Assembly: GCA_963842525.1 (NCBI GenBank)
Contig: CAWJGT010000009.1
Coordinates: 608,001-672,000, forward strand
Source: an uncultured Holophagales bacterium
GTDB lineage: Bacteria > Acidobacteriota > Thermoanaerobaculia > Multivoradales > UBA5704
Reading direction: 5' to 3'
Length of the DNA stretch: 64,000 nt
Shown: in pieces, positions 1 to 64,000 of the stretch
How positions within the stretch are numbered: the stretch's first letter is position 1
Layout: every line of letters begins with the position of its first letter
The notes under the pieces: generated by a model
What the model was told of the DNA's origin: nothing
Seen by the model: only the letters and a program-made list of their open reading frames with translations
Database searches by the model: none
Position numbers and translations under genes: made by a program

Positions 1-1721
<1,721 letters not shown>

Positions 1722-1847
1722 AGCTGGGCTACCTCATTCCATCGCTCATTCCGTAGCGCGCCAAAGGCGGCGCCATTCAGGGCACAAAGACCCTTCACAA
1801 TGACAACCTCGCAGGTCCTGCAGGGATTCCCGGCCTCGGCCGGGCCC

Positions 1848-2402
1848 TCAGGACCCCTGAATCCTGCCGACGAAGGGCAAATTCCCATACCTCCCCTCGT
1901 GCTTCAGGCCATAGCCGACGAGCACTCCCTGCTGCGGCACCGTGAACGCGCTGTAGTCGAGCTCGAAGTCGGTCTTCCGCGCGTCCGGGATGTCGATCAG
2001 GGCGGCGAACCGGACCTCGCGGGCGCCATGGTCCCGGAGCTGCTGTTCGAGATACGGCTCGGTGACCCCCGATGTTACGACGTCCTTGAGGACGAGCACG
2101 CTCTGGCCCGCCACGTCGACGGCGAGCGGGTACTCGATCTCCACGACGCCCGACTCCTGGTCCTCCCCGGAGCTGACGTGGATGAACTCGAAGCGGACCG
2201 GCCGCTCGATGGCGCGCACCAGGTCGGCGAGGAAGATCACCGAGCCGCCCAGCAGCGCCACCAGGACCGGGTCCTCGTCCGTCAGCTCCTGGCCGATGCG
2301 GCGGCCGAGCTCGCCGATGTGGGCGCGCACGGTCTCGGCGTCGAACACGGGCTCGATGTTGGAGATGTTGGAGAGCTGCACCTGCGATGTGGGCGGCGTC
2401 AT
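1848..2402 (-). CDS. hpt: Hypoxanthine phosphoribosyltransferase homolog with a degenerate active site
   Basis: Co-linear with Hpt over its full length (IFLADLVRAI, VGYGL, NLPFVG); canonical tilS-hpt-ftsH position; catalytic motifs altered. Confidence 0.85.
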   Translation of the reverse strand: MTPPTSQVQLSNISNIEPVFDAETVRAHIGELGRRIGQELTDEDPVLVALLGGSVIFLADLVRAIERPVRFEFIHVSSGEDQESGVVEIEYPLAVDVAGQSVLVLKDVVTSGVTEPYLEQQLRDHGAREVRFAALIDIPDARKTDFELDYSAFTVPQQGVLVGYGLKHEGRYGNLPFVGRIQGS

Positions 2403-2440
2403 CGGGTCTCGCACCTCCCGGTCGGTGTTGCTTCCATGTC

Positions 2441-3883
2441 TTAGAGGTCTTCCATGTCTTCGAGGGTGGCGACCCAGGCGGTCGCCTGCCCGGCGATGCG
2501 GAAGCGCTGATCGATCGTGACGCCCGGCACCCAGGCGATCCGCTCCCCGATGCAGAGCAGGGGGAGCCGGTCTCTCTGGTGCCGCGGCATGCGCCGGTCG
2601 ATGAGCACCTCCTTGAGCCTCCGGCTGCCGCCCGCGCCGAGAGGGTGCAGGCGGTCGCCGGGACGACGGTTGCGCACCGTCACGCGGTCTCCGGGTGCCA
2701 GGGGCAGCGCGAGGCCGGCACGGTGGGAAGCTCCCTGGAACATCCAGGGCTCGACAGGGCGGCGGTGCAGCCCGACCCGGACGCCCAGCTCCGGGATCGG
2801 CAGCTCGCCCGGAGCTTCCAAAGTATATGAGAAAACGGGTGCGTCCTCCGGAGCGGCCCGCCGCAGCGTCAGCCGGTCCCCCGCGGACTCCCACCGCCAG
2901 CCGCCGCCGCAGTCGCACCCGAGGCCATCTGCGGACCCCGCAAGCTGGCGCAGCAGCTCGGCGCGCGCCGTGCTCGCGGCCGGGTACGGGACCCCGGCGC
3001 GGCGGTGGAGGACGGCCAGGGCGTGGGGGAGGAGCGCGGCCGGGAGCCGCTCCAGGGCTTCGCGGCCGGCGGCAACCCCGTCGGTGAGGACCTCGATCCG
3101 GAGAAGCCCGGAGAGCCGGCGGTCGAGCGCGGCCATGGCGTTGTGTGCCCTGCCGGCCAGTTTGGCGAGCTCGAAGGACAGCAAGGACTCCAAGGACACC
3201 AAGGACGCTCCTCTTTCTGGTCGTTGTTGTCCTTGGAGTCCTTGCTGTCCTTGTTGTCCTCCAATGAGCGCCGGCAGCAGCCGATGGCGGACACGGTTCC
3301 GCGGCACGGCCAGGTCGGAATTGGTCGGGTCCTCGACCGCTGCGAGCCCCGCGGCCTCGACCGCCGCGCGCAGCATGGACCGCGGCAGGTCGAGGAAGGG
3401 GCGGACCACTGCGTCCTGGACGGGACGGATCCCGGCGAGCCCTTCGAGGCCGCTGCCGAAGAGCAGGCGCAGCAGGACGGTCTCGGCCTGGTCGTCGCGG
3501 TGGTGAGCGGTCGCCACCCAGCGGGCGTTGCGCGCGCGGCGCACCTCGTCGAGGAATGCATAACGGACCCGGCGGGCCGCCGCCTCGGGACTCTCGCCGG
3601 GACGGCGGAGAGCCCGGACTTCGCGCCTCTCGCGGACGAGAGGTGCTCCGAGACGATCGGCGATCCGGGCTGCTTCCTCGGCCCGGCCGGCCGACCCTGT
3701 ATCCAGGCCGTGGTCGAGGTGGGCCGCCGCGACCGGGACGCCCCGGAGCCGGGCGAGCCGCGAGGCCGCGAGGAGCAGCGCGGTCGAGTCCGGGCCTCCC
3801 GAGAAGGCGACGACGAGCCCCTCGCCAGGAGCGAGCGGGGCCTGCTCCCGGAAAAAAAGCTCCAGATGATGGAGAAGGTCCAT
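2441..3883 (-). CDS. tilS: tRNA(Ile)-lysidine synthetase
   Basis: PP-loop SGGPDS, AHHRDDQAET, RNRVRH, TilS C-terminal domain; ATG at 3883 just downstream of the tRNA. Confidence 0.95.
   Translation of the reverse strand: MDLLHHLELFFREQAPLAPGEGLVVAFSGGPDSTALLLAASRLARLRGVPVAAAHLDHGLDTGSAGRAEEAARIADRLGAPLVRERREVRALRRPGESPEAAARRVRYAFLDEVRRARNARWVATAHHRDDQAETVLLRLLFGSGLEGLAGIRPVQDAVVRPFLDLPRSMLRAAVEAAGLAAVEDPTNSDLAVPRNRVRHRLLPALIGGQQGQQGLQGQQRPERGASLVSLESLLSFELAKLAGRAHNAMAALDRRLSGLLRIEVLTDGVAAGREALERLPAALLPHALAVLHRRAGVPYPAASTARAELLRQLAGSADGLGCDCGGGWRWESAGDRLTLRRAAPEDAPVFSYTLEAPGELPIPELGVRVGLHRRPVEPWMFQGASHRAGLALPLAPGDRVTVRNRRPGDRLHPLGAGGSRRLKEVLIDRRMPRHQRDRLPLLCIGERIAWVPGVTIDQRFRIAGQATAWVATLEDMEDL
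3174..3260. repeat. Intragenic palindrome built from 9-bp AAGGACnnn units inside tilS
   Basis: AAGGACAGCAAGGACTCCAAGGACA (3174-3198) is the exact reverse complement of 3228-3252. Confidence 0.9.
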
Positions 3884-3897
3884 GGAATCTGCGAGAA

Positions 3898-3974
3898 TGG
3901 TGGCGGTGACGGGACTCGAACCCATGACCTAGCGGTTATGAGCCGCTCGCTCTAACCAACTGAGCTACACCGCC
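3898..3974 (-). tRNA. tRNA-Met(CAT), probably elongator
   Basis: GGCGGTGTAGCTCAGTTGGTTAGAGCG...CT-CAT-AA...GGTTCGAGTCCCGTCACCGCCACCA cloverleaf. Confidence 0.93.
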
Positions 3975-4130
3975 AGGATGTACGAGAGAAGAGATCGCCG
4001 GGAGAAGAAAAGGAGGTCGGCGGCCTTCCGTCGCGGGCGGATTATACCCGATCGCGCCGGAATGAGAAGCCTCGCCGCCGGAGCAACCCCCCTCGCCCGA
4101 GGGCGCTCCGGCCGACGCAGAAGGTCAGAT

Positions 4131-4460
4131 CTACCGCAGAACTTCCTGGCAGCTCCGGAACTGGCCGAAGAACTCCTGCATGGACGTCGAGAGTGCGGGT
4201 TCGTTCAGCCGGTAGATGACGTTCTGCCCCTGCCGCTGGTCGAGCACCAGGTCCGCTTCCTTGAGGACCGACAGATGCCGCGAAATCGTGGGTTGAGAGA
4301 GGTTGAAGTTGCCGACGATCTCGCCGACCGTGCGCTGGTGGCCCTCCAGCAGACGGAGGATCTCCTGGCGGGTGCCATCCGACAGCGCCTTGAAAACCTT
4401 CGTCATGTGCCGCTCGTCCCGGCGGAACGAATGCATGATACCGCGGTCGATGTTGGCCAT
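4131..4460 (-). CDS. ArsR/SmtB family transcriptional regulator
   Basis: FKALSDGTRQEIL...SQPTISRHLSVLKEADLV...RQGQNVIYRL winged helix; start may be internal (MTKVF). Confidence 0.9.
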   Translation of the reverse strand: MANIDRGIMHSFRRDERHMTKVFKALSDGTRQEILRLLEGHQRTVGEIVGNFNLSQPTISRHLSVLKEADLVLDQRQGQNVIYRLNEPALSTSMQEFFGQFRSCQEVLR

Positions 4461-4653
4461 ATTGCGTTGCCCTCCTTCAGGCGGAATGGCCGAGACCTCT
4501 CTAGCCTCAGCTTCATTTGAACCTATTCTAGAGGAGGCATACTTGAAAAATACTTGTTCTGCGTCGGTGCGGATGCAGATCTGTGCTCATTGGCTGAGCA
4601 GACACGTGTAAACTTCTCTATAGACGAAAGTTACGGTTCAGTGGCGAGGGCGT

Positions 4654-4688
4654 AAAAAGCGCGGGGCGGCCTGGAAAAGGCCGCCCCG
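4654..4688 (-). terminator. Intrinsic terminator after sod
   Basis: GC stem CGGGGCGGCCT / AGGCCGCCCCG with a nearby A-run (U-tract on the minus strand). Confidence 0.7.
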
Positions 4689-4735
4689 GAACGACGAAGT
4701 GCCCACTTCAGGTGCACTTCAGAGTCGGAGATCGG

Positions 4736-5344
4736 TCAACCGCGGGCGCTCTGGTACCGTTGCTCGACCGCCTGCCAGTTGATGGTGTTCCACCAGGCGG
4801 TGAGGTAGTCGGGGCGGCGGTTCTGGTACTTCAGATAGTAGGCGTGCTCCCAGACGTCGACGCCGAGGATCGGGGTCTTGCCCTCCATCAGCGGGCTGTC
4901 CTGGTTGGGCTTGGCGACGACCTCCAGATGGCCGCCGCTGACCACCAGCCAGCCCCAGCCGGAGCCGAACTGGTTCGTCGCCGCGTTGGTGAGCTTCTCC
5001 TTGAACGCATCGAAGCCGCCGAGGTCGCTGTCGAGCGCCTGGGCCAACGCGCCGGACGGGGTGCCGCCTCCGTTCGCGCCCATGACCTCCCAGAAGAGGG
5101 TGTGGTTGGCATGGCCGCCGCCGTGGTTCTTGACGGCGGTCCGGATCGCCTCGGGCACCCGGTCGATGCCGCGCAGCAACTCTTCCACGCCGAGACTCTG
5201 CAGCTCGGGCGCCTTGCCGAGCGCCTCGTTGAGCTTGTTGACGTAGGTGGCGTGGTGCTTGTCGTGGTGGATCTCCATCGTCTTGGCGTCGATATGGGGC
5301 TCCAGCGCGTCAAAGGAATAAGGCAGAGGGGGCAACTCGTGCAT
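4736..5344 (-). CDS. sodA: Fe/Mn superoxide dismutase
   Basis: [44 protein letters not shown]; AGGAGGAG RBS. Confidence 0.95.
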
Positions 5345-5529
5345 CGGACTCTCCTCCTTGCAGCACCTGGTTGAAGGGGTGTTTGGACGGCGGGCCGCGG
5401 GCTGACTCTCTCGCTCTCCCGCCCGCTCCGCATTCTGGCACGAACCGCCCGGAAACACGAAAGCCCCCGGGGTCGGGGGCGGAGAGCACGGGGCGCTATC
5501 TTGAAGGGGCGTGAAGGGGAGAGGCAGGA

Positions 5530-5685
5530 TCAGCGCAGCTTCTCTTCGACGAACTCGACGTGCTTGCGGACCTTGGGGTCGTACTTCTTCATCCGCAGCT
5601 TCTCGGTGGAGAGCTTCTTGTTCTTGGTCGTCGTGTAGAAGTATCCGGTCCCCGCGGAGGAGACCAACTTGATCTTGTCGCGCAT
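5530..5685 (-). CDS. rpmG: 50S ribosomal protein L33 (Cys-free type)
   Basis: Manual translation [51 protein letters not shown]. Confidence 0.97.
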
Positions 5686-5718
5686 TCTGCGTCTCCGAAT
5701 CTATCCGATCTTACGGAT

Positions 5719-5795
<77 letters not shown>

Positions 5796-5832
5796 GCGTT
5801 GTGCTTCGTCTTCGCTGGCGGCTCCCACGCTT

Positions 5833-5908
5833 TGGTGGGAGGTGAGGGATTTGAACCCGCGACCCCCTGCGTGTAAGGCAGGTGCTCTGACCGCTGAGCT
5901 AACCTCCC
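5833..5908 (-). tRNA. tRNA-Val(TAC)
   Basis: Cloverleaf with CT-TAC-AC loop and CCA end. Confidence 0.95.
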
Positions 5909-5929
5909 CGCACCCTGCGAAGGAGCGTT

Positions 5930-5958
5930 ATGGTAGAGAAGGCAGCCGCGCAAGTCAA
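5930..5958 (-). promoter_or_regulatory. Sigma70 promoter for tRNA-Val/tRNA-Asp/rpmG
   Basis: TTGACT-17 bp-TACCAT on the minus strand. Confidence 0.7.
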
Positions 5959-5981
5959 CCCTGGGCGCTGATCTGATCGAG

Positions 5982-7409
5982 CTACCGCGCCACGTATCCC
6001 AGGTTCTTCAGCTCCTTCCGCAGCTCCTCGGGCACCTGCTGCGGCCCTCCCCGGCGCCGGAGGGTGGCGAAGCGCTGGTTGAGGAGCCGGGCGAGCTCGG
6101 CCACCTTGGCCGGCTGGCTTGCCGCCAGATTCCGCGTCTCTCCCGAGTCGCGCGACAGGTCGTAGAGCTCGGCGCGGCCGATCGGATAGTGGTGGGGCGG
6201 CGCGTCGGGGATGCAGACCGGATCGACTCCGTCCGGGTTGTAGACCAGCTTCCAGCCTCCCTGGACGACGGTGCGGAGGCGGGTGTTCCCGTATTCGGAG
6301 AAGGCCGGCTTGCCGGGGCCGCCGCCGCCCGGCCTTTCCAGATAGGGCACCAGCGACCGGCCGTGCTGCTCCGCGGGCGGCGGCACCGCGAGCAGCGCCA
6401 GCAGGGTCGGCATCACGTCGATCAGCTCGACCGTCTGCGGCACCCGTGCCCCGGCGGGCAGGAGGCCGGGGGCGGAGATCCCCAGCGGGACGTGCAGGGT
6501 CGTCTGGTAGACCGAGCACGAGTGGTAGAGATAGCCGTTGTGGGCGTAGAGCTCCTCGCCGTGGTCGGCGGTGAAGACGACGATCGTCCGCTCCAGCTTC
6601 CCGGCCTTGCGCAGCCCGTCCAGCAGCGCGCCGGACAGGTCGTCGGTGCCGAGGACGGCCGCGTCGTAGATGGCCTTCAGGTGCTGGAGGTCGCGCGGGC
6701 CGAGCAGCACCTTCTCGGTCATGATCCGTTCGAGCTGCCACCTCTTGGGCCCCACGGGCCCCTCATAGCCAGGGTCCAGCTCGCGCGCCCGGTCGCCGCC
6801 GTTGTAGTAGGGCGGATGGGCGCCGAACAGATGGACCCATAGAAAATAAGGCCGCTCGCCGTCGAGCCCGGAGGCCCAGCCCAGGGCCTCTTTGACGGCC
6901 TTGGCGTCGCGCCCGCCGCTGCAGGCGAAGCTGTCCCACCCGCGATGGTTCGCCTTGCACATGTTGCTCAAGAAGGCGCCGGTCCGGTAGCCGGCCTTGC
7001 CGAGGACCTTGGGGAACGTCGGCAGGTCGTCCGGAAACCCGTAGCCGTTCTCCGTCACCCCGTGACCGCTGGGGTAGAGCCCGGTCAGGAGCGAGGCGAG
7101 CGACGGCCAGGTGGAGGCCCGTTGCGCCGCGGCGTCTTCAAAGGTCACGCCGGAGACGAGCTGCGCGTCGATCTGCGGGCTGGTCGGCCGGACGCCGTAG
7201 CCATAGGCGCCGAGATGGTCGGCGCGCAGCGTGTCGACCGTGAGCAGCACCACGTTCCACCCTTGGGCGGACCCGGCGAGCCGGCCGTGCGGTCGCGGGT
7301 CTTTGGGCTTGTCGCGGCAGGCTGCGAGAGCCAGGGCGAGCCCGCCGAGCAGGAGGAGCCGGAGGAGCGTCCGGAGGGGCGGCGGAGGGAGGTGATCGCG
7401 ATCGTCCAC
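5982..7409 (-). CDS. Sulfatase-like (alkaline phosphatase superfamily) lipoprotein
   Basis: LALAAC lipobox, NVVLLTVDTLRADH, TWPSLASLLTG, FTADHGE, ELYDL; start approximate (GTG). Confidence 0.85.
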   Translation of the reverse strand: MDDRDHLPPPPLRTLLRLLLLGGLALALAACRDKPKDPRPHGRLAGSAQGWNVVLLTVDTLRADHLGAYGYGVRPTSPQIDAQLVSGVTFEDAAAQRASTWPSLASLLTGLYPSGHGVTENGYGFPDDLPTFPKVLGKAGYRTGAFLSNMCKANHRGWDSFACSGGRDAKAVKEALGWASGLDGERPYFLWVHLFGAHPPYYNGGDRARELDPGYEGPVGPKRWQLERIMTEKVLLGPRDLQHLKAIYDAAVLGTDDLSGALLDGLRKAGKLERTIVVFTADHGEELYAHNGYLYHSCSVYQTTLHVPLGISAPGLLPAGARVPQTVELIDVMPTLLALLAVPPPAEQHGRSLVPYLERPGGGGPGKPAFSEYGNTRLRTVVQGGWKLVYNPDGVDPVCIPDAPPHHYPIGRAELYDLSRDSGETRNLAASQPAKVAELARLLNQRFATLRRRGGPQQVPEELRKELKNLGYVAR

Positions 7410-7546
7410 GGGAGGCGGATTGTAATCCGCCGGGGTGCCGGTTGCGCGGCAATCCGGATCTCGGATATAAATACTGCACCCTTGCCTAGCCCGCGGCGGT
7501 CCCGTCGCCTCGGCCTTTCTCTCCTTTTCCAACAAGGAGAGAGGCC

Positions 7547-8173
7547 GTGGAAAACCTTCGTGTCGCCCGTTCCGCTCATTCCGAGGCGTGCTTTGAAGCC
7601 GTCGTCCACCGTCACGACAGTCTGGTGCGGGACCGGGTCCAGGGGATGTTGGACCGCTTCGGGCTCTCCGATCGCCCGGAGCTGGTCGACGAGGTCGTCC
7701 AGGAGGTGTACTGCCGCCTCCTGAGTCGCGGGCCGCTCGGCCCGCGGACGGAAACCCAGCTCATCGCCTATCTGGGCCTGGCGGCCGAGCGTGCCGTGAT
7801 CGACCACATCCGGACTGCCAACGCGGAGAAGCGGAGAGGGGCCCGGCTGATCCGGATCGGCCAGTACATCTGCCACCGGCTGGACGAGGTCCCCGATCCG
7901 AATGGCACGCCCGAGGACGCGCTCCTCTGGGACGAGCAGCAGAGCCTGTTCCTCGACTATTGCGCGGCCCTGCCGGCCCGCCGGCAGCGTCATCCAAAGG
8001 CCTGGGTGATGCGCCTCGCGGTTCTCGAGGGGTGGAGCAGCCGTGAGATCTCGCACGCCGCCGGCGGCCGGATCAGCCCGGCCGGCGTCGATTGCCTGGT
8101 GCACCGCGTCCGCCGGAAACTGGCCCGGGACGGATTCGGGGCGTTGACCGGGAAAGGGGGGAAGAGGCCATGA
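7547..8173 (+). CDS. ECF-type sigma-70 factor
   Basis: Region 2 DEVVQEVYCRL...AVIDHIR, region 4 LEGWSSREIS...VHRVRRKL; AAGGAGAG RBS. Confidence 0.8.
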   Translation: MENLRVARSAHSEACFEAVVHRHDSLVRDRVQGMLDRFGLSDRPELVDEVVQEVYCRLLSRGPLGPRTETQLIAYLGLAAERAVIDHIRTANAEKRRGARLIRIGQYICHRLDEVPDPNGTPEDALLWDEQQSLFLDYCAALPARRQRHPKAWVMRLAVLEGWSSREISHAAGGRISPAGVDCLVHRVRRKLARDGFGALTGKGGKRP

Positions 8174-8208
8174 CACGGAAGAGCAGGCCAGCGCCACGCT
8201 TTGACCTC

Positions 8209-8237
8209 TTGCTTCTCTGTATCCCATGCGATACACT
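8209..8237 (+). promoter_or_regulatory. Toxin-antitoxin promoter with palindromic operator
   Basis: TTGCTT-17-TACACT; near-perfect palindrome TGTATCCCATGCGATACA (8218-8235) overlaps the -10. Confidence 0.7.
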
Positions 8238-8241
8238 CGGG

Positions 8242-8535
8242 ATGGTGATCGAGGTTCGCCAGACCTCCACCTATGCTCGATGGTTCGATGGCTTGCGGGA
8301 TCGACAGGCACGAGCGCGCATCAATGTGCGTCTTCGCCGTCTGTCGTTGGGGAACCACGGCGATGCCAGGCCCGTGGGCGAAGGCGTGTCGGAGCTGCGG
8401 ATCGACTACGGTCCCGGCTACAGAGTGTATTTCGTCCAGCGCGGCGAGGCGCTGGTGATCCTGCTCGCTGGCGGCGACAAGCGTACGCAGGACGCGGACA
8501 TCAAAGTGGCGCTCGAGCTGGCGCGCAAACTGTAG
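8242..8535 (+). CDS. Type II TA toxin, RelE/ParE family (HI1419-like addiction module killer)
   Basis: WFDGLRD..ARARI..RL.RL..GNHGD..PVGEGVSELRIDYGPGYRVYF...LLAGGDKRTQDADI. Confidence 0.93.
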   Translation: MVIEVRQTSTYARWFDGLRDRQARARINVRLRRLSLGNHGDARPVGEGVSELRIDYGPGYRVYFVQRGEALVILLAGGDKRTQDADIKVALELARKL

Positions 8536-8544
8536 GAGAACGAG

Positions 8545-8844
8545 ATGGCGAAAATCGAAACCCGTCCCTGGGATCCGGCAGAGCATCTGGGAGCTGAAGA
8601 GGACATGGCGGCCTACCTGGAGGCAGCCCTGGAAGAAGGCGATCCGGCCCTCATCGCCGCCGCGCTGGGCGACATTGCGCGCGCAAAAGGCATGACTCAG
8701 GTCGCACGCGAGACCGGGCTGGGCCGCGAGAGTCTCTACAAGGCGCTTTCACCCGAGGGCAACCCGGAGCTCGCCACAGTGCTCAAGGTGGTGCGCGCAC
8801 TGGGGCTCCGGCTCCACGCTGCCACCGCGCACAAGGCAGCCTGA
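8545..8844 (+). CDS. Type II TA antitoxin, HTH (HI1420-like antidote)
   Basis: AYLEAALEEGDP...ALGDIARAKGMTQVARETGLGRESLYKALSPEGNP. Confidence 0.93.
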   Translation: MAKIETRPWDPAEHLGAEEDMAAYLEAALEEGDPALIAAALGDIARAKGMTQVARETGLGRESLYKALSPEGNPELATVLKVVRALGLRLHAATAHKAA

Positions 8845-9806
8845 TGCGCATCTTCACCGATGACCGGTGCCTCGCCCATGCCGCGCCGCGTGGCTATCCG
8901 GAGAGGCCGGACCGGCTGTCCGGGATCGTGGAGTATCTGCGGGCGCGCGGCTGGCCGCTCGTGGAGGGTGTGGAGGGGCTATCCGGAGGGGAAGCGGAGG
9001 CCCGCGAGGCCGTCCTTGCCGTGCACGACGAGGTCTACGTCGGTCGCTTCGAGCGCGCTGTGCAGCGGGGCGACTCGCTGCTCGATTCGGCCGACAATCC
9101 CCTCTCCCCAGGGACCTGGGAGGCGGCCTGGGCGGCGGTCGAGGTGGCGCTCGCCGCGGCCGACTGGGTCGCCGGAGGGTCGGGGGCGGGGGGCCGGGCG
9201 GCGTTGGCAGCGGTGCGCCCCCCGGGGCACCACGCCGAGCGCGCTCTCGCCATGGGGTTCTGCTTCTTCAACAACGTCGCCGTGGCCGCGGAGCACCTGC
9301 GCCGCCGGCACGGAGCCGAGCGGGTGGCCATCTTCGACTTCGACGTCCACCACGGCAACGGCACGCAGCACCTCTTCGAGGAGCGGGCCGATATCTTCTA
9401 TGTCAGCACGCATCAGCACCCCTTCTATCCGGGGACCGGGGCGGCGCACGAGCGGGGGACGGGCGCGGGGGAGGGGCTCACCCTGAACGTGCCGCTGCCC
9501 GCGGGCACCGGCGACGACGGCTATGCCGAGGCGATCCAGGGCACGGTCCTGCCGGCGCTGCGGCGCTTCGCTCCCGATGTCCTGCTCCTCTCCGCCGGCT
9601 TCGACGCCTGGCGCCGCGATCCCCTGGGAGGGATGCAGGTGACCGAGGAGGGATTCCGCCGTTGGGGGGACTGGCTGCGCGAGCTGGCCGCCGAGATCTG
9701 CGGCGGACGGGTCCTGGCCCTGCTCGAAGGCGGGTACGATCTGGACAGCCTCCCGCGCCTGGTCGAGGCGCACCTGGAGGGGCTCGCCGGCGGGCCGATC
9801 GATTGA
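8844..9806 (+). CDS. Histone deacetylase family amidohydrolase
   Basis: PERPDR, RPPGHHA, GFCFFNN, DFDVHHGNGTQ, SAGFDA, LEGGY. Confidence 0.95.
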   Translation: MRIFTDDRCLAHAAPRGYPERPDRLSGIVEYLRARGWPLVEGVEGLSGGEAEAREAVLAVHDEVYVGRFERAVQRGDSLLDSADNPLSPGTWEAAWAAVEVALAAADWVAGGSGAGGRAALAAVRPPGHHAERALAMGFCFFNNVAVAAEHLRRRHGAERVAIFDFDVHHGNGTQHLFEERADIFYVSTHQHPFYPGTGAAHERGTGAGEGLTLNVPLPAGTGDDGYAEAIQGTVLPALRRFAPDVLLLSAGFDAWRRDPLGGMQVTEEGFRRWGDWLRELAAEICGGRVLALLEGGYDLDSLPRLVEAHLEGLAGGPID

Positions 9807-9942
9807 GCCTATCGATTTGCGGCTATGGATTGACTTCCGGCCGGCAACCCTCGTAGAATGCCGAAAGTTCAGGTAATACTTGAGATATGGCCGGATAGAA
9901 CCGCATCTCACGGCTGCTTTCCCGATGTGTGGAGGTAGAGCG

Positions 9943-11148
9943 ATGAAGCGCAGCATCCCTCTGGTCCTGTTCGCGGTGGCCCTCCTGGCCTCCGCTCCGG
10001 CCTGGGCCGCCAGGCCCTTCGGATCGTTCGGTGGCAGGGTGGGCGGGGGCAACGCAGGCGCCGGTGCCCTCCCCCTGTTCGGCTGGGCGCTGGACGACAA
10101 CGGCATCGACGCGGTCGACCTCTTCGTCGACGGCGCGCCTGCCGGCCGCGCCAGCTATGGCCGCAGCCGGCCGGAAGTGACCAAGAAACACCCCGGCTTT
10201 CCCGATTCGACGCGGCCCGGCTGGGCGTTCGAGCTCGACACGACCCGCTACCTCAACGGGATGCACACGGTCTCCGTGAAGGCCAAGAGCCGGACCGGCG
10301 AGGTGGTCTCGATCGGCTCGAAGGTCTTCCAGTTCAACAACGTCACGCACAACCTGATCCCGTTCGGCAAGATCGAGTTCCCCAACGCGCAGGCGGAGCT
10401 GCGCGGCAACTGCGACCTGGAGGACCCGGCGCGCCGGTTCAGCGTGATCAGCGGCTACGCTCTCGACCCCGGCGTGCAGGAGGACGACACCGGCGTCGGC
10501 TACGTCGAGCTGATGATCGACCGGGCGCTGTGGGCCAACAGCAAGACCGACTGCTTCTACCTGGCGGAGGCCGGAGGACTGAGCGACTGCTACGGCCTGC
10601 GCCGGCTCGACCTCGTGTCGCTCTTCCCTGGTTTCAAGGACGCGCCCAACAGCGGCTTCCGCTTCGTCCTCGACGTCGGCTTCCTGCTCAATGGCGTGGG
10701 CTACCGCCCGGGCTCCCATTTGCTGACCATCCGGGTCGGCGATGTCTTCGGGCAGGTGGTCAAGATCGCCGAGATGCCGGTGACCTTCACCTGCGACGAG
10801 TTCGTCGACAACGAGGAGTCGATCGGCGAGATCGGCACGCCGAGCAACGGCCTGATCTACAGCGGCGTCATCCAGGCCTCCGGCTGGGCCCTCGACTGGG
10901 AGGGTGTGCAGAGCGTCGAGGTCTTCGTGGACGGCAAGTCGGTCGGCTTCGCGACCCACGGCCTGATCCGCCCCAACGTGACCTCCCTCTATCCGGGCTA
11001 CCCGGAGAGCGCGGCCCCCGGCTGGGCGCTTTCCGTCGACACGCGGAATTTCTCCGACGGCCAGCACACCTTCGAGGTGGTCGTCCACGACGACCTGGGC
11101 AACGACACCCTGATCGGCAAGCTCAAGTTCGTGATCTCCAATCCGTAG
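9943..11148 (+). CDS. Secreted protein with repeated Ig-like beta domains
   Basis: Signal peptide MKRSIPLVLFAVALLASAPAWA; repeated G[WY]ALD..G...V..F.DG modules; GGAGG RBS. Confidence 0.8.
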   Translation: MKRSIPLVLFAVALLASAPAWAARPFGSFGGRVGGGNAGAGALPLFGWALDDNGIDAVDLFVDGAPAGRASYGRSRPEVTKKHPGFPDSTRPGWAFELDTTRYLNGMHTVSVKAKSRTGEVVSIGSKVFQFNNVTHNLIPFGKIEFPNAQAELRGNCDLEDPARRFSVISGYALDPGVQEDDTGVGYVELMIDRALWANSKTDCFYLAEAGGLSDCYGLRRLDLVSLFPGFKDAPNSGFRFVLDVGFLLNGVGYRPGSHLLTIRVGDVFGQVVKIAEMPVTFTCDEFVDNEESIGEIGTPSNGLIYSGVIQASGWALDWEGVQSVEVFVDGKSVGFATHGLIRPNVTSLYPGYPESAAPGWALSVDTRNFSDGQHTFEVVVHDDLGNDTLIGKLKFVISNP

Positions 11149-11179
11149 CGTCCGCCGATCCGGCGCGGCCGACCCCCCT

Positions 11180-11213
11180 GACGCCCCACCCTCCGCGGTG
11201 GGGCGTTCGCTTT
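11180..11213 (+). terminator. Probable intrinsic terminator
   Basis: Stem GACGCCCCACC / GGTGGGGCGTT followed by CGCTTT. Confidence 0.55.
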
Positions 11214-11238
11214 GGAGCCGGGTGCTATCCTTCGCGGC

Positions 11239-12204
11239 ATGCCGGTGGTGGACCCCGTCGTCTTCTTCGGAACGCCAGACTTCGCCGTACCGACCCTCGC
11301 CGCACTGGTGTCTGCGGGGCGTGCGCCCGCGCTGGTCGTGACCCAGCCCGCCAGACCGGCCGGACGCGGCCGGCATCTTCTGGATCCGCCGGTGGCGTGC
11401 TGGGCCCGCGAGCACGGCCTGCCGGTGGCCCAGCCGGAGCGCGTCAAGGAGCCGGCTTTCCTCGAATCGCTGCGTGCCCTGGCCCCTGGCGTGGCCGTGG
11501 TCGTGGCCTTCGGCCAGATCTTCACGCGCGATCTCCTGGAGCTGCCGCGGCATGGCTGCATCAATCTGCACGCCTCGCTGCTGCCGCGCTGGCGCGGCGC
11601 CGCGCCCATCCAGGCGGCGATCGCGGCCGGCGACGTGCGCACCGGCGTGACCACGATGCGCATGGAGCAGGGGCTGGACACCGGGCCCATCCTCCTGCAG
11701 GAGGAGATGGAGATCGGTCCGCGCGAGACGGCCGGCGAGCTGTCGCGCCGGCTCGCCGAGGCGGGAGGCCCCCTGATGGTGGAGACGCTCGCGCGCCTGG
11801 AGGAGGGGGTCCTGGAGGCGCAGCCCCAGGAGAGCGGGGAGGCGACGTACGCTCCGCGGTTGACGCGTGACAGCGGCCGGGTGGACTGGTCGCGGAGCGC
11901 CCGCGAGATCGCCGACCGCCTGCGCGCCTATACACCCTGGCCGGGGTTGACCGCGGAGCTGCGCGGCGCGCCGGTGAAGCTGGTCGCGGCGGACGTCCTC
12001 GGTGCGGAGGAAGCGGACGAGTCCACTGAGCCAAGCGGCTCCTTCCTCGGGCTTCGCGGCGGGGCGCTCGCGGTGGCCTGCGGTGTTGGCTCGGTGGGCT
12101 CGGTGCTGGGCCTCCGCGAGCTCCAGCGGCCCGGCCGGAAGTCCCTGAAGGCGGCGGACTTCGCGAATGGAGAGCGGCTGCGGGTGGGGGAGACCTTCTC
12201 CTGA
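11239..12204 (+). CDS. fmt: Methionyl-tRNA formyltransferase
   Basis: FFGTPDFA, INLHASLLPRWRGAAPIQ, GLDTGPI. Confidence 0.96.
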   Translation: MPVVDPVVFFGTPDFAVPTLAALVSAGRAPALVVTQPARPAGRGRHLLDPPVACWAREHGLPVAQPERVKEPAFLESLRALAPGVAVVVAFGQIFTRDLLELPRHGCINLHASLLPRWRGAAPIQAAIAAGDVRTGVTTMRMEQGLDTGPILLQEEMEIGPRETAGELSRRLAEAGGPLMVETLARLEEGVLEAQPQESGEATYAPRLTRDSGRVDWSRSAREIADRLRAYTPWPGLTAELRGAPVKLVAADVLGAEEADESTEPSGSFLGLRGGALAVACGVGSVGSVLGLRELQRPGRKSLKAADFANGERLRVGETFS

Positions 12205-13606
12205 TGCCCCGGCACCGGGCCCCCGAATCGCAGACCGGCACCGGGCGCAACCGGCGGACGACGACGCGGCGCACGTCTCAGGACAACGTGCGCTCCGCGG
12301 CGGCCTGGGTGCTCGACCGGACCCTGCGCTCGCTGGCGCCGGCCGACTCCTTCCTGGAGACCGCCCTGACGCGGTTCGACGAGCGCGATCAGGGCCTGCT
12401 GCGCGAGCTCGTGATGGGGAGCCTGCGCTGGCTACGCCGGCTGGACCACGTCATCGCCGCGGCGAGCAGCCGGCGCTTCGAGCAGATCGAGGCGGCGCTC
12501 CATGCGCCGCTGCGCATCGCCACCTACCAGCTCCTCTTCCTCGACCGCATCCCGGCGCACGCCGCCGTGCACGAGGCGGTCGAGCAGGCGCACCAGCTCA
12601 CCCACCGCGGCGGCGCGAGCTTCGTCAACGGCGTCCTGCGCAGCATCGCGCGCGCGCCGCGGCTGGACGACTGGCCGGTCGCCGACCCCAACCCGGTGCG
12701 ACGGCTCGCCATCGAGATGAGCCATCCCGACTTCCTCGTCTCCCGCTGGCTCGACCGCTTCGGAAGCGAGCGGACGCGCGACCTCCTCGCCGCCAACAAC
12801 CGGTCGAAGCCGCTGCAGCTCCTCGCCTTCCGCGACCGCGGCGGGCGCGAGCTGCTCGCCGAGACGCTGATCGACGAAGGGCTCGAGATCGAGCCCACTT
12901 CGCTCTCGACCCTGGGGCTGACGGTGCGGCGAGGCAATCCGCTGACCTCGTCCGCCTTCGCGCGCGGCGATTTCTACATCCAGGACGAGGCGAGCCAGGC
13001 CGCCGCGCTGCTGCCGCCGCCGCAGCCTGGAGAGACCGTCCTCGACGCGGCGGCGGCTCCCGGCGGCAAGAGCTTCGCGCTGCTCGCCCACGAGCCCACG
13101 CTGCGGGTCACCGCGGCCGACGTGTCTCTCGCCCGCCTCGGCGTGCTGCGGGCCAATCTCCGCCGGCTGCGCCGCGAGCTGCCGCTGCTGCTGGCCGACG
13201 CCGGAGCGCCGCCGTTCTCGGGCACCTTCGACCGCGTGGTCCTCGACCTCCCCTGCACGGGCACGGGCACGCTTGCGGCGGCACCCCGAGCTCAAGTGGC
13301 GCATCAGCGAGAGCGAGATCGGCCGGTTGACGCGCCAGGGACAGCAGCTCCTCGCGGGCATGGCGCCCCCGCGTGGCGCCCGGCGGGCTGCTGGTCGCCA
13401 TCACCTGCTCGCTCGAGCGGGAGGAGAATGAGGAGGTGGTGGCGCTCTTTCTGGCGGGCCATCCGGGGCTCTCGCCCGTGCCTCTCGACGGGGTGCTCGC
13501 GGCGCCGCTCGCGAGCGGCATTGCAGGGCCCGGGCTGTGGCGTATCCTGAGCGGCGGGGACCATGATGGCTTTACCGTCAACGTGCTCGCGAAAGCCCGG
13601 ATTTGA
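12204..13606 (+). CDS. rsmB: 16S rRNA m5C967 methyltransferase RsmB/Sun (two apparent +1 frameshifts near 13273 and 13368)
   Basis: NusB-like N-terminus, QDEASQ, DAAAAPGGKS, DLPCTGTG; continues as RRHPELKW and ITCSL..EENE in shifted frames. Confidence 0.9.
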
Positions 13607-13629
13607 AGGCTTCCGCGCGCTTCAACCCA

Positions 13630-13658
13630 TTGACAGCCCCATCGGGTTGCCATATCGT
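13630..13658 (+). promoter_or_regulatory. Sigma70 promoter of the HU gene
   Basis: TTGACA-17-TATCGT. Confidence 0.65.
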
Positions 13659-13710
13659 TTCCGGCGGTCACTTTGGCCCATAAAAATAAAAACAAGGAGG
13701 AGGAGAGGAG

Positions 13711-14010
13711 ATGGCTGGCAAGTCTGACTTGGTGAATAGCATTGCGGATTCCGTGGAAGGGCTGACCCGGCGGCAGGCGACCGCGGCTCTCGACGCGGTC
13801 ATCAACCTGGTCCGGGACTCCCTCAAGTCCGGCGAAAACGTGAAGATCCCGGGCCTCGGCAGCTTTTCCGTGTCCGAGCGCGCGGCGCGCAAGGGCCGCA
13901 ATCCCGCGACAGGGCAGTCGATCACGATCAAGGCGAGCAAGAACGTCCGCTTCAAGGCCGGCAAGGACTTGAAGGAAGCGGTCAACACGAAGCGACGCGG
14001 TCGCAAGTAA
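13711..14010 (+). CDS. hup: DNA-binding protein HU
   Basis: GLGSFSVSERAARKGRNPATG, FKAGKDLKEAVN. Confidence 0.96.
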   Translation: MAGKSDLVNSIADSVEGLTRRQATAALDAVINLVRDSLKSGENVKIPGLGSFSVSERAARKGRNPATGQSITIKASKNVRFKAGKDLKEAVNTKRRGRK

Positions 14011-14040
14011 GCCCAGCTCCCCTCCTTTTGTCGTTCTCGC

Positions 14041-14075
14041 GAGCCCTGTGGCGCTTCCTCCGCCACGGGGCTTTT
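14041..14075 (+). terminator. Intrinsic terminator after HU
   Basis: GAGCCCTGTGGCG / CGCCACGGGGCTT stem plus T-run. Confidence 0.7.
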
Positions 14076-14754
14076 CAGCGGATGTGCCGGTAGAGGCGGG
14101 CGAGCCGCTGCGGTGGAACGCCGAGGAGGAAGAGACCCCAGATCAGCCAGTTGGTCGACACGGTCCGCACGATTCCCTGTTCGAGGAAGCGGCGCGCCGC
14201 CGTGGTCACCCGCTCGTCGATCAGCACGGTGCGGCCCAGGCGTTTGAGGCGCAGCGCGAAGTCGAGGTCCTCGAGGATCGGCCAGTCGCGGAAGCCCTGG
14301 AGCCGGTCGAAGGCCTCACGGGTGACGAACTGTGCCTGGTCGCCGAGCGGCAGCCCGGTGAGGCGGGTGCGCAGGTTGATCAGCCGCGCTCCCAGGCGCA
14401 GCACCAGCGATCGACGTCGAAACGGACGTGGAACGCACCGCCTACGGCTCCGGCGGCGACCGCGTCGCGGATCGCTCCCGGGCCTGCCGCGGGAAGCGAG
14501 GTGTCCGCGTGCAGGAAGACGAGCACCTCCGCCGTGGTCGCCGTGGCGCCCCGCGTGAGCTGGCCGCCGCGGCCCGGTGGTCCCGAGACGGTGCGGGCGC
14601 CGAGCTCGCGAGCGACCTCGAGCGTGCGGTCGGTGCTGCCGCCGTCCGAGACCACCACCTCGTCGGCCGCGGTCCGCGCGGCCGGCAGGTGACGGCGCAG
14701 CGCGTCCTCCTCGTTCAGAGTGGGGACCACGAAGGCAAGCTGCAGGGGGTGCAA
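14075..14754 (-). CDS. GT2 glycosyltransferase (TIGR04283-like), frameshift near 14405
   Basis: VVPTLNEE, SDGGSTD, GRGGQL, FLHADT; then GDQAQF, ILED in the second frame; start approximate. Confidence 0.8.
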
Positions 14755-14801
14755 GGCGATCGGGATGCTACCATACGGCACCTCGGAGACCCCCGACAGA
14801 C

Positions 14802-15275
14802 ATGAGCTCGCACAGGCACCTTCAGCCATCTCGATCCGCAGGGCAGCGCCCACATGGTGGACGTTTCGGAGAAGCCGGTCACGCGCCGGATCGCCGAGGC
14901 CTCGTGCCGCGTCCTGCTTTCCGCCCAGACCCTCATCCGGTTGGCCAACCTGCCCAAGGGGGACGCCTTCGCCGTGGCTCGCCTCGCCGGCATCCAGGGT
15001 GCGAAGCGGACCTCCGAGCTGATCCCCCTGGCCCACCCCCTGCCGCTCGACCAGGTGGAGATCGATCTGCGCCCGATCCCCGAAGGAGTCGAGATCCGCA
15101 GCCGCGTGATCGTCGACGGCGCGCACCGGCGCCGAGATGGAGGCCCTGGTCGCCTGCTCGACCGCGGCCCTCGCCCTCTACGACATGGTCAAGGCGGTCG
15201 AGCGCGGCGCCGTCATCACCGACCTCCGCCTCGAAGCCAAGAGCGGCGGCAAGAGCGGGAATTACCAGGCGGGAC

Positions 15276-15279
<4 letters not shown>
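14802..15279 (+). CDS. moaC: Cyclic pyranopterin monophosphate synthase MoaC (several frameshifts)
   Basis: [52 protein letters not shown] spread over different frames. Confidence 0.88.
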
Positions 15280-16460
<1,181 letters not shown>

Positions 16461-16464
<4 letters not shown>

Positions 16465-17015
16465 GCCCCCTCCATCTCCTCCGCGTCGAGGAGGGCCCGG
16501 AGCGCTTCGCAGCCCTGATCGAGGCGGCGCGGGCGGAGGATCTGCGGATCGGCTGGCTCGACCTCGCGGCCTCCGAAGCGTCCGCGGGCCTCGGAGACCT
16601 GGAAGAGGCCGCTTCCCGCGGCGTCCTGCGGGCCGTGGCCGTGGGCGGAGGCCGCAGCGTCGCCGTCAAACCCCTCAAGGGTGCGCCTGTCCTCGAGGAT
16701 CTGCTCCGCGAGCACTTCCGCGGCTGCGCCCTCGTCCTGGTGCGCGGCGAGGTCGAAGCCCCCGTCCTGCGACCCGATGGAGCGGCCTGGCGCATCGAGG
16801 TCCCCGGAGAGGCCGCCCGCGCCGTCGCCACGCCACAGCTCGCCGCGTCCCTGCGCCAGGCCCGGCCTTGGGGATCTCCGTCTCCTCCCGCTCCCGAGCC
16901 CCTCCCACCTCCGAAGACGCGGCGCCAGCGGCGCGCGCTGGAAAGGAAAGCGAGAAAGGGGAAAAAGAAGAAGGACCGGAAGGAGAAACGGCGGGAGTCG
17001 CGGCGCAAGCCCTGA
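16461..17015 (+). CDS. Hypothetical protein, MobB-like without a P-loop, basic C-terminal tail
   Basis: ATGA-coupled to the upstream gene; LEDLLREHFRGCALVLVRG resembles the MobB C-terminal motif. Confidence 0.6.
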
Positions 17016-17175
17016 TCCCGGACCGTCTCTGGAGCCGGCGGCTCACTCCGCCCGCAGCACCACCGCTGGGCCCACCGCCCCCGCCGGTCTCCCGGAACCT
17101 CCATCAAGACGAAAGAAGGCGGGCCAGGGTTTCCAGGCCAGATATACTCCTGGGCTCCCTCAGGAGGACAAGATC

Positions 17176-18522
17176 ATGAGGCTCCACATGGGTGTCGTCG
17201 CCGTTCTCCTCGCCGCTCTGCTCCCCGGCGCTCTCGCGGCGCAGCCGCCGGCTGGCACGTCCGGGCAGGCAGCCGGCCGGATCGCGCTTCGAGCAGCCCG
17301 GCTCGTCGACGGGAAGAGCGACGCGGTCCGCCGCGATGCGGTTGTGGTGATCGAAGGAGAGCGCATTGTCGCGGTCGGTGGACCCGAGCTTCTGGCTTCC
17401 GGTCCCGAGGTGATCGACCTGGGCGATGCGACGTTTCTGCCCGGCCTCGTCGATGCCCACTCGCATCCCCTCATCGTCGGCGACGACTACCAGGTCAACC
17501 ACCTCCGCGACTCCTCGGCATTCAAGGCCCTGCGCGGCCTCAAGGCCGTCCAGGACAACCTGCGCGCCGGCTGGACGACGCTGCGCATCGCCGGTGACGC
17601 CGACGTCTTTTATGCCCATTTGGACATCCGCCGCGCGATCGATCAGGGGCTCTTCGTGGGCCCGCGCCTGACCGGAGCCGGGCATTACCTCTCGATCACC
17701 GGTGGCGGCGGCGACATCAACTTCATCGCCCCTGAGCACCATGTTGTCCCCGATGGCAAGATCGTCGACGGTGTCGAGGAGATGCGGAAGGCGGTCCGCG
17801 AAGAGATCAAGCACGGCAGCGACTGGATCAAGCTCCTCGTCACCGGAGCCTTCATGTCCGCGGGAGACCGCCCGGAGGACGTCCACTATTCCGAGGACGA
17901 GGTGCGGATGGCCGTCGAGGAGGCGGCGCGCCACGGCGTGCCGGTGATGGCCCACGCCCATGCCACAGCCGGCATCAAGCTGGCGATCCGTGCCGGCGTG
18001 CGCTCGATCGAGCACGGAACGTTCCTGGACGACGAGACGATCCGGATGCTGGTCGAGCATGGCACCTATCTCGTGCCGACGGTCTACATCGGCGACTACT
18101 ACATGGAGCACGGCTCGCCGACCGGCTACCAGGACAAGATGATCGAGCTGTCGAAGAAGTACAAGGACCAGCACTATGCCTGGGTCGGCAAGGCGATCCG
18201 CGCCGGGGTCAAGATCGCGGTTGGGAGCGACTTCGGCGCCTTCCCGCCGCCCGAGGAGAACGCCGGCGAGATCGAGGCGCTCCACCGGGCCGGCATGACG
18301 CCGATGCAGGCGCTCCAGGCGGCGACCCGCGTCGGCGCGGAGCTCCTGGGTTGGCAGGACCGCATCGGCACCGTCGAGCCAGGCAAGCTCGCCGATCTGA
18401 TCGCCGTCCCCGGCGACCCACTCGCCGACCTCTCGGCGCTGCGCCGCGTCTCCTTCGTCATGCTCGGCGGCAAGGTCGTGCGGCGAGACGGAGCGCCGCT
18501 ATCTCACAAGATCGCGGAATGA
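17176..18522 (+). CDS. Secreted metal-dependent amidohydrolase (Xaa-Pro dipeptidase-like)
   Basis: Signal peptide; PGLVDAHSH, WIKL, AHAH, SIEHG, GSD, GKLADLIAV. Confidence 0.92.
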   Translation: MRLHMGVVAVLLAALLPGALAAQPPAGTSGQAAGRIALRAARLVDGKSDAVRRDAVVVIEGERIVAVGGPELLASGPEVIDLGDATFLPGLVDAHSHPLIVGDDYQVNHLRDSSAFKALRGLKAVQDNLRAGWTTLRIAGDADVFYAHLDIRRAIDQGLFVGPRLTGAGHYLSITGGGGDINFIAPEHHVVPDGKIVDGVEEMRKAVREEIKHGSDWIKLLVTGAFMSAGDRPEDVHYSEDEVRMAVEEAARHGVPVMAHAHATAGIKLAIRAGVRSIEHGTFLDDETIRMLVEHGTYLVPTVYIGDYYMEHGSPTGYQDKMIELSKKYKDQHYAWVGKAIRAGVKIAVGSDFGAFPPPEENAGEIEALHRAGMTPMQALQAATRVGAELLGWQDRIGTVEPGKLADLIAVPGDPLADLSALRRVSFVMLGGKVVRRDGAPLSHKIAE

Positions 18523-18662
18523 CGCGAAGGCCATCTTGAAGCGGCGGGCTTCGAGGATCTCTTTGTCGCCGTCGGCCTCCTCGACGGTGAGCGCCGCGCC
18601 ACATGCAGCAAGTTGATCAGGACATTGGCATCGGCGACGACGATGCGCGTGGGTGTCGTCAC
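18499..18662 (-). pseudogene. Internally deleted PIN-domain toxin remnant
   Basis: GTG overlaps the stop of the XRE gene; N-terminal RIVVADANVLINLLHV joined out of frame to LTVEEADGDKEILEARRFKMAFASFRDLVR. Confidence 0.6.
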
Positions 18663-19922
18663 GGCATGTCGACCGAGGGAGCACCTTCATCGTCGTCGTC
18701 GAGCCCCGCATCCTCGACGAGCTTGTCGAGCTCTTCGGCGGGCAGCGCCACCATGGCGGCGAGCTCCTTGAGCTTGCCGCGCGAGATCTCCTCTCGGCGG
18801 TAGGCTTCGAGGGCCAGACCGAGGAAGCGATGCCGGAATTCGTTGCGGATCTCGCTGTGATCCGGCTCGGCCAGGCCGAGCAGCTCAGCGATCTGCCTGC
18901 CTTTGCCGCCATCATCGAATGCTCTCAGATGCTGGAGCTCGGCTTCGCTCAGGAGGCGGAGGTTGCGCAGCCGGTAGAGTGCCGACGGCCGGCTGACGCC
19001 GAAGTGATGCGCGAGCTGTACGACATCGTAGAGCTGGACGGTTTGGCTGCCCGGTTCGGTCCGGCCTTCCACATTGAGGCTTCCCGCCTCGTCGAACACC
19101 TCGGCGTAGACGCGGCTGGGCCTACCCTTGCCGAGGCTCGCGACGAACTGGCGGACACCGTCCTCCGGCATCAGGAAGCTCGCGGCGAACGCATTGGCTC
19201 GCACCTCGATGAGGTCGTCACGTTCCGAGGCCCGGCTCGACGAGCCCGAAGCGTTCCCGGTCGGCGGTCACATGAGCGTACTCATGGGCGAACGAGAAAC
19301 GGCGGCGCAGGTGATGGTGGGTGCGATTGGCAACCACGAAGAGTCCCACCTTGCGGTCGCTCAGGGTCAGGCCCGACACGTCGTCAGGAAGATCGACGAG
19401 ACCGGTGCGGACACCCTGGGTTTCGAGCAGCTCCGAGAGGCCCGGGAGCGGGCCGCTCCCCAGACCGAGCCGGCGGCGCTCTTCCTCGGCGAGCCGCTCC
19501 CCCTGCTGGATCGCCTCCCAGCGGGTCCGCGGGGCGGGGAGAGAGTAGGCCGCGGCGGCGGCGAGATCCCGGTCGATGCCGACGAGGCGCTCGAGGTTGG
19601 TGAGCTCGCGGCCGAGCGCCAAGCACTCCCGCAGCTTGTCGAGCACGTGAGGCTCTCCGAGGATATCGGGCTGCGCGCGGAACAGGGCTGCGAAGGCGTC
19701 CTCAGCCTCGAACGACTCCGCGATCATCTCGCGGATATCACGACCAAAGAGATACGCAAGCTTGTCGAGCTCGAGGCTGGACACGGAGCGGTTGCCCGCC
19801 TCAATCTGCACCACGGTCGGGCGCGAGAGGCCCAGGCGCTGGGCCACCTCCTCCTGGGTCATGCGGCATGCTTCGCGCGCCGCTCGAATCCGTCTGCCGA
19901 GATCCTGCTGGGTAATCGCCAT
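18659..19922 (-). CDS. XRE HTH plus ImmA/IrrE (DUF955) metallopeptidase regulator/antitoxin (+1 frameshift near 19238)
   Basis: LGRRIRAAREACRMTQEEVA..LGLSRPTVVQIEAG; RRRFSFAHEYAH; EVRANAFAASFLMP. Confidence 0.9.
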
Positions 19923-19948
19923 GGATAGATCCCTCCGCCTTCCGGAGG

Positions 19949-19977
19949 AAGTTATCATTCAGAACATTGAGTGTCAA
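19949..19977 (-). promoter_or_regulatory. Promoter of the XRE-ImmA gene
   Basis: TTGACA-17-TAACTT with TGn extended -10. Confidence 0.65.
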
Positions 19978-20109
19978 GATAGGGATTGCATGTGAGCGAC
20001 TCTGCGCCCCAGAGATGCGCTTGCCACCCTCCGCCCGTTTTGCCACAATGCGGCATCGCCATGGTGTCTTGTCCCGCCTGGCTCCCGTCCCCGCACTTCG
20101 AGGTTCATC

Positions 20110-21207
20110 ATGACTGAGCAGATCAAGTTCTTCCTACCCGGCCCCTCCTATGTCCTGGAGGAGGTCCGCCAGGCGATGACCGGTCCCATGGCGGGCCACC
20201 GGTCGGCGCCTTTCAAAGCCTTCTATCTAAAGATTGCCGAGCGTCTGCCCAAGGTGCTGCGCACCGCGGGCGACGTGATGGTGGCGACTGGCAGCTCGAC
20301 CCTGGTGATGGAGAGCGCCGTGGTCTCCTGTGTGACGTCCGACGTCCTCAACCTGACCAACGGGGCGTTCTCCGAGCGCTGGCACTCGATCGCGAAGTCG
20401 GTCGGCAAGAACGCCGACCGGGTCGCATTCCCCTGGGGCGAGGCCGTGGACCCGGACACGGTCCGGGCCGCCCTGCGCCGCAAGCGCTACGAGGCGGTCG
20501 CCGTGGTCCACAACGAGACCTCGACCGGTGTCATGAGCCCGCTCGCCGAGATCGCCCGCGCGGTGCGCGAGGAGAGCGACGCGCTGCTGCTGGTCGATAC
20601 GGTCTCGTCGCTCGCCGGTGCGCCCGTGGAGTCCGACGCCTGGGGGCTCGACGTGGTGCTCGCCGGTACACAGAAGGCCCTCGCCCTGCCGCCGGGCCTG
20701 ACGGTCTTCACCTTTTCGGACCGGGCGGCCGAGCGCGCGGCGCAGGTGCCGCACCGCGGCTTCTACACCGACCTGCTGCGCTATCGCGAGAAGCACCGCG
20801 AGGGGGGCTTCATCACCACCCCCGGCATCCCGCTGCTCTATGCCCTTGACCGGCAGCTCGACCGGATGGTGACGGAAGGGATGGAAGAGCGCTGGGCCCG
20901 GCACGAGCGGCTCTATCGCCGCACCGCGGAATGGGCGGCGTCCCGCGGCCATGAGTACGCTTCGGCGCCAGACGCCCGGTCGATGACCGTGAGCTGCCTC
21001 CGGCCGCCCGCGGGAGTCGATCCGCAGGCGATCGTCAAGGGCCTCGCCGAGCGAGGCTTCACCATCGGCGGCGGCTATGGCGATTGGAAGCCCACGACGT
21101 TCCGGATCGGCCACATGGGCGAAGTCCAGGAGCGCGACCTGGATGTCTTGTTGAGCGAGATCGACCAGGTGGTCGAAGGGGTCGCGGCCGGCACGGCCGT
21201 GCGTTGA
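20110..21207 (+). CDS. Class V PLP aminotransferase (serine-pyruvate/phosphoserine aminotransferase-like)
   Basis: LPGPS, VHNETSTG, VDTVSSL, GTQKALALPPG, FRIGHMG; directly upstream of serA. Confidence 0.93.
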   Translation: MTEQIKFFLPGPSYVLEEVRQAMTGPMAGHRSAPFKAFYLKIAERLPKVLRTAGDVMVATGSSTLVMESAVVSCVTSDVLNLTNGAFSERWHSIAKSVGKNADRVAFPWGEAVDPDTVRAALRRKRYEAVAVVHNETSTGVMSPLAEIARAVREESDALLLVDTVSSLAGAPVESDAWGLDVVLAGTQKALALPPGLTVFTFSDRAAERAAQVPHRGFYTDLLRYREKHREGGFITTPGIPLLYALDRQLDRMVTEGMEERWARHERLYRRTAEWAASRGHEYASAPDARSMTVSCLRPPAGVDPQAIVKGLAERGFTIGGGYGDWKPTTFRIGHMGEVQERDLDVLLSEIDQVVEGVAAGTAVR

Positions 21208-21209
21208 TC

Positions 21210-22805
21210 ATGCACCGCATCCTCATCGCCGACTCCCTCGATCCGTCGGGCCTCCTTCTGCTGGAGCAGTCCGGGGCGGAGGTCCACAAGCTCACCGACG
21301 AGGAACGGCCCCGGCTGGCCGAGATCCTCGCCGACTATGACGCGCTGGTAGTCCGCAGCTCGACCCAGGTGACGGCCGACCTGCTGCGCGCCGGCAAGAA
21401 GCTCAAGGTCGTGGGGCGCGCCGGCATCGGCGTGGACAACGTGGACGTCGAGGCCGCTACCGACCTCGGCATCCTGGTGGTCAACGCCCCGACCGCCAAC
21501 CTGCTCTCGGCGACCGAGCACACCTTCGCGCTGCTCCTGGCGCTCGCCCGCCGGGTGCCCGAGGCCGACGCCTCCATGAAGGCTGGACAGTGGAACCGCA
21601 AGCTGGTGGGGGTCGAGCTCCAGGGCAAGACCCTCGGCATCGTCGGCTTCGGCCGCATCGGCCAGCGGGTGGCCGCCCGGGCGCGCGGCTTCGAGATGCA
21701 GGTCGCGGCCTACGACCCGTTCCTGGACGCCACGGCGGCCCGCCGTCTGGAAATCGAGCTTCTGCCACTCGCGGAGCTCCTGCGCGTTTCCGACGTGGTC
21801 ACCCTCCATACACCTCTCACCGAGCAGACGCGCAACCTGCTGGACCGCGAGAGGATCGCTCTGCTCAAGCCCGGAGCGCTCCTCGTCAACTGCGGACGTG
21901 GCGGAGTCGTCGACGAGGAGGCGTTGCTCGCGGCCCTGGAATCCGGTCACCTGGGCGGGGCGGCCCTCGACGTCTTCGCCGAGGAGCCGCCAAAGGACCT
22001 GCGGCTGGTGCGGCATCCCCGGGTGGTGGCCACGCCGCACCTTGGCGCCCAGACGCGCGAGGCCCAGGAGCGGATTTCAACCGAAACTGCCGAGATGGTC
22101 CTCGCCGCGCTCTCCGGCTCCCTCGCCGTGGCCGCGGTCAACCTCCCGTTCCGTGCCGCCGGCGGCCGGGTCGAGCCGTATCTGAGCCTCGGCGAGACCC
22201 TGGGCCGCATGGCCGGGCTCCTCCTCGGCGGTCCACCGCAGCGGCTGGACGTCCATCTCTGGGGGATGGACGAGGCGTTGCGCGTGCCCGTCAGCGTGGC
22301 CGTCCTCAAGGGAGTGCTCACCCCGTTCCTGGGCGAGGGGGTCAACTACGTCAACGCCGAGCGGATCGCCGAGAACCGGGGGATCGAGGTGATCCGCTCG
22401 ACGCACAGCGCGCCCGCGGACTATCCACACCTCGTGGGAGTCACGCTGAGCGGGGGTGGTGGTACGGTCGAGCTCGACGGCACGCTCCTGGGCGAGCGTG
22501 ACCCGCGGGTGGTCCGCCTGGGCGGCTTCCGCCTGGAGTTCCGGCCGCAAGGCAAGCTCCTGTTCCTGGAGAACAGGGACGTGCCCGGCGTGGTCGGCAA
22601 GGTGGGCACCCTGCTGGCCGAAGCCGGGATCAACATCGCGGACATCCACCTCGCGCGGACCGACCGGCAGGTGGACGGCAACCGCGAGGCCATGGCCGTC
22701 CTGCGTCTCGACCAGGACCCGCCACCCGAGCTCCTGGCGCAGCTCACGAGAACCGGCTTCGTGCGCACCGTCCGGCGGGTCGACCTCGACAGCCGTGCCC
22801 TCTGA
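21210..22805 (+). CDS. serA: D-3-phosphoglycerate dehydrogenase
   Basis: GRAGIGVDNVD, GFGRIG, DVFAEEP, TPHLGAQTREAQ, C-terminal ASB/ACT domains. Confidence 0.95.
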   Translation: MHRILIADSLDPSGLLLLEQSGAEVHKLTDEERPRLAEILADYDALVVRSSTQVTADLLRAGKKLKVVGRAGIGVDNVDVEAATDLGILVVNAPTANLLSATEHTFALLLALARRVPEADASMKAGQWNRKLVGVELQGKTLGIVGFGRIGQRVAARARGFEMQVAAYDPFLDATAARRLEIELLPLAELLRVSDVVTLHTPLTEQTRNLLDRERIALLKPGALLVNCGRGGVVDEEALLAALESGHLGGAALDVFAEEPPKDLRLVRHPRVVATPHLGAQTREAQERISTETAEMVLAALSGSLAVAAVNLPFRAAGGRVEPYLSLGETLGRMAGLLLGGPPQRLDVHLWGMDEALRVPVSVAVLKGVLTPFLGEGVNYVNAERIAENRGIEVIRSTHSAPADYPHLVGVTLSGGGGTVELDGTLLGERDPRVVRLGGFRLEFRPQGKLLFLENRDVPGVVGKVGTLLAEAGINIADIHLARTDRQVDGNREAMAVLRLDQDPPPELLAQLTRTGFVRTVRRVDLDSRAL

Positions 22806-22864
22806 GCCATTCTGAGCCACGGCCCGGGGATTGCAGGCAGGGCAGCGGGAAGGAGATACGCACC

Positions 22865-23947
22865 ATGGCGCACGTCGGTGTCATTTTCGGAGGCCGCAGC
22901 GTCGAGCATCAGATCTCGATCCGCTCGGCCCGCACGGTGGTGGACGGGTTGCGGCAGGCCGGCCACCGGGTCACGCCGCTGGGCATTGCCCAGGACGGCT
23001 GCTGGATCGAGTCGGCGCGGTCGGAGGCGGCCCTCGCGGACGGGCGCCCGATCGCGGCTCTCGGTCAGCCGGTCCCTCCGACCTTGCGGCACCTGATCGA
23101 GTCGGAGGTCGAGGTCCTGTTCCCCATCGTCCACGGCACCTGGGGAGAGGACGGCACCCTCCAGGGCCTGTGCGAGATGCTTGACCTCCCCTACGTGGGT
23201 CCGGGCGTGACCGCCAGCGCTCTTGCCATGGACAAGGTCCTCTTCAAGCGGCAGATGGCCGCGGCCGGCGTGCCGGTCGTCGACTACGAAGCCGTGAGCC
23301 GCACCGAGTTCGAGGCCGATCCGCAGGCCATCCTGCGACGGCTGGAGCGGCTGCCGCTGCCGCTCTTCGTCAAGCCCTCCGTCGGCGGCTCGAGTGTCGG
23401 CATCAAGAAGGTTGAGCACCGCACCTGCCAGGAGACCTCCATCCGTTTCGCGCTGCAGTTCGACGACAACGTGCTGATCGAGCGCGGAGTCAAGGGAAGG
23501 GAGCTCGAAACCGCCGTGCTCGGCTACGGGAAGATCGAAGCTTCGGCCATTGGCGAGGTCGTCCCCGGCAACGATTTCTACGACTACGCTGACAAATATC
23601 TCCAGGACACCGCCCAGCTCATCGCCCCGGCCGACCTGCCCCAGGAGGTCGCCGACCGCCTGCGGGAGATCGCGGTCCGTGCCTTCGCCGCGGTCGGTGG
23701 CGCAGGGCTGGCACGGGTGGACTTCCTCTATGAAGAGGAAGAGGACCGGCTCTACGTCAATGAGATGAACACCCTCCCCGGCTTCACCAGCATCTCCATG
23801 TACCCGCGCCTTTGGGAGCTTTCGGGCGTCCCGCTGCCCGAGCTGGTCGACCGCTTGGTGCAGATCGCCCTCCAGCGGCACCGTGACCGGCACCGGCTGG
23901 ATGAGGGGATCAAAGAGTTCCTGGCGGGGCTGGAAGAGAACGCTTGA
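22865..23947 (+). CDS. ddl: D-alanine--D-alanine ligase
   Basis: FGGRSVEHQIS, HGTWGEDGTLQG, GSSVG, FYDYADKY, NEMNTLPGFT. Confidence 0.96.
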   Translation: MAHVGVIFGGRSVEHQISIRSARTVVDGLRQAGHRVTPLGIAQDGCWIESARSEAALADGRPIAALGQPVPPTLRHLIESEVEVLFPIVHGTWGEDGTLQGLCEMLDLPYVGPGVTASALAMDKVLFKRQMAAAGVPVVDYEAVSRTEFEADPQAILRRLERLPLPLFVKPSVGGSSVGIKKVEHRTCQETSIRFALQFDDNVLIERGVKGRELETAVLGYGKIEASAIGEVVPGNDFYDYADKYLQDTAQLIAPADLPQEVADRLREIAVRAFAAVGGAGLARVDFLYEEEEDRLYVNEMNTLPGFTSISMYPRLWELSGVPLPELVDRLVQIALQRHRDRHRLDEGIKEFLAGLEENA

Positions 23948-24087
23948 GCGCCCCTGCGGCGCCTCGTCTTTTGTGTATACTTACTGAGAATCTGATGGCT
24001 TTGCGGTAGGTGCGCTACGGCGAGCACCCTGGGGACGTGGGTGCGCCAAGTGCTCTACATAGGTCTGCTTCTTTCGAAAGGAGAAGT

Positions 24088-26715
24088 ATGAGAGAGCGCA
24101 TGTTTTGGGCAGCAGTCCTGGTGTGCGTGGCGACGGCGTCCGCCAGCCCCAGCGCGGGCTGGGGTGCGCAGGACTTCGTGAAGCTCCAGGCGGAGCACGC
24201 CGAGCGCGTGCGCAGCGCGCTCGAAGCGTTCGAGGTCGAGGATCCAGCCTCCAGGCGGCAGGTGGATCCCGAATCGACTCTCCTTGCAGTGGCGGATATG
24301 GCGATCGCACGCGTCGAGGTCCGGGCCCGGCCTGGCGAGGCCATCCGGGCGCCCCTGGCGCTGGAAGGCGCTTTGATGACCCTGGACCTGGAGCCGCAGT
24401 CCTATCGCGCTCCCGACTTCCAGGTGGAGCTCCGGGGGCCGGGAGGTGTGAGGAGGTTGCTCGATCCGGGCCCGGTGCGCACGCTGCTGGGAACGATCCG
24501 CGAGATCCCAGGCTCTGTAGTGGCTGGCTCTCTCCTGGAAAGCGGCCTGGAGGTGATGGTCCGGTTGCCCGACGAGACGACGCTATGGCTTGAGCCGGTG
24601 AGAAAACATCTCACGGGTGCCAGGCGCGACTTGTACGTCGTTTCTCCTTGTGGACTGGAGAAGGGAGCCGAGCAGGTATGCGGCGTGGAGCGCGCGCTCG
24701 ATGGGCTGAGAGGCCGGCTGCGCTCCATCTCGTCCGCGGCCACGAATGGTGAAGGCTGTGCAGCCCTCGGAGGCTGCGTAGCCGATCTCATCTGCGATAC
24801 AACCTCCACCTTTTACCAGGCGAACAACAGCAATCCGGCTCAAGTGCAGTCGACGGTTGAGTCCTTCATCGCCTTGGTCAACCCGCGCTATGCGGAGCTT
24901 CAGATCCGACATCAGATCTTAAAGATCGTGATCAGCGACGACCCGGCAATCGATCCATATGCCGACCCAACGACCGGAACGCTGCAGCGGATGTCCGAGA
25001 TCTGGGGATATGGAACGCACACCAGTGACCTGGTGCACCTCTTTGGCGGCCGCTCTTCCGGCGTGGAGGCCGGCGAGGCATACCTCGGGGGAGTGTGCAG
25101 TTTCGGTGCGTTTGGAATGTATAGCTATACCATCTTTAATACAGCTAGCTGCGAGAGTGCTGGAATCGTCATCCACGAGTTGGGGCATTCTTGGGGAGCC
25201 AGTGACATTACGACGGGGATCATGGACAAGTTCGGGAACACCTGCACGGATTCCTGGAGCACCTTCTCGAAGAACGAGATCTCGAGCAAGCTCAACGCAG
25301 TTGACGGAATCTGCCTGGATCTGGACAACCAGCCGCCCAAGCCCAGGTTCAGTTTCTCCTGCTCGTTGGGGTCGTGCAGCTTCGACGCCAGCGGCTCGAC
25401 GGACGACCGAGGAATTGACTCATATTCCTGGAGCTTCGGCGGCGGTTCGCAAGCCACCACCTCTCACACCTACACCGCGACCGGCGCTTACACCGTTACC
25501 CTTACAGTGACTGACATCTACGGATCGAAGGCCTCGACGAGCCGGAAAGTGTCGGTGAACGTGGAAGCGCCTCTGCCGGCGGAAAACTATTTCGCCGTAA
25601 CCCCCTGCAGGATCGCCGACACGCGCAGCGGAGCTCCACTCGCGGTCGGACAACTCCGGGCCTTCAACGTCGTCGGATACCCTTGTGGCATCCCGTCGAC
25701 GGCGAAGGCGGTTTCCTTCAACGTCACCGCGGACTCGCCGACCGGACCAGGACACCTGGTCTTTCTCCCCGGCAACCAGGCCTCCGGCCCCTTCGCACAC
25801 TCGACGATCAGTTTCGATCCGGCCAATTCCCCGCGAGTCAACAATGCCATCCTGCGACTGGCCACCAACGGCGCCGGTACGGTGGCCGTCGCCACGTCGA
25901 CACAGGTCCATCTGATCCTCGACGTCTACGGCTACTTCAGTGACGCCACACCGGCACCGGGAGCCCAGGGGCCTTTCGGCTTCCAGACCCTGACCCCTTG
26001 CCGGATCGGCGACACGCGGACGGGTACGCCGATTGCGGCCCATACCCAAACCCCCCGCAACTTCACCGCCCAGGGGGGAGTCTGCCCGGTGCCCGCGGGT
26101 GCTGCGGCTGCGGCCCTCAACCTCACCGTCATTTCGCCGACAGCGGGCGGACACGCCCGGCTGTTCCAGGCCGGCGCCTGGGGGCTGCCGGTGATCAACT
26201 TCAACGCGGGAGCCGTGCTGACCAACGGAGCGAGGATCCGCCTGGCACCGACCACGCCGGACGTCTCTGCCGACTACTTCACGATGATTGTGGGAGCCCA
26301 ATCGACGCACGCGGTGATCGACGTCTTCGGGTACTTCAAGCCGGACGCGCCGTTGAAGTACCGGCCGATCACTGCCTGCCGCGCCGTGGACACCCGCTTC
26401 ACCGACCAGGGAGGGCCTGTGCTGGGATCTCCAGATACCCGCAGTTTCCAGATTCGGGGCAACTGCGGCGTGCCGTTGAGCGCCAAGGCCGTGGCGGTCA
26501 ACATCACGTCCGTCGGATCGGCAGGGCCAGGGTACTTGATTGCCTATCCTTCGGGTGGAACCTTGCCGCCAGCTTCGTATCTCACCTTCGACCCCGGCCA
26601 AGGAGCCCTGGGGAACGGCGGAATCGTAGCTCTTTCCACACAGCCGAACGATCTCGCCATTACAACTTCAACCAGCACGCACGTCATCATCGACGTTTTT
26701 GGCTACTTTCAGTAG
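24088..26715 (+). CDS. Secreted M12B/reprolysin-like metalloprotease with PKD domain and three C-terminal beta repeats
   Basis: Signal peptide; HELGHSWGASD and GIM Met-turn; PKD (FDASGSTD..SYSWSFG..HTY..G.YTVTLTVTD); three CR..DTR...DV.GYF repeats. Confidence 0.85.
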   Translation: MRERMFWAAVLVCVATASASPSAGWGAQDFVKLQAEHAERVRSALEAFEVEDPASRRQVDPESTLLAVADMAIARVEVRARPGEAIRAPLALEGALMTLDLEPQSYRAPDFQVELRGPGGVRRLLDPGPVRTLLGTIREIPGSVVAGSLLESGLEVMVRLPDETTLWLEPVRKHLTGARRDLYVVSPCGLEKGAEQVCGVERALDGLRGRLRSISSAATNGEGCAALGGCVADLICDTTSTFYQANNSNPAQVQSTVESFIALVNPRYAELQIRHQILKIVISDDPAIDPYADPTTGTLQRMSEIWGYGTHTSDLVHLFGGRSSGVEAGEAYLGGVCSFGAFGMYSYTIFNTASCESAGIVIHELGHSWGASDITTGIMDKFGNTCTDSWSTFSKNEISSKLNAVDGICLDLDNQPPKPRFSFSCSLGSCSFDASGSTDDRGIDSYSWSFGGGSQATTSHTYTATGAYTVTLTVTDIYGSKASTSRKVSVNVEAPLPAENYFAVTPCRIADTRSGAPLAVGQLRAFNVVGYPCGIPSTAKAVSFNVTADSPTGPGHLVFLPGNQASGPFAHSTISFDPANSPRVNNAILRLATNGAGTVAVATSTQVHLILDVYGYFSDATPAPGAQGPFGFQTLTPCRIGDTRTGTPIAAHTQTPRNFTAQGGVCPVPAGAAAAALNLTVISPTAGGHARLFQAGAWGLPVINFNAGAVLTNGARIRLAPTTPDVSADYFTMIVGAQSTHAVIDVFGYFKPDAPLKYRPITACRAVDTRFTDQGGPVLGSPDTRSFQIRGNCGVPLSAKAVAVNITSVGSAGPGYLIAYPSGGTLPPASYLTFDPGQGALGNGGIVALSTQPNDLAITTSTSTHVIIDVFGYFQ

Positions 26716-26853
26716 TGGCTCTTTGAAGGCGAGCGGCCGGTTCGCCCGGCCCGGAGAGTGTCAGTACGAGTTCAGCAGAGTCAGGCCAGGGACGGCGAGC
26801 TTCGCTCCGTGGCGTTCCCCGGTGAGCCCTGGACCGGCGCGGGCAGCGTCGTA

Positions 26854-27315
26854 CTAGGGCGGAAGCGGCGCCACCTCGACCTGGGCCAGGCCGTTCCTGG
26901 CCATACCGAGATCCCGGGCGGCGCGCCAGGAGAGGTCGATCACGACGTTCTTGCCGTCCCTCCGGTAGGGGCCGCGGTCGTTGATCCGCACCACCACGGA
27001 GCGGCCGTTCTCCAGGTTCCGCACGCGGACCCGGGTGCCCAGGGGGAGGGTCGGATGAGCGGCTGTCAGGGAAAACATGTCGAACGGCTCACCCTGGGCG
27101 GTTGCCAAGCCATGAAAGTTGGGGCCGTACCAGGAGGCGTACCCCGTCTGGACGCCTGTGTCCCGTCCTGGGAACGGTACGCGCCAGGAGCCGGAGACCC
27201 CAATGAACATCGCTGTCAGCAGAGCCAGCGCCGGGAAGATCCAGATCCCCGCTGGCCGCCTGGCCGGCGGCACATTGACCATCACGGAAGGTCTCGGCGT
27301 TCTCGTCCTCATCAT
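26854..27315 (-). CDS. rlpA: RlpA family protein (DPBB domain only)
   Basis: GYASWYG..FHG..TA.GE.FDM..LTAAHPTLPLG...RINDRGPY...IDLS. Confidence 0.88.
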   Translation of the reverse strand: MMRTRTPRPSVMVNVPPARRPAGIWIFPALALLTAMFIGVSGSWRVPFPGRDTGVQTGYASWYGPNFHGLATAQGEPFDMFSLTAAHPTLPLGTRVRVRNLENGRSVVVRINDRGPYRRDGKNVVIDLSWRAARDLGMARNGLAQVEVAPLPP

Positions 27316-27381
27316 GGCTCCCGCCGGCAGATCCTTGCCAGGATCCTGCCAGCTCGGGGACGAGAGCTTTGTTGAAGGCTG

Positions 27382-28014
27382 CTACTGGGCGGTGACGACG
27401 ATCGACGGCAGGCCCAGCACCGCCAGCTCGCGGCGCAGCGACTCGGCCTGGTCGCGGTCGTTGAACATGCCGACCCGGACACGGTTCCAATTGCCGTCCG
27501 AATAGATGGACGTCTCGGGGTAGAGCTGGACGAGCTCGCCCTTCAAGACGACCGCCCGCTCCTCGTCGCTGAACGCGCCCACCTGCACCGTGAAGCGCGG
27601 CGGGGCGCCCCCGCGCGAGGCCAGGTACATCTCGACCGGCCCCGTCCCGGCCCGCACCAGCCCGATCTCCCGGGCGGCGCCATAGGAGAGGTCGAGGACC
27701 CGGGACTTGCTGAACGGTCCGCGGTCGTTGACCCGCACCACCACCGAGCGTCCGGTGCGGACGTTGCGGACCTCGAGGAGAGTGCCGAAGGGGAGGGTTC
27801 GATGGGCCGCGGTCAGGTCGTTCATGTCATACCGCTCACCGTTCGCCGTCCGCCTGCCATGGAAGTCCTTGCCGTACCAGGAGGCGACTCCCCGGTCGAC
27901 CGGCTTGCGCTCCGGCACCGTGACGGCACGGCGATTGCTGGTACAGGCGGTGGAGAAGAGGAGGGCGAGAGCGGGAAGGAGACAGAGTAACTGGAAGGTA
28001 GCTCGTTTGCGCAT
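27382..28014 (-). CDS. rlpA: RlpA lytic transglycosylase lipoprotein with SPOR domain
   Basis: FSTAC lipobox, ASWYG..FHGRRTANGE, VNDRGPF, SPOR VQVGAFS...RVRVG. Confidence 0.92.
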   Translation of the reverse strand: MRKRATFQLLCLLPALALLFSTACTSNRRAVTVPERKPVDRGVASWYGKDFHGRRTANGERYDMNDLTAAHRTLPFGTLLEVRNVRTGRSVVVRVNDRGPFSKSRVLDLSYGAAREIGLVRAGTGPVEMYLASRGGAPPRFTVQVGAFSDEERAVVLKGELVQLYPETSIYSDGNWNRVRVGMFNDRDQAESLRRELAVLGLPSIVVTAQ

Positions 28015-28132
28015 GCACGGGCCTCCGTAAGGTGGTTTGAGCCATCTTCGTGAGAGCTCTTGATCCAGCGCGGGAAAAGCTTGCGCTGCGAGCATGTTAA
28101 CACATGTGTAACTTTCACCGTGTTTGCGCCAC

Positions 28133-29569
28133 TCAGACACGGGGGGCCGCCACCTCGGCGGCCTCGGTGCCGGCGAGCGCGGGCGCGGCCACCTCGGCCA
28201 GGAAGTCGTCCACCTGCTGAGCGGAGCGGCCGGTGAAGGCGGCCGGGTCGAGCCAGGGGTCGACCTCGGAGCGGGTGAGCCGGAAATCGGCATCGGCCAC
28301 GATGCGGTCGATCAGCGGGTTCTCGCCGCCGTGCTCGACCTCTCCCTGGGCTTCCAGGCTGTAGACGCGGATCCGCTCGTGGAGCTCCTGGCGGTCGCCG
28401 CCGCGCAGCGCCGACTCCATCAGGATGGTCTCCGTGGCCATGAAGGGAAGCTCGCGGGCCACCCGTGCGGCCACCACGCTCTCGCGGACCACCAGGCCGG
28501 AGGCGATATGGGCGGCGAGGCCGAGGATGGCATCGGCGCAGAGGAAGGAGTCCGGGATCACCAGCCGCCGGTTTGCCGAGTCGTCCAGGCTCCGCTCCAG
28601 CCACTGGGTCGAGGCGTTCAGGGGGCCGTTCAGGCTGTCGGTGAGGAGCCGCCGCGCCAAGCCGCACATCCGTTCGGACCGCACCGGGTTGCGCTTGTAG
28701 GCCATGGCCGAGGAGCCCACCTGCTCCTTGTCGAACGGCTCGGACAGCTCGCCCACCCCCTGGAGCAGTCGGAGGTCGGTGCCGAATTTGTGGCAGCTCT
28801 CGGCGATGCCGGCGAGGGTCTGGAGCACTTGGCTGTCCTGCTTGCGGGGATAGGTCTGGCCGGTGACCGGGAAGCTCTCCGCGAAGCCGATCCGCCGGGC
28901 GAGCCTCCGGTCGAGCTCCCGGACCTTCTCGTGATCCCCTTGAAATAAGGTCAGGAAGCTCGCCTGCGTGCCGGTCGTCCCCTTGACCCCCCGGCAGCGG
29001 AGGGTCGACAGCCGGTGGCGCACCTCGGCGAGGTCCGTCAGGAAGTCCTGGAGCCAGAGGCAGGCCCGCTTGCCCACCGTGGTGAGCTGGGCCGGCTGGA
29101 AGTGGGTGTAGGCCAGGCACGGAATCGCCCGGGTGCTGCGGGCAAAGGCGGCGAGGGCCGAGCCGGTGGCGGACAGCCGGGCCGCGAGCAGCTCGAGGGC
29201 TTCGCGGGCGATCAGGACATCCGTGTTGTCCGTGAGGAAGGCGCTGGTCGCGCCCAGGTGGAGGATGCCGCCGGCCCCCTCATGGACGCGGTCGGCCTGC
29301 TCGGCGAAGTGGCGCAGGTGGGCGACCACGTCGTGGCGGGTCCGCCGTTCGAGCTCTGCGACCCTGTTGAGGTCGATGGAGTCCGCCACGGCCCGCAGGG
29401 CCGCGATCTGTTCCTCGGTGATGGGCAGCCCGAGCTCCCGCTCGCACTCGGCAAGAGCGATCCACAGCCGGCGCCAGAGCCCGAACCGGTGGTGGGCCGA
29501 GAAGATCCGGGCCATCTCCGGCGAGGCATACCGTTCGTACAGGGGGTTCTGGGGCGTTTCAGCGAGCAT
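28133..29569 (-). CDS. purB: Adenylosuccinate lyase
   Basis: RHDVVAH, HLGATS, THFQPAQLTTVGKR, GSSAMAYKRNP. Confidence 0.95.
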   Translation of the reverse strand: MLAETPQNPLYERYASPEMARIFSAHHRFGLWRRLWIALAECERELGLPITEEQIAALRAVADSIDLNRVAELERRTRHDVVAHLRHFAEQADRVHEGAGGILHLGATSAFLTDNTDVLIAREALELLAARLSATGSALAAFARSTRAIPCLAYTHFQPAQLTTVGKRACLWLQDFLTDLAEVRHRLSTLRCRGVKGTTGTQASFLTLFQGDHEKVRELDRRLARRIGFAESFPVTGQTYPRKQDSQVLQTLAGIAESCHKFGTDLRLLQGVGELSEPFDKEQVGSSAMAYKRNPVRSERMCGLARRLLTDSLNGPLNASTQWLERSLDDSANRRLVIPDSFLCADAILGLAAHIASGLVVRESVVAARVARELPFMATETILMESALRGGDRQELHERIRVYSLEAQGEVEHGGENPLIDRIVADADFRLTRSEVDPWLDPAAFTGRSAQQVDDFLAEVAAPALAGTEAAEVAAPRV

Positions 29570-29611
29570 GGCGGAGCGGATTCTATCCCGCCACTTGGCC
29601 CCGCATGCGTT

Positions 29612-29663
29612 CCCCCTCTCCCGGTGGTAGGGGGGCGATGGGAGAGGGGGCCAGGGGGTGAGG
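29612..29663. repeat. BoxC/REP-like extragenic palindrome
   Basis: CCCCCTCTCCC...GGGAGAGGGGG stem followed by CCAGGGGGTGAGG. Confidence 0.7.
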
Positions 29664-29733
29664 TCTGTTACAATGCGCCCGCCTCCGGGGGTGGGGATGG
29701 TTTCCCTCCGCCTTGCTCGTCGGGCTCCACACC

Positions 29734-31008
29734 ATGTCGATCCGTGTCGATTCTGAAATCGGATGCCTGCGGCGCGTCCTTGTGCACCGTCCGGGGCGCG
29801 AGATCGACTGGATGGTGCCCTCGATGATGGAGCAGCTCCTCTTCGACGACATCCTCTATGGCGACGAGGCGCGGGAGGAGCACGACCTGTTCTGCAGCGT
29901 GCTCCGCCATGCCGGCGTCGAAGTGCTCGAAGCCCAGAGCCTGCTCGCGGAGGTGCTCCACGATGCGGAGACCCGCGACCGCCTGCTCGGCGAGCTCCAG
30001 CGGGAGTACGGGGTCGCCCCCCGCCAGATCGAATGGCTGGCGGGCCTGACGACCGGCGCTCTCGCTGCCACCCTGATCGAGGGGATCCGCACGCCACCCG
30101 AGGAGGCGGCCTCGGGGCACGTGCCCTACTTCCAGGTCAACCCGCTGTCGAACTACTTCTTCCAGCGCGATCCGCAGGCGGTGCTCGGCAACCGCGTGGT
30201 GATCTCCTCCATGAGCACCGATGCCCGGGAGCGCGAGCCTCTCCTGGCGCGCACCTTCATCGGGCGCCATCCGGCCTTCGCCGGCGTTGCCGCGGTCTTC
30301 GACATCGACGTGCCCCCGTCGGGAGCGCCGGAGCACAACCCCTATTTCCAGTATCCGAGCCTGGAGGGTGGAGACGTGCTGGTGGTGAGCCCGGAGATCG
30401 TCCTGGTGGGGCTCTCCGATCGCACCAACCGCCGCGGCGCCGAGGTGCTGGCCGAATACCTGCGGCTGGAGGAGACTTCGTTCCGCCACCTCGTCCTGGT
30501 CGAGCTGCCACGCAAGCGCTCCTACATGCACCTGGACACGGTCTTCACCCTCATCGACCGTAGCACCTGCCTCGCTCACCTGCCGGTGATTCAGCCCGGT
30601 GGTCCGGAGTCGGCCCATGTCTCCCTCGTGGATCTCTATGCACCGGAGCTGACCTTCACCCTGCGCCCTTCGCTGCTGCGGGCGCTGGCCGATCTCGGGC
30701 TGGAGTTGGAGGTGGTGCCCTGCGGCGGACCCCGGGATGTGATCGCCCAGGAGCGCGAGCAGTGGACGGACGGCGCCAACTCCTTTGCCCTGGCGCCGGG
30801 CGTGCTCCTGCTCTACCGCCGCAACCGCAACACCGTGGAAGAGCTGCGCGGGCGCGGCTGGCGCGTCCTCACCGCCGAGGAGGCACTGGCCACGTCCAAT
30901 CTGATGGACGGCGGCCCGACCGTGATCTCGATCTTCGACAACGAGCTGTCGCGGGCCCGGGGCGGACCGCACTGCATGACCATGCCGCTTGAAAGGGACC
31001 CGCTATGA
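29734..31008 (+). CDS. arcA: Arginine deiminase
   Basis: SEIG.LRRVLVHRPG.E, LLFDD, FQRD, EGGD, MHLDT, ELSRARGGPHCMTMPLER. Confidence 0.95.
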   Translation: MSIRVDSEIGCLRRVLVHRPGREIDWMVPSMMEQLLFDDILYGDEAREEHDLFCSVLRHAGVEVLEAQSLLAEVLHDAETRDRLLGELQREYGVAPRQIEWLAGLTTGALAATLIEGIRTPPEEAASGHVPYFQVNPLSNYFFQRDPQAVLGNRVVISSMSTDAREREPLLARTFIGRHPAFAGVAAVFDIDVPPSGAPEHNPYFQYPSLEGGDVLVVSPEIVLVGLSDRTNRRGAEVLAEYLRLEETSFRHLVLVELPRKRSYMHLDTVFTLIDRSTCLAHLPVIQPGGPESAHVSLVDLYAPELTFTLRPSLLRALADLGLELEVVPCGGPRDVIAQEREQWTDGANSFALAPGVLLLYRRNRNTVEELRGRGWRVLTAEEALATSNLMDGGPTVISIFDNELSRARGGPHCMTMPLERDPL

Positions 31009-31949
31009 CCCGTCACCTGATCTCGATTCATGACCTGACCGCGGCGGAGGTGGCCGGCCTCTACCGGCTCGCCGCCGACGTCAAGGCCAACCCCGGCAAA
31101 TATGCCGACCATCTGCACCGCAAGACCCTCGGCATGATCTTCGAGAAGTCCTCGACCCGCACGCGGGTGAGCTTCGAGGTGGGCATGGCGCAGATGGGCG
31201 GCCATGCCCTGTTCCTGTCCAGCCGCGACATCCAGCTCGGCCGCGGCGAGCCGATCTCGGACACCGCGCAGGTGCTCTCCCGCTACGTCGACGGCATCAT
31301 GGCCCGCACCTTCGCGCACCAGACCGTGCTCGATCTCGCCCGTTACGGCTCGATTCCGGTGATCAACGGCCTGACCGACGACCTCCATCCCTGCCAGGGG
31401 CTGACCGACTACTTCACCCTGGTGGAGGTCTTCGGCAGCCTCGACGCCTTGCGCGGGCGCAAGCTCGCCTATGTGGGCGACGGCAACAACATGGCCCATT
31501 CGCTGATGTTCGGCGCCGCCAAGCTGGGGATGGACGTCGCGGTCGCCTCGCCCAAGGGTTATGAGGTCAAGGGAAAATATGCCGCGCTTGCCCGCGAGGA
31601 CGCCGTAGCCGCGGGCACGAAGGTCCTCCTGACGAACGATCCGAAAGAAGCCGTGGAGGGTGCCTCCGCCGTCTACACCGACGTCTGGGCCTCCATGGGC
31701 CAGGAAGCCGAAGCGCAGGAGCGCCTGCGCGCCTTCGCCGGCTTCACAGTGGACGCCGCCCTGATGCGCCACGCCCGCGAGGACGCCGTCTTCCTCCACT
31801 GCCTGCCCGCCCACCGCGGCGAAGAGGTCGCCGCCGAGGTGGCCGATGGCACCCAGAGCCGCATCTTCGACGAGGCCGAGAACCGCCTGCACGTCCAGAA
31901 GGCGGTCATGCTGTGGTTGATGGCTGGAGTGGAGATCCTGGAGGAGTGA
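31005..31949 (+). CDS. argF: Ornithine carbamoyltransferase
   Basis: FEKSSTRTR, HPCQ, DVWASMG, LHCLPAHRG, AENRLH. Confidence 0.96.
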   Translation: MTRHLISIHDLTAAEVAGLYRLAADVKANPGKYADHLHRKTLGMIFEKSSTRTRVSFEVGMAQMGGHALFLSSRDIQLGRGEPISDTAQVLSRYVDGIMARTFAHQTVLDLARYGSIPVINGLTDDLHPCQGLTDYFTLVEVFGSLDALRGRKLAYVGDGNNMAHSLMFGAAKLGMDVAVASPKGYEVKGKYAALAREDAVAAGTKVLLTNDPKEAVEGASAVYTDVWASMGQEAEAQERLRAFAGFTVDAALMRHAREDAVFLHCLPAHRGEEVAAEVADGTQSRIFDEAENRLHVQKAVMLWLMAGVEILEE

Positions 31950-31959
31950 GCTCCCCTTA

Positions 31960-32303
31960 GGGCCTGTCCCGAAATAACCTAGGCGTACTGAATTCCCCTC
32001 CGGCCCAAGGGGCCGGGAGAACATAGCCCAGGGCCGAGGCCGAAGGCCGACGCCCTGGGTCCTAGGAGGCCGATCTACCCCGCGGCCTGAAGGGCCGCGA
32101 GAGGTCTGTTCGAGCCGGTTCCGCTCCTGGTGAAGGCTCCCGCGGCCCTTCAGGCCGCCTGATCGTGGCGGCCCTTGAATCCCAGGGAATCGGCCTGCGG
32201 CCTCATCCCTGGGCTGGGATCTCCCGGCCCGTTGGGCCGGATAGGGCGGCCATGAAGCTGCGAGAGAAAAAGGATCCTGGCTGATTTATTTCGTAGCAGG
32301 CCC
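31960..32303. mobile_element. 344-bp non-autonomous MITE (IS5/IS1031-type ends)
   Basis: 18-bp terminal inverted repeats GGGCCTGTCCCGAAATAA vs GGGCCTGCTACGAAATAA (15/18); TTA duplicated at 31957-31959 and 32304-32306; internal ~240-bp palindrome. Confidence 0.8.
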
Positions 32304-32384
32304 TTAGGGGCAATACTGTTCGTTTAGCCGCCTGCCCGCCCGGGCATAAATGCCCGGGCTTTCTTTCTCCCAGGGCCGTCCTCC

Positions 32385-32894
32385 CTACCCTCGCCGCCCC
32401 TCCACCCTCTCGGCCAACACTACCCCGGCGCGGTCGAGCGCGACGCCGCCGGCTGCTTCGAGGAAGTTGGCCAGGGAGAGCGGATCGGTGGCGAGGCTGT
32501 GGAGCACGTCGAGGGCGGCGACCAGCTTGTCGTCGTACAGCTCGAGGTGACCCACGGCCGCACCCCAGTCGGACCGGCTTTCCAGGGCGTAGCCTTCCAG
32601 GTCGGGCTGGGGATTCAGCCGGAAGGCCGCATCGCGGCCAATCCCGGGCAGAACGGCCGCGGCGAGCAGGGCGTGGAACCGCGAGGTGAAGACCGCCGTG
32701 GGCCGGCGGCGTTGCGGACCCTCGCCGGGGCGGAACAGGGCATAGCCCTGGTCGGTCGGTTCGATCCGCCACGGGCCGGCCACATCGGCTTCATGGGCCG
32801 TGGGCGGCTCGTCGCGCTCGGCGAGAAGGTCCAGGAAACGGGAGTCGAAGGCGTTGGGGAGAAGGCGGGTGGTACCATCGTCACTGCCGTGCAT
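32385..32894 (-). CDS. Hypothetical protein (169 aa)
   Basis: Globular-looking sequence with GC3-rich codons and AGAGGAA RBS; no family recognised. Confidence 0.75.
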   Translation of the reverse strand: MHGSDDGTTRLLPNAFDSRFLDLLAERDEPPTAHEADVAGPWRIEPTDQGYALFRPGEGPQRRRPTAVFTSRFHALLAAAVLPGIGRDAAFRLNPQPDLEGYALESRSDWGAAVGHLELYDDKLVAALDVLHSLATDPLSLANFLEAAGGVALDRAGVVLAERVEGRRG

Positions 32895-33116
32895 AGGAGT
32901 GGTTTCCTCTGCGTCGGTAGGCTCGGGGTGAGGGGACTAGCCTCGCTCCGGGCCGTCTGGTTGGGCCGGAAAACCGCCGGCCTGCGGACTACGAACCTAC
33001 TGCCTGCTTACCGCCATTCTAGCAAGGCCGTTGCGCCTGTCAAGTCCCTGGAGCGGGATGCAGGCATGTTCCAGAATGTCAAAGAGCGGCTCGGTGCGAC
33101 CGGCCCCGGGGTCCAG

Positions 33117-33410
33117 CCGCTGCCGCACGACCCCGTGCCGCTGCCGCTGGACCCCGTGCCGCTGCCGCACGACCCCGTGCCGCTGCCGCACGACCCCGCG
33201 CCGCTGCCGCACGACCCCGCGCCGCTGCCGCTCACGGTCCAGCCGCTGCCGCACGACCCCGTGCCGCTGCCGCACGACCTCGCGCCGCTGCCGCACGACC
33301 CCGTGCCGCTGCCGCACGACCTCGCGCCGCTGCCGCACGACCTCGTGCCGCTGCCGCACGACCTCGCGCCGCTGCCGCACGACCTCGTGCCGCTGCCGCA
33401 CGACCCCGTG
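33117..33410. repeat. Tandem array of 14 x 21 bp (consensus CCGCTGCCGCACGACCYCGYG)
   Basis: Units counted directly; reads PLPHDPV on + and RQRHGVV on -. Confidence 0.95.
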
Positions 33411-33442
33411 CGCTTGCGGCAGGCCTTCGCGGTGGCACGTCC

Positions 33443-34003
33443 TCACCCCCTGTCCGCCTTGCCCAACCTCCTCATCAGCTCCCGCCACGCCTTGCCGCGG
33501 TGGCTGACGGCGTCCTTCTCCTTGCCGGTCAGCTCGGCGAAGGTGCGGGTTTCTCCGCGAGGGAGGAAGACGGGGTCCCAGCCGAAGCCGTGGGCGCCGC
33601 GGCCGGGGAGGATCAGCTCTCCCTCGGTGAGGCCCTCGGCGGCGACGGCCTGCTCGGCATCTCGATAGAAGAGGCCGCAGCGGGCGAGAGCGTGGGCATC
33701 GCCGAGGGTGTGGGCTGCCCGGGCGAGGCCCTCGGCGCCGACGGCCTGGAGCATCCATTTGACCAGCGGGCCGGGGAAGCCGTTGAAGGCCGAAAGCTCC
33801 AGGCTCACGTCCTCGATGACCAGCGGACGGCCGATCTGCCGCCAGGCTTCGTCGGCCTTGCCGCGCAGGATTTCGATCAGATCGAGGGACTGGATTTCCG
33901 GCAGGTCCAGCTCGACGGCTTCCAGGTCGGCCCCGAGCGCGAGCCGGGCCTCGGCGATCTTACCGCGGTTGCCGGTGACGAGGACGAAGGGAAGGGTGCT
34001 CAC
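33443..34003 (-). CDS. rdgB: Non-canonical purine NTP pyrophosphatase (RdgB/HAM1)
   Basis: LVTGNRGKIAE, PEIQ, FPGPLVK, GFGWDPVF, SHRGKA. Confidence 0.94.
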   Translation of the reverse strand: MSTLPFVLVTGNRGKIAEARLALGADLEAVELDLPEIQSLDLIEILRGKADEAWRQIGRPLVIEDVSLELSAFNGFPGPLVKWMLQAVGAEGLARAAHTLGDAHALARCGLFYRDAEQAVAAEGLTEGELILPGRGAHGFGWDPVFLPRGETRTFAELTGKEKDAVSHRGKAWRELMRRLGKADRG

Positions 34004-34599
34004 CCTGCCGCCAGCCGCCGCAGCTCCACGATGAGCTCGTCGACCTGGGGGCGGAGGTGGATGTGGCTGCCGCAGTTGTCGATCAGACGGTGGGCCGCGT
34101 CGCGCCGCTCCTTGCCGTCCCCCTGGGCCAGGAGGCGGGCCCGCGCCCCGGCCTCGTCCATGCCGCGGGACACGGCCCGCGCCAGGCGGGTCGGAGCGTC
34201 GCATTCGACCGTAACGATGAAGTCGAAGTCCGGGGCGTAGCCGGACTCGACCAGCAGGGTGGCTTCGAGGACCACGACCTCGTTGCCGGCTTCTGCAATC
34301 TCCGCGAACCGTTTTCGCACCAGGGGATGGATCGCGCGCTCCAGGGCCTGGCGGGCCTGGGGGTCCTGGAACACCTTCGCCGCCACATGGGCGTGATCGA
34401 CTCCGCCCTCCGCGTTCAGAGCCTCGGGCCCGAACAGATCGCGCACCGCCGGCACCCCTTTGCCGCCGGGCAGGTACAGCTCGGCCACCAGCTTGTCGGC
34501 GTCGATCACCTGGAAGCCGGCCTCTCGCAGCCACTGCGACACGGTCGACTTGCCGCTGGCGAGCCCTCCTGTGAGGCCGATGCGCAGGGCCCGTTTCAT
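34000..34599 (-). CDS. coaE: Dephospho-CoA kinase
   Basis: IGLTGGLASGKSTV, IDAD, LE.AIHPLV. Confidence 0.94.
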   Translation of the reverse strand: MKRALRIGLTGGLASGKSTVSQWLREAGFQVIDADKLVAELYLPGGKGVPAVRDLFGPEALNAEGGVDHAHVAAKVFQDPQARQALERAIHPLVRKRFAEIAEAGNEVVVLEATLLVESGYAPDFDFIVTVECDAPTRLARAVSRGMDEAGARARLLAQGDGKERRDAAHRLIDNCGSHIHLRPQVDELIVELRRLAAG

Positions 34600-35558
34600 G
34601 ACGAGGGTGCCGGAACGGTCAGTGCGCCAGGGGCCAGGAGCGGCAGCCCCTGCCGGAGGCGGGCGGCGTTCAGGGTGTTGACCAGGAGCATGGCTACGGT
34701 CAGAAGGCCGACCCCGCCGGGAACCGGCGTGATCGCCGACGTCTTCGGGGCCACCCGGGTGAAGTCGACGTCTCCGACGATCGTCGAGCCGCGCGTCGCG
34801 AGCTGCCGGCGGCGCTGCTCGTCGCCCGGAAAGAGGCGTTCCACCTCTGCCGGGTCGGTGATCCGGTTGATTCCGACATCCACCACGACGGCCCCTTCCT
34901 TCACGTGCTGCGAACCGAGAAAGGCGGGACGCCCGAGAGCGGCCACCAGGATGTCGGCCTCGCGTGTGACCGCGGCGAGGTCTGCCGTGCGCGAATGGCA
35001 GACGGTGACGGTGCAGTGCTCGCGCAGCAGGAGCGCGGCCATAGGCTTGCCCACGATGGCGCTCCTCCCCACGATTGCGGCCCGCCGGCCGGCCAGTGGG
35101 ATGCCGTTGCGCCGCAGCAGCTCGAGGACGCCGTACGGCGTGGCCGGCACGAACCCCGGCTCGTCGAGCCAGAGCCGGCCGACGTTCACCGGATGGAAGC
35201 CGTCCACGTCCTTGTCAGGCGCGACCCGATCGAGCACCCGCCGTTCGGTGATTCCCTTCGGAAGGGGGAGCTGGACGAGGATGCCGTCCACCGCCTCGTC
35301 GCGGTTGAGGCCTTCGATCAGCTCGATCAGCTCGTCCTCGCCGGTCGTCTCCGGCAGCCGGATCGTGCGGCTGGCGATGTCCGCCTCGTCGCAGGCCTTC
35401 ACCTTGCTCCCCACGTAGACCTGGGACGCGGGGTCCCCGCCGACCAGGACCGCTGCGAGGCCGGGAGCGCGGTAGCCGGCGGCGGTCAGCTCCCGCACGG
35501 CCGCGGACACCTCGGCGCGGATCTCGGCGGCGAGGGCCTTTCCTTCGAGGAGCTTCAC
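34596..35558 (-). CDS. folD: Bifunctional methylene-THF dehydrogenase/cyclohydrolase
   Basis: GILVQLPLP, KDVDGFHP, GRSAIVGKP, TPVPGGVG. Confidence 0.96.
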   Translation of the reverse strand: MKLLEGKALAAEIRAEVSAAVRELTAAGYRAPGLAAVLVGGDPASQVYVGSKVKACDEADIASRTIRLPETTGEDELIELIEGLNRDEAVDGILVQLPLPKGITERRVLDRVAPDKDVDGFHPVNVGRLWLDEPGFVPATPYGVLELLRRNGIPLAGRRAAIVGRSAIVGKPMAALLLREHCTVTVCHSRTADLAAVTREADILVAALGRPAFLGSQHVKEGAVVVDVGINRITDPAEVERLFPGDEQRRRQLATRGSTIVGDVDFTRVAPKTSAITPVPGGVGLLTVAMLLVNTLNAARLRQGLPLLAPGALTVPAPSS

Positions 35559-36307
35559 CCCGGGATCCTCCCGCTGTAGAGGCAGACGATGCCGCCGGAA
35601 AGGTCCTCCCAGGCCATCTCCGTGAACCCGGCGGCGGCCATCCGGTCGAGGAAGCCCTGGCGCTGCGGGAATTCCAGGACCGAGGCGGGGAGATAGGTGT
35701 ACGCCGAGCCGCGATGGGAGAGCAACCGTCCGACCCAGGGCAACAGGTGGCGGAAATAGAAGAGGTAGAGCGCGCGCAGGGGCGCGATCCGGGGGACGGC
35801 GAACTCCAGGACGACCAGCCGGCCGCCCGGCCGCAGGGCTCCGGCGAGCAGGCGCAGGGCCGCGTCGAGGTCGGCCACGTTGCGCAGGCCGAAGGAGACC
35901 GTCGCACCGGCGAAGCGCCGCGGCGGGAAGGGGAGCGCCAGGGCGTCCGCGGCCAACGGAGCCGGCCGGGGAGACCCCTGCGGCCCCTGGGGACCCCTGG
36001 GATCATTGCGGCCAAACTTTCGCCGCGCCAGGGCGAGCATGGGGATGCAGAAGTCGGCGGCGGCGACCCGCGCGCCGCGCTGGCGCAGGGCCGTGGCCTG
36101 GTCGCCCGTGCCGCAGCAGAGGTCGAGCACCTCGGACCCGGGCGCAGGATCGAGCACCGCCGCCGCCCGCCGTCGCCAGACGATGTCCAGGCTGGCCGAC
36201 AGCAGGTGGTTCAGCAGGTCATACCGGGGGGCGACCCCGGCGAACATGTCCTGGATGGCCCGCCCCGACTTGTCGAGCGGCGCACTGGCGGTGGAGGTCT
36301 CGCTCAC
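35555..36307 (-). CDS. ubiE: Ubiquinone/menaquinone biosynthesis methyltransferase
   Basis: MFAGVAPRYDLLNHLLS, LDLCCGTGD, SFGLRNV, YTYLPASV..FP. Confidence 0.93.
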   Translation of the reverse strand: MSETSTASAPLDKSGRAIQDMFAGVAPRYDLLNHLLSASLDIVWRRRAAAVLDPAPGSEVLDLCCGTGDQATALRQRGARVAAADFCIPMLALARRKFGRNDPRGPQGPQGSPRPAPLAADALALPFPPRRFAGATVSFGLRNVADLDAALRLLAGALRPGGRLVVLEFAVPRIAPLRALYLFYFRHLLPWVGRLLSHRGSAYTYLPASVLEFPQRQGFLDRMAAAGFTEMAWEDLSGGIVCLYSGRIPG

Positions 36308-36340
36308 GCGCCACAGTCTACCGGAGTCGGAGAAGGGATC

Positions 36341-39205
36341 TCAGCTTTGTGGACGCTCCCGGCCGGAGTTGAGCTCTGGGACGGAGAGAGGCTGGACCGG
36401 AGGAGCTCCTCCTGTAAGGTTAGCGACCCCTTCCAGGGGCTCGGCGGCCGCACCTGGTTTTTTAGGCCCTGGACGAATGTCGGCGACCACCCCTAACAAG
36501 GGAGGGAGGTCCCCGTCCGATGAGGAGGGGAGGTCCCGGAAGACCCTCTTCGTCGCGCGTTCGAGCTTGGCGGACGGGGACTCCGGTCGAGCTCCATCGT
36601 CATACTCCTTGCGGAAACCTGGCGAGTCCCGGAGCTCGGGATCGAGCTCGTTCCAGGCCTGCCGGAACATCTCCTCGTCTAGAATCCGGGCAGAGACTTT
36701 GTACTCCGTCGCGAGAAACTCTACCGCCCCATACAAGAAGGCGGTCAGCTTCGTCATCCTCTGGCGCGCCGAGCTCACGGCGAGCCCAGCCAGACAGCCG
36801 ATCATGAATTGCCGGCGCCCGATTTCCTGGTTGTTTTTGACGCTTTCGAGGTAGTGTCCCTCCGCCTCCTGGAAGTTCTCCTCGCGGACTGCCAGATCGC
36901 CCAGGTATTTCAGCGTCTCGGCCGAGCCCCACCGGTCATCCGCGTCTTGCTGGGTCTTCAGGGCCTCTTTGAGTTGGTTGCGGGCCTCGTCGAACTTCCT
37001 GTCCATCATGAGGAGGAAACCGAGATTGCTGCGCGTCAACGGGATACCCCAGGTGTCCCCCTCTCCCCAGAGGGCAAGACTGCGCTGATAGAGCTCTAGC
37101 GCTTCCCGGCTCTCCCCCCGCCGCCGCCGCACGTTACCCAAGTCGTTCAGGGCCAGGGCGAGGCCCCACGGATCCTCATTCCGCTGTCTTTCGAAAATTC
37201 GCCGGGCCTCTTCCTCGTAGCCGAGGGCGCCGTCGAGGTCGTTCAACCCCAGGACTGTCATGCCCAGCACGATCAGGGCATACCCGAGATCCCCCTCGTG
37301 CGCGGGACCCAGGGTGCGCCAGACTGCCACGCTCGCCTCGAGCAGGGGCTTCGCCTGGGGGTATTCGCCGCGGAGGAACGCCAGACCTCCGGCGCTATAG
37401 AGGGCCTGCGCGTAGGGGACTCCGCAGCTCTGGAGCGGCTCCTGCAGCCAGAGCTTCCCCTCCGTGAACTCCGCCCTCAGGTTCCAGAACCAGAACAGCG
37501 AGCCGGCGAGCCGCAGGCCCATCTGGCGGTCTCCGTCCATGGACCGGCTCCAGTCGAGTACCGCCTTGAGGTTGTCCCGCTCCCGCTCCAACTCCGCCAT
37601 GTGCTCCGGCCTCTTGGGCGATTTGATCCCCCGGTCGGCCGTCTCCGCGAGGCCTGCGAAATATCTGGCGTGGCGCCTCCGGGTTTCGGCTTCGCCCTCG
37701 CTTTGACGGAGGCAGTGTAGGGCGAACTCCCGGACCGTGTCGGTCATCTCGAACCGGGAAGCTCCGGCTTTGCTCTCTCGGCGGAGCAGAGCTTTCTCGG
37801 TCAGCCTTTCCAGCCCGTCTCGGAAAAGCGGTGGAATCTCCTTCGGAGAGCCGTTCTCACCTTCCTTGTCACAGACCCGGAAGGCCGATTCCGCGGTACA
37901 TCCTCCCGCGAACACCGCCAGATGCCGGAAGAGTTGCTGTTCGTCCGGCGGTAGGATGTCGTAGCTGCGGCGAATCGAGGCGTGCATCACCTTCTGCAGG
38001 CCGAGCCTGGAGTCCCCGCCCCCGCCCCCTTTCAGGTACAGGCGGAGCTCGGCCACGATCTCCGGCAGCTCGTATCCATAGCTCGCGCCAGCTACCACCT
38101 CGATGGCAAGCGCAAGGTCTCCGAGAAGCCCGCAGATCTCGTCTAGATCCTTCTCATGGCCTCTCACCTTGAACCGCGCCCCGACGTCCCTCCCTCTTTG
38201 CTTGAAGAGTTGGATCGCGTCGGCCCGTTTCAGGGGTTCCAACGGATAATGCTGAGCTGTCCGTAGCTTCCTGAGTTGGAAGCGGCTCGTGATAAGGACC
38301 TGAAGGCCGGGACAGCCGTGAGTGAGGTCCTCGACAGCCGGACCGGCCTTGATGAAATGCTCGAAGCCGTCGAGCAGCAACAGCGCCGGGCGCTGCTCCA
38401 AGTACTGTGTGAGGCTCTGGACCATCGAAACTCGTTCGGTTTCGCGGACACCCACCGTCTGGGCTATGGCGGAGAAGACCAGCCTCTCGGCCTCCTCCCG
38501 GGTGCGCAGAAACTGCTCCTTCTCGCCGCCGACCGGCGGCTTCAGGGAAACGGGATAGATGGAATAGCCCCTGAGCCTCTCCAGCAGCTTGAGCGCCAGC
38601 CAGGTCTTGCCCGTACCCCCGTCACCATGTAGGACGAGCAACGGCACCCGGTTCCGCCGCAGAGCTTGCTCGAGTTCTCGCAACTCGGCCTTGCGGCCGA
38701 TGAAGTGGACCGGAGCCTCCTCCGCCTGCGCCGCCAAAGGCCGCCTGCTCTTGCGCCGGGCCGATTCGAGAACCCTGTTGCGTACCAGCCAAGCGAGCTC
38801 TTCGGGGGTCTTCTTCGGGCCGACGTTGGCGAAAATGATATCCGGCAGGTCCGGAACGGGGGTGTCGTCGAAGCGAGCGGGGAGGATGTAGGGGTCCTCC
38901 AGCGGACTCTCTAGGGTCCGGTGCCTACGCAAGGCGGCCTGCAGCTCCTGCATCGTCGTTGGTTTGCCGGTGTAGAAGCGGGAGATGAAGACCAGGCAGT
39001 GCTGCGCCCGGTGCTCGAAGACGTCGGCCAGGTGGTCGAGCAGGGGAAGGCCGATCTCCGGTGCTCCCGGCCCGTCGCCGAAGTAGACTCGGAGCCCGTG
39101 CGACTCGAGCAGGGTCTTGACCTCCTCGACATACCTCCGGTCCTCACCGGCGTAAGAGAGTGCGACGTGGTATCTGCGAAAGGCAGTCAGCTTGGGTAGA
39201 TGCAT
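36341..39205 (-). CDS. TIR domain - STAND (NB-ARC-like) ATPase - TPR protein
   Basis: TIR: VALSYAGEDR..VE...FISRFY....T.QEL...ILPARFDD; Walker A GDGGTGKT; Walker B LLLLDGFE; LAVFAGG; TPRs such as ALNDLGNV and SNLGFL. Confidence 0.88.
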   Translation of the reverse strand: MHLPKLTAFRRYHVALSYAGEDRRYVEEVKTLLESHGLRVYFGDGPGAPEIGLPLLDHLADVFEHRAQHCLVFISRFYTGKPTTMQELQAALRRHRTLESPLEDPYILPARFDDTPVPDLPDIIFANVGPKKTPEELAWLVRNRVLESARRKSRRPLAAQAEEAPVHFIGRKAELRELEQALRRNRVPLLVLHGDGGTGKTWLALKLLERLRGYSIYPVSLKPPVGGEKEQFLRTREEAERLVFSAIAQTVGVRETERVSMVQSLTQYLEQRPALLLLDGFEHFIKAGPAVEDLTHGCPGLQVLITSRFQLRKLRTAQHYPLEPLKRADAIQLFKQRGRDVGARFKVRGHEKDLDEICGLLGDLALAIEVVAGASYGYELPEIVAELRLYLKGGGGGDSRLGLQKVMHASIRRSYDILPPDEQQLFRHLAVFAGGCTAESAFRVCDKEGENGSPKEIPPLFRDGLERLTEKALLRRESKAGASRFEMTDTVREFALHCLRQSEGEAETRRRHARYFAGLAETADRGIKSPKRPEHMAELERERDNLKAVLDWSRSMDGDRQMGLRLAGSLFWFWNLRAEFTEGKLWLQEPLQSCGVPYAQALYSAGGLAFLRGEYPQAKPLLEASVAVWRTLGPAHEGDLGYALIVLGMTVLGLNDLDGALGYEEEARRIFERQRNEDPWGLALALNDLGNVRRRRGESREALELYQRSLALWGEGDTWGIPLTRSNLGFLLMMDRKFDEARNQLKEALKTQQDADDRWGSAETLKYLGDLAVREENFQEAEGHYLESVKNNQEIGRRQFMIGCLAGLAVSSARQRMTKLTAFLYGAVEFLATEYKVSARILDEEMFRQAWNELDPELRDSPGFRKEYDDGARPESPSAKLERATKRVFRDLPSSSDGDLPPLLGVVADIRPGPKKPGAAAEPLEGVANLTGGAPPVQPLSVPELNSGRERPQS

Positions 39206-39408
39206 GGTGAGATACCTCTTGCTCTCATGCTAGAGAGCGCCTCTTCCATGGTCAAAGAGCCAAGTGCAGTCATGGAGAAGGCCGGCTGGAGCGGGTCGGA
39301 TCCAGCAGGGAAGTTGACGAGTGGGTCAGATGGTGTACACTAGGCACCTGCCGCGGCGGGCCGTCGCGGTGTGCAGGTAGCCATCTCGTGGGCGATTTGC
39401 CCGCCCCC

Positions 39409-39437
39409 TTGACAATGCTGTCCCATCCGCCTAGCAT
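39409..39437 (+). promoter_or_regulatory. Sigma70 promoter of the rplM operon
   Basis: TTGACA-17-TAGCAT. Confidence 0.75.
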
Positions 39438-39520
39438 ATGGCTCCTTTGCGTCGCAGAGGCGGGTCTCGCACGCCGCACCGGGGCGCTTTTCCCAGAGAG
39501 AGTCGGACGGAGATTTGAGC

Positions 39521-39964
39521 ATGAACAGGACCTATAGCCCGAAGCTCGCCGAGATCGAGCACCAGTGGCACGTGGTGGATGCGGCCGGGATTCCTCTCGG
39601 GCGTCTGTCCACGCAGGTGGCGCATCTCCTCATGGGCAAGCACAAGCCCACCTGGGCGCCGCATATCGACGTCGGCGACTTCGTGATCGTGATCAACGCC
39701 GAGAAGACGGTGCTGACCGGGCGCAAGGAGACCGACAAGGTCTATCACCGCCATACGGGCTATCCCGGCGGGCTGAAGAGCGAGACGGCCGGCGACCGGC
39801 GCAAGCGCAAGCCCACCAAGCTGGTCGAAGGGGCTGTCTGGGGCATGCTTCCCAAGAACAGCCTCGGGCGGAAGATCCTCCGCAAGCTGAAGGTCTACGC
39901 CGGACCGGAGCACCCCCATCAGGCGCAGCAGCCGCAGCCTTTCGACGCCAAGCTGGCGTCTTAG
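39521..39964 (+). CDS. rplM: 50S ribosomal protein L13
   Basis: WHVVDA...[24 protein letters not shown]. Confidence 0.98.
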
Positions 39965-39989
39965 TCGACAGAGGACAGAGGAGACCGCA

Positions 39990-40382
39990 GTGGATCGGGA
40001 TCAATACTATGGCACCGGGCGTCGCAAGACGGCCGCCGCACGCGTCTATCTGCGCTCCGGCGCTGGCGAGGTCAAGGTCAACGGCCGCACCCTCGACGAA
40101 TACTTCCCCAATGACGTGCTCAAGATGATCATCAAGCAGCCCCTGGTGCTGACCGAGACGACGGAGCGGTTCGACCTCGTCGTCACGGTGGCCGGGGGCG
40201 GCAGCGCGGGCCAGGCCGGCGCGATCCGGCACGGCATTTCGCGCGCCCTCATCCAGTTCAACGGCGAGCTGCGCGACCGTCTGAAGTCGGCGGGGCTCCT
40301 GACGCGCGATCCGCGCAAGAAGGAGCGGAAGAAGTACGGCCAGAAGGGTGCCCGGGCGCGGTTCCAGTTCAGCAAGCGCTAG
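39990..40382 (+). CDS. rpsI: 30S ribosomal protein S9
   Basis: [27 protein letters not shown]...QFSKR. Confidence 0.98.
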
Positions 40383-40402
40383 GTAAGAAGGGAGACATAC
40401 TC

Positions 40403-41188
40403 TTGGTCGAAGTCACGATGAAGGAGCTGCTGGAGGCCGGTGTCCACTTCGGGCACCAGACCCGGCGTTGGAACCCGAAGATGAAGCCTTACATCTTCGG
40501 CAAGCGCAACGGGATCTACATCATCGACCTGCAGAAGACGCTCAAGATGTTCGAGCAGGTCGTCGAGCTCGTCCGGGACCTGGCGGTCCAGGGCAAGCGG
40601 ATCCTGTTCGTCGGCACCAAGCGGCAGGCTCAGGAAGCCATTGCCGAAGAGGCGCGCCGCTCGGGCGAGTTCTACGTCACGAACCGGTGGCTCGGCGGCA
40701 CGCTGACCAACTTCGTGACTCTGCGCGCCTCGATCATCCGCCTGAAGGAGATCGAGTCCCGCCTCTCCGACGAGAACAACTCGCTCACCAAGAAGGAGCG
40801 GCTGCGTCTCGACCGCGAGCGCGACAAGATGGTCAAGAACCTCGAGGGCATCCGCGACATGGAGGAGCTGCCGGACGCGCTCTTCGTCGTCGACCCCAAG
40901 AAGGAATACATCGCGGTCTCCGAAGCGAACAAGCTGGGCATCCCGGTCATCGCCATCGTCGACACCAACTGCGACCCGGAGCTGATCGACTACATCATCC
41001 CCGGCAACGACGACGCGATCCGCGCCATCCGGCTATTCGCCGCCCGCGTCGCCGACGCCTATATCGAGGGCGCCGGCCAGGCCTCCGAAGGTGCCATGAC
41101 GGGCGGCCGGGGCGGAGCGGCGGCACGGATGCCCATGTCGCAGATGCCGGTGATCGACAAGGACATGGCGGGCGCCGCCGCGCACTAA
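40403..41188 (+). CDS. rpsB: 30S ribosomal protein S2
   Basis: [37 protein letters not shown]. Confidence 0.98.
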
Positions 41189-41304
41189 CTCGAATCCAGG
41201 GCGCGCCGCCTCCGGCTGGCGCTTCGGAGAGGTCAGTCGAACCCGTGTCGATCTGACCTTTTCTTTTGTCCGCCCGGATTGTCTAGGAAGGAGAGATCGG
41301 GGTC

Positions 41305-41958
41305 ATGGCTGAAGTCACAGCTCAGATGGTCAAGCAGCTCCGGGAGAGCACCGGCGCTGGAATGATGGATTGCAAGCAGGCGCTCAACGAGACCGGGGGC
41401 AACATGGAGGCCGCGGTCGACTTCCTGCGCAAGAAGGGTCTCGCCGCGGCCGCCAAGAAGGCGGGCCGCGTCACCGCCGAAGGGGCCGTCGGCTCCTACA
41501 TCCACGGCGGCGGCAAGCTCGGCGTCCTCGTCGAGGTCAACTGCGAGACCGATTTCGTGGCGCGCACCGACGCCTTTCAGGAGCTCGTCCGCGACATCGC
41601 CATGCACATTGCCGCGGCAGAGCCGCGCTCCGTGCGCCGCGAAGAGGTCACCACGGACGTGCTCGACCGCGAGCGGGAGATTTTTCGCGATCAAGCGCTC
41701 GCCTCGGGCAAGCCGGCCAACGTGGTCGACAAGATCGTCAACGGCAAGATCGAGAAGTACTTCTCCGAATTCGTCCTCCTCGAGCAGCCGTTCGTGAAGA
41801 ACCCGGACGTCACCGTCGGCCAGATGATCGCCGAGAAGGTCGGCAAGATCGGCGAGAACATCCAGGTGCGGCGTTTCGTCCGCTTCAAGCTCGGCGAGGG
41901 GATCGAGAAGCGATCGGACGACTTCGCCGCCGAGGTCGCGGCCCAGGTCGGAAGGTAG
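41305..41958 (+). CDS. tsf: Elongation factor Ts (short form)
   Basis: [26 protein letters not shown]. Confidence 0.98.
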
Positions 41959-41969
41959 AAGGCCTGGTG

Positions 41970-42692
41970 ATGGACGAGGGGTCCCCCGTCTACCGCCGGG
42001 TGCTGCTCAAGCTCTCCGGCGAGGCCCTGATGGGCTCCCAATCGTTCGGGATCGACGAGACGGTGGTGGCCACCATCGCCGACGAGATCCGGGACATCCA
42101 CGCTCTGGGCGTGGAGATCTCGGTAGTCGTCGGCGGTGGCAACATCATTCGCGGCCTGGCCGCCAGCCACCGCGGCATCGACCGCGTGACCGGCGACTAC
42201 ATGGGCATGCTGGCCACCGTGATCAACGCCCTGGCCCTGCAGGACGCCCTGGAGAAGAGGAACGTCCCCACCCGGGTGCAGACGGCGATCGACATCCGCG
42301 AGGTGGCCGAGCCGTTCATCCGCCGCCGGGCCATGCGCCATCTAGAGAAGGGGCGGGTCGTCATCTTCGCGGCCGGCACGGGCAACCCCTTCTTCACGAC
42401 CGACAGCGCCGCGGCCCTGCGGGCCAACGAGATCCACGCCGAGGTCCTGCTCAAGGCCACCAAGGTCGACGGCCTCTACTCGGCAGATCCGGAGAAGGAC
42501 CCGAACGCCGAGCTCCTGCCCGAGGTCACCTACCAGGAGGTTCTGGAGAAGGACCTCAAGGTCATGGACACCGCGGCGATCAGCCTCTGCCGTGACAACG
42601 GCATCCCCATCGCCATCTTCAACCTGATGGCCCACGGCAACATCCGCCGGGTGATCTGCGGCGAGAGGGTGGGGTCGGTCGTACGGGCGTAG
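41970..42692 (+). CDS. pyrH: Uridylate kinase
   Basis: [32 protein letters not shown]. Confidence 0.97.
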
Positions 42693-42766
42693 GCCGGCCG
42701 CCCGTTTGACAGCCGCGAGCGCTCGGGGAGAAGATTCTCGCTCGCCCGACGAAGAGGAGGGGAACC

Positions 42767-43321
42767 ATGAAAGAGGTGTTCAAGGACGTCGAGACGCGGA
42801 TGAAGCACGCGGTGGACCACTTCCACACCGAGCTCAAGCACATCCGGACCGGGCGGGCCTCGCTGGCGTTGCTGGACGGCGTCACGGTCGAGTACTACGG
42901 CACGCCGATGCCGATCAACCAACTCGCGACCCTGTCCGTGGCCGACGCTTCGATGATCGTGGCCCAGCCCTACGACTCGACGCAGATCTCGGCCATCGAG
43001 CGGGCCATCCTGAAGTCCGACCTGGGGCTCAACCCCTCGAACGACGGCAAGATCATCCGCATCCCGGTGCCGTCGCTGACCGAAGAGCGCCGCCGCGAGT
43101 TCGTCAAGAAGGCCCACGACTTTGCCGAGCACGCCAGGAACGGCATCCGCCAGGTCCGCCGCGAAGGCAACGACAAGCTCAAGAAGATGGAGAAGGACAA
43201 GGCGATCAGCCAGGACGACGAGCGGCGCGGCCTGGACGAGGTCCAGAAGCTCCACGACCGCTACATCGAAGAGATCGGCACCGCGCTCCACAAGAAAGAG
43301 CAGCAGATCATGGAGGTGTAG
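42767..43321 (+). CDS. frr: Ribosome recycling factor
   Basis: IRTGRA, DLGLNPSNDG, LTEERRRE. Confidence 0.98.
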   Translation: MKEVFKDVETRMKHAVDHFHTELKHIRTGRASLALLDGVTVEYYGTPMPINQLATLSVADASMIVAQPYDSTQISAIERAILKSDLGLNPSNDGKIIRIPVPSLTEERRREFVKKAHDFAEHARNGIRQVRREGNDKLKKMEKDKAISQDDERRGLDEVQKLHDRYIEEIGTALHKKEQQIMEV

Positions 43322-43371
43322 GGGAGGGCTCCAGATGGCCGATCGGTGGTGTGCTTATGCCGGTCGGCCGA

Positions 43372-43582
43372 TCAGAGCTTGGCTTCGAGGTCGTACTGGA
43401 ATTCGGGTGTGACCTCGGCCCCCTTGGCGGCGATCTCACGGAGGTCATCATCGGGGAGATCGCCGATTGAAAGCAGCCGGCGCTTCTCGGAGGCGACGAG
43501 AACGGGAATCCGCTTCCCGTTCAAGAACTCCACGACATCGCGGTACACCGCCGGGTTGAGAGCCCTTAACCTTGTACCGCAT
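43372..43582 (-). CDS. Small hypothetical protein (~69 aa; needs removal of one G near 43563)
   Basis: MRYKVK|ALNPAVYRDVVEFLNGKRIPVLVASEKRRLLSIGDLPDDDLREIAAKGAEVTPEFQYDLEAKL; protein-like and absent from the ORF track. Confidence 0.45.
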
Positions 43583-43725
43583 AAAGTCAGTGTAGCAGAT
43601 CCGGATCAGATGGCCTGGACTGCGGCCAGCCAGTCCAGCGCCAGCCTACTGAGGTTCAGTAGAGTGCACCGCTCGGTGTCGCTCATGGCCTACTGCCCCA
43701 TGTACAGGAATACACCCCAAGCCAA

Positions 43726-44655
43726 CTACTCACTGCATTCCCGAATCATAAGGCCGGTCTTCTCCCTCAAGAAGCTGACGAAGCTCTCATCAGTGGTAGG
43801 CGCGATGCACGTTCGCTTGGCCTCGCCCTCAGGGCACTTGCCGATACCTGAGATAATGCCAAACACACGGACCGACCCGCTCGGTGTATAATGGTTTCCA
43901 AGCCTTGTGAGCCTCTCCGGGATGAAAGCTGGTCCGCCACTGTCGAGAGGGCAGGCTGAAGTCCCCTGCCCTAGTTCCGGCCGGGCGGGCAGGAATCCGC
44001 CTTGGCGCTCGAGGATTTCCAGAACACCTGAGTTCGCCGCACTGGCCGCGCTCACGGGGCGAGGCCCGGCTCCCTGCTGTTCGATCAGTTCACAGAAGCC
44101 CGTGATCACCACCTTTGTAGCGGGTCTTGGAGCGCATCTCGTGAGTGCAAACGTATCCCCCAGATCAATATCTTCTCCGAGAGTACAGATCGCCCAGTCC
44201 TTCCACGTCTCTGGTGACGGGAATCTCGAACACTTAGCCCTCTTGGTTCCGACCTGCTTTCCAAGATCTACATCAATCTCAGGGGGTGCGGGGCTCTTGG
44301 GTACGCAGTGCCTGGCGGTCAGGAAGTCTCTCTTCGAGACGAAGAACCCCGTGCAGTCGTCCCCTGGATTGGCCGTGGGTCCAAGGGAGCGCACAAGCGC
44401 AAGTCTCTGCGGCAGCGGCGCCGCGTTGGGCTCACCTACCGTCTCACGCTCGACGCGCTTGGCGCTGAAGGTGAAGTCCTCGATGTCAACTGGGTGCTTC
44501 AGCTTGTAGTCGGCAATTGGAACCTCGATGGGGACCGCTTCTATCTCGAAGTACACTACCTCCCACCGTTGCTTGTGCTTGCAGCCAGCAAGTGCCGCAG
44601 CGATCAGGACGAGGGCCGTAAGCCGGACTGTCGGACTCCTAGACAGCGGGTTCAT
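43726..44655 (-). CDS. Trypsin-like (S1) serine protease lipoprotein
   Basis: LAGC lipobox; CTG...FLTARHCV, KDWAI, ACPLDSGGP triad motifs. Confidence 0.85.
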   Translation of the reverse strand: MNPLSRSPTVRLTALVLIAAALAGCKHKQRWEVVYFEIEAVPIEVPIADYKLKHPVDIEDFTFSAKRVERETVGEPNAAPLPQRLALVRSLGPTANPGDDCTGFFVSKRDFLTARHCVPKSPAPPEIDVDLGKQVGTKRAKCSRFPSPETWKDWAICTLGEDIDLGDTFALTRCAPRPATKVVITGFCELIEQQGAGPRPVSAASAANSGVLEILERQGGFLPARPELGQGTSACPLDSGGPAFIPERLTRLGNHYTPSGSVRVFGIISGIGKCPEGEAKRTCIAPTTDESFVSFLREKTGLMIRECSE

Positions 44656-45478
44656 CGTGCACCTCCCAACTCAGGAAGGGCCAGTCGCCCTGAACCCAGG
44701 CCGCATCCGGGCAGATGGGATTTCCTGGCGTCACCTGGCCATCGCGGGCCAACTGCGGCCGATGATTCGCCACGCGCTCGAACATGTGAAAGTGGGGCAC
44801 TAGGACAAGGTTCTCCTGAATATTTATGAACGGAAGAGAGACGGTCGCGGGCTCGTTGCTGATGCTGAATTCAACCACCCCGCCGACCGGTGTGAGAGAG
44901 AAAGAGTTTTCACCGTGGTCGACCGTAAGCCGGGAGAGGCCCTCCAGTTGAAGATGGACGAACTCCGCGATCACCCCGACTCCCTTCCACTTCACCGGAC
45001 CCTGGTCGTCGGTAACCTCTCCGGAGGCAAAGAGGGTGCCGGCAGGCAGTGCGATACGGGACGTCACCTTCTCGATCCGGCCGTCCTGCTGCGGCTGAGT
45101 CACGGCCGTGACGCCCAAGCGGCGCAAGTCCGGGACCTTTGCCATGGAGTCATCTCGCACGAACGCCGTCGCTGTCTCAGTCTCCGCCCGGATGCGCACG
45201 ATGGTGTTTGCCAACGAAACGCGGGTGATCGCGCGGCCATCTGGCCCGATGATGTACTGGTCCCAGCCTGGCAAAGCCGGTTGGTGGATGTTTCCCAGGT
45301 TCCCGCGGCTCTCATAGAGAAAGGCCATGTACGGATGGTGCCGGTGGTGCTCAGGCGCGTCCGCGGTGTCCAGCACGAGAAACTCGGCAGATTTCGGTTT
45401 CTCGGCGTCGTCCATGACCAGGAGGCAGAGTCCGGTCATCGTCAATTTCGCATCAAAGCTCATCTTTTGTTCCTCCAA
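44639..45478 (-). CDS. Hypothetical beta-rich protein coupled to the CHAT gene
   Basis: Overlaps the CHAT stop upstream and the protease start downstream; no family recognised. Confidence 0.75.
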   Translation of the reverse strand: MEEQKMSFDAKLTMTGLCLLVMDDAEKPKSAEFLVLDTADAPEHHRHHPYMAFLYESRGNLGNIHQPALPGWDQYIIGPDGRAITRVSLANTIVRIRAETETATAFVRDDSMAKVPDLRRLGVTAVTQPQQDGRIEKVTSRIALPAGTLFASGEVTDDQGPVKWKGVGVIAEFVHLQLEGLSRLTVDHGENSFSLTPVGGVVEFSISNEPATVSLPFINIQENLVLVPHFHMFERVANHRPQLARDGQVTPGNPICPDAAWVQGDWPFLSWEVHDEPAV

Positions 45479-46289
45479 AGACGACGTAGTTTGCCCATTG
45501 AAACGTGTTTCGCTCGTTCCGCTTCAACTCATCGAGTACGCTCTGTCTAAATGCTGAAGGGGCAGGCTCCCCGGCTACGCTTCGGGCGTGAAAGGACTGC
45601 ATGAACTGCGGCGCCCAGTTATCACTGATCGGCGATATTGTCGCTATCACATTCCTGGCTCCACGTGCCAGAAAGACCGCGGCGAGTCCTCCGAGGTCCT
45701 CACGGTGGAGCCCTACGGCTCTCGCAGTGTCGCAGCCGGACAGGACAACAAGGTCCAGGTGCTCCATCTTCACGCCGCTCAGGTCGTTTAGTGTCACTCT
45801 TGAGTCGCCATGTGGGGCGGCGCCATCGGCGGCAAGATGCAGCGCCGTCTCCACGAATGAGTCCTGGTTCACCTCCACGTGCCCCGCGAAATGCAAAATC
45901 GTGTTCGAGCTGAGCGCCTGGAGGAACCTCGCCTTCGTAGCGGCTGGGCCGGTCAACAGAACGGCATTGTCATAGAGGCCTGCCACGGTTTCGGCTTCGC
46001 GCAGAGCTCCGGGCAAATCGGGTAGCCGCTGGTGGGCCGCGGGGTCGAGCGTCGGGTCGCCCACGACGAGCGCCGATCTCTCCAGCACTTTTTCGTGCCG
46101 AGCGGGCAGCGTTGCCAGAAGCGACAGACTCGGCGAAACCACGATCTCATGGTCCTCTATCATGAGCCTGCCCGTCGATGGATTTCTGAGGGCCGCCACC
46201 GGTAGCACTCCCAGCACAGTATCCGGAATGAACACGACTCGGTGATCCGCCGCAGAAAGCCCCGCAGGCTGCACCAGCTTCGTATAGAG

Positions 46290-47948
46290 GTATCTGTTTA
46301 CCGCCCTAGTGCCGCCTTCCCCGAGCGGTGGCACGTCCGCAAGGGCTTGAAGTTCTCTTCTCGGCATGGTCTAATGTCTTTCAGGCATGCCGACTTACGA
46401 GGAACTCCTTCAAGAGAACTCTGAGCTTCGCCAAGACAACGGTGAGCTTCGCCAGCGGGTGGAGGAGCAGGAGCGCCAGATTGCGCACCTGAAGCGCCGA
46501 ATCGTCGATCTGGAGAAACTTGTCGAGGAGCTACGGCGCCGGGGCAAACGCCAGGCTGCCCCCTTCTCGAAGGGAGATCCGAGCGAGGATCCCAAGTCTC
46601 CAGGGCGCAAAGCCGGGGATCAATATGGTCAGCAAGCGACTCGAGCTGTGCCCGATCACGTCGACGAAACCATCGTGGTGGAGTGCCCGCTGTATTGTGA
46701 GCACTGTGGGGGTCAGGTCATTCCGCAGGGCGAAGCTCGCCAGTATCAGACCGATCTGCCGCCGATTCGGCCGGTGACGACGGAGTTCATCCTCCATTAT
46801 GGGAAGTGCTCGGCATGTGGCCGGGAAGCTGTGGGGCGTCACCCGCGCCAGACTTCCCAGGCGTTCCGGGTCGGCAACGTGCAACTCGGTCCAAACGTGT
46901 TGGGGCTCGCCGCCTGGCTCAACAAGGTCGGAGGCTTGAGCTACGGCAAGATCGCCGCGTTGCTGAAGGAGCTGGCTGGACTGTCTGTGTCGCGCTCGGC
47001 CCTGTGCCGCGCGCTGCTTCGCATGAGTAAGAAGCTGGAGCCCTTGTACGAGGAGCTGAAGGCGAAGATCCGGAGCTTCTCCTGTGGTGTACCCGGACGA
47101 GACGGGCTGGCGGGAGGGGGGCTATAGCGTGTGGTTGTGGGTGTTCACCAATCGCAGCGAGACGGTCTACAGCATCCAGCCGGGTCGTGGCTATGCCGAG
47201 GCCTCTGAGGTCCTGGGGGAGGGCTTTGTCGGCGTGCTGGTGGCTGATGGTTGGGCTCCCTATCAGAAATTTGAAGAAGCGACTCATCAGACCTGTCTGG
47301 CGCATCTGTTGCGCCGTTGCGAGGAGCTGCTGGAGAAGGCGACAGGGGGTGCGGTGCGCTTTCCTCGGGCGGTGAAAGAGATCCTGCAGGCCGCCTTGGA
47401 GGCGCGAGATCAGCGGGACGCGGGCAAGCTCAGCGGCGAGGCGCTGGAGAAGGTCAAGCAGGACTTGGAGTCTCCAGATGGAAAGGCGTCTGTCGGGGCA
47501 GTTCACGAACCCCGACAACCAGCGTCTGGCTCAGCATTTGATACGTCACCAGGAGCAGCTGTTTGTCTTCCTGGAACGCACGGATGTGGAGGCGACCAAT
47601 TGGCCGGCCGAACAAGGGATTCGCCCGGCGGTCATCAACCGCAAGACATCTGGGGGAAATCGGACGGCCGAGGGGTCCCAGGCGCAAGCGGTCTTGATGA
47701 GTGCCCTGCGCACATTTCAGCAACACCAAGTCGGGACACTCGAGATCTTGCCCCAGCTTCTGCGCAGCCCCCAGCTACCGAAGCTTGAGGCAATACTTCC
47801 TGCGTCACAGCCACCGTAACAGTTCTCGCCACGAGTTATCCGTGGCTCCAGGTCGGTAGCCGCTCGCCCTCGTCAGGTCGCCTGGCCAGCGCGGACGTGT
47901 GTCCAGGGAAAACCTTCCCCAAAAGTGCCGCTGACGGTAAACAGATAC
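46290..47948 (+). mobile_element. IS66 family insertion sequence (single-ORF, ISBst12-like), 1659 bp
   Basis: 14-bp perfect TIR GTATCTGTTTACCG; 8-bp target duplication GTATAGAG at 46282-46289 and 47949-47956. Confidence 0.95.
46387..47819 (+). CDS. IS66 transposase TnpC (two +1 frameshifts near 47080 and 47470)
   Basis: Coiled-coil N-terminus, CEHCG / CSACG Zn motif, DETGWR, LVADGW, QTCLAHLLR, TNWPAEQGIR. Confidence 0.92.
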
Positions 47949-50626
47949 GTATAGAGTTCGGTTGCCAGCTCGAGAGTCCGATCATTCTGAGGGTTTTGAC
48001 GGACTCCGGCTACGAATTCTCCGACCAGCCGAGTCAGCGTCTCCCGGGGCAGCGGAACCACATCGTGTCGGATTCCCTTCTTAGATACGACGGTCGTTAG
48101 CAGTCTGGTCGGGAGGGTCGTGTGCATCACCACCCTGACTCCCTCGGGAAGCTCCCGTAGTAGACGCTCTCCGAGTGCGTTCGTGCCGGAGGCATGCCTC
48201 CCAGCAAGGTCTGCCGCGACCTGGGAGCGCATCCGGTCTGCGATCCGCAAGATCTGCTGCTCGTCAGTTGGGCTCTTCGCCAGCTCGTGCTCTAGGATTT
48301 GTTCCCAGACCGAGCGCGAGAGGGCGGCGGCCCGGGCTCGTATCTCCAGGTCATCGGAACTGGCCCCGACAGTATCGAAATACTGGGCGGCCCTACGGAG
48401 GGCTTCCTCCGCCGGTTCGTGGAGGCCCTGCCTCTCCAAAGCCTCCGACCTGGCTAGGTAGACCTGCAACCTCTCGTAGAGGTAGCCGGCGTCCGCCTGC
48501 TGGCCGAACGCGCCGTCCAGCAGCGCGGTCGATCGCTCGGGGTCGCGTCCCACCATCGCTAGCGCCTCGACGAGGTTCAGCGAAACGAGGATGCTATCCT
48601 TGAGGCTGCTCTCTGGAAGCTGCGAAGCCGCTTCCCGAGAGCCGGTGAGATCCGCGATCGCGCGTTCATATTCGTTGAGCTGGACCCATGCCCGCGCCCT
48701 CTGCCGCAACGCGTCCGCGAACCCCGTCGGTTTGTCCCAACGGCTGGCGTTGATCAACAGTTGCTTGCCGATCTGCAGTGAGAGACGAGCCAGCCCTTGT
48801 CGTCGCAGATCGACCATCGCCTCACTCAACATGGCATGGATCCTTCGATAATCGTTCGTATAGGCAAGAACTGCGAATGCGCGCGAGCGGTACCACCAGC
48901 CGCGTCGAACGTCGCCGAGCTCGTCGTAGGCGGTGGCAATCAACACGTTGGTAAATGCCGAGCCTCGCTCCCCACTGCTCTGCTGCAGGAAGTCGTGCGC
49001 TTTGAAGTATCTCTTCAGAGCTGTAGCGGCGTCCCCCCTCACCTGATCGATTGTCCCTCGCATCCATTGCACCCGACCGCGAAGCGGGCGGTAGCCGGGA
49101 TCGAGAGCCTGCTCCAAACCGCTGAGAATACGATCAGCTTTCTCCGCGTCGCGGTAGTAGATACAGATCGACCGGAAGAAGGTCGCCCAGTGTACGAAGG
49201 GAGATCCCGCGTCTCGAAAGCCCGTCTCGGCTCTCTCGAACAGGTCTTCCGCGGCCTTGGTGTCCTGGTCTTCGTAGAGCTGCCGCGCCAAGTGGTAATC
49301 GCGATGCGCTTGGCGTAGGTGCGCCGCTCTTTCCGCGTCGCCGGAGGTTTTGTTGATCACCTCGGCCTCGTCGGCGAGAAGAGTGTCCCGTCCGGCTTGC
49401 TTGAGGGCGTCGGCGATTGTCCAGATAGTCTGAGCGGTCACCACCGCGCGCGGTTCGTCGAATTCATCCGCCCATCTACCGAGCAGGTGGTCCTCCACCG
49501 CGATCCGAGCGAGGTAAGGTTCGCGAGCGGCAAACTCCGCTAGCAGCCCGGGGGCCGTGAACTCCCCTTCCTCAATGGCTCGCGCCGTCTCTTCTCTGCG
49601 TGCCGAAGCTTCCAGGTGGTCTGTGATCTCCGAAAGCTTCCTGGAAGAGAGGCTCGCCCAGTACGGATCGCCGGCTTCAGCGACTCTCCTCCAGTGCTTG
49701 AGCGCCAGATCGGTGAGGTGTAGCTTTGTCAAGATGAGGGCGCGGTTGTAGCCCAGTTGAGGGGACCAGCCCAGGTCCCGGATTGCAAGATCCACCAGCT
49801 CGAGAGCCTGCAGATAATTCAACGGGGCATTCGTTTCCCTACCTAGGTTCAGATGGGCAATCGCGGCGTCGTTCAGTAGTTCACCGCCTCTTGCTGCCGC
49901 CTCGGCAGAAAGTACCTCCGTGGCAGCCCGGTAGTCGCCTACCGCTAGGCGGAACAGCCCCTGCCAAGCTGGGTCAGAGGAACTCGCTCGCAGACAGTTC
50001 CCGACATCCTTCAGAAGAAGCAGCCGTCGTGTCTTGTGGTTCGTCTTGGCCGGGTGGAGGCTCGGTGGCGGAACCGAGAGTACGACGCCATCGATTTCTG
50101 GCGTGAGGGCAATCGCCTCGGCCAGCATCTCTTTTGGGGATGGACGGCAGGCGCCCGAGAGAAGAGACAAAACGAGGAGCGGAGATAGGAGGGTGGTTGA
50201 AGGGCGGCGAATCCGGAGAGCCATTCGATCGTCTCCCAATTTTAGTACTCGGACCGCCCGCCTACTGAATCTTCACTCTGCGGTGCCAGCCTGAGATCTG
50301 AGGCCAGTACTACACGGTGCTAAAATGCCCATCCTGCGAGTTCGGTCGTGGCCTTTATCTTAAGCCAAGTTGTCCGGCCGCCACCGAAGTAGGCGAAAAC
50401 GTGCTAGCTGAACGTAGGAAGTCCGTTACGCCGGGTTTGCGGCCATTGTTCTCTCCATTTTATTGGACCTCCCGCTGGTTTGGAGGCTTCGCTGAGCGGC
50501 GCGGCCTCGACGAGCAGCAGATCATGGAGGTGTCGGGACAAAGGTCCAGACGGCCTATCGATGGCACGCTGAATCGCTATCGATATCGGGCGGCCGAAGG
50601 TGAGGCGCGTATCATCTCGTATTGCC

Positions 50627-51349
50627 ATGTTCCTCTACGGCTACCATCCCGTCCGCGAAGCCCTTCGCCACAGGCCGCACGAGGTCGTCCGCGTCCTGGT
50701 GAGCACCAGCCGGACCGGCCGGCGGCGCGAGGAGATCGAGAATCTTTGCCAGCGGCACCGGGTGCCGCTGGAGGTCGTCCCGGAGAAGGTGCTCTCGCAG
50801 CGGGCCGGCCCGGCCCACAACGGCATGGCGGCCGAGGTGGCGACCTCACCTCCGGCCGAGACGGCAGGCGGGGATCCGCATCTGGTCGTGCTCCTGGAGG
50901 ACGTCCAGGACCCGCGCAACCTGGGGGCTGTCTTGCGGGTCTGCGAGGGGGCGGGGGTCGGCCGGGTGCTGATCCGCGACCGCGGCTCGGCTCCGGTCTC
51001 GCCCACGGTCGCCAAGACCTCCGCCGGCGCCAGCGAGTGGCTCGACGTCGAGCGCATCACCAACACCGCCGCCGAGCTCGAGCGCCTCAAGGAGGAGGGC
51101 TTCTGGGTCTATGGCACCGATGCGGACGGCGAGCCGCCCTGGGAGATCGACCTCACCGGCAAGGTCGTCCTCCTCTTCGGCGGCGAGGAGAAGGGGCTCC
51201 GCGCCCGCACCCGCCAGATCTCTGACCGCCTGATCGGCCTGCCCATGCGCGGCAAGGTCGGCTCCCTCAACATCTCCACCGCGGCGGCGGCGGTCCTGTA
51301 TGAAGCGGTGCGGCAGCGGAGCTTGCCACGGCGGGATGACAACGGCTAA
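50627..51349 (+). CDS. rlmB: 23S rRNA Gm2251 methyltransferase
   Basis: YGYHPVREAL, DPRNLGA, GGEEKGLR, SLNISTA. Confidence 0.93.
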   Translation: MFLYGYHPVREALRHRPHEVVRVLVSTSRTGRRREEIENLCQRHRVPLEVVPEKVLSQRAGPAHNGMAAEVATSPPAETAGGDPHLVVLLEDVQDPRNLGAVLRVCEGAGVGRVLIRDRGSAPVSPTVAKTSAGASEWLDVERITNTAAELERLKEEGFWVYGTDADGEPPWEIDLTGKVVLLFGGEEKGLRARTRQISDRLIGLPMRGKVGSLNISTAAAAVLYEAVRQRSLPRRDDNG

Positions 51350-51421
51350 ACTCTCCGCCGCTCTGGAATAGGGGCTGCCCTGGGAGAGTTCTTGAGCCTG
51401 GGCTTCCCTGAAGGGGGAACC

Positions 51422-51496
51422 GCCGGCATAGCTCAGGGGTAGAGCTACTGTCTTGTAAACAGTAGGTCCCCGGTTCGATTCCGGGTGCCGGCTCCA
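51422..51496 (+). tRNA. tRNA-Thr(TGT)
   Basis: Cloverleaf, CT-TGT-AA loop, CCA. Confidence 0.96.
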
Positions 51497-51524
51497 TCCG
51501 CGGAGCAGCAGGCAAGCGTTCTTT

Positions 51525-51611
51525 GGAGGCGTACCCGAGTGGCCAAAGGGGGCAGACTGTAAATCTGCTGGGCAACGCCCTACGGTGGTTCGAATCCATC
51601 CGCCTCCACCA
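51525..51611 (+). tRNA. tRNA-Tyr(GTA)
   Basis: Cloverleaf with long variable arm, CT-GTA-AA loop, CCA. Confidence 0.96.
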
Positions 51612-51620
51612 TCTCTCTTT

Positions 51621-51695
51621 GCGGGAGTAACTCAGGGGTAGAGTCACAGCCTTCCAAGCTGTTGGTCGCGGGTTCGAATCCCGTCTCCCGCTCCA
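51621..51695 (+). tRNA. tRNA-Gly(TCC)
   Basis: Cloverleaf, CT-TCC-AA loop, CCA. Confidence 0.96.
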
Positions 51696-51746
51696 TTTCA
51701 TCTTCCAAAAAAGCTCGGGCCACCGCAGGGGGAAGAGAAGCGCTCC

Positions 51747-53099
51747 ATGCGACCCGACCGCTTCTTTCTCCTCGCCGGGCTGCTGTTCGGCCTCGCCTTC
51801 GTCTTCGGCACGCCGCCGTTCCAGGTTCCGGACGAGCCGTCCCATTTCTACCGCGCCTATGCGTTGAGCGAGGGCGAGCCGTGGGCACAGCGCGCCGGCG
51901 GGCGGCTGGGCGCAATGCTTCCGGCCAGCCTCCAGGAGCTCGTGACCGATCTGCGGGGCGATCTGCCGGGCCACCCCGAGCGGAAGATCTCTCCTGAAAA
52001 GATCCTGCGGGCGCTGCGGACACCCCTCGACGAGGAGCGGCGGGTTTTCCTCGAATACCGGACCTCGGCGCTCTACACCGCGGTCCCATATCTCCCCCAA
52101 GCGACCGGGATCGCCCTCGCCCGGTGGCTCGGAGCGCCCGCGCTCGGCCTGCTCTATGCGGCGCGGCTGGCCAACCTGCTCGTCGCGACCGCCCTGATCG
52201 TCATCGGCCTGCGCTGGCTCCCCTCCTATGTCTGGCTGGTCACGATGCTCGCGTTGACGCCGATGGCGCTCTTCCAGCGCGCTTCGGCCTCGGCGGATGC
52301 GCCCACCGGCGCCCTGGCCTTCCTGCTGGTCGGCGCCGTCGCAAGGCTCGCCTGGGGAGCGGAGGAGAGGAGAGGATGGCGCGACTTCGCGGTCGTGACG
52401 GCTTGCACGGCGGCGCTCTGCCTGTCGAAGCTCTACGTCGCCCTTGCCTGCCTGGTGCTCCTGGTCCCTGCCGCACGCTTTCCCGGCGGCCGGCGCGGAC
52501 CGGCCCTCGCGCTCTTCGCGGTGATCATCGCCGCTGCCACCGCCCTGGCGCTGGCGACCGCGGGCGCCGTGGACGTTTCCATCCGGCCGGACGCCCCCGC
52601 GGTGGACAAGAGCCGACAGCTCCAGCATGTGCTGGCCGACCCTTTCCGGGTGGCCGGGATCTTCGTCGAGGACTATCTGGAGCGCGGGGACCGCTACATG
52701 GCCCAGATCGTGGGACAGCTCGGCTGGCTCGATGTGAATCTTCCCAAGCCGTTCCTGTGGGGATATCTGGCCGTGCTCGGCCTGCTGGTGCTCTTCGACA
52801 GCCGGCGGCAGGTGGAGGTGAGGCCGTGGCAGCGGGCCCTCCTGGGCCTCATGGTGCTGGCGACCCTCGCGCTGATCAGCATCTCGCAATACCTCCTCTG
52901 GACGCCCTACGGAGCAAGCTACGTCGAGGGCACCCAGGGACGCTATTTCATCCCCATGGCCCCGGCTGCGGCGTGGCTTCTCCACACCCGGCGTTTCGCG
53001 GTCGACCAGAATCTCCTCGACCGGACTCTGCCCTGGCTCAGCCTGCTCTCCTGCGGTTTCGCCTTCTGGCTGGTATTGCGGCGATACTACGGGGTCTGA
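51747..53099 (+). CDS. DUF2142-like multi-pass membrane protein (putative GT-C glycosyltransferase)
   Basis: PPFQVPDEPSHFYRAY, YLPQA.G, GQLGWLD, QGRYFIP; many TM helices. Confidence 0.82.
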   Translation: MRPDRFFLLAGLLFGLAFVFGTPPFQVPDEPSHFYRAYALSEGEPWAQRAGGRLGAMLPASLQELVTDLRGDLPGHPERKISPEKILRALRTPLDEERRVFLEYRTSALYTAVPYLPQATGIALARWLGAPALGLLYAARLANLLVATALIVIGLRWLPSYVWLVTMLALTPMALFQRASASADAPTGALAFLLVGAVARLAWGAEERRGWRDFAVVTACTAALCLSKLYVALACLVLLVPAARFPGGRRGPALALFAVIIAAATALALATAGAVDVSIRPDAPAVDKSRQLQHVLADPFRVAGIFVEDYLERGDRYMAQIVGQLGWLDVNLPKPFLWGYLAVLGLLVLFDSRRQVEVRPWQRALLGLMVLATLALISISQYLLWTPYGASYVEGTQGRYFIPMAPAAAWLLHTRRFAVDQNLLDRTLPWLSLLSCGFAFWLVLRRYYGV

Positions 53100-53110
53100 G
53101 ACTCACGATC

Positions 53111-54772
53111 ATGGATCCCCGGACCCGAACCTCGACAAGTGCGCGGATGCGCTGGGCCCTCGGGCTCGCGGCCGTCGTGTGGGTGCTGCCCCTCTGGGTG
53201 ATCCGCTTCCTGCCGATGCTGGACTACCCCCAGCAACTGGCCATGGCCGCGATCCTGCGCTGGTACCACGACCCGGTGCGGAGATTCGCCGAGACCTTCG
53301 ACCTGGCGCTGTGGCGGCCGCAGGGGCTCTTCGAGATGGTCACCGCCGGCCTGGCGTGGGTCCTGCCGATCGAGAGCGCGGGCAAGCTCGTCATCGCTCT
53401 CTCCCTGGCCGCGGTGCTGCCCGCAGCGATAGCCCTCTGCCGACGGACCGGATGTCCGGACTGGTATGCGCTCCTGGCCCTCGCGGTCACCTACAACCAT
53501 GCATTCTACTGGGGCTTCGCGGACAACCTCCCGGCCTATCCGCTGGTGCTGGCCGGCCTCGCCCTGGCGGACCGGCTGTTCGACCGCCCGCTGCGGCCGT
53601 CCGGCTGGCTGCTGCTGGCGGGCTACGCCCTGCTTTTCTATACGGTCCACCTCGAGTTTCTGCTGGTGCTGGTGGGCGGCATCGCCTGGCTCGCTCTCGT
53701 CCGGCGGTCCGGCCTGCGCGAGCTGCTCGTCCGGCTGTCGACCGTGGTGCCCGGCCTGGCGCTGGGCGCCGGCGTGCTCGGCTGGGCCCATCTGCACCAG
53801 GCCGAGGTGATGACCGCCTACCAGCGCCACCTCCAGACCGAGGAGACCCGCTGGTCCAGCTTCGCGGACAAGCTCGCGACCGTGCCGGACAAGCTCTTCG
53901 GTGCCTACAGCAGCGGCACGCAGTGGCTGCTCCTGATCCTCCTGCTGGCGGTGGCCGCTCTCCTGGTCCCCAATTCTTCACGCCAGGAAGGGGAGGAGCG
54001 GGGAAGCCTCCTCTTCCGCAGCCGTTTCGGGGTGGCTGCCGCGGTGCTCTTCCTCCTCTCCTTCATCCTGCCCGAGTTCTCGCGTGGCTACATGGTCGCG
54101 GAGCGGCTCGTTGCCATGGCGGCCATGCTGGCCGTGCCCGCCATGCCGTGCCCGCGCTCGGCGCCGCAACGGCGGCTGGCGGCGCTCCTGGTCTGCGTGC
54201 TTCTCGTGGTCCAATGGGGCCAGACCGTGGCCAGCTTCCTCCGCTTCTCCGCCGAGACCGCGGGATTGAGCGAGCTGCTCGACTCGACCGAGCCGGGTCA
54301 GTCGCTCGCCGGGCTGATCTACGAGCGGACCGACGAGTGGGACATCCCCCATGTGCTGGCCCATTACGAGGCATACTATCAGGTGCTCCAGGGAGGAAGG
54401 ACCCACTTCACCTTCGTCCAGTTCTTCAACTCTCCGGTCCGTTTCCGGCCGGGGCAGAACTGGCCCGACGACCTGGTCGTGGAATGGGACGAATGGAACC
54501 CGTGGGACTTCCGGTACAGGCGGCACGGAGAGCCCTTCCGCTACTTCCTCCTGTACGGCTCCCGGCTCCACCTGATGGCGGCATTCGGCCGGCATCTCGG
54601 GGAGGTGAGCGTGCGCCAGGCCGGGCGCTGGTTCCTGATCGAGCGCGTCCCGTCTAGAATGGCAGCGCGAGGTGCGCCGTGGATCATTCACCATCCCGAG
54701 CCGGTCGACTCAGTCCCGAGGTGGAGGAGCGGTTTCTCCACGGAGCCCGCGAAGCGGCCAGGTTCTTCATGA
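53111..54772 (+). CDS. Multi-pass membrane protein (putative GT-C fold)
   Basis: LPMLDYPQQ after TM1, YNHAFYWGF, many TM segments, soluble C-terminal domain; 3' end overlaps the next gene and is uncertain. Confidence 0.72.
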   Translation: MDPRTRTSTSARMRWALGLAAVVWVLPLWVIRFLPMLDYPQQLAMAAILRWYHDPVRRFAETFDLALWRPQGLFEMVTAGLAWVLPIESAGKLVIALSLAAVLPAAIALCRRTGCPDWYALLALAVTYNHAFYWGFADNLPAYPLVLAGLALADRLFDRPLRPSGWLLLAGYALLFYTVHLEFLLVLVGGIAWLALVRRSGLRELLVRLSTVVPGLALGAGVLGWAHLHQAEVMTAYQRHLQTEETRWSSFADKLATVPDKLFGAYSSGTQWLLLILLLAVAALLVPNSSRQEGEERGSLLFRSRFGVAAAVLFLLSFILPEFSRGYMVAERLVAMAAMLAVPAMPCPRSAPQRRLAALLVCVLLVVQWGQTVASFLRFSAETAGLSELLDSTEPGQSLAGLIYERTDEWDIPHVLAHYEAYYQVLQGGRTHFTFVQFFNSPVRFRPGQNWPDDLVVEWDEWNPWDFRYRRHGEPFRYFLLYGSRLHLMAAFGRHLGEVSVRQAGRWFLIERVPSRMAARGAPWIIHHPEPVDSVPRWRSGFSTEPAKRPGSS

Positions 54773-55320
54773 ACAAGTCCAACGTGCATGAAGCGCTGGA
54801 GCGTCTGGTGGAGCGCCTGACGGAGCTGAAGATCCCCTACGCGATCGTCGGCGCCTTGTCCCTCAATGCCTACGGCTACCAGCGGACGACCAGCGACGTT
54901 GATGTGCTCCTGCGCCGGGACGACCTGGAGTCCTTCAAAAAGGCGTATCTCGGACGCGGGTACGTCGAAAAATTTCCGGGCAGCAAAGGGCTTCGGGATG
55001 CAACCCAGAACGTCGACATCGACGTCCTCCTCACGGGTGACTATCCAGGCGACGGGAAGGAGAAGCCCGTCGCCTTCCCCGATCCGGCCAAGGCGGCCGT
55101 GCGCGGTGAGCGCTTCGCGCTCCTGCCGCTCTCCACTCTGATCGAGCTCAAGCTGGCGTCCGGAATGACCGCGCCTCACAGGCTCCGGGACCTGGCCGAC
55201 GTCATCGAGCTGATCCGGGAGAACGCGATCGAGGAGAGCTTTGCCGAGTCACTTCATCCCTATGTGCGGGAGAAGTTCCGCGAGCTCTGGCAGGCCGCCC
55301 AGGCCCATGATGCCGAGTGA
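54679..55320 (+). CDS. Pol-beta superfamily nucleotidyltransferase (AbiEii/MenT-like)
   Basis: YAIVGA...RTTSDVDVL, DIDVL, LIELKLAS...RLRDLADV. Confidence 0.8.
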   Translation: MDHSPSRAGRLSPEVEERFLHGAREAARFFMNKSNVHEALERLVERLTELKIPYAIVGALSLNAYGYQRTTSDVDVLLRRDDLESFKKAYLGRGYVEKFPGSKGLRDATQNVDIDVLLTGDYPGDGKEKPVAFPDPAKAAVRGERFALLPLSTLIELKLASGMTAPHRLRDLADVIELIRENAIEESFAESLHPYVREKFRELWQAAQAHDAE

Positions 55321-55346
55321 CCGGGTTTTTGAAAAAGGGGGGGAAG

Positions 55347-55373
55347 GGCCCCCGGCAAGACACACCGGGGGCC
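55347..55373. terminator. Hairpin between convergent genes
   Basis: GGCCCCCGG-loop-CCGGGGGCC. Confidence 0.5.
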
Positions 55374-55423
55374 TGCCCTCGCCGCGGAAGCGAGAAGCCG
55401 GGAGGCGTGAGCCCGGAGCGGGG

Positions 55424-56872
55424 TCAGCGGACGCGTTTCATGGGAGACGGCGGCGGCGGGGGAGGGATCTTCGAGCGATCGGCGAGGTGGCTGCCGAGCG
55501 ATCTCAAGGTGGCCTCTCCGCCGCTGGTCAGCGCGAGCTGGGATGTGTGCTCCACGATCTCCTTGCGGGCTCCCTCGCGGTACCGCAGAGCCGTCCGGAA
55601 GTGGAAGGTCAGGGTCTGGCCGTCGATCGACAGGTCATAGGCGGGGATGTCGACGGTGTCGGTGCGTAGCGAGCCGTCCTCGTCCTTCAGGTGCCTGTAG
55701 AGGGTGAGGATCGCCTCGGGCCGGCCGTTGGTCAGCCGGACCTCGAGCTCGCTGCCGGGGAGCTTGCTGCCGTCGTCGGTGGGGAAGCCGCTCTGCCAGA
55801 CTCCCAGGAAGGGCTTCCAGGAAGCGGTGTCCTGGCCTGGAGCCGCAGGGGCGCGGGCCGCCAGGGAGGAGGCCGCGAGGCCGGTGCCGGCCAGGATAAG
55901 AAGGGCGAAGCAGAGGGAGGCGAGCGCCAGGCGCGCGCCCAGGCGAGACCGCGGATCGGTCAACCGTTTCATACGTACCTCCAGGGTTTCGGCGGTGTCC
56001 GATTGATGGACGCCGAGAGTGAAGACCGGTCGGGGGAGACCGGCGATGGAGGCAGCCAGGGAGAGGAGCGACCGGGCATAGGCGCGGGCGCCGATCAGCC
56101 TCTCCACCGTGGCCTCGTCGCAGGCCATCTCCCGGGTTTCAGCGAGCCGGCGCCGGAGACGGCGGACGGCGGGGTGGAAGGCGAGAGGAACGAGGAGCGC
56201 CTCGCCCAGGAGATGGAGGGCGTAATCCCTCCGCCGGACGTGCGCCATCTCGTGGCCCAGGCAGGTGATCAGCTCCTCCGGAGTGGCGGCCGCCGGGAAG
56301 CCCGGAGGGAGCAGGATGACGGGGCGCAGGGCCCCGAGGGTGAGCGGACCGGGGATCCGGTCGGAGGCGAAGAGGTCGACCCGGTCGAGGCCGAAGGCCT
56401 CGCGGCAGCGCTCCGCAATGGCTGCCGCCTCGGCGGGGAGCGGCAGCGGCTGCGCCGTGCGGGCCAGGGCGCGGGCCCGCCGCCAGGACCATACTAGCCG
56501 GCCGGCATGGGCCAACACGGAAGCCCCATACAGTAAGGCCAGCGCCGTCAGGGCGAACGGGGGGACGATCGAGCGGTGCCCGGCAGGCGGCCGTGGCTCC
56601 CCGGCGGCTTCCACGATTCCAACATCGGCCGGGGTCAGGGCCTGCGCATCGAGCACCGGCGGGGCGCCGGCCTCGGGAGAGCTTTCCGGGACCAGGCTGG
56701 CTGCCGGCAGCAGAAGGCAGGTCCCCAGCGACGCCAGCCAGAGGGCATGGCGCAGGCGCGCCGGCCCTCGATGCAGGAGGCGCTCTGTCAGGGAGGCGGC
56801 CAGCACGACGAGCGGCACCTGCCAGAGAGCGTTCAGCAGGAAGGTCAGAGCGAGCGCCTCAAGCCTCTCCAT
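55424..56872 (-). CDS. BlaR1/M56 family metallopeptidase sensor
   Basis: TM N-terminus, RPVILLP, HEMAHVRRRDY, REMACDE. Confidence 0.92.
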   Translation of the reverse strand: MERLEALALTFLLNALWQVPLVVLAASLTERLLHRGPARLRHALWLASLGTCLLLPAASLVPESSPEAGAPPVLDAQALTPADVGIVEAAGEPRPPAGHRSIVPPFALTALALLYGASVLAHAGRLVWSWRRARALARTAQPLPLPAEAAAIAERCREAFGLDRVDLFASDRIPGPLTLGALRPVILLPPGFPAAATPEELITCLGHEMAHVRRRDYALHLLGEALLVPLAFHPAVRRLRRRLAETREMACDEATVERLIGARAYARSLLSLAASIAGLPRPVFTLGVHQSDTAETLEVRMKRLTDPRSRLGARLALASLCFALLILAGTGLAASSLAARAPAAPGQDTASWKPFLGVWQSGFPTDDGSKLPGSELEVRLTNGRPEAILTLYRHLKDEDGSLRTDTVDIPAYDLSIDGQTLTFHFRTALRYREGARKEIVEHTSQLALTSGGEATLRSLGSHLADRSKIPPPPPPSPMKRVR

Positions 56873-57251
56873 GGCCGTCCTCCTCGAGCAGCGCCGTGAG
56901 CCGGGCCAGCTTCTTCGGGGTCAATTGCCGGGTCTCCACCAGGCTCAGGACCAGGTCCTCGGCCGAGCCGTCGAACATCCGCTGCACCAGGTCGCCGACC
57001 GCCAGCCGCGCCGCCTGCGGGCGGGTGACCGCGGGCTCGTAGAGGAAGGCGCGGCCCTGCAGCTCGCGCCGTACCTTCTCCTTACGGTGCAGCACGTTGA
57101 GCATCGTCTGGACCGTGTTGTAGGCCAGCGTGCGCTCGGCCGGCAGCCGCTCCTGGACGGTCTGCACGGAAGCGGGTCCGGTCTCCCAGAGAACCTTCAT
57201 GATCTCCAGCTCCAGGGGCGTGAGCTGCTCGGTGGATTGCCGCTTCCGCAT
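56859..57251 (-). CDS. BlaI/MecI/CopY family repressor
   Basis: LTPLELEIMKVLW, LAYNTVQTML..L..K..V.R...GRAFLY. Confidence 0.94.
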   Translation of the reverse strand: MRKRQSTEQLTPLELEIMKVLWETGPASVQTVQERLPAERTLAYNTVQTMLNVLHRKEKVRRELQGRAFLYEPAVTRPQAARLAVGDLVQRMFDGSAEDLVLSLVETRQLTPKKLARLTALLEEDGHGEA

Positions 57252-57260
57252 CGGGCACCT

Positions 57261-57316
57261 CCTAATGATTTCGGAGTGTAACCCGGTCCGCGGCGGCTGT
57301 CAACTAAGATTTTAGG
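57261..57316 (-). promoter_or_regulatory. Promoter of the BlaI-like gene with two flanking palindromic operators
   Basis: TTGACA(57298-57303)-17-TACACT(57275-57280); CCTAA-N4-TTAGG-like boxes at 57261-57274 and 57303-57316. Confidence 0.75.
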
Positions 57317-57530
57317 ACTTCACCAGGCCGGGCGGACGGTCCACTCCTCGGCTGTCCGGCCCGCTCCACGGAGCAGGTCGTCCGTTCCGCGGAGCGGAAG
57401 CCCCAGAATTCGATGATGCCGTCATGGTCCACTGGTCCACAGGAATGTCTGGACAGGAGAAAGCAGTTCTGGCATACTACCCGTCCCCTCGGGGCGCCCT
57501 CCCAAGGTCGTAACCAGCGAGCGAAGGGGC

Positions 57531-57559
57531 TTTACACGGAGATGGGTAGGCTGTACCAT
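57531..57559 (+). promoter_or_regulatory. Promoter for tRNA-Thr-tuf
   Basis: TTTACA-17-TACCAT. Confidence 0.65.
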
Positions 57560-57622
57560 CTTGCGGTTTCGCCGTCAGGAACGTCCGAGCAGCAGCTCCG
57601 GGCGAACCTACGGGTGTCTCAA

Positions 57623-57697
57623 GCCCACGTGGCTCAGGGGTAGAGCACTTCCTTGGTAAGGAAGGGGTCACCGGTTCAAATCCGGTCGTGGGCTCCA
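57623..57697 (+). tRNA. tRNA-Thr(GGT)
   Basis: Cloverleaf, CT-TGGTAA region with GGT anticodon, CCA. Confidence 0.96.
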
Positions 57698-57771
57698 TAG
57701 ATTCAACGTAGATTCAAGTCAACCGAGCTGTGACTTCAACAACCGAGATTTCGGGAGGCAGATAGAGCGCC

Positions 57772-58965
<1,194 letters not shown>

Positions 58966-58979
58966 ATTAGGCAGGATAC

Positions 58980-59056
58980 AGGGCAGTAGCTCGAACTGGT
59001 AGAGCATCGGTCTCCAAAACCGAGGGTTGGGGGTTCGAATCCCTCCTGCCCTGCCA
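58980..59056 (+). tRNA. tRNA-Trp(CCA)
   Basis: Cloverleaf, CT-CCA-AA loop, CCA end. Confidence 0.96.
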
Positions 59057-59077
59057 ATCTTCTCGGAGCACAAAAGC

Positions 59078-59281
59078 ATGATGGACTGGTGGAACAAGGC
59101 GAAGACGTTTCTCTCGGAGGTGCGTTCCGAGATGAAGAAGGTCTCCTTTCCCTCGCGCGACGAGGTGGTGGGGACCACGATCGTGGTGATCGTCACCAGC
59201 TTCATCTTCGCGGTCTTCCTGTTTCTCGCCGATCAGCTCATCGTCCTGGGCTACCAGGGTCTGGTGAAGGTGTTGGGATGA
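59078..59281 (+). CDS. secE: Preprotein translocase subunit SecE
   Basis: FLSEVRSEMKKVSFP plus one TM helix; lies before nusG. Confidence 0.95.
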   Translation: MMDWWNKAKTFLSEVRSEMKKVSFPSRDEVVGTTIVVIVTSFIFAVFLFLADQLIVLGYQGLVKVLG

Positions 59282-59826
59282 TGACCGAGGCGGGCGCCGG
59301 CAAGAAGTGGTACATCGTCCACACCTACTCCGGGTTCGAGGAGCGGGTCAAGGAGACGCTGCGCCAGCGAGCCGAGGCGCTCGGCATGGGGCAGTCCTTC
59401 GGCGACATCCGCATCCCGACCGAGACGGTGGTCGAGTACAAGGGCGGCAAGAAGAAGGAGACCCAGCGCAAGTTCTTCCCCGGCTACATCCTCGTCGAGA
59501 TGGAGATGTCCGACGACACGTGGCACGTGGTCAAGAACACGCCGAAGGTCACCGGCTTCGTGGGCACCGGCAAGAAGCCGACGCCGCTCTCCGAGGAGGA
59601 GGTCAACCAGATCCTCGAGCAGGTGGTGACCGCCAAGGAGAAGCCGAAGCCCAAGTACGTGTTCGAGAAGGCCGAGCCGGTGCGGATCACGGACGGGCCG
59701 TTCAACAACTTCACGGGCGTGGTGGACGAGGTCAACCTCGACCGCAACACCCTGAAGGTCATGGTGACGATCTTCGGCCGGCAGACGCCGGTCGAGCTGG
59801 ACTTCTCGCAGGTCCAGAAGATCTGA
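59278..59826 (+). CDS. nusG: Transcription termination/antitermination factor NusG
   Basis: WYIVHTYSGFE, FFPGYILV, GPF.NF.G.V, IFGR.TPVEL. Confidence 0.98.
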   Translation: MMTEAGAGKKWYIVHTYSGFEERVKETLRQRAEALGMGQSFGDIRIPTETVVEYKGGKKKETQRKFFPGYILVEMEMSDDTWHVVKNTPKVTGFVGTGKKPTPLSEEEVNQILEQVVTAKEKPKPKYVFEKAEPVRITDGPFNNFTGVVDEVNLDRNTLKVMVTIFGRQTPVELDFSQVQKI

Positions 59827-59848
59827 TCCGCGCCGCTGAGGACAATTT

Positions 59849-60274
59849 ATGGCGAAGAAGATCACTGGCTATATCAAGCTGCAGATTCCCGCCGGCGCGG
59901 CGACGCCGGCTCCCCCGGTTGGCCCCGCCCTGGGCCAGGCGGGCGTCAACATCATGGATTTCGTGAAGAATTTCAACGCCCGGACCGCGGCGCAGACGGG
60001 GCTCATCATCCCGGTGGTCATCACCGTCTACGCCGACCGCAGCTACACCTTCATTACCAAGACGCCCCCGGCGGCGATCCTGTTGAAGAAGGCGGCCGGG
60101 GTCGACAAGGGCTCGGGCGAGCCGAACAAGAAGAAGATCGGCCGCGTGACCCGGGCGCAGGTCGAGGAGATCGCCAAGACCAAGATGCCCGACTTGAACG
60201 CGGCCAACCTGGAGGCGGCGGTCAAGACCGTCGAGGGCACGGCCCGCTCCATGGGCCTCGAGGTCGAGGGTTAA
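59849..60274 (+). CDS. rplK: 50S ribosomal protein L11
   Basis: [22 protein letters not shown]. Confidence 0.98.
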
Positions 60275-60285
60275 GGAGAACAGCT

Positions 60286-60984
60286 GTGGCGAAGCACGGA
60301 AAGAAGTATCAGGCGGCAGCCCAGAAGGTGGAGCCGCGGGCCTACACCCTGCCCGACGCCCTCGCCCTGGCGAAGGACGCGGCGTACGTCAAGTTCGACG
60401 AGACGGTCGAGGTCTCGATGCGGCTGGGGGTCGACCCCAAGCACGCCGACCAGATGGTCCGCGGCACGGTGGTGCTGCCCCACGGGCTCGGCAAGTCGGT
60501 CCGCGTCCTGGTGTTCGCCAGCGGCGAGAAGATCCGCGAGGCCGAGGAGGCCGGCGCGGACCACGTGGGCGGCGACGACGTGGCCAAGAAGATCGAAGGC
60601 GGCTGGCTCGATTTCGACGCGGTGGTGGCGACCCCGGACATGATGCGGGTCGTCGGCCGCCTGGGCAAGGTCCTTGGCCCCCGTGGCCTGATGCCGAACC
60701 CCAAGGCGGGCACCGTCACCGTGGACGTGGCCAAGGCGGTCCAGGACATCAAGGCCGGCAAGGTGGAGTTCCGCGTCGACAAGACCGGCATCATCCACGC
60801 GCCGATCGGCAAGCTCTCCTTCGGGGCCGACCGGCTGCGGGAGAACGCCGACGCCCTGATCGGCGCCGTGATCAAGGCCAAGCCGAGCGCGGCCAAGGGC
60901 AAGTACGTCAAGGGCGTGAGCCTGTCGTCCACCATGGGACCCGGCATCAAGGTGGATGAGACCGCCCTCACTGTAGAGGCGTAG
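60286..60984 (+). CDS. rplA: 50S ribosomal protein L1
   Basis: [25 protein letters not shown]. Confidence 0.98.
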
Positions 60985-60996
60985 GAGGGAACGACC

Positions 60997-61557
60997 ATGC
61001 CTTTGACCCGTACCCAGAAAGAAGAGCTGCTCGCGGAGTACGAGCAGGGCCTGAAGTCCGCTCCGCACGTCTTCCTGGTGGGCTACCAGGGGATCACCGT
61101 GCCGCAGGTCACCGCTCTGCGCGAGAAGGTGCGCGGGAGCGGCGGCCAGTACGTGGTGGTGAAGAACACGCTGGCCCTGCGCGCCATCGACGGCGCCGCC
61201 CTGTCGGCCTTGAAGGAGCACTTCGTCGGCCCGACCGCCGTGGCCTACAGCGAGCAGGACCCGGTCTCCCTGGCCAAGGCCCTGACCGACTTCGCCAAGG
61301 ACGTACCGGCGGTCAAGTTCAAGGCCGGCCTGGTGGAGGGGCGGGCGATCGCGGCCGACCAGATCAAGGACATCGCTTCGCTGCCCGGCCGGGAGGAGCT
61401 GATCGCCAAGCTGCTCTTCCTGCTGCAGTCGCCGATCACGCGCTTCGTGCGGGTGCTCGCGGCCTTGCCGCGGTCGTTCGTGGTGGTGCTGGATCAGGTC
61501 CGCATCCAGAAGGAACAGCAGGCCTCGGAGCCTGTCCAGGAATCTGCCCAGGAATAA
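60997..61557 (+). CDS. rplJ: 50S ribosomal protein L10
   Basis: [26 protein letters not shown]. Confidence 0.96.
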
Positions 61558-61610
61558 GAACAGAGATTGAATTCCGGACTTTCGCAGTCCGCAGCGCGTA
61601 AGGAGAGAAC

Positions 61611-61988
61611 ATGGCTATCGCGACCCAGGAGCTCATCACCCAGATCGACGGCATGACCGTCCTCGAGCTGAACCAGCTCGTCAAGGCGCTCGAGGAGCAC
61701 TACGGTGTCTCCGCGGCCGCCGCGGCCGTGGCCGCGCCGGCGGCCGGGGCTGCGGCCGCCGCGCCCGTCGAGGAGAAGACCGAGTTCGACGTCATCCTCA
61801 AGGCGGCGGGTGACAAGAAGATCAACGTCATCAAGGCGGTCCGCGAGGTCACCAGCCTCGGCCTGAAGGAGGCCAAGGACCTCGTCGAGTCCGCCCCGGC
61901 CCCGATCAAGGAGGGGATCTCCAAGGATGAGGCCGAGGCAGTCAAGAAGAAGTTCGAAGAGGCCGGCGCCACGGTGGAGCTCAAGTAA
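61611..61988 (+). CDS. rplL: 50S ribosomal protein L7/L12
   Basis: [29 protein letters not shown]. Confidence 0.98.
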
Positions 61989-62131
61989 ACCCCGCACGTG
62001 GACCTGCGGACCACGTCGGCACGCGCCTCGACGATCCGGAAGCTCCGTCCGCCCTGCAGGCTCCTGGGCGGATGCTCCGCGCGCCCAGGGCATAAATGGG
62101 GCGCCGCGGTTGTTCTGGAATTTGACGATTA

Positions 62132-62177
62132 CCATGCCCGGCGCCCCATCGCGAAACGAGCGGTGGGCTGGGCATGG
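62132..62177 (+). promoter_or_regulatory. Long stem-loop in the rplL-rpoB spacer (attenuator or processing site?)
   Basis: CCATGCCCGG..CCCATCGC / GCGGTGGG.CTGGGCATGG. Confidence 0.5.
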
Positions 62178-62280
62178 TGTCTCCTGCTTTCGCGCCAGGA
62201 GTCCCGATACCCTCCACGGCAGGCCCATGGTTGCCGCGTAGATCTCTTACCAGGCATCGAGGAGATAGCAAGGACCACCT

Positions 62281-64000
62281 ATGGATAGATTCCCGACCCC
62301 GCAAGATCAAGCGCGCCTCATCCAACGGAAGGACTTTTCCCGGATTTCCACTTCGCTGCCCATTCCCAACCTGATCGACGTCCAGCGGAGGTCCTACGAG
62401 CGCTTTCTGCAGATGAACCTGCTGCCCGAAGAGCGGGCCAACCAGGGTCTGCAGTCGGTCTTCACCAGCATCTTCCCGTTCTCCGACTTCCGGGAGACCT
62501 GCTCGCTCGACTTCGTCACGCTACTCGATCGGTGACTGGCAGTGCAAGTGCGGCGAGCTGAAGGGCCTCGAATACCTGCGCATGACGTGCACCAACTGCG
62601 GGTCCAAGATCATGACCGACCACCCGCACGAGGAGACGGTCACCTGCACCGAGTGCGGGTTCGTCAACAAGAACCGGGTCACCAAGTGCGACATCTGCGG
62701 CAACCCGGTCGACCTGCAGCTCAAGTACTCGATCTCCGACTGCCAGGAGCGGGGGATGACCTTCGCCGTCCCGTTGAAGGTCACCTTCCGGCTCTTCGTC
62801 TATGACCGCGATCCCGAGACCGGCGCGCGCATGATGCGCGACGCCAAGGAGGAGGAGGTCTACTTCGGCGACATCCCGCTGATGACGGACAACGGCACGT
62901 TCATCATCAACGGCACCGAGCGGGTGATCGTCTCGCAGCTCCACAGGAGCCCTGGCGTCTTCTTCACCAAGGAGGGGCCGCGCACCTACCTCTCGAAGAT
63001 CATCCCCTACCGGGGCTCCTGGGTGGAGTTCGAATACGACCAGAAGGACGTGCTCTCGGTGCGCATCGACCGCAAGCGCAAGTTCCACGGCACGGTCTTC
63101 CTGCGCGCCCTGGGCCTGGAGACGGACGAGGCGATCCTGCGCCAGTTCTACGCGCCGGTCGGCCTGTCGTCCAACGGCGGCGGCGAGTTCACCCTGCACG
63201 TGCCGCCCAGGGTCCTCGAGCCCGAGCGCCTGAAGGACCGCCAGAGCCGCGGCCGGCGCGAGGCCTACCCGATCTTTGCCGGCATCATCCTCACCAAGGA
63301 GCTGATCGGCAAGCTCGACACCGGCCAGACCCTGGGCTTCCAGGTCGGCGCCGAGGAGCTCGAGCGGGCCTTCTTCATCGGCGACGTCGTCGACCTCGAC
63401 ACCGGCGAGGTGATCTTCGAGGCCAACGAGCTGGTCCCCGAGGACATCGAGGAGCGCGTCGACGGCCGCAACCACACGCCGATCGAGGTCTTCTTCCCCG
63501 ACTGGGAGCTGACCGGGGCGACGCTGTCGAACACGCTGGCCAAGGACACGACGAAGAACTCCCGCGAGGCGCTCATCGAGATCTACCGCCGTATGCGCCC
63601 GGGTGACCCGCCGACCCTGGAGAGCGCCCGTTCGCTCTTCTACGGCATGTTCTTCGACGCCAAGCGCTACGACTTCTCGCGGGTCGGCCGCTTCAAGTTC
63701 AACATCAAGCTGGACACCGAGGTGCCGGTCGACCAGAAGACGCTGTCGGCGGACGACTTCTTCCGCGTCATCGAGTACCTGCTGCGCCTGCAGAAGGACG
63801 TCGGCCGGGTCGACGACATCGACAACCTGGGCAACCGGCGCGTGCGCGCGGTGGGCGAGCTGCTGGAGAACCAGTTCCGCATCGGCCTGGTGCGCATGGA
63901 GCGCGCGATCAAGGAGAAGATGTCCGTCCACCAGGACATCGACTCGGCGATGCCGCACGACCTGATCAACTCCAAGCCGGTCATCGCGGCGATCAAGGAG
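62281..64000 (+). CDS. rpoB: RNA polymerase beta subunit (partial; +1 frameshift near 62520)
   Basis: [15 protein letters not shown]; then [59 protein letters not shown]. Confidence 0.97.

Follow-up and report, generated by a model that had tools for sequence, protein, structure and literature searches.

Organization of the hptX locus

An open reading frame of 184 codons lies at positions 1848–2402 (−) of the window, the whole 64,000-nt stretch of uncultured Holophagales DNA that was analyzed. We named it hptX. Its 184-aa product (P0001) is an HPRT-fold protein with a degenerate active site, as judged from PF00156, TIGR01203, and an AF2 model. A ribosome-binding site, GGGAGG (GGAGG-type), was read directly at 2414–2419 (−), 11 nt before the hptX ATG. 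The upstream gene on the same strand is tilS, encoding tRNA-Ile lysidine synthetase (2441–3883 (−); PF01171, 142.8 bits; TilS_C, 75.2 bits), and hptX follows it after 38 nt. The tilS open frame reaches 3925, where it overlaps a tRNA gene. Its likely start is the ATG at 3883, which fits the fused relative P0123, a protein that begins at the residue equivalent to M15. Downstream of hptX, after 126 nt and again on the same strand, is ftsH (3–1721 (−)). Its first 573 codons are present before it runs off the window, and it is 60–86% identical to the ftsH found 3′ of hptX in related loci. The intact Hpt-like frame that had been predicted between tilS and ftsH was thus confirmed together with its flanks.

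A non-initiator tRNA gene with the anticodon CAU (3898–3974 (−)) precedes the likely tilS start by 14 nt. A sigma-70-like promoter match, TTCTCA-16-TATAAT (4041–4068 (−); a consensus match only), lies 5′ of the tRNA–tilS–hptX unit. In 72 of 108 related loci, other Acidobacteriota classes included, tilS is likewise closely preceded by a CAU tRNA on the same strand. Both non-initiator CAU tRNAs of the genome matched "tRNA-Ile" of annotated E. coli genomes at ~83% by BLAST, a match that does not separate Met from Ile2. Should the CAU tRNA be tRNA-Ile2, TilS would be co-transcribed with its own substrate.

Upstream of this unit are an ArsR-like small HTH protein (4131–4460 (−)) and an Fe/Mn superoxide dismutase-like open reading frame (4736–5458 (−)), both judged by eye from their translations. 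Inside tilS, a hairpin at 3171–3257 has a near-perfect 25-bp stem (−58.4 kcal/mol, z = −7.7). It is an in-frame insertion in the interdomain linker of TilS and is absent from all 32 aligned orthologues, and blastn-short gave 34 matches to its arms at other sites in the genome. A small palindromic repeat element seems to have inserted into the coding linker. In the soil RNA library X1, a 256-nt contig had 4 differences from hptX positions 2002–2257; this library consists of contigs only and may contain DNA carry-over, so the match does not imply expression.

hptX encodes an HPRT-fold protein with a degenerate active site

The Pfam domain PF00156 matched the hptX protein with 52.5 bits, against a gathering cut-off of 26.3. 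The AF2 model, made from a 25-row alignment, had a pLDDT of 83.5 and a pTM of 0.79, and its best Foldseek matches in the PDB were all HPRTs (1r3u, 3h83, and 6d9q; TM ~0.83). The domain score and the fold match place hptX in the Type I phosphoribosyltransferase fold. For TIGR01203, the HGPRTase equivalog family, the score was 113.5 bits, under the curated cut-off of 150, which leaves hptX outside the equivalog. The HGPRTase motif ED..D[ST]G, the PPi/Mg contacts, and the purine contacts were all lacking. JGI annotation nevertheless names hptX-type proteins "hypoxanthine phosphoribosyltransferase".

Substitutions in the window protein were read from phmmer alignments to the solved HPRTs 4pfq, 1r3u, 2geb, and 4rht. 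Residues are numbered by what we take to be the human HPRT positions (E133, D134, D137, K165, D193, and R199), and the roles attached to them (PPi loop, catalytic Asp, purine Lys, and Mg Asp) are those we presume from HPRT structures. In hptX, the K/R of loop I is replaced by G (LLGG in place of L-[KR]-G), and loop II reads SSGEDQE where SSYG..K is expected, with no Ser-Tyr. KDVVTSG stands in place of ED..D[ST]G, changing E133 to K and the catalytic D137 to T. The Lys that contacts purine O6 is I (IDIP vs LDKP), the stacking Phe is V/L, the Mg-binding Asp is K (GYGLK vs GYGLD), and the PPi Arg is G (YGNLP vs YRNLP). The alignments agreed with every active-site replacement listed in the original prediction. 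D134, the [ST]-G-x-T 5′-phosphate loop, GYG, and NLP are retained.

The losses had been described as sitting in an otherwise preserved fold. This held for the fold itself, as the model and its structural matches indicated, and was overstated for the sequence, which is generally diverged: hptX shares only 22–33% identity with the canonical paralogue of the same genomes. The lost residues are found amid this divergence, yet at positions that are invariant in 29/29 canonical copies of the class. These copies, from genomes that also carry hptX, all keep [ST]SY, ED..D[ST]G, the Lys, GYGLD, and YR.LP.

hptX is linked to tilS across Thermoanaerobaculia

The clade motif KDV[VI]x[TS]GV[IT]E was searched in 185,579 species genomes. 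It gave 236 matching stretches, and 219 of them were confirmed as relatives. The best 80 of the 219 relatives were labelled Acidobacteriota, Thermoanaerobaculia, Holophagales, or Multivoradales, with a single exception labelled "uncultured bacterium". The degenerate tilS-linked Hpt is a clade of the class Thermoanaerobaculia (Acidobacteriota).

In 117 of 123 distinct loci, tilS was upstream and ftsH downstream of hptX on the same strand (the synteny counts include the unpublished loci L042 and L058). The other six had ftsH downstream and no tilS match; two of these had almost no upstream flank. Of 88 in-class loci, 60 had a 4-nt overlap between the hptX start and the tilS stop, 14 had spacers of 0–60 nt, and 14 had other arrangements. 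This is the B. subtilis-type gene order tilS–hpt–ftsH, and the overlap suggests that expression of the two genes would be coupled.

Fusions were sought by searches limited to longer proteins. Ten clusters of TilS fused to degenerate Hpt were found, with four junctions: P0130–P0135, P0137, P0138/P0139, and P0123. The six clusters P0130–P0135 came from contigs of up to 145 kb and bear the NCBI name TilS, and several of the fusion clusters are single metagenomic contigs. The Hpt parts were 34–56% identical between fusion groups, whereas they were 54–100% identical to unfused relatives. Since the fusion groups are closer to unfused relatives than to each other, fusions arose more than once. One of them, at locus L149, was verified in DNA as a stop-free, in-frame tilS–hptX, and it is the only fusion among 94 species-level loci. 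TilS fused to canonical Hpt was also present (P0125–P0127).

P0140 (15 member sequences) joins TilS to a differently degenerate Hpt of another lineage, with C-D, S, R, and G at key sites. Open frames of 582–719 aa around hptX were rejected as fusions; they are GC-rich read-through, and tilS was in another frame in 9/9 loci checked. P0124 (549 aa) was not counted, as it has an apparent frame error in the C-terminal part of TilS.

The complex of TilS (alignment A2) with hptX (alignment A1) was predicted with a score of 0.00, which counts neither for nor against binding. An AF2 model of the fused P0131 (alignment A3, 14 rows) had a pLDDT of 79.1 and a pTM of 0.46, giving neither a confident domain arrangement nor an interface.

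The originally predicted link of hptX to TilS was borne out by the constant synteny, the overlap, and the recurrent fusions. The 4-nt overlap and the four-junction fusions make a partnership with TilS the best reading. Natural fusions of this kind argue for a physical TilS–hptX complex, and we consider it reasonably probable that hptX acts physically with TilS. Against this, operon genes commonly overlap, only 1 of the 94 species-level loci is fused, and several fusion clusters stand on one metagenomic contig each.

Active-site loss is clade-wide

Residues were counted in 110 in-class hptX sequences, the unpublished loci L042 and L058 included. E133 was K in 110/110. R199 was absent from 110/110, being replaced by G in 102, and D193 was kept in none (K in 71 and E in 36). 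The catalytic D137 was kept in 1/110, as was the loop II Tyr. K165, the purine Lys, was kept in 11/110 and was otherwise L, R, M, I, V, or H. The stacking Phe was kept in 0/110, with 10 different residues in its place. The loop I Lys was kept in 38/110; its loss was mainly in the window's own order. These counts extend the predicted loss of catalytic residues from one protein to the whole clade, where E133K, the loss of R199, and the near-complete loss of the catalytic Asp are conserved. D134 was kept in 109/110, [ST]138 in 110/110, and G139 in 109/110.

Residues that are conserved in hptX and not in canonical copies were K106, V108, V113, E115, Y117, L118, and Q121, together with R63, G159, and G173. 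Most of them gather on the strand-loop-helix that follows the former PRPP motif.

The tilS-linked Hpt copies of other Acidobacteriota classes (11 copies, L064–L074) kept D137 and K165 in 11/11 and R199 and D193 in 10/11. Loop II Ser-Tyr was already missing from all 11. In two of them (L065 and L073), VGTVVDT replaces VEDI.DT and the remaining catalytic residues are kept, an independent degeneration. Many of the other-class genomes carrying a tilS-linked Hpt show only one Hpt match.

From these residues, hptX is very probably dead for the HPRT reaction. The surviving D134 and 5′-phosphate loop speak against a fully dead enzyme and leave room for ligand binding or an altered activity. hptX might thus bind PRPP, a nucleotide, or (p)ppGpp as a small phosphorylated ligand and, without involving TilS, either sense it or catalyse an altered reaction. 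Phosphoribosyltransferase folds have been reused as regulators (PyrR and PurR), and HPRT binds (p)ppGpp; both facts are in keeping with a sensor, as are the near-invariant D134, [ST]138, and G139 and the newly invariant K106 and E115 beside the [ST]-G-x-T loop. However, the purine contacts vary freely in the clade, with seven residue types at position 165 (L, R, M, I, K, V, or H) and ten in place of the stacking Phe, and the pyrophosphate contacts are gone (R199 in 0/110; loop I Lys in 38/110). Such free variation where purine and PPi would be contacted makes a conserved pocket less likely. Phosphate would also be expected to be disfavoured by the invariant Glu with which the phosphate-binding helix starts, and a sensor independent of TilS leaves the TilS fusions unexplained. 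We therefore regard such ligand binding as rather unlikely, and the nucleotide-sensor idea of the original prediction as somewhat disfavoured.

The hptX–ftsH spacer carries an ECF-type promoter motif

The spacer contains a GGAAT-N18-GTT motif at 1805–1830 (−). This is the sigmaH/sigmaR-type ECF promoter consensus as given in the source consulted (PMC10012870). Of 109 in-class loci, 50 had a strict match at the aligned position and 13 a loose one, most of them from the window's order, and 2 of 5 examined genomes without hptX still carried the motif. Just 3′ of it, an alignment of 21 spacers, the window's and those of 20 relatives, revealed a short conserved inverted repeat of the AAGGGAC..GTCCCTT type (1778–1796 (−)). 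An Rfam search of the spacers gave no match besides tRNAs. ftsH may be a stress-sigma target here, and judging from the motif it probably has its own stress promoter.

One model, in line with the original prediction, is that hptX, together with TilS, would act mainly as a transcription activator of ftsH, in the manner reported for B. subtilis TilS–HprT. In the review consulted, a B. subtilis TilS–HprT complex is described as activating ftsH (Lin, Hu and Shaw 2014, J Biochem 155:5, via PMC8152036). This precedent, the constant position of ftsH as the next gene, and a spacer with a conserved promoter-like motif and inverted repeat are consistent with such a role. But the spacer motif fits an ECF sigma consensus, so a stress promoter of its own probably serves ftsH; of 5 checked genomes without hptX, 2 still have this motif, which is confined to the window's order; hptX has no DNA-binding motif; and tilS–ftsH adjacency outlasts the loss of hptX. 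We judge a mainly ftsH-activating complex to be quite unlikely. That ftsH transcription is the output of hptX in any form is also doubtful, if somewhat less so. hptX is tied to ftsH by adjacency alone, and the FtsH link is somewhat disfavoured.

A canonical hpt gene is present elsewhere in the genome

A second hpt, which the original prediction had led us to look for, lies on a different contig (C3:1594116–1594610) of the host genome, whose 9.95 Mb are spread over 34 contigs. This copy scored 204 bits with TIGR01203 and keeps all motifs. hptX is on contig C9, and the two genes are never adjacent.

Among 151 sampled genomes of the class, hptX was found in 110 (clade profile A1, E ≤ 1e-44). This line is not sharp: on A1, in-class members score as low as 155–165 bits, and up to 162 bits is seen for copies linked to tilS in other classes. 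A canonical hpt above the TIGR01203 cut-off was found in 139 of the 151. Both copies were present in 99 genomes, hptX only in 11, canonical hpt only in 40, and neither in 1 (82% complete). These tallies include the unpublished genomes G004, G104, and G135, all with both copies; without them, the counts are 107 and 136 of 148.

The eleven genomes with hptX only are 93–98% complete. Seven (G024, G032, G056, G084, G092, G128, and G132) are all the sampled genomes of one genus, none of them with an hpt above the TIGR01203 cut-off; the other four are G003, G008, G013, and G018. Judging from gene content, these eleven may lack hypoxanthine/guanine salvage by the HPRT route, and the JGI naming would over-predict purine salvage in them. 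They also indicate that hptX is independent of the canonical enzyme.

hptX was not found with profile A1 in 41 of the 151 genomes, and 40 of these keep canonical hpt. It was missing from all 23 genomes of family f5, from f4 and f7, where one genome each was sampled, from one of the three relatives sampled within the window's own family, and from scattered members of f3, f9, f10, f11, f12, f14, and f15. In 5/5 genomes without hptX that were checked, tilS directly abuts ftsH and the sole hpt lies elsewhere, indicating that TilS works without hptX. Loss of hptX in 40 of 151 genomes suggested that the gene is useful but dispensable. The absences, among them all 23 genomes of one family and one genome of the window's own family, count against a partnership with TilS.

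Many pseudoenzymes regulate an active paralogue, and hptX could in the same way regulate canonical Hpt through mixed oligomers. HPRTs are dimers or tetramers, and 99 of 110 hptX carriers also have canonical hpt. Yet 11 carriers have no canonical hpt, including 7/7 genomes of one genus, and 40 genomes keep hpt without hptX. In addition, the two genes are never neighbours (contigs C9 and C3 in the window's genome), and the linkage and fusions of hptX are to tilS. Regulation of Hpt by mixed oligomers is thus improbable.

hptX is under purifying selection

The frame was intact in 122 of 123 distinct hptX loci, whose proteins were 39–84% identical to the window protein. L034 has a stop codon immediately before the hptX start, and L137 is a contig-end fragment only. 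By NG86 estimates, the median dN/dS of hptX was 0.40 (172 close pairs, dS < 0.5), below 1 as anticipated but a relative measure only, since dS is compressed in this GC-rich clade and inflates dN/dS (even ftsH has 0.26). Because of the compressed dS, the neighbouring genes were used as controls over the same 380 locus pairs. The median dN was 0.278 for hptX, 0.272 for tilS, and 0.101 for ftsH. On dN/dS alone, hptX was below tilS in only 51 of 380 pairs. Compared with the canonical paralogue in 29 genomes (406 pairs), hptX was 1.25–1.31 times as divergent and was more divergent in 360 pairs, and the two sets of distances were correlated (r = 0.81).

A maximum-likelihood tree of 70 rows was built, with pse_G096 and out_L065 dropped for too few filled columns. 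The hptX clade was monophyletic (100/100 support, stem 0.79), and the canonical clade had 97/93. The tilS-linked copies of other classes fell between the two clades, and the same internal subgroups were repeated in the in-class hptX and canonical clades. As the tree is unrooted, the order of events given below is one that we infer.

Frequent loss and neutral evolution had been named beforehand as signs against a retained function. The first was seen in part, with hptX absent from 41 of 151 genomes; neutral evolution was not seen. The intact frames, a dN close to that of tilS, and the modest excess over the paralogue distance indicated purifying selection and upheld the view that the gene is not in random decay. 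hptX is almost certainly functional and under selection. The loss of catalytic residues and outright gene loss in 40 of 151 genomes could suggest a decaying gene without function, a reading that is contradicted, and that we dismiss as extremely improbable, given frames intact across the class at 39–84% identity, a dN equal to that of tilS, a divergence only ~1.3 times that of the active paralogue, and new invariant residues that have arisen in hptX. As an enzyme homologue without catalytic residues that is under purifying selection, hptX is, from its sequence, a pseudoenzyme.

Proposed role of hptX

The explanation that we favour overall, with some confidence, is that hptX is a pseudoenzyme acting as a non-catalytic partner of TilS. 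Its source would be the gene for hypoxanthine phosphoribosyltransferase, which in many bacteria stands between tilS and ftsH. A separate canonical hpt would have taken on purine salvage in the ancestor of Thermoanaerobaculia. The tilS-linked copy would then have lost the residues binding Mg-PRPP, pyrophosphate, and purine, and would have been kept since under purifying selection. hptX presumably makes no IMP or GMP any more. It may instead be a stoichiometric, non-catalytic partner made with TilS by translational coupling from one mRNA, and in some lineages the two would be one polypeptide. What is still conserved of the former active site, namely the strand-loop-helix L-K-D-V-V-x-[ST]-G-V-[TI]-E-x-Y-L-x-x-Q plus R63 and G173, is the candidate for a new functional surface. 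The partnership could aid tRNA recognition or binding by TilS, tune TilS activity, or activate ftsH as reported for B. subtilis TilS–HprT.

A broader and more tentative possibility is that the tilS–hpt pair is an old two-protein TilS holoenzyme, in which an HPRT-fold subunit would have a structural role in lysidine formation and HPRT catalysis would be unneeded. The structural role could be tRNA-Ile2 recognition or ligand gating of TilS. If such a holoenzyme existed, Thermoanaerobaculia would be a natural separation-of-function experiment, and the TilS-linked second role of hprT in Bacillus would be accounted for.

A non-catalytic partner of TilS bears on an old puzzle. An HPRT gene stands beside tilS in many bacteria, and the two proteins form a complex in Bacillus, where salvage and the second role are inseparable. 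In Thermoanaerobaculia, salvage would be in another gene, and the tilS-linked copy, very probably without the chemistry, has been kept through the history of the class. It is kept even where no active Hpt remains, and it has repeatedly been fused to TilS. The class thus offers a clean system for asking what the HPRT fold does for a tRNA-modifying enzyme. hptX also adds a bacterial pseudoenzyme family. In the literature on HPRT pseudoenzymes, tilS–hpt–ftsH operons, Thermoanaerobaculia salvage, and TilS fusions (supplements excluded), no description of the hptX family was found.

Comparison with known systems

PyrR and PurR resemble hptX in using a phosphoribosyltransferase fold for a non-catalytic or regulatory role. 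They differ in keeping a working PRPP site and in binding RNA or DNA by known surfaces, and neither feature was seen for hptX. Another parallel is PRTFDC1, the vertebrate HPRT paralogue (PDB 2jbh). In PRTFDC1, the catalytic Asp is replaced and activity is very low; hptX likewise is an HPRT paralogue with this Asp replaced. Unlike hptX, PRTFDC1 belongs to eukaryotes, still has most of the remaining active-site residues, and is not linked to TilS.

Canonical Hpt/HprT (TIGR01203, EC 2.4.2.8) shares with hptX the fold (TM ~0.83), the length, the PRT core, GYG, and NLP. In contrast to Hpt/HprT, hptX scores 113.5 against the 150-bit cut-off and is without the loop I Lys, loop II Ser-Tyr, E133, the catalytic Asp, the purine Lys, the stacking Phe, the Mg-binding Asp, and the PPi Arg. 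The canonical TilS–Hpt fusions P0125–P0127, presumably the UniProt "Bifunctional protein TilS/HprT", resemble the hptX fusions in being one chain with Hpt C-terminal. Their Hpt keeps SYG, EDIIDSG, GYGLD, and FRNLP, whereas P0123, P0130–P0135, and P0137–P0139 carry the degenerate type.

In Firmicutes, as far as the sources consulted describe them, Hpt/HprT has the same position between tilS and ftsH as hptX. A study of S. mutans places hpt and tilS within the ftsH operon (PMC8112672), and in B. subtilis, tilS and hprT overlap by 1 nt (PMC8152036). The hptX locus thus resembles that of B. subtilis, as described there, in having three genes in the same order with an overlap (1 nt vs 4 nt in 60/88). 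The difference lies in the protein. B. subtilis HprT is described as an active moonlighting enzyme, whereas in hptX the enzyme function appears to be gone and to reside in a separate gene.
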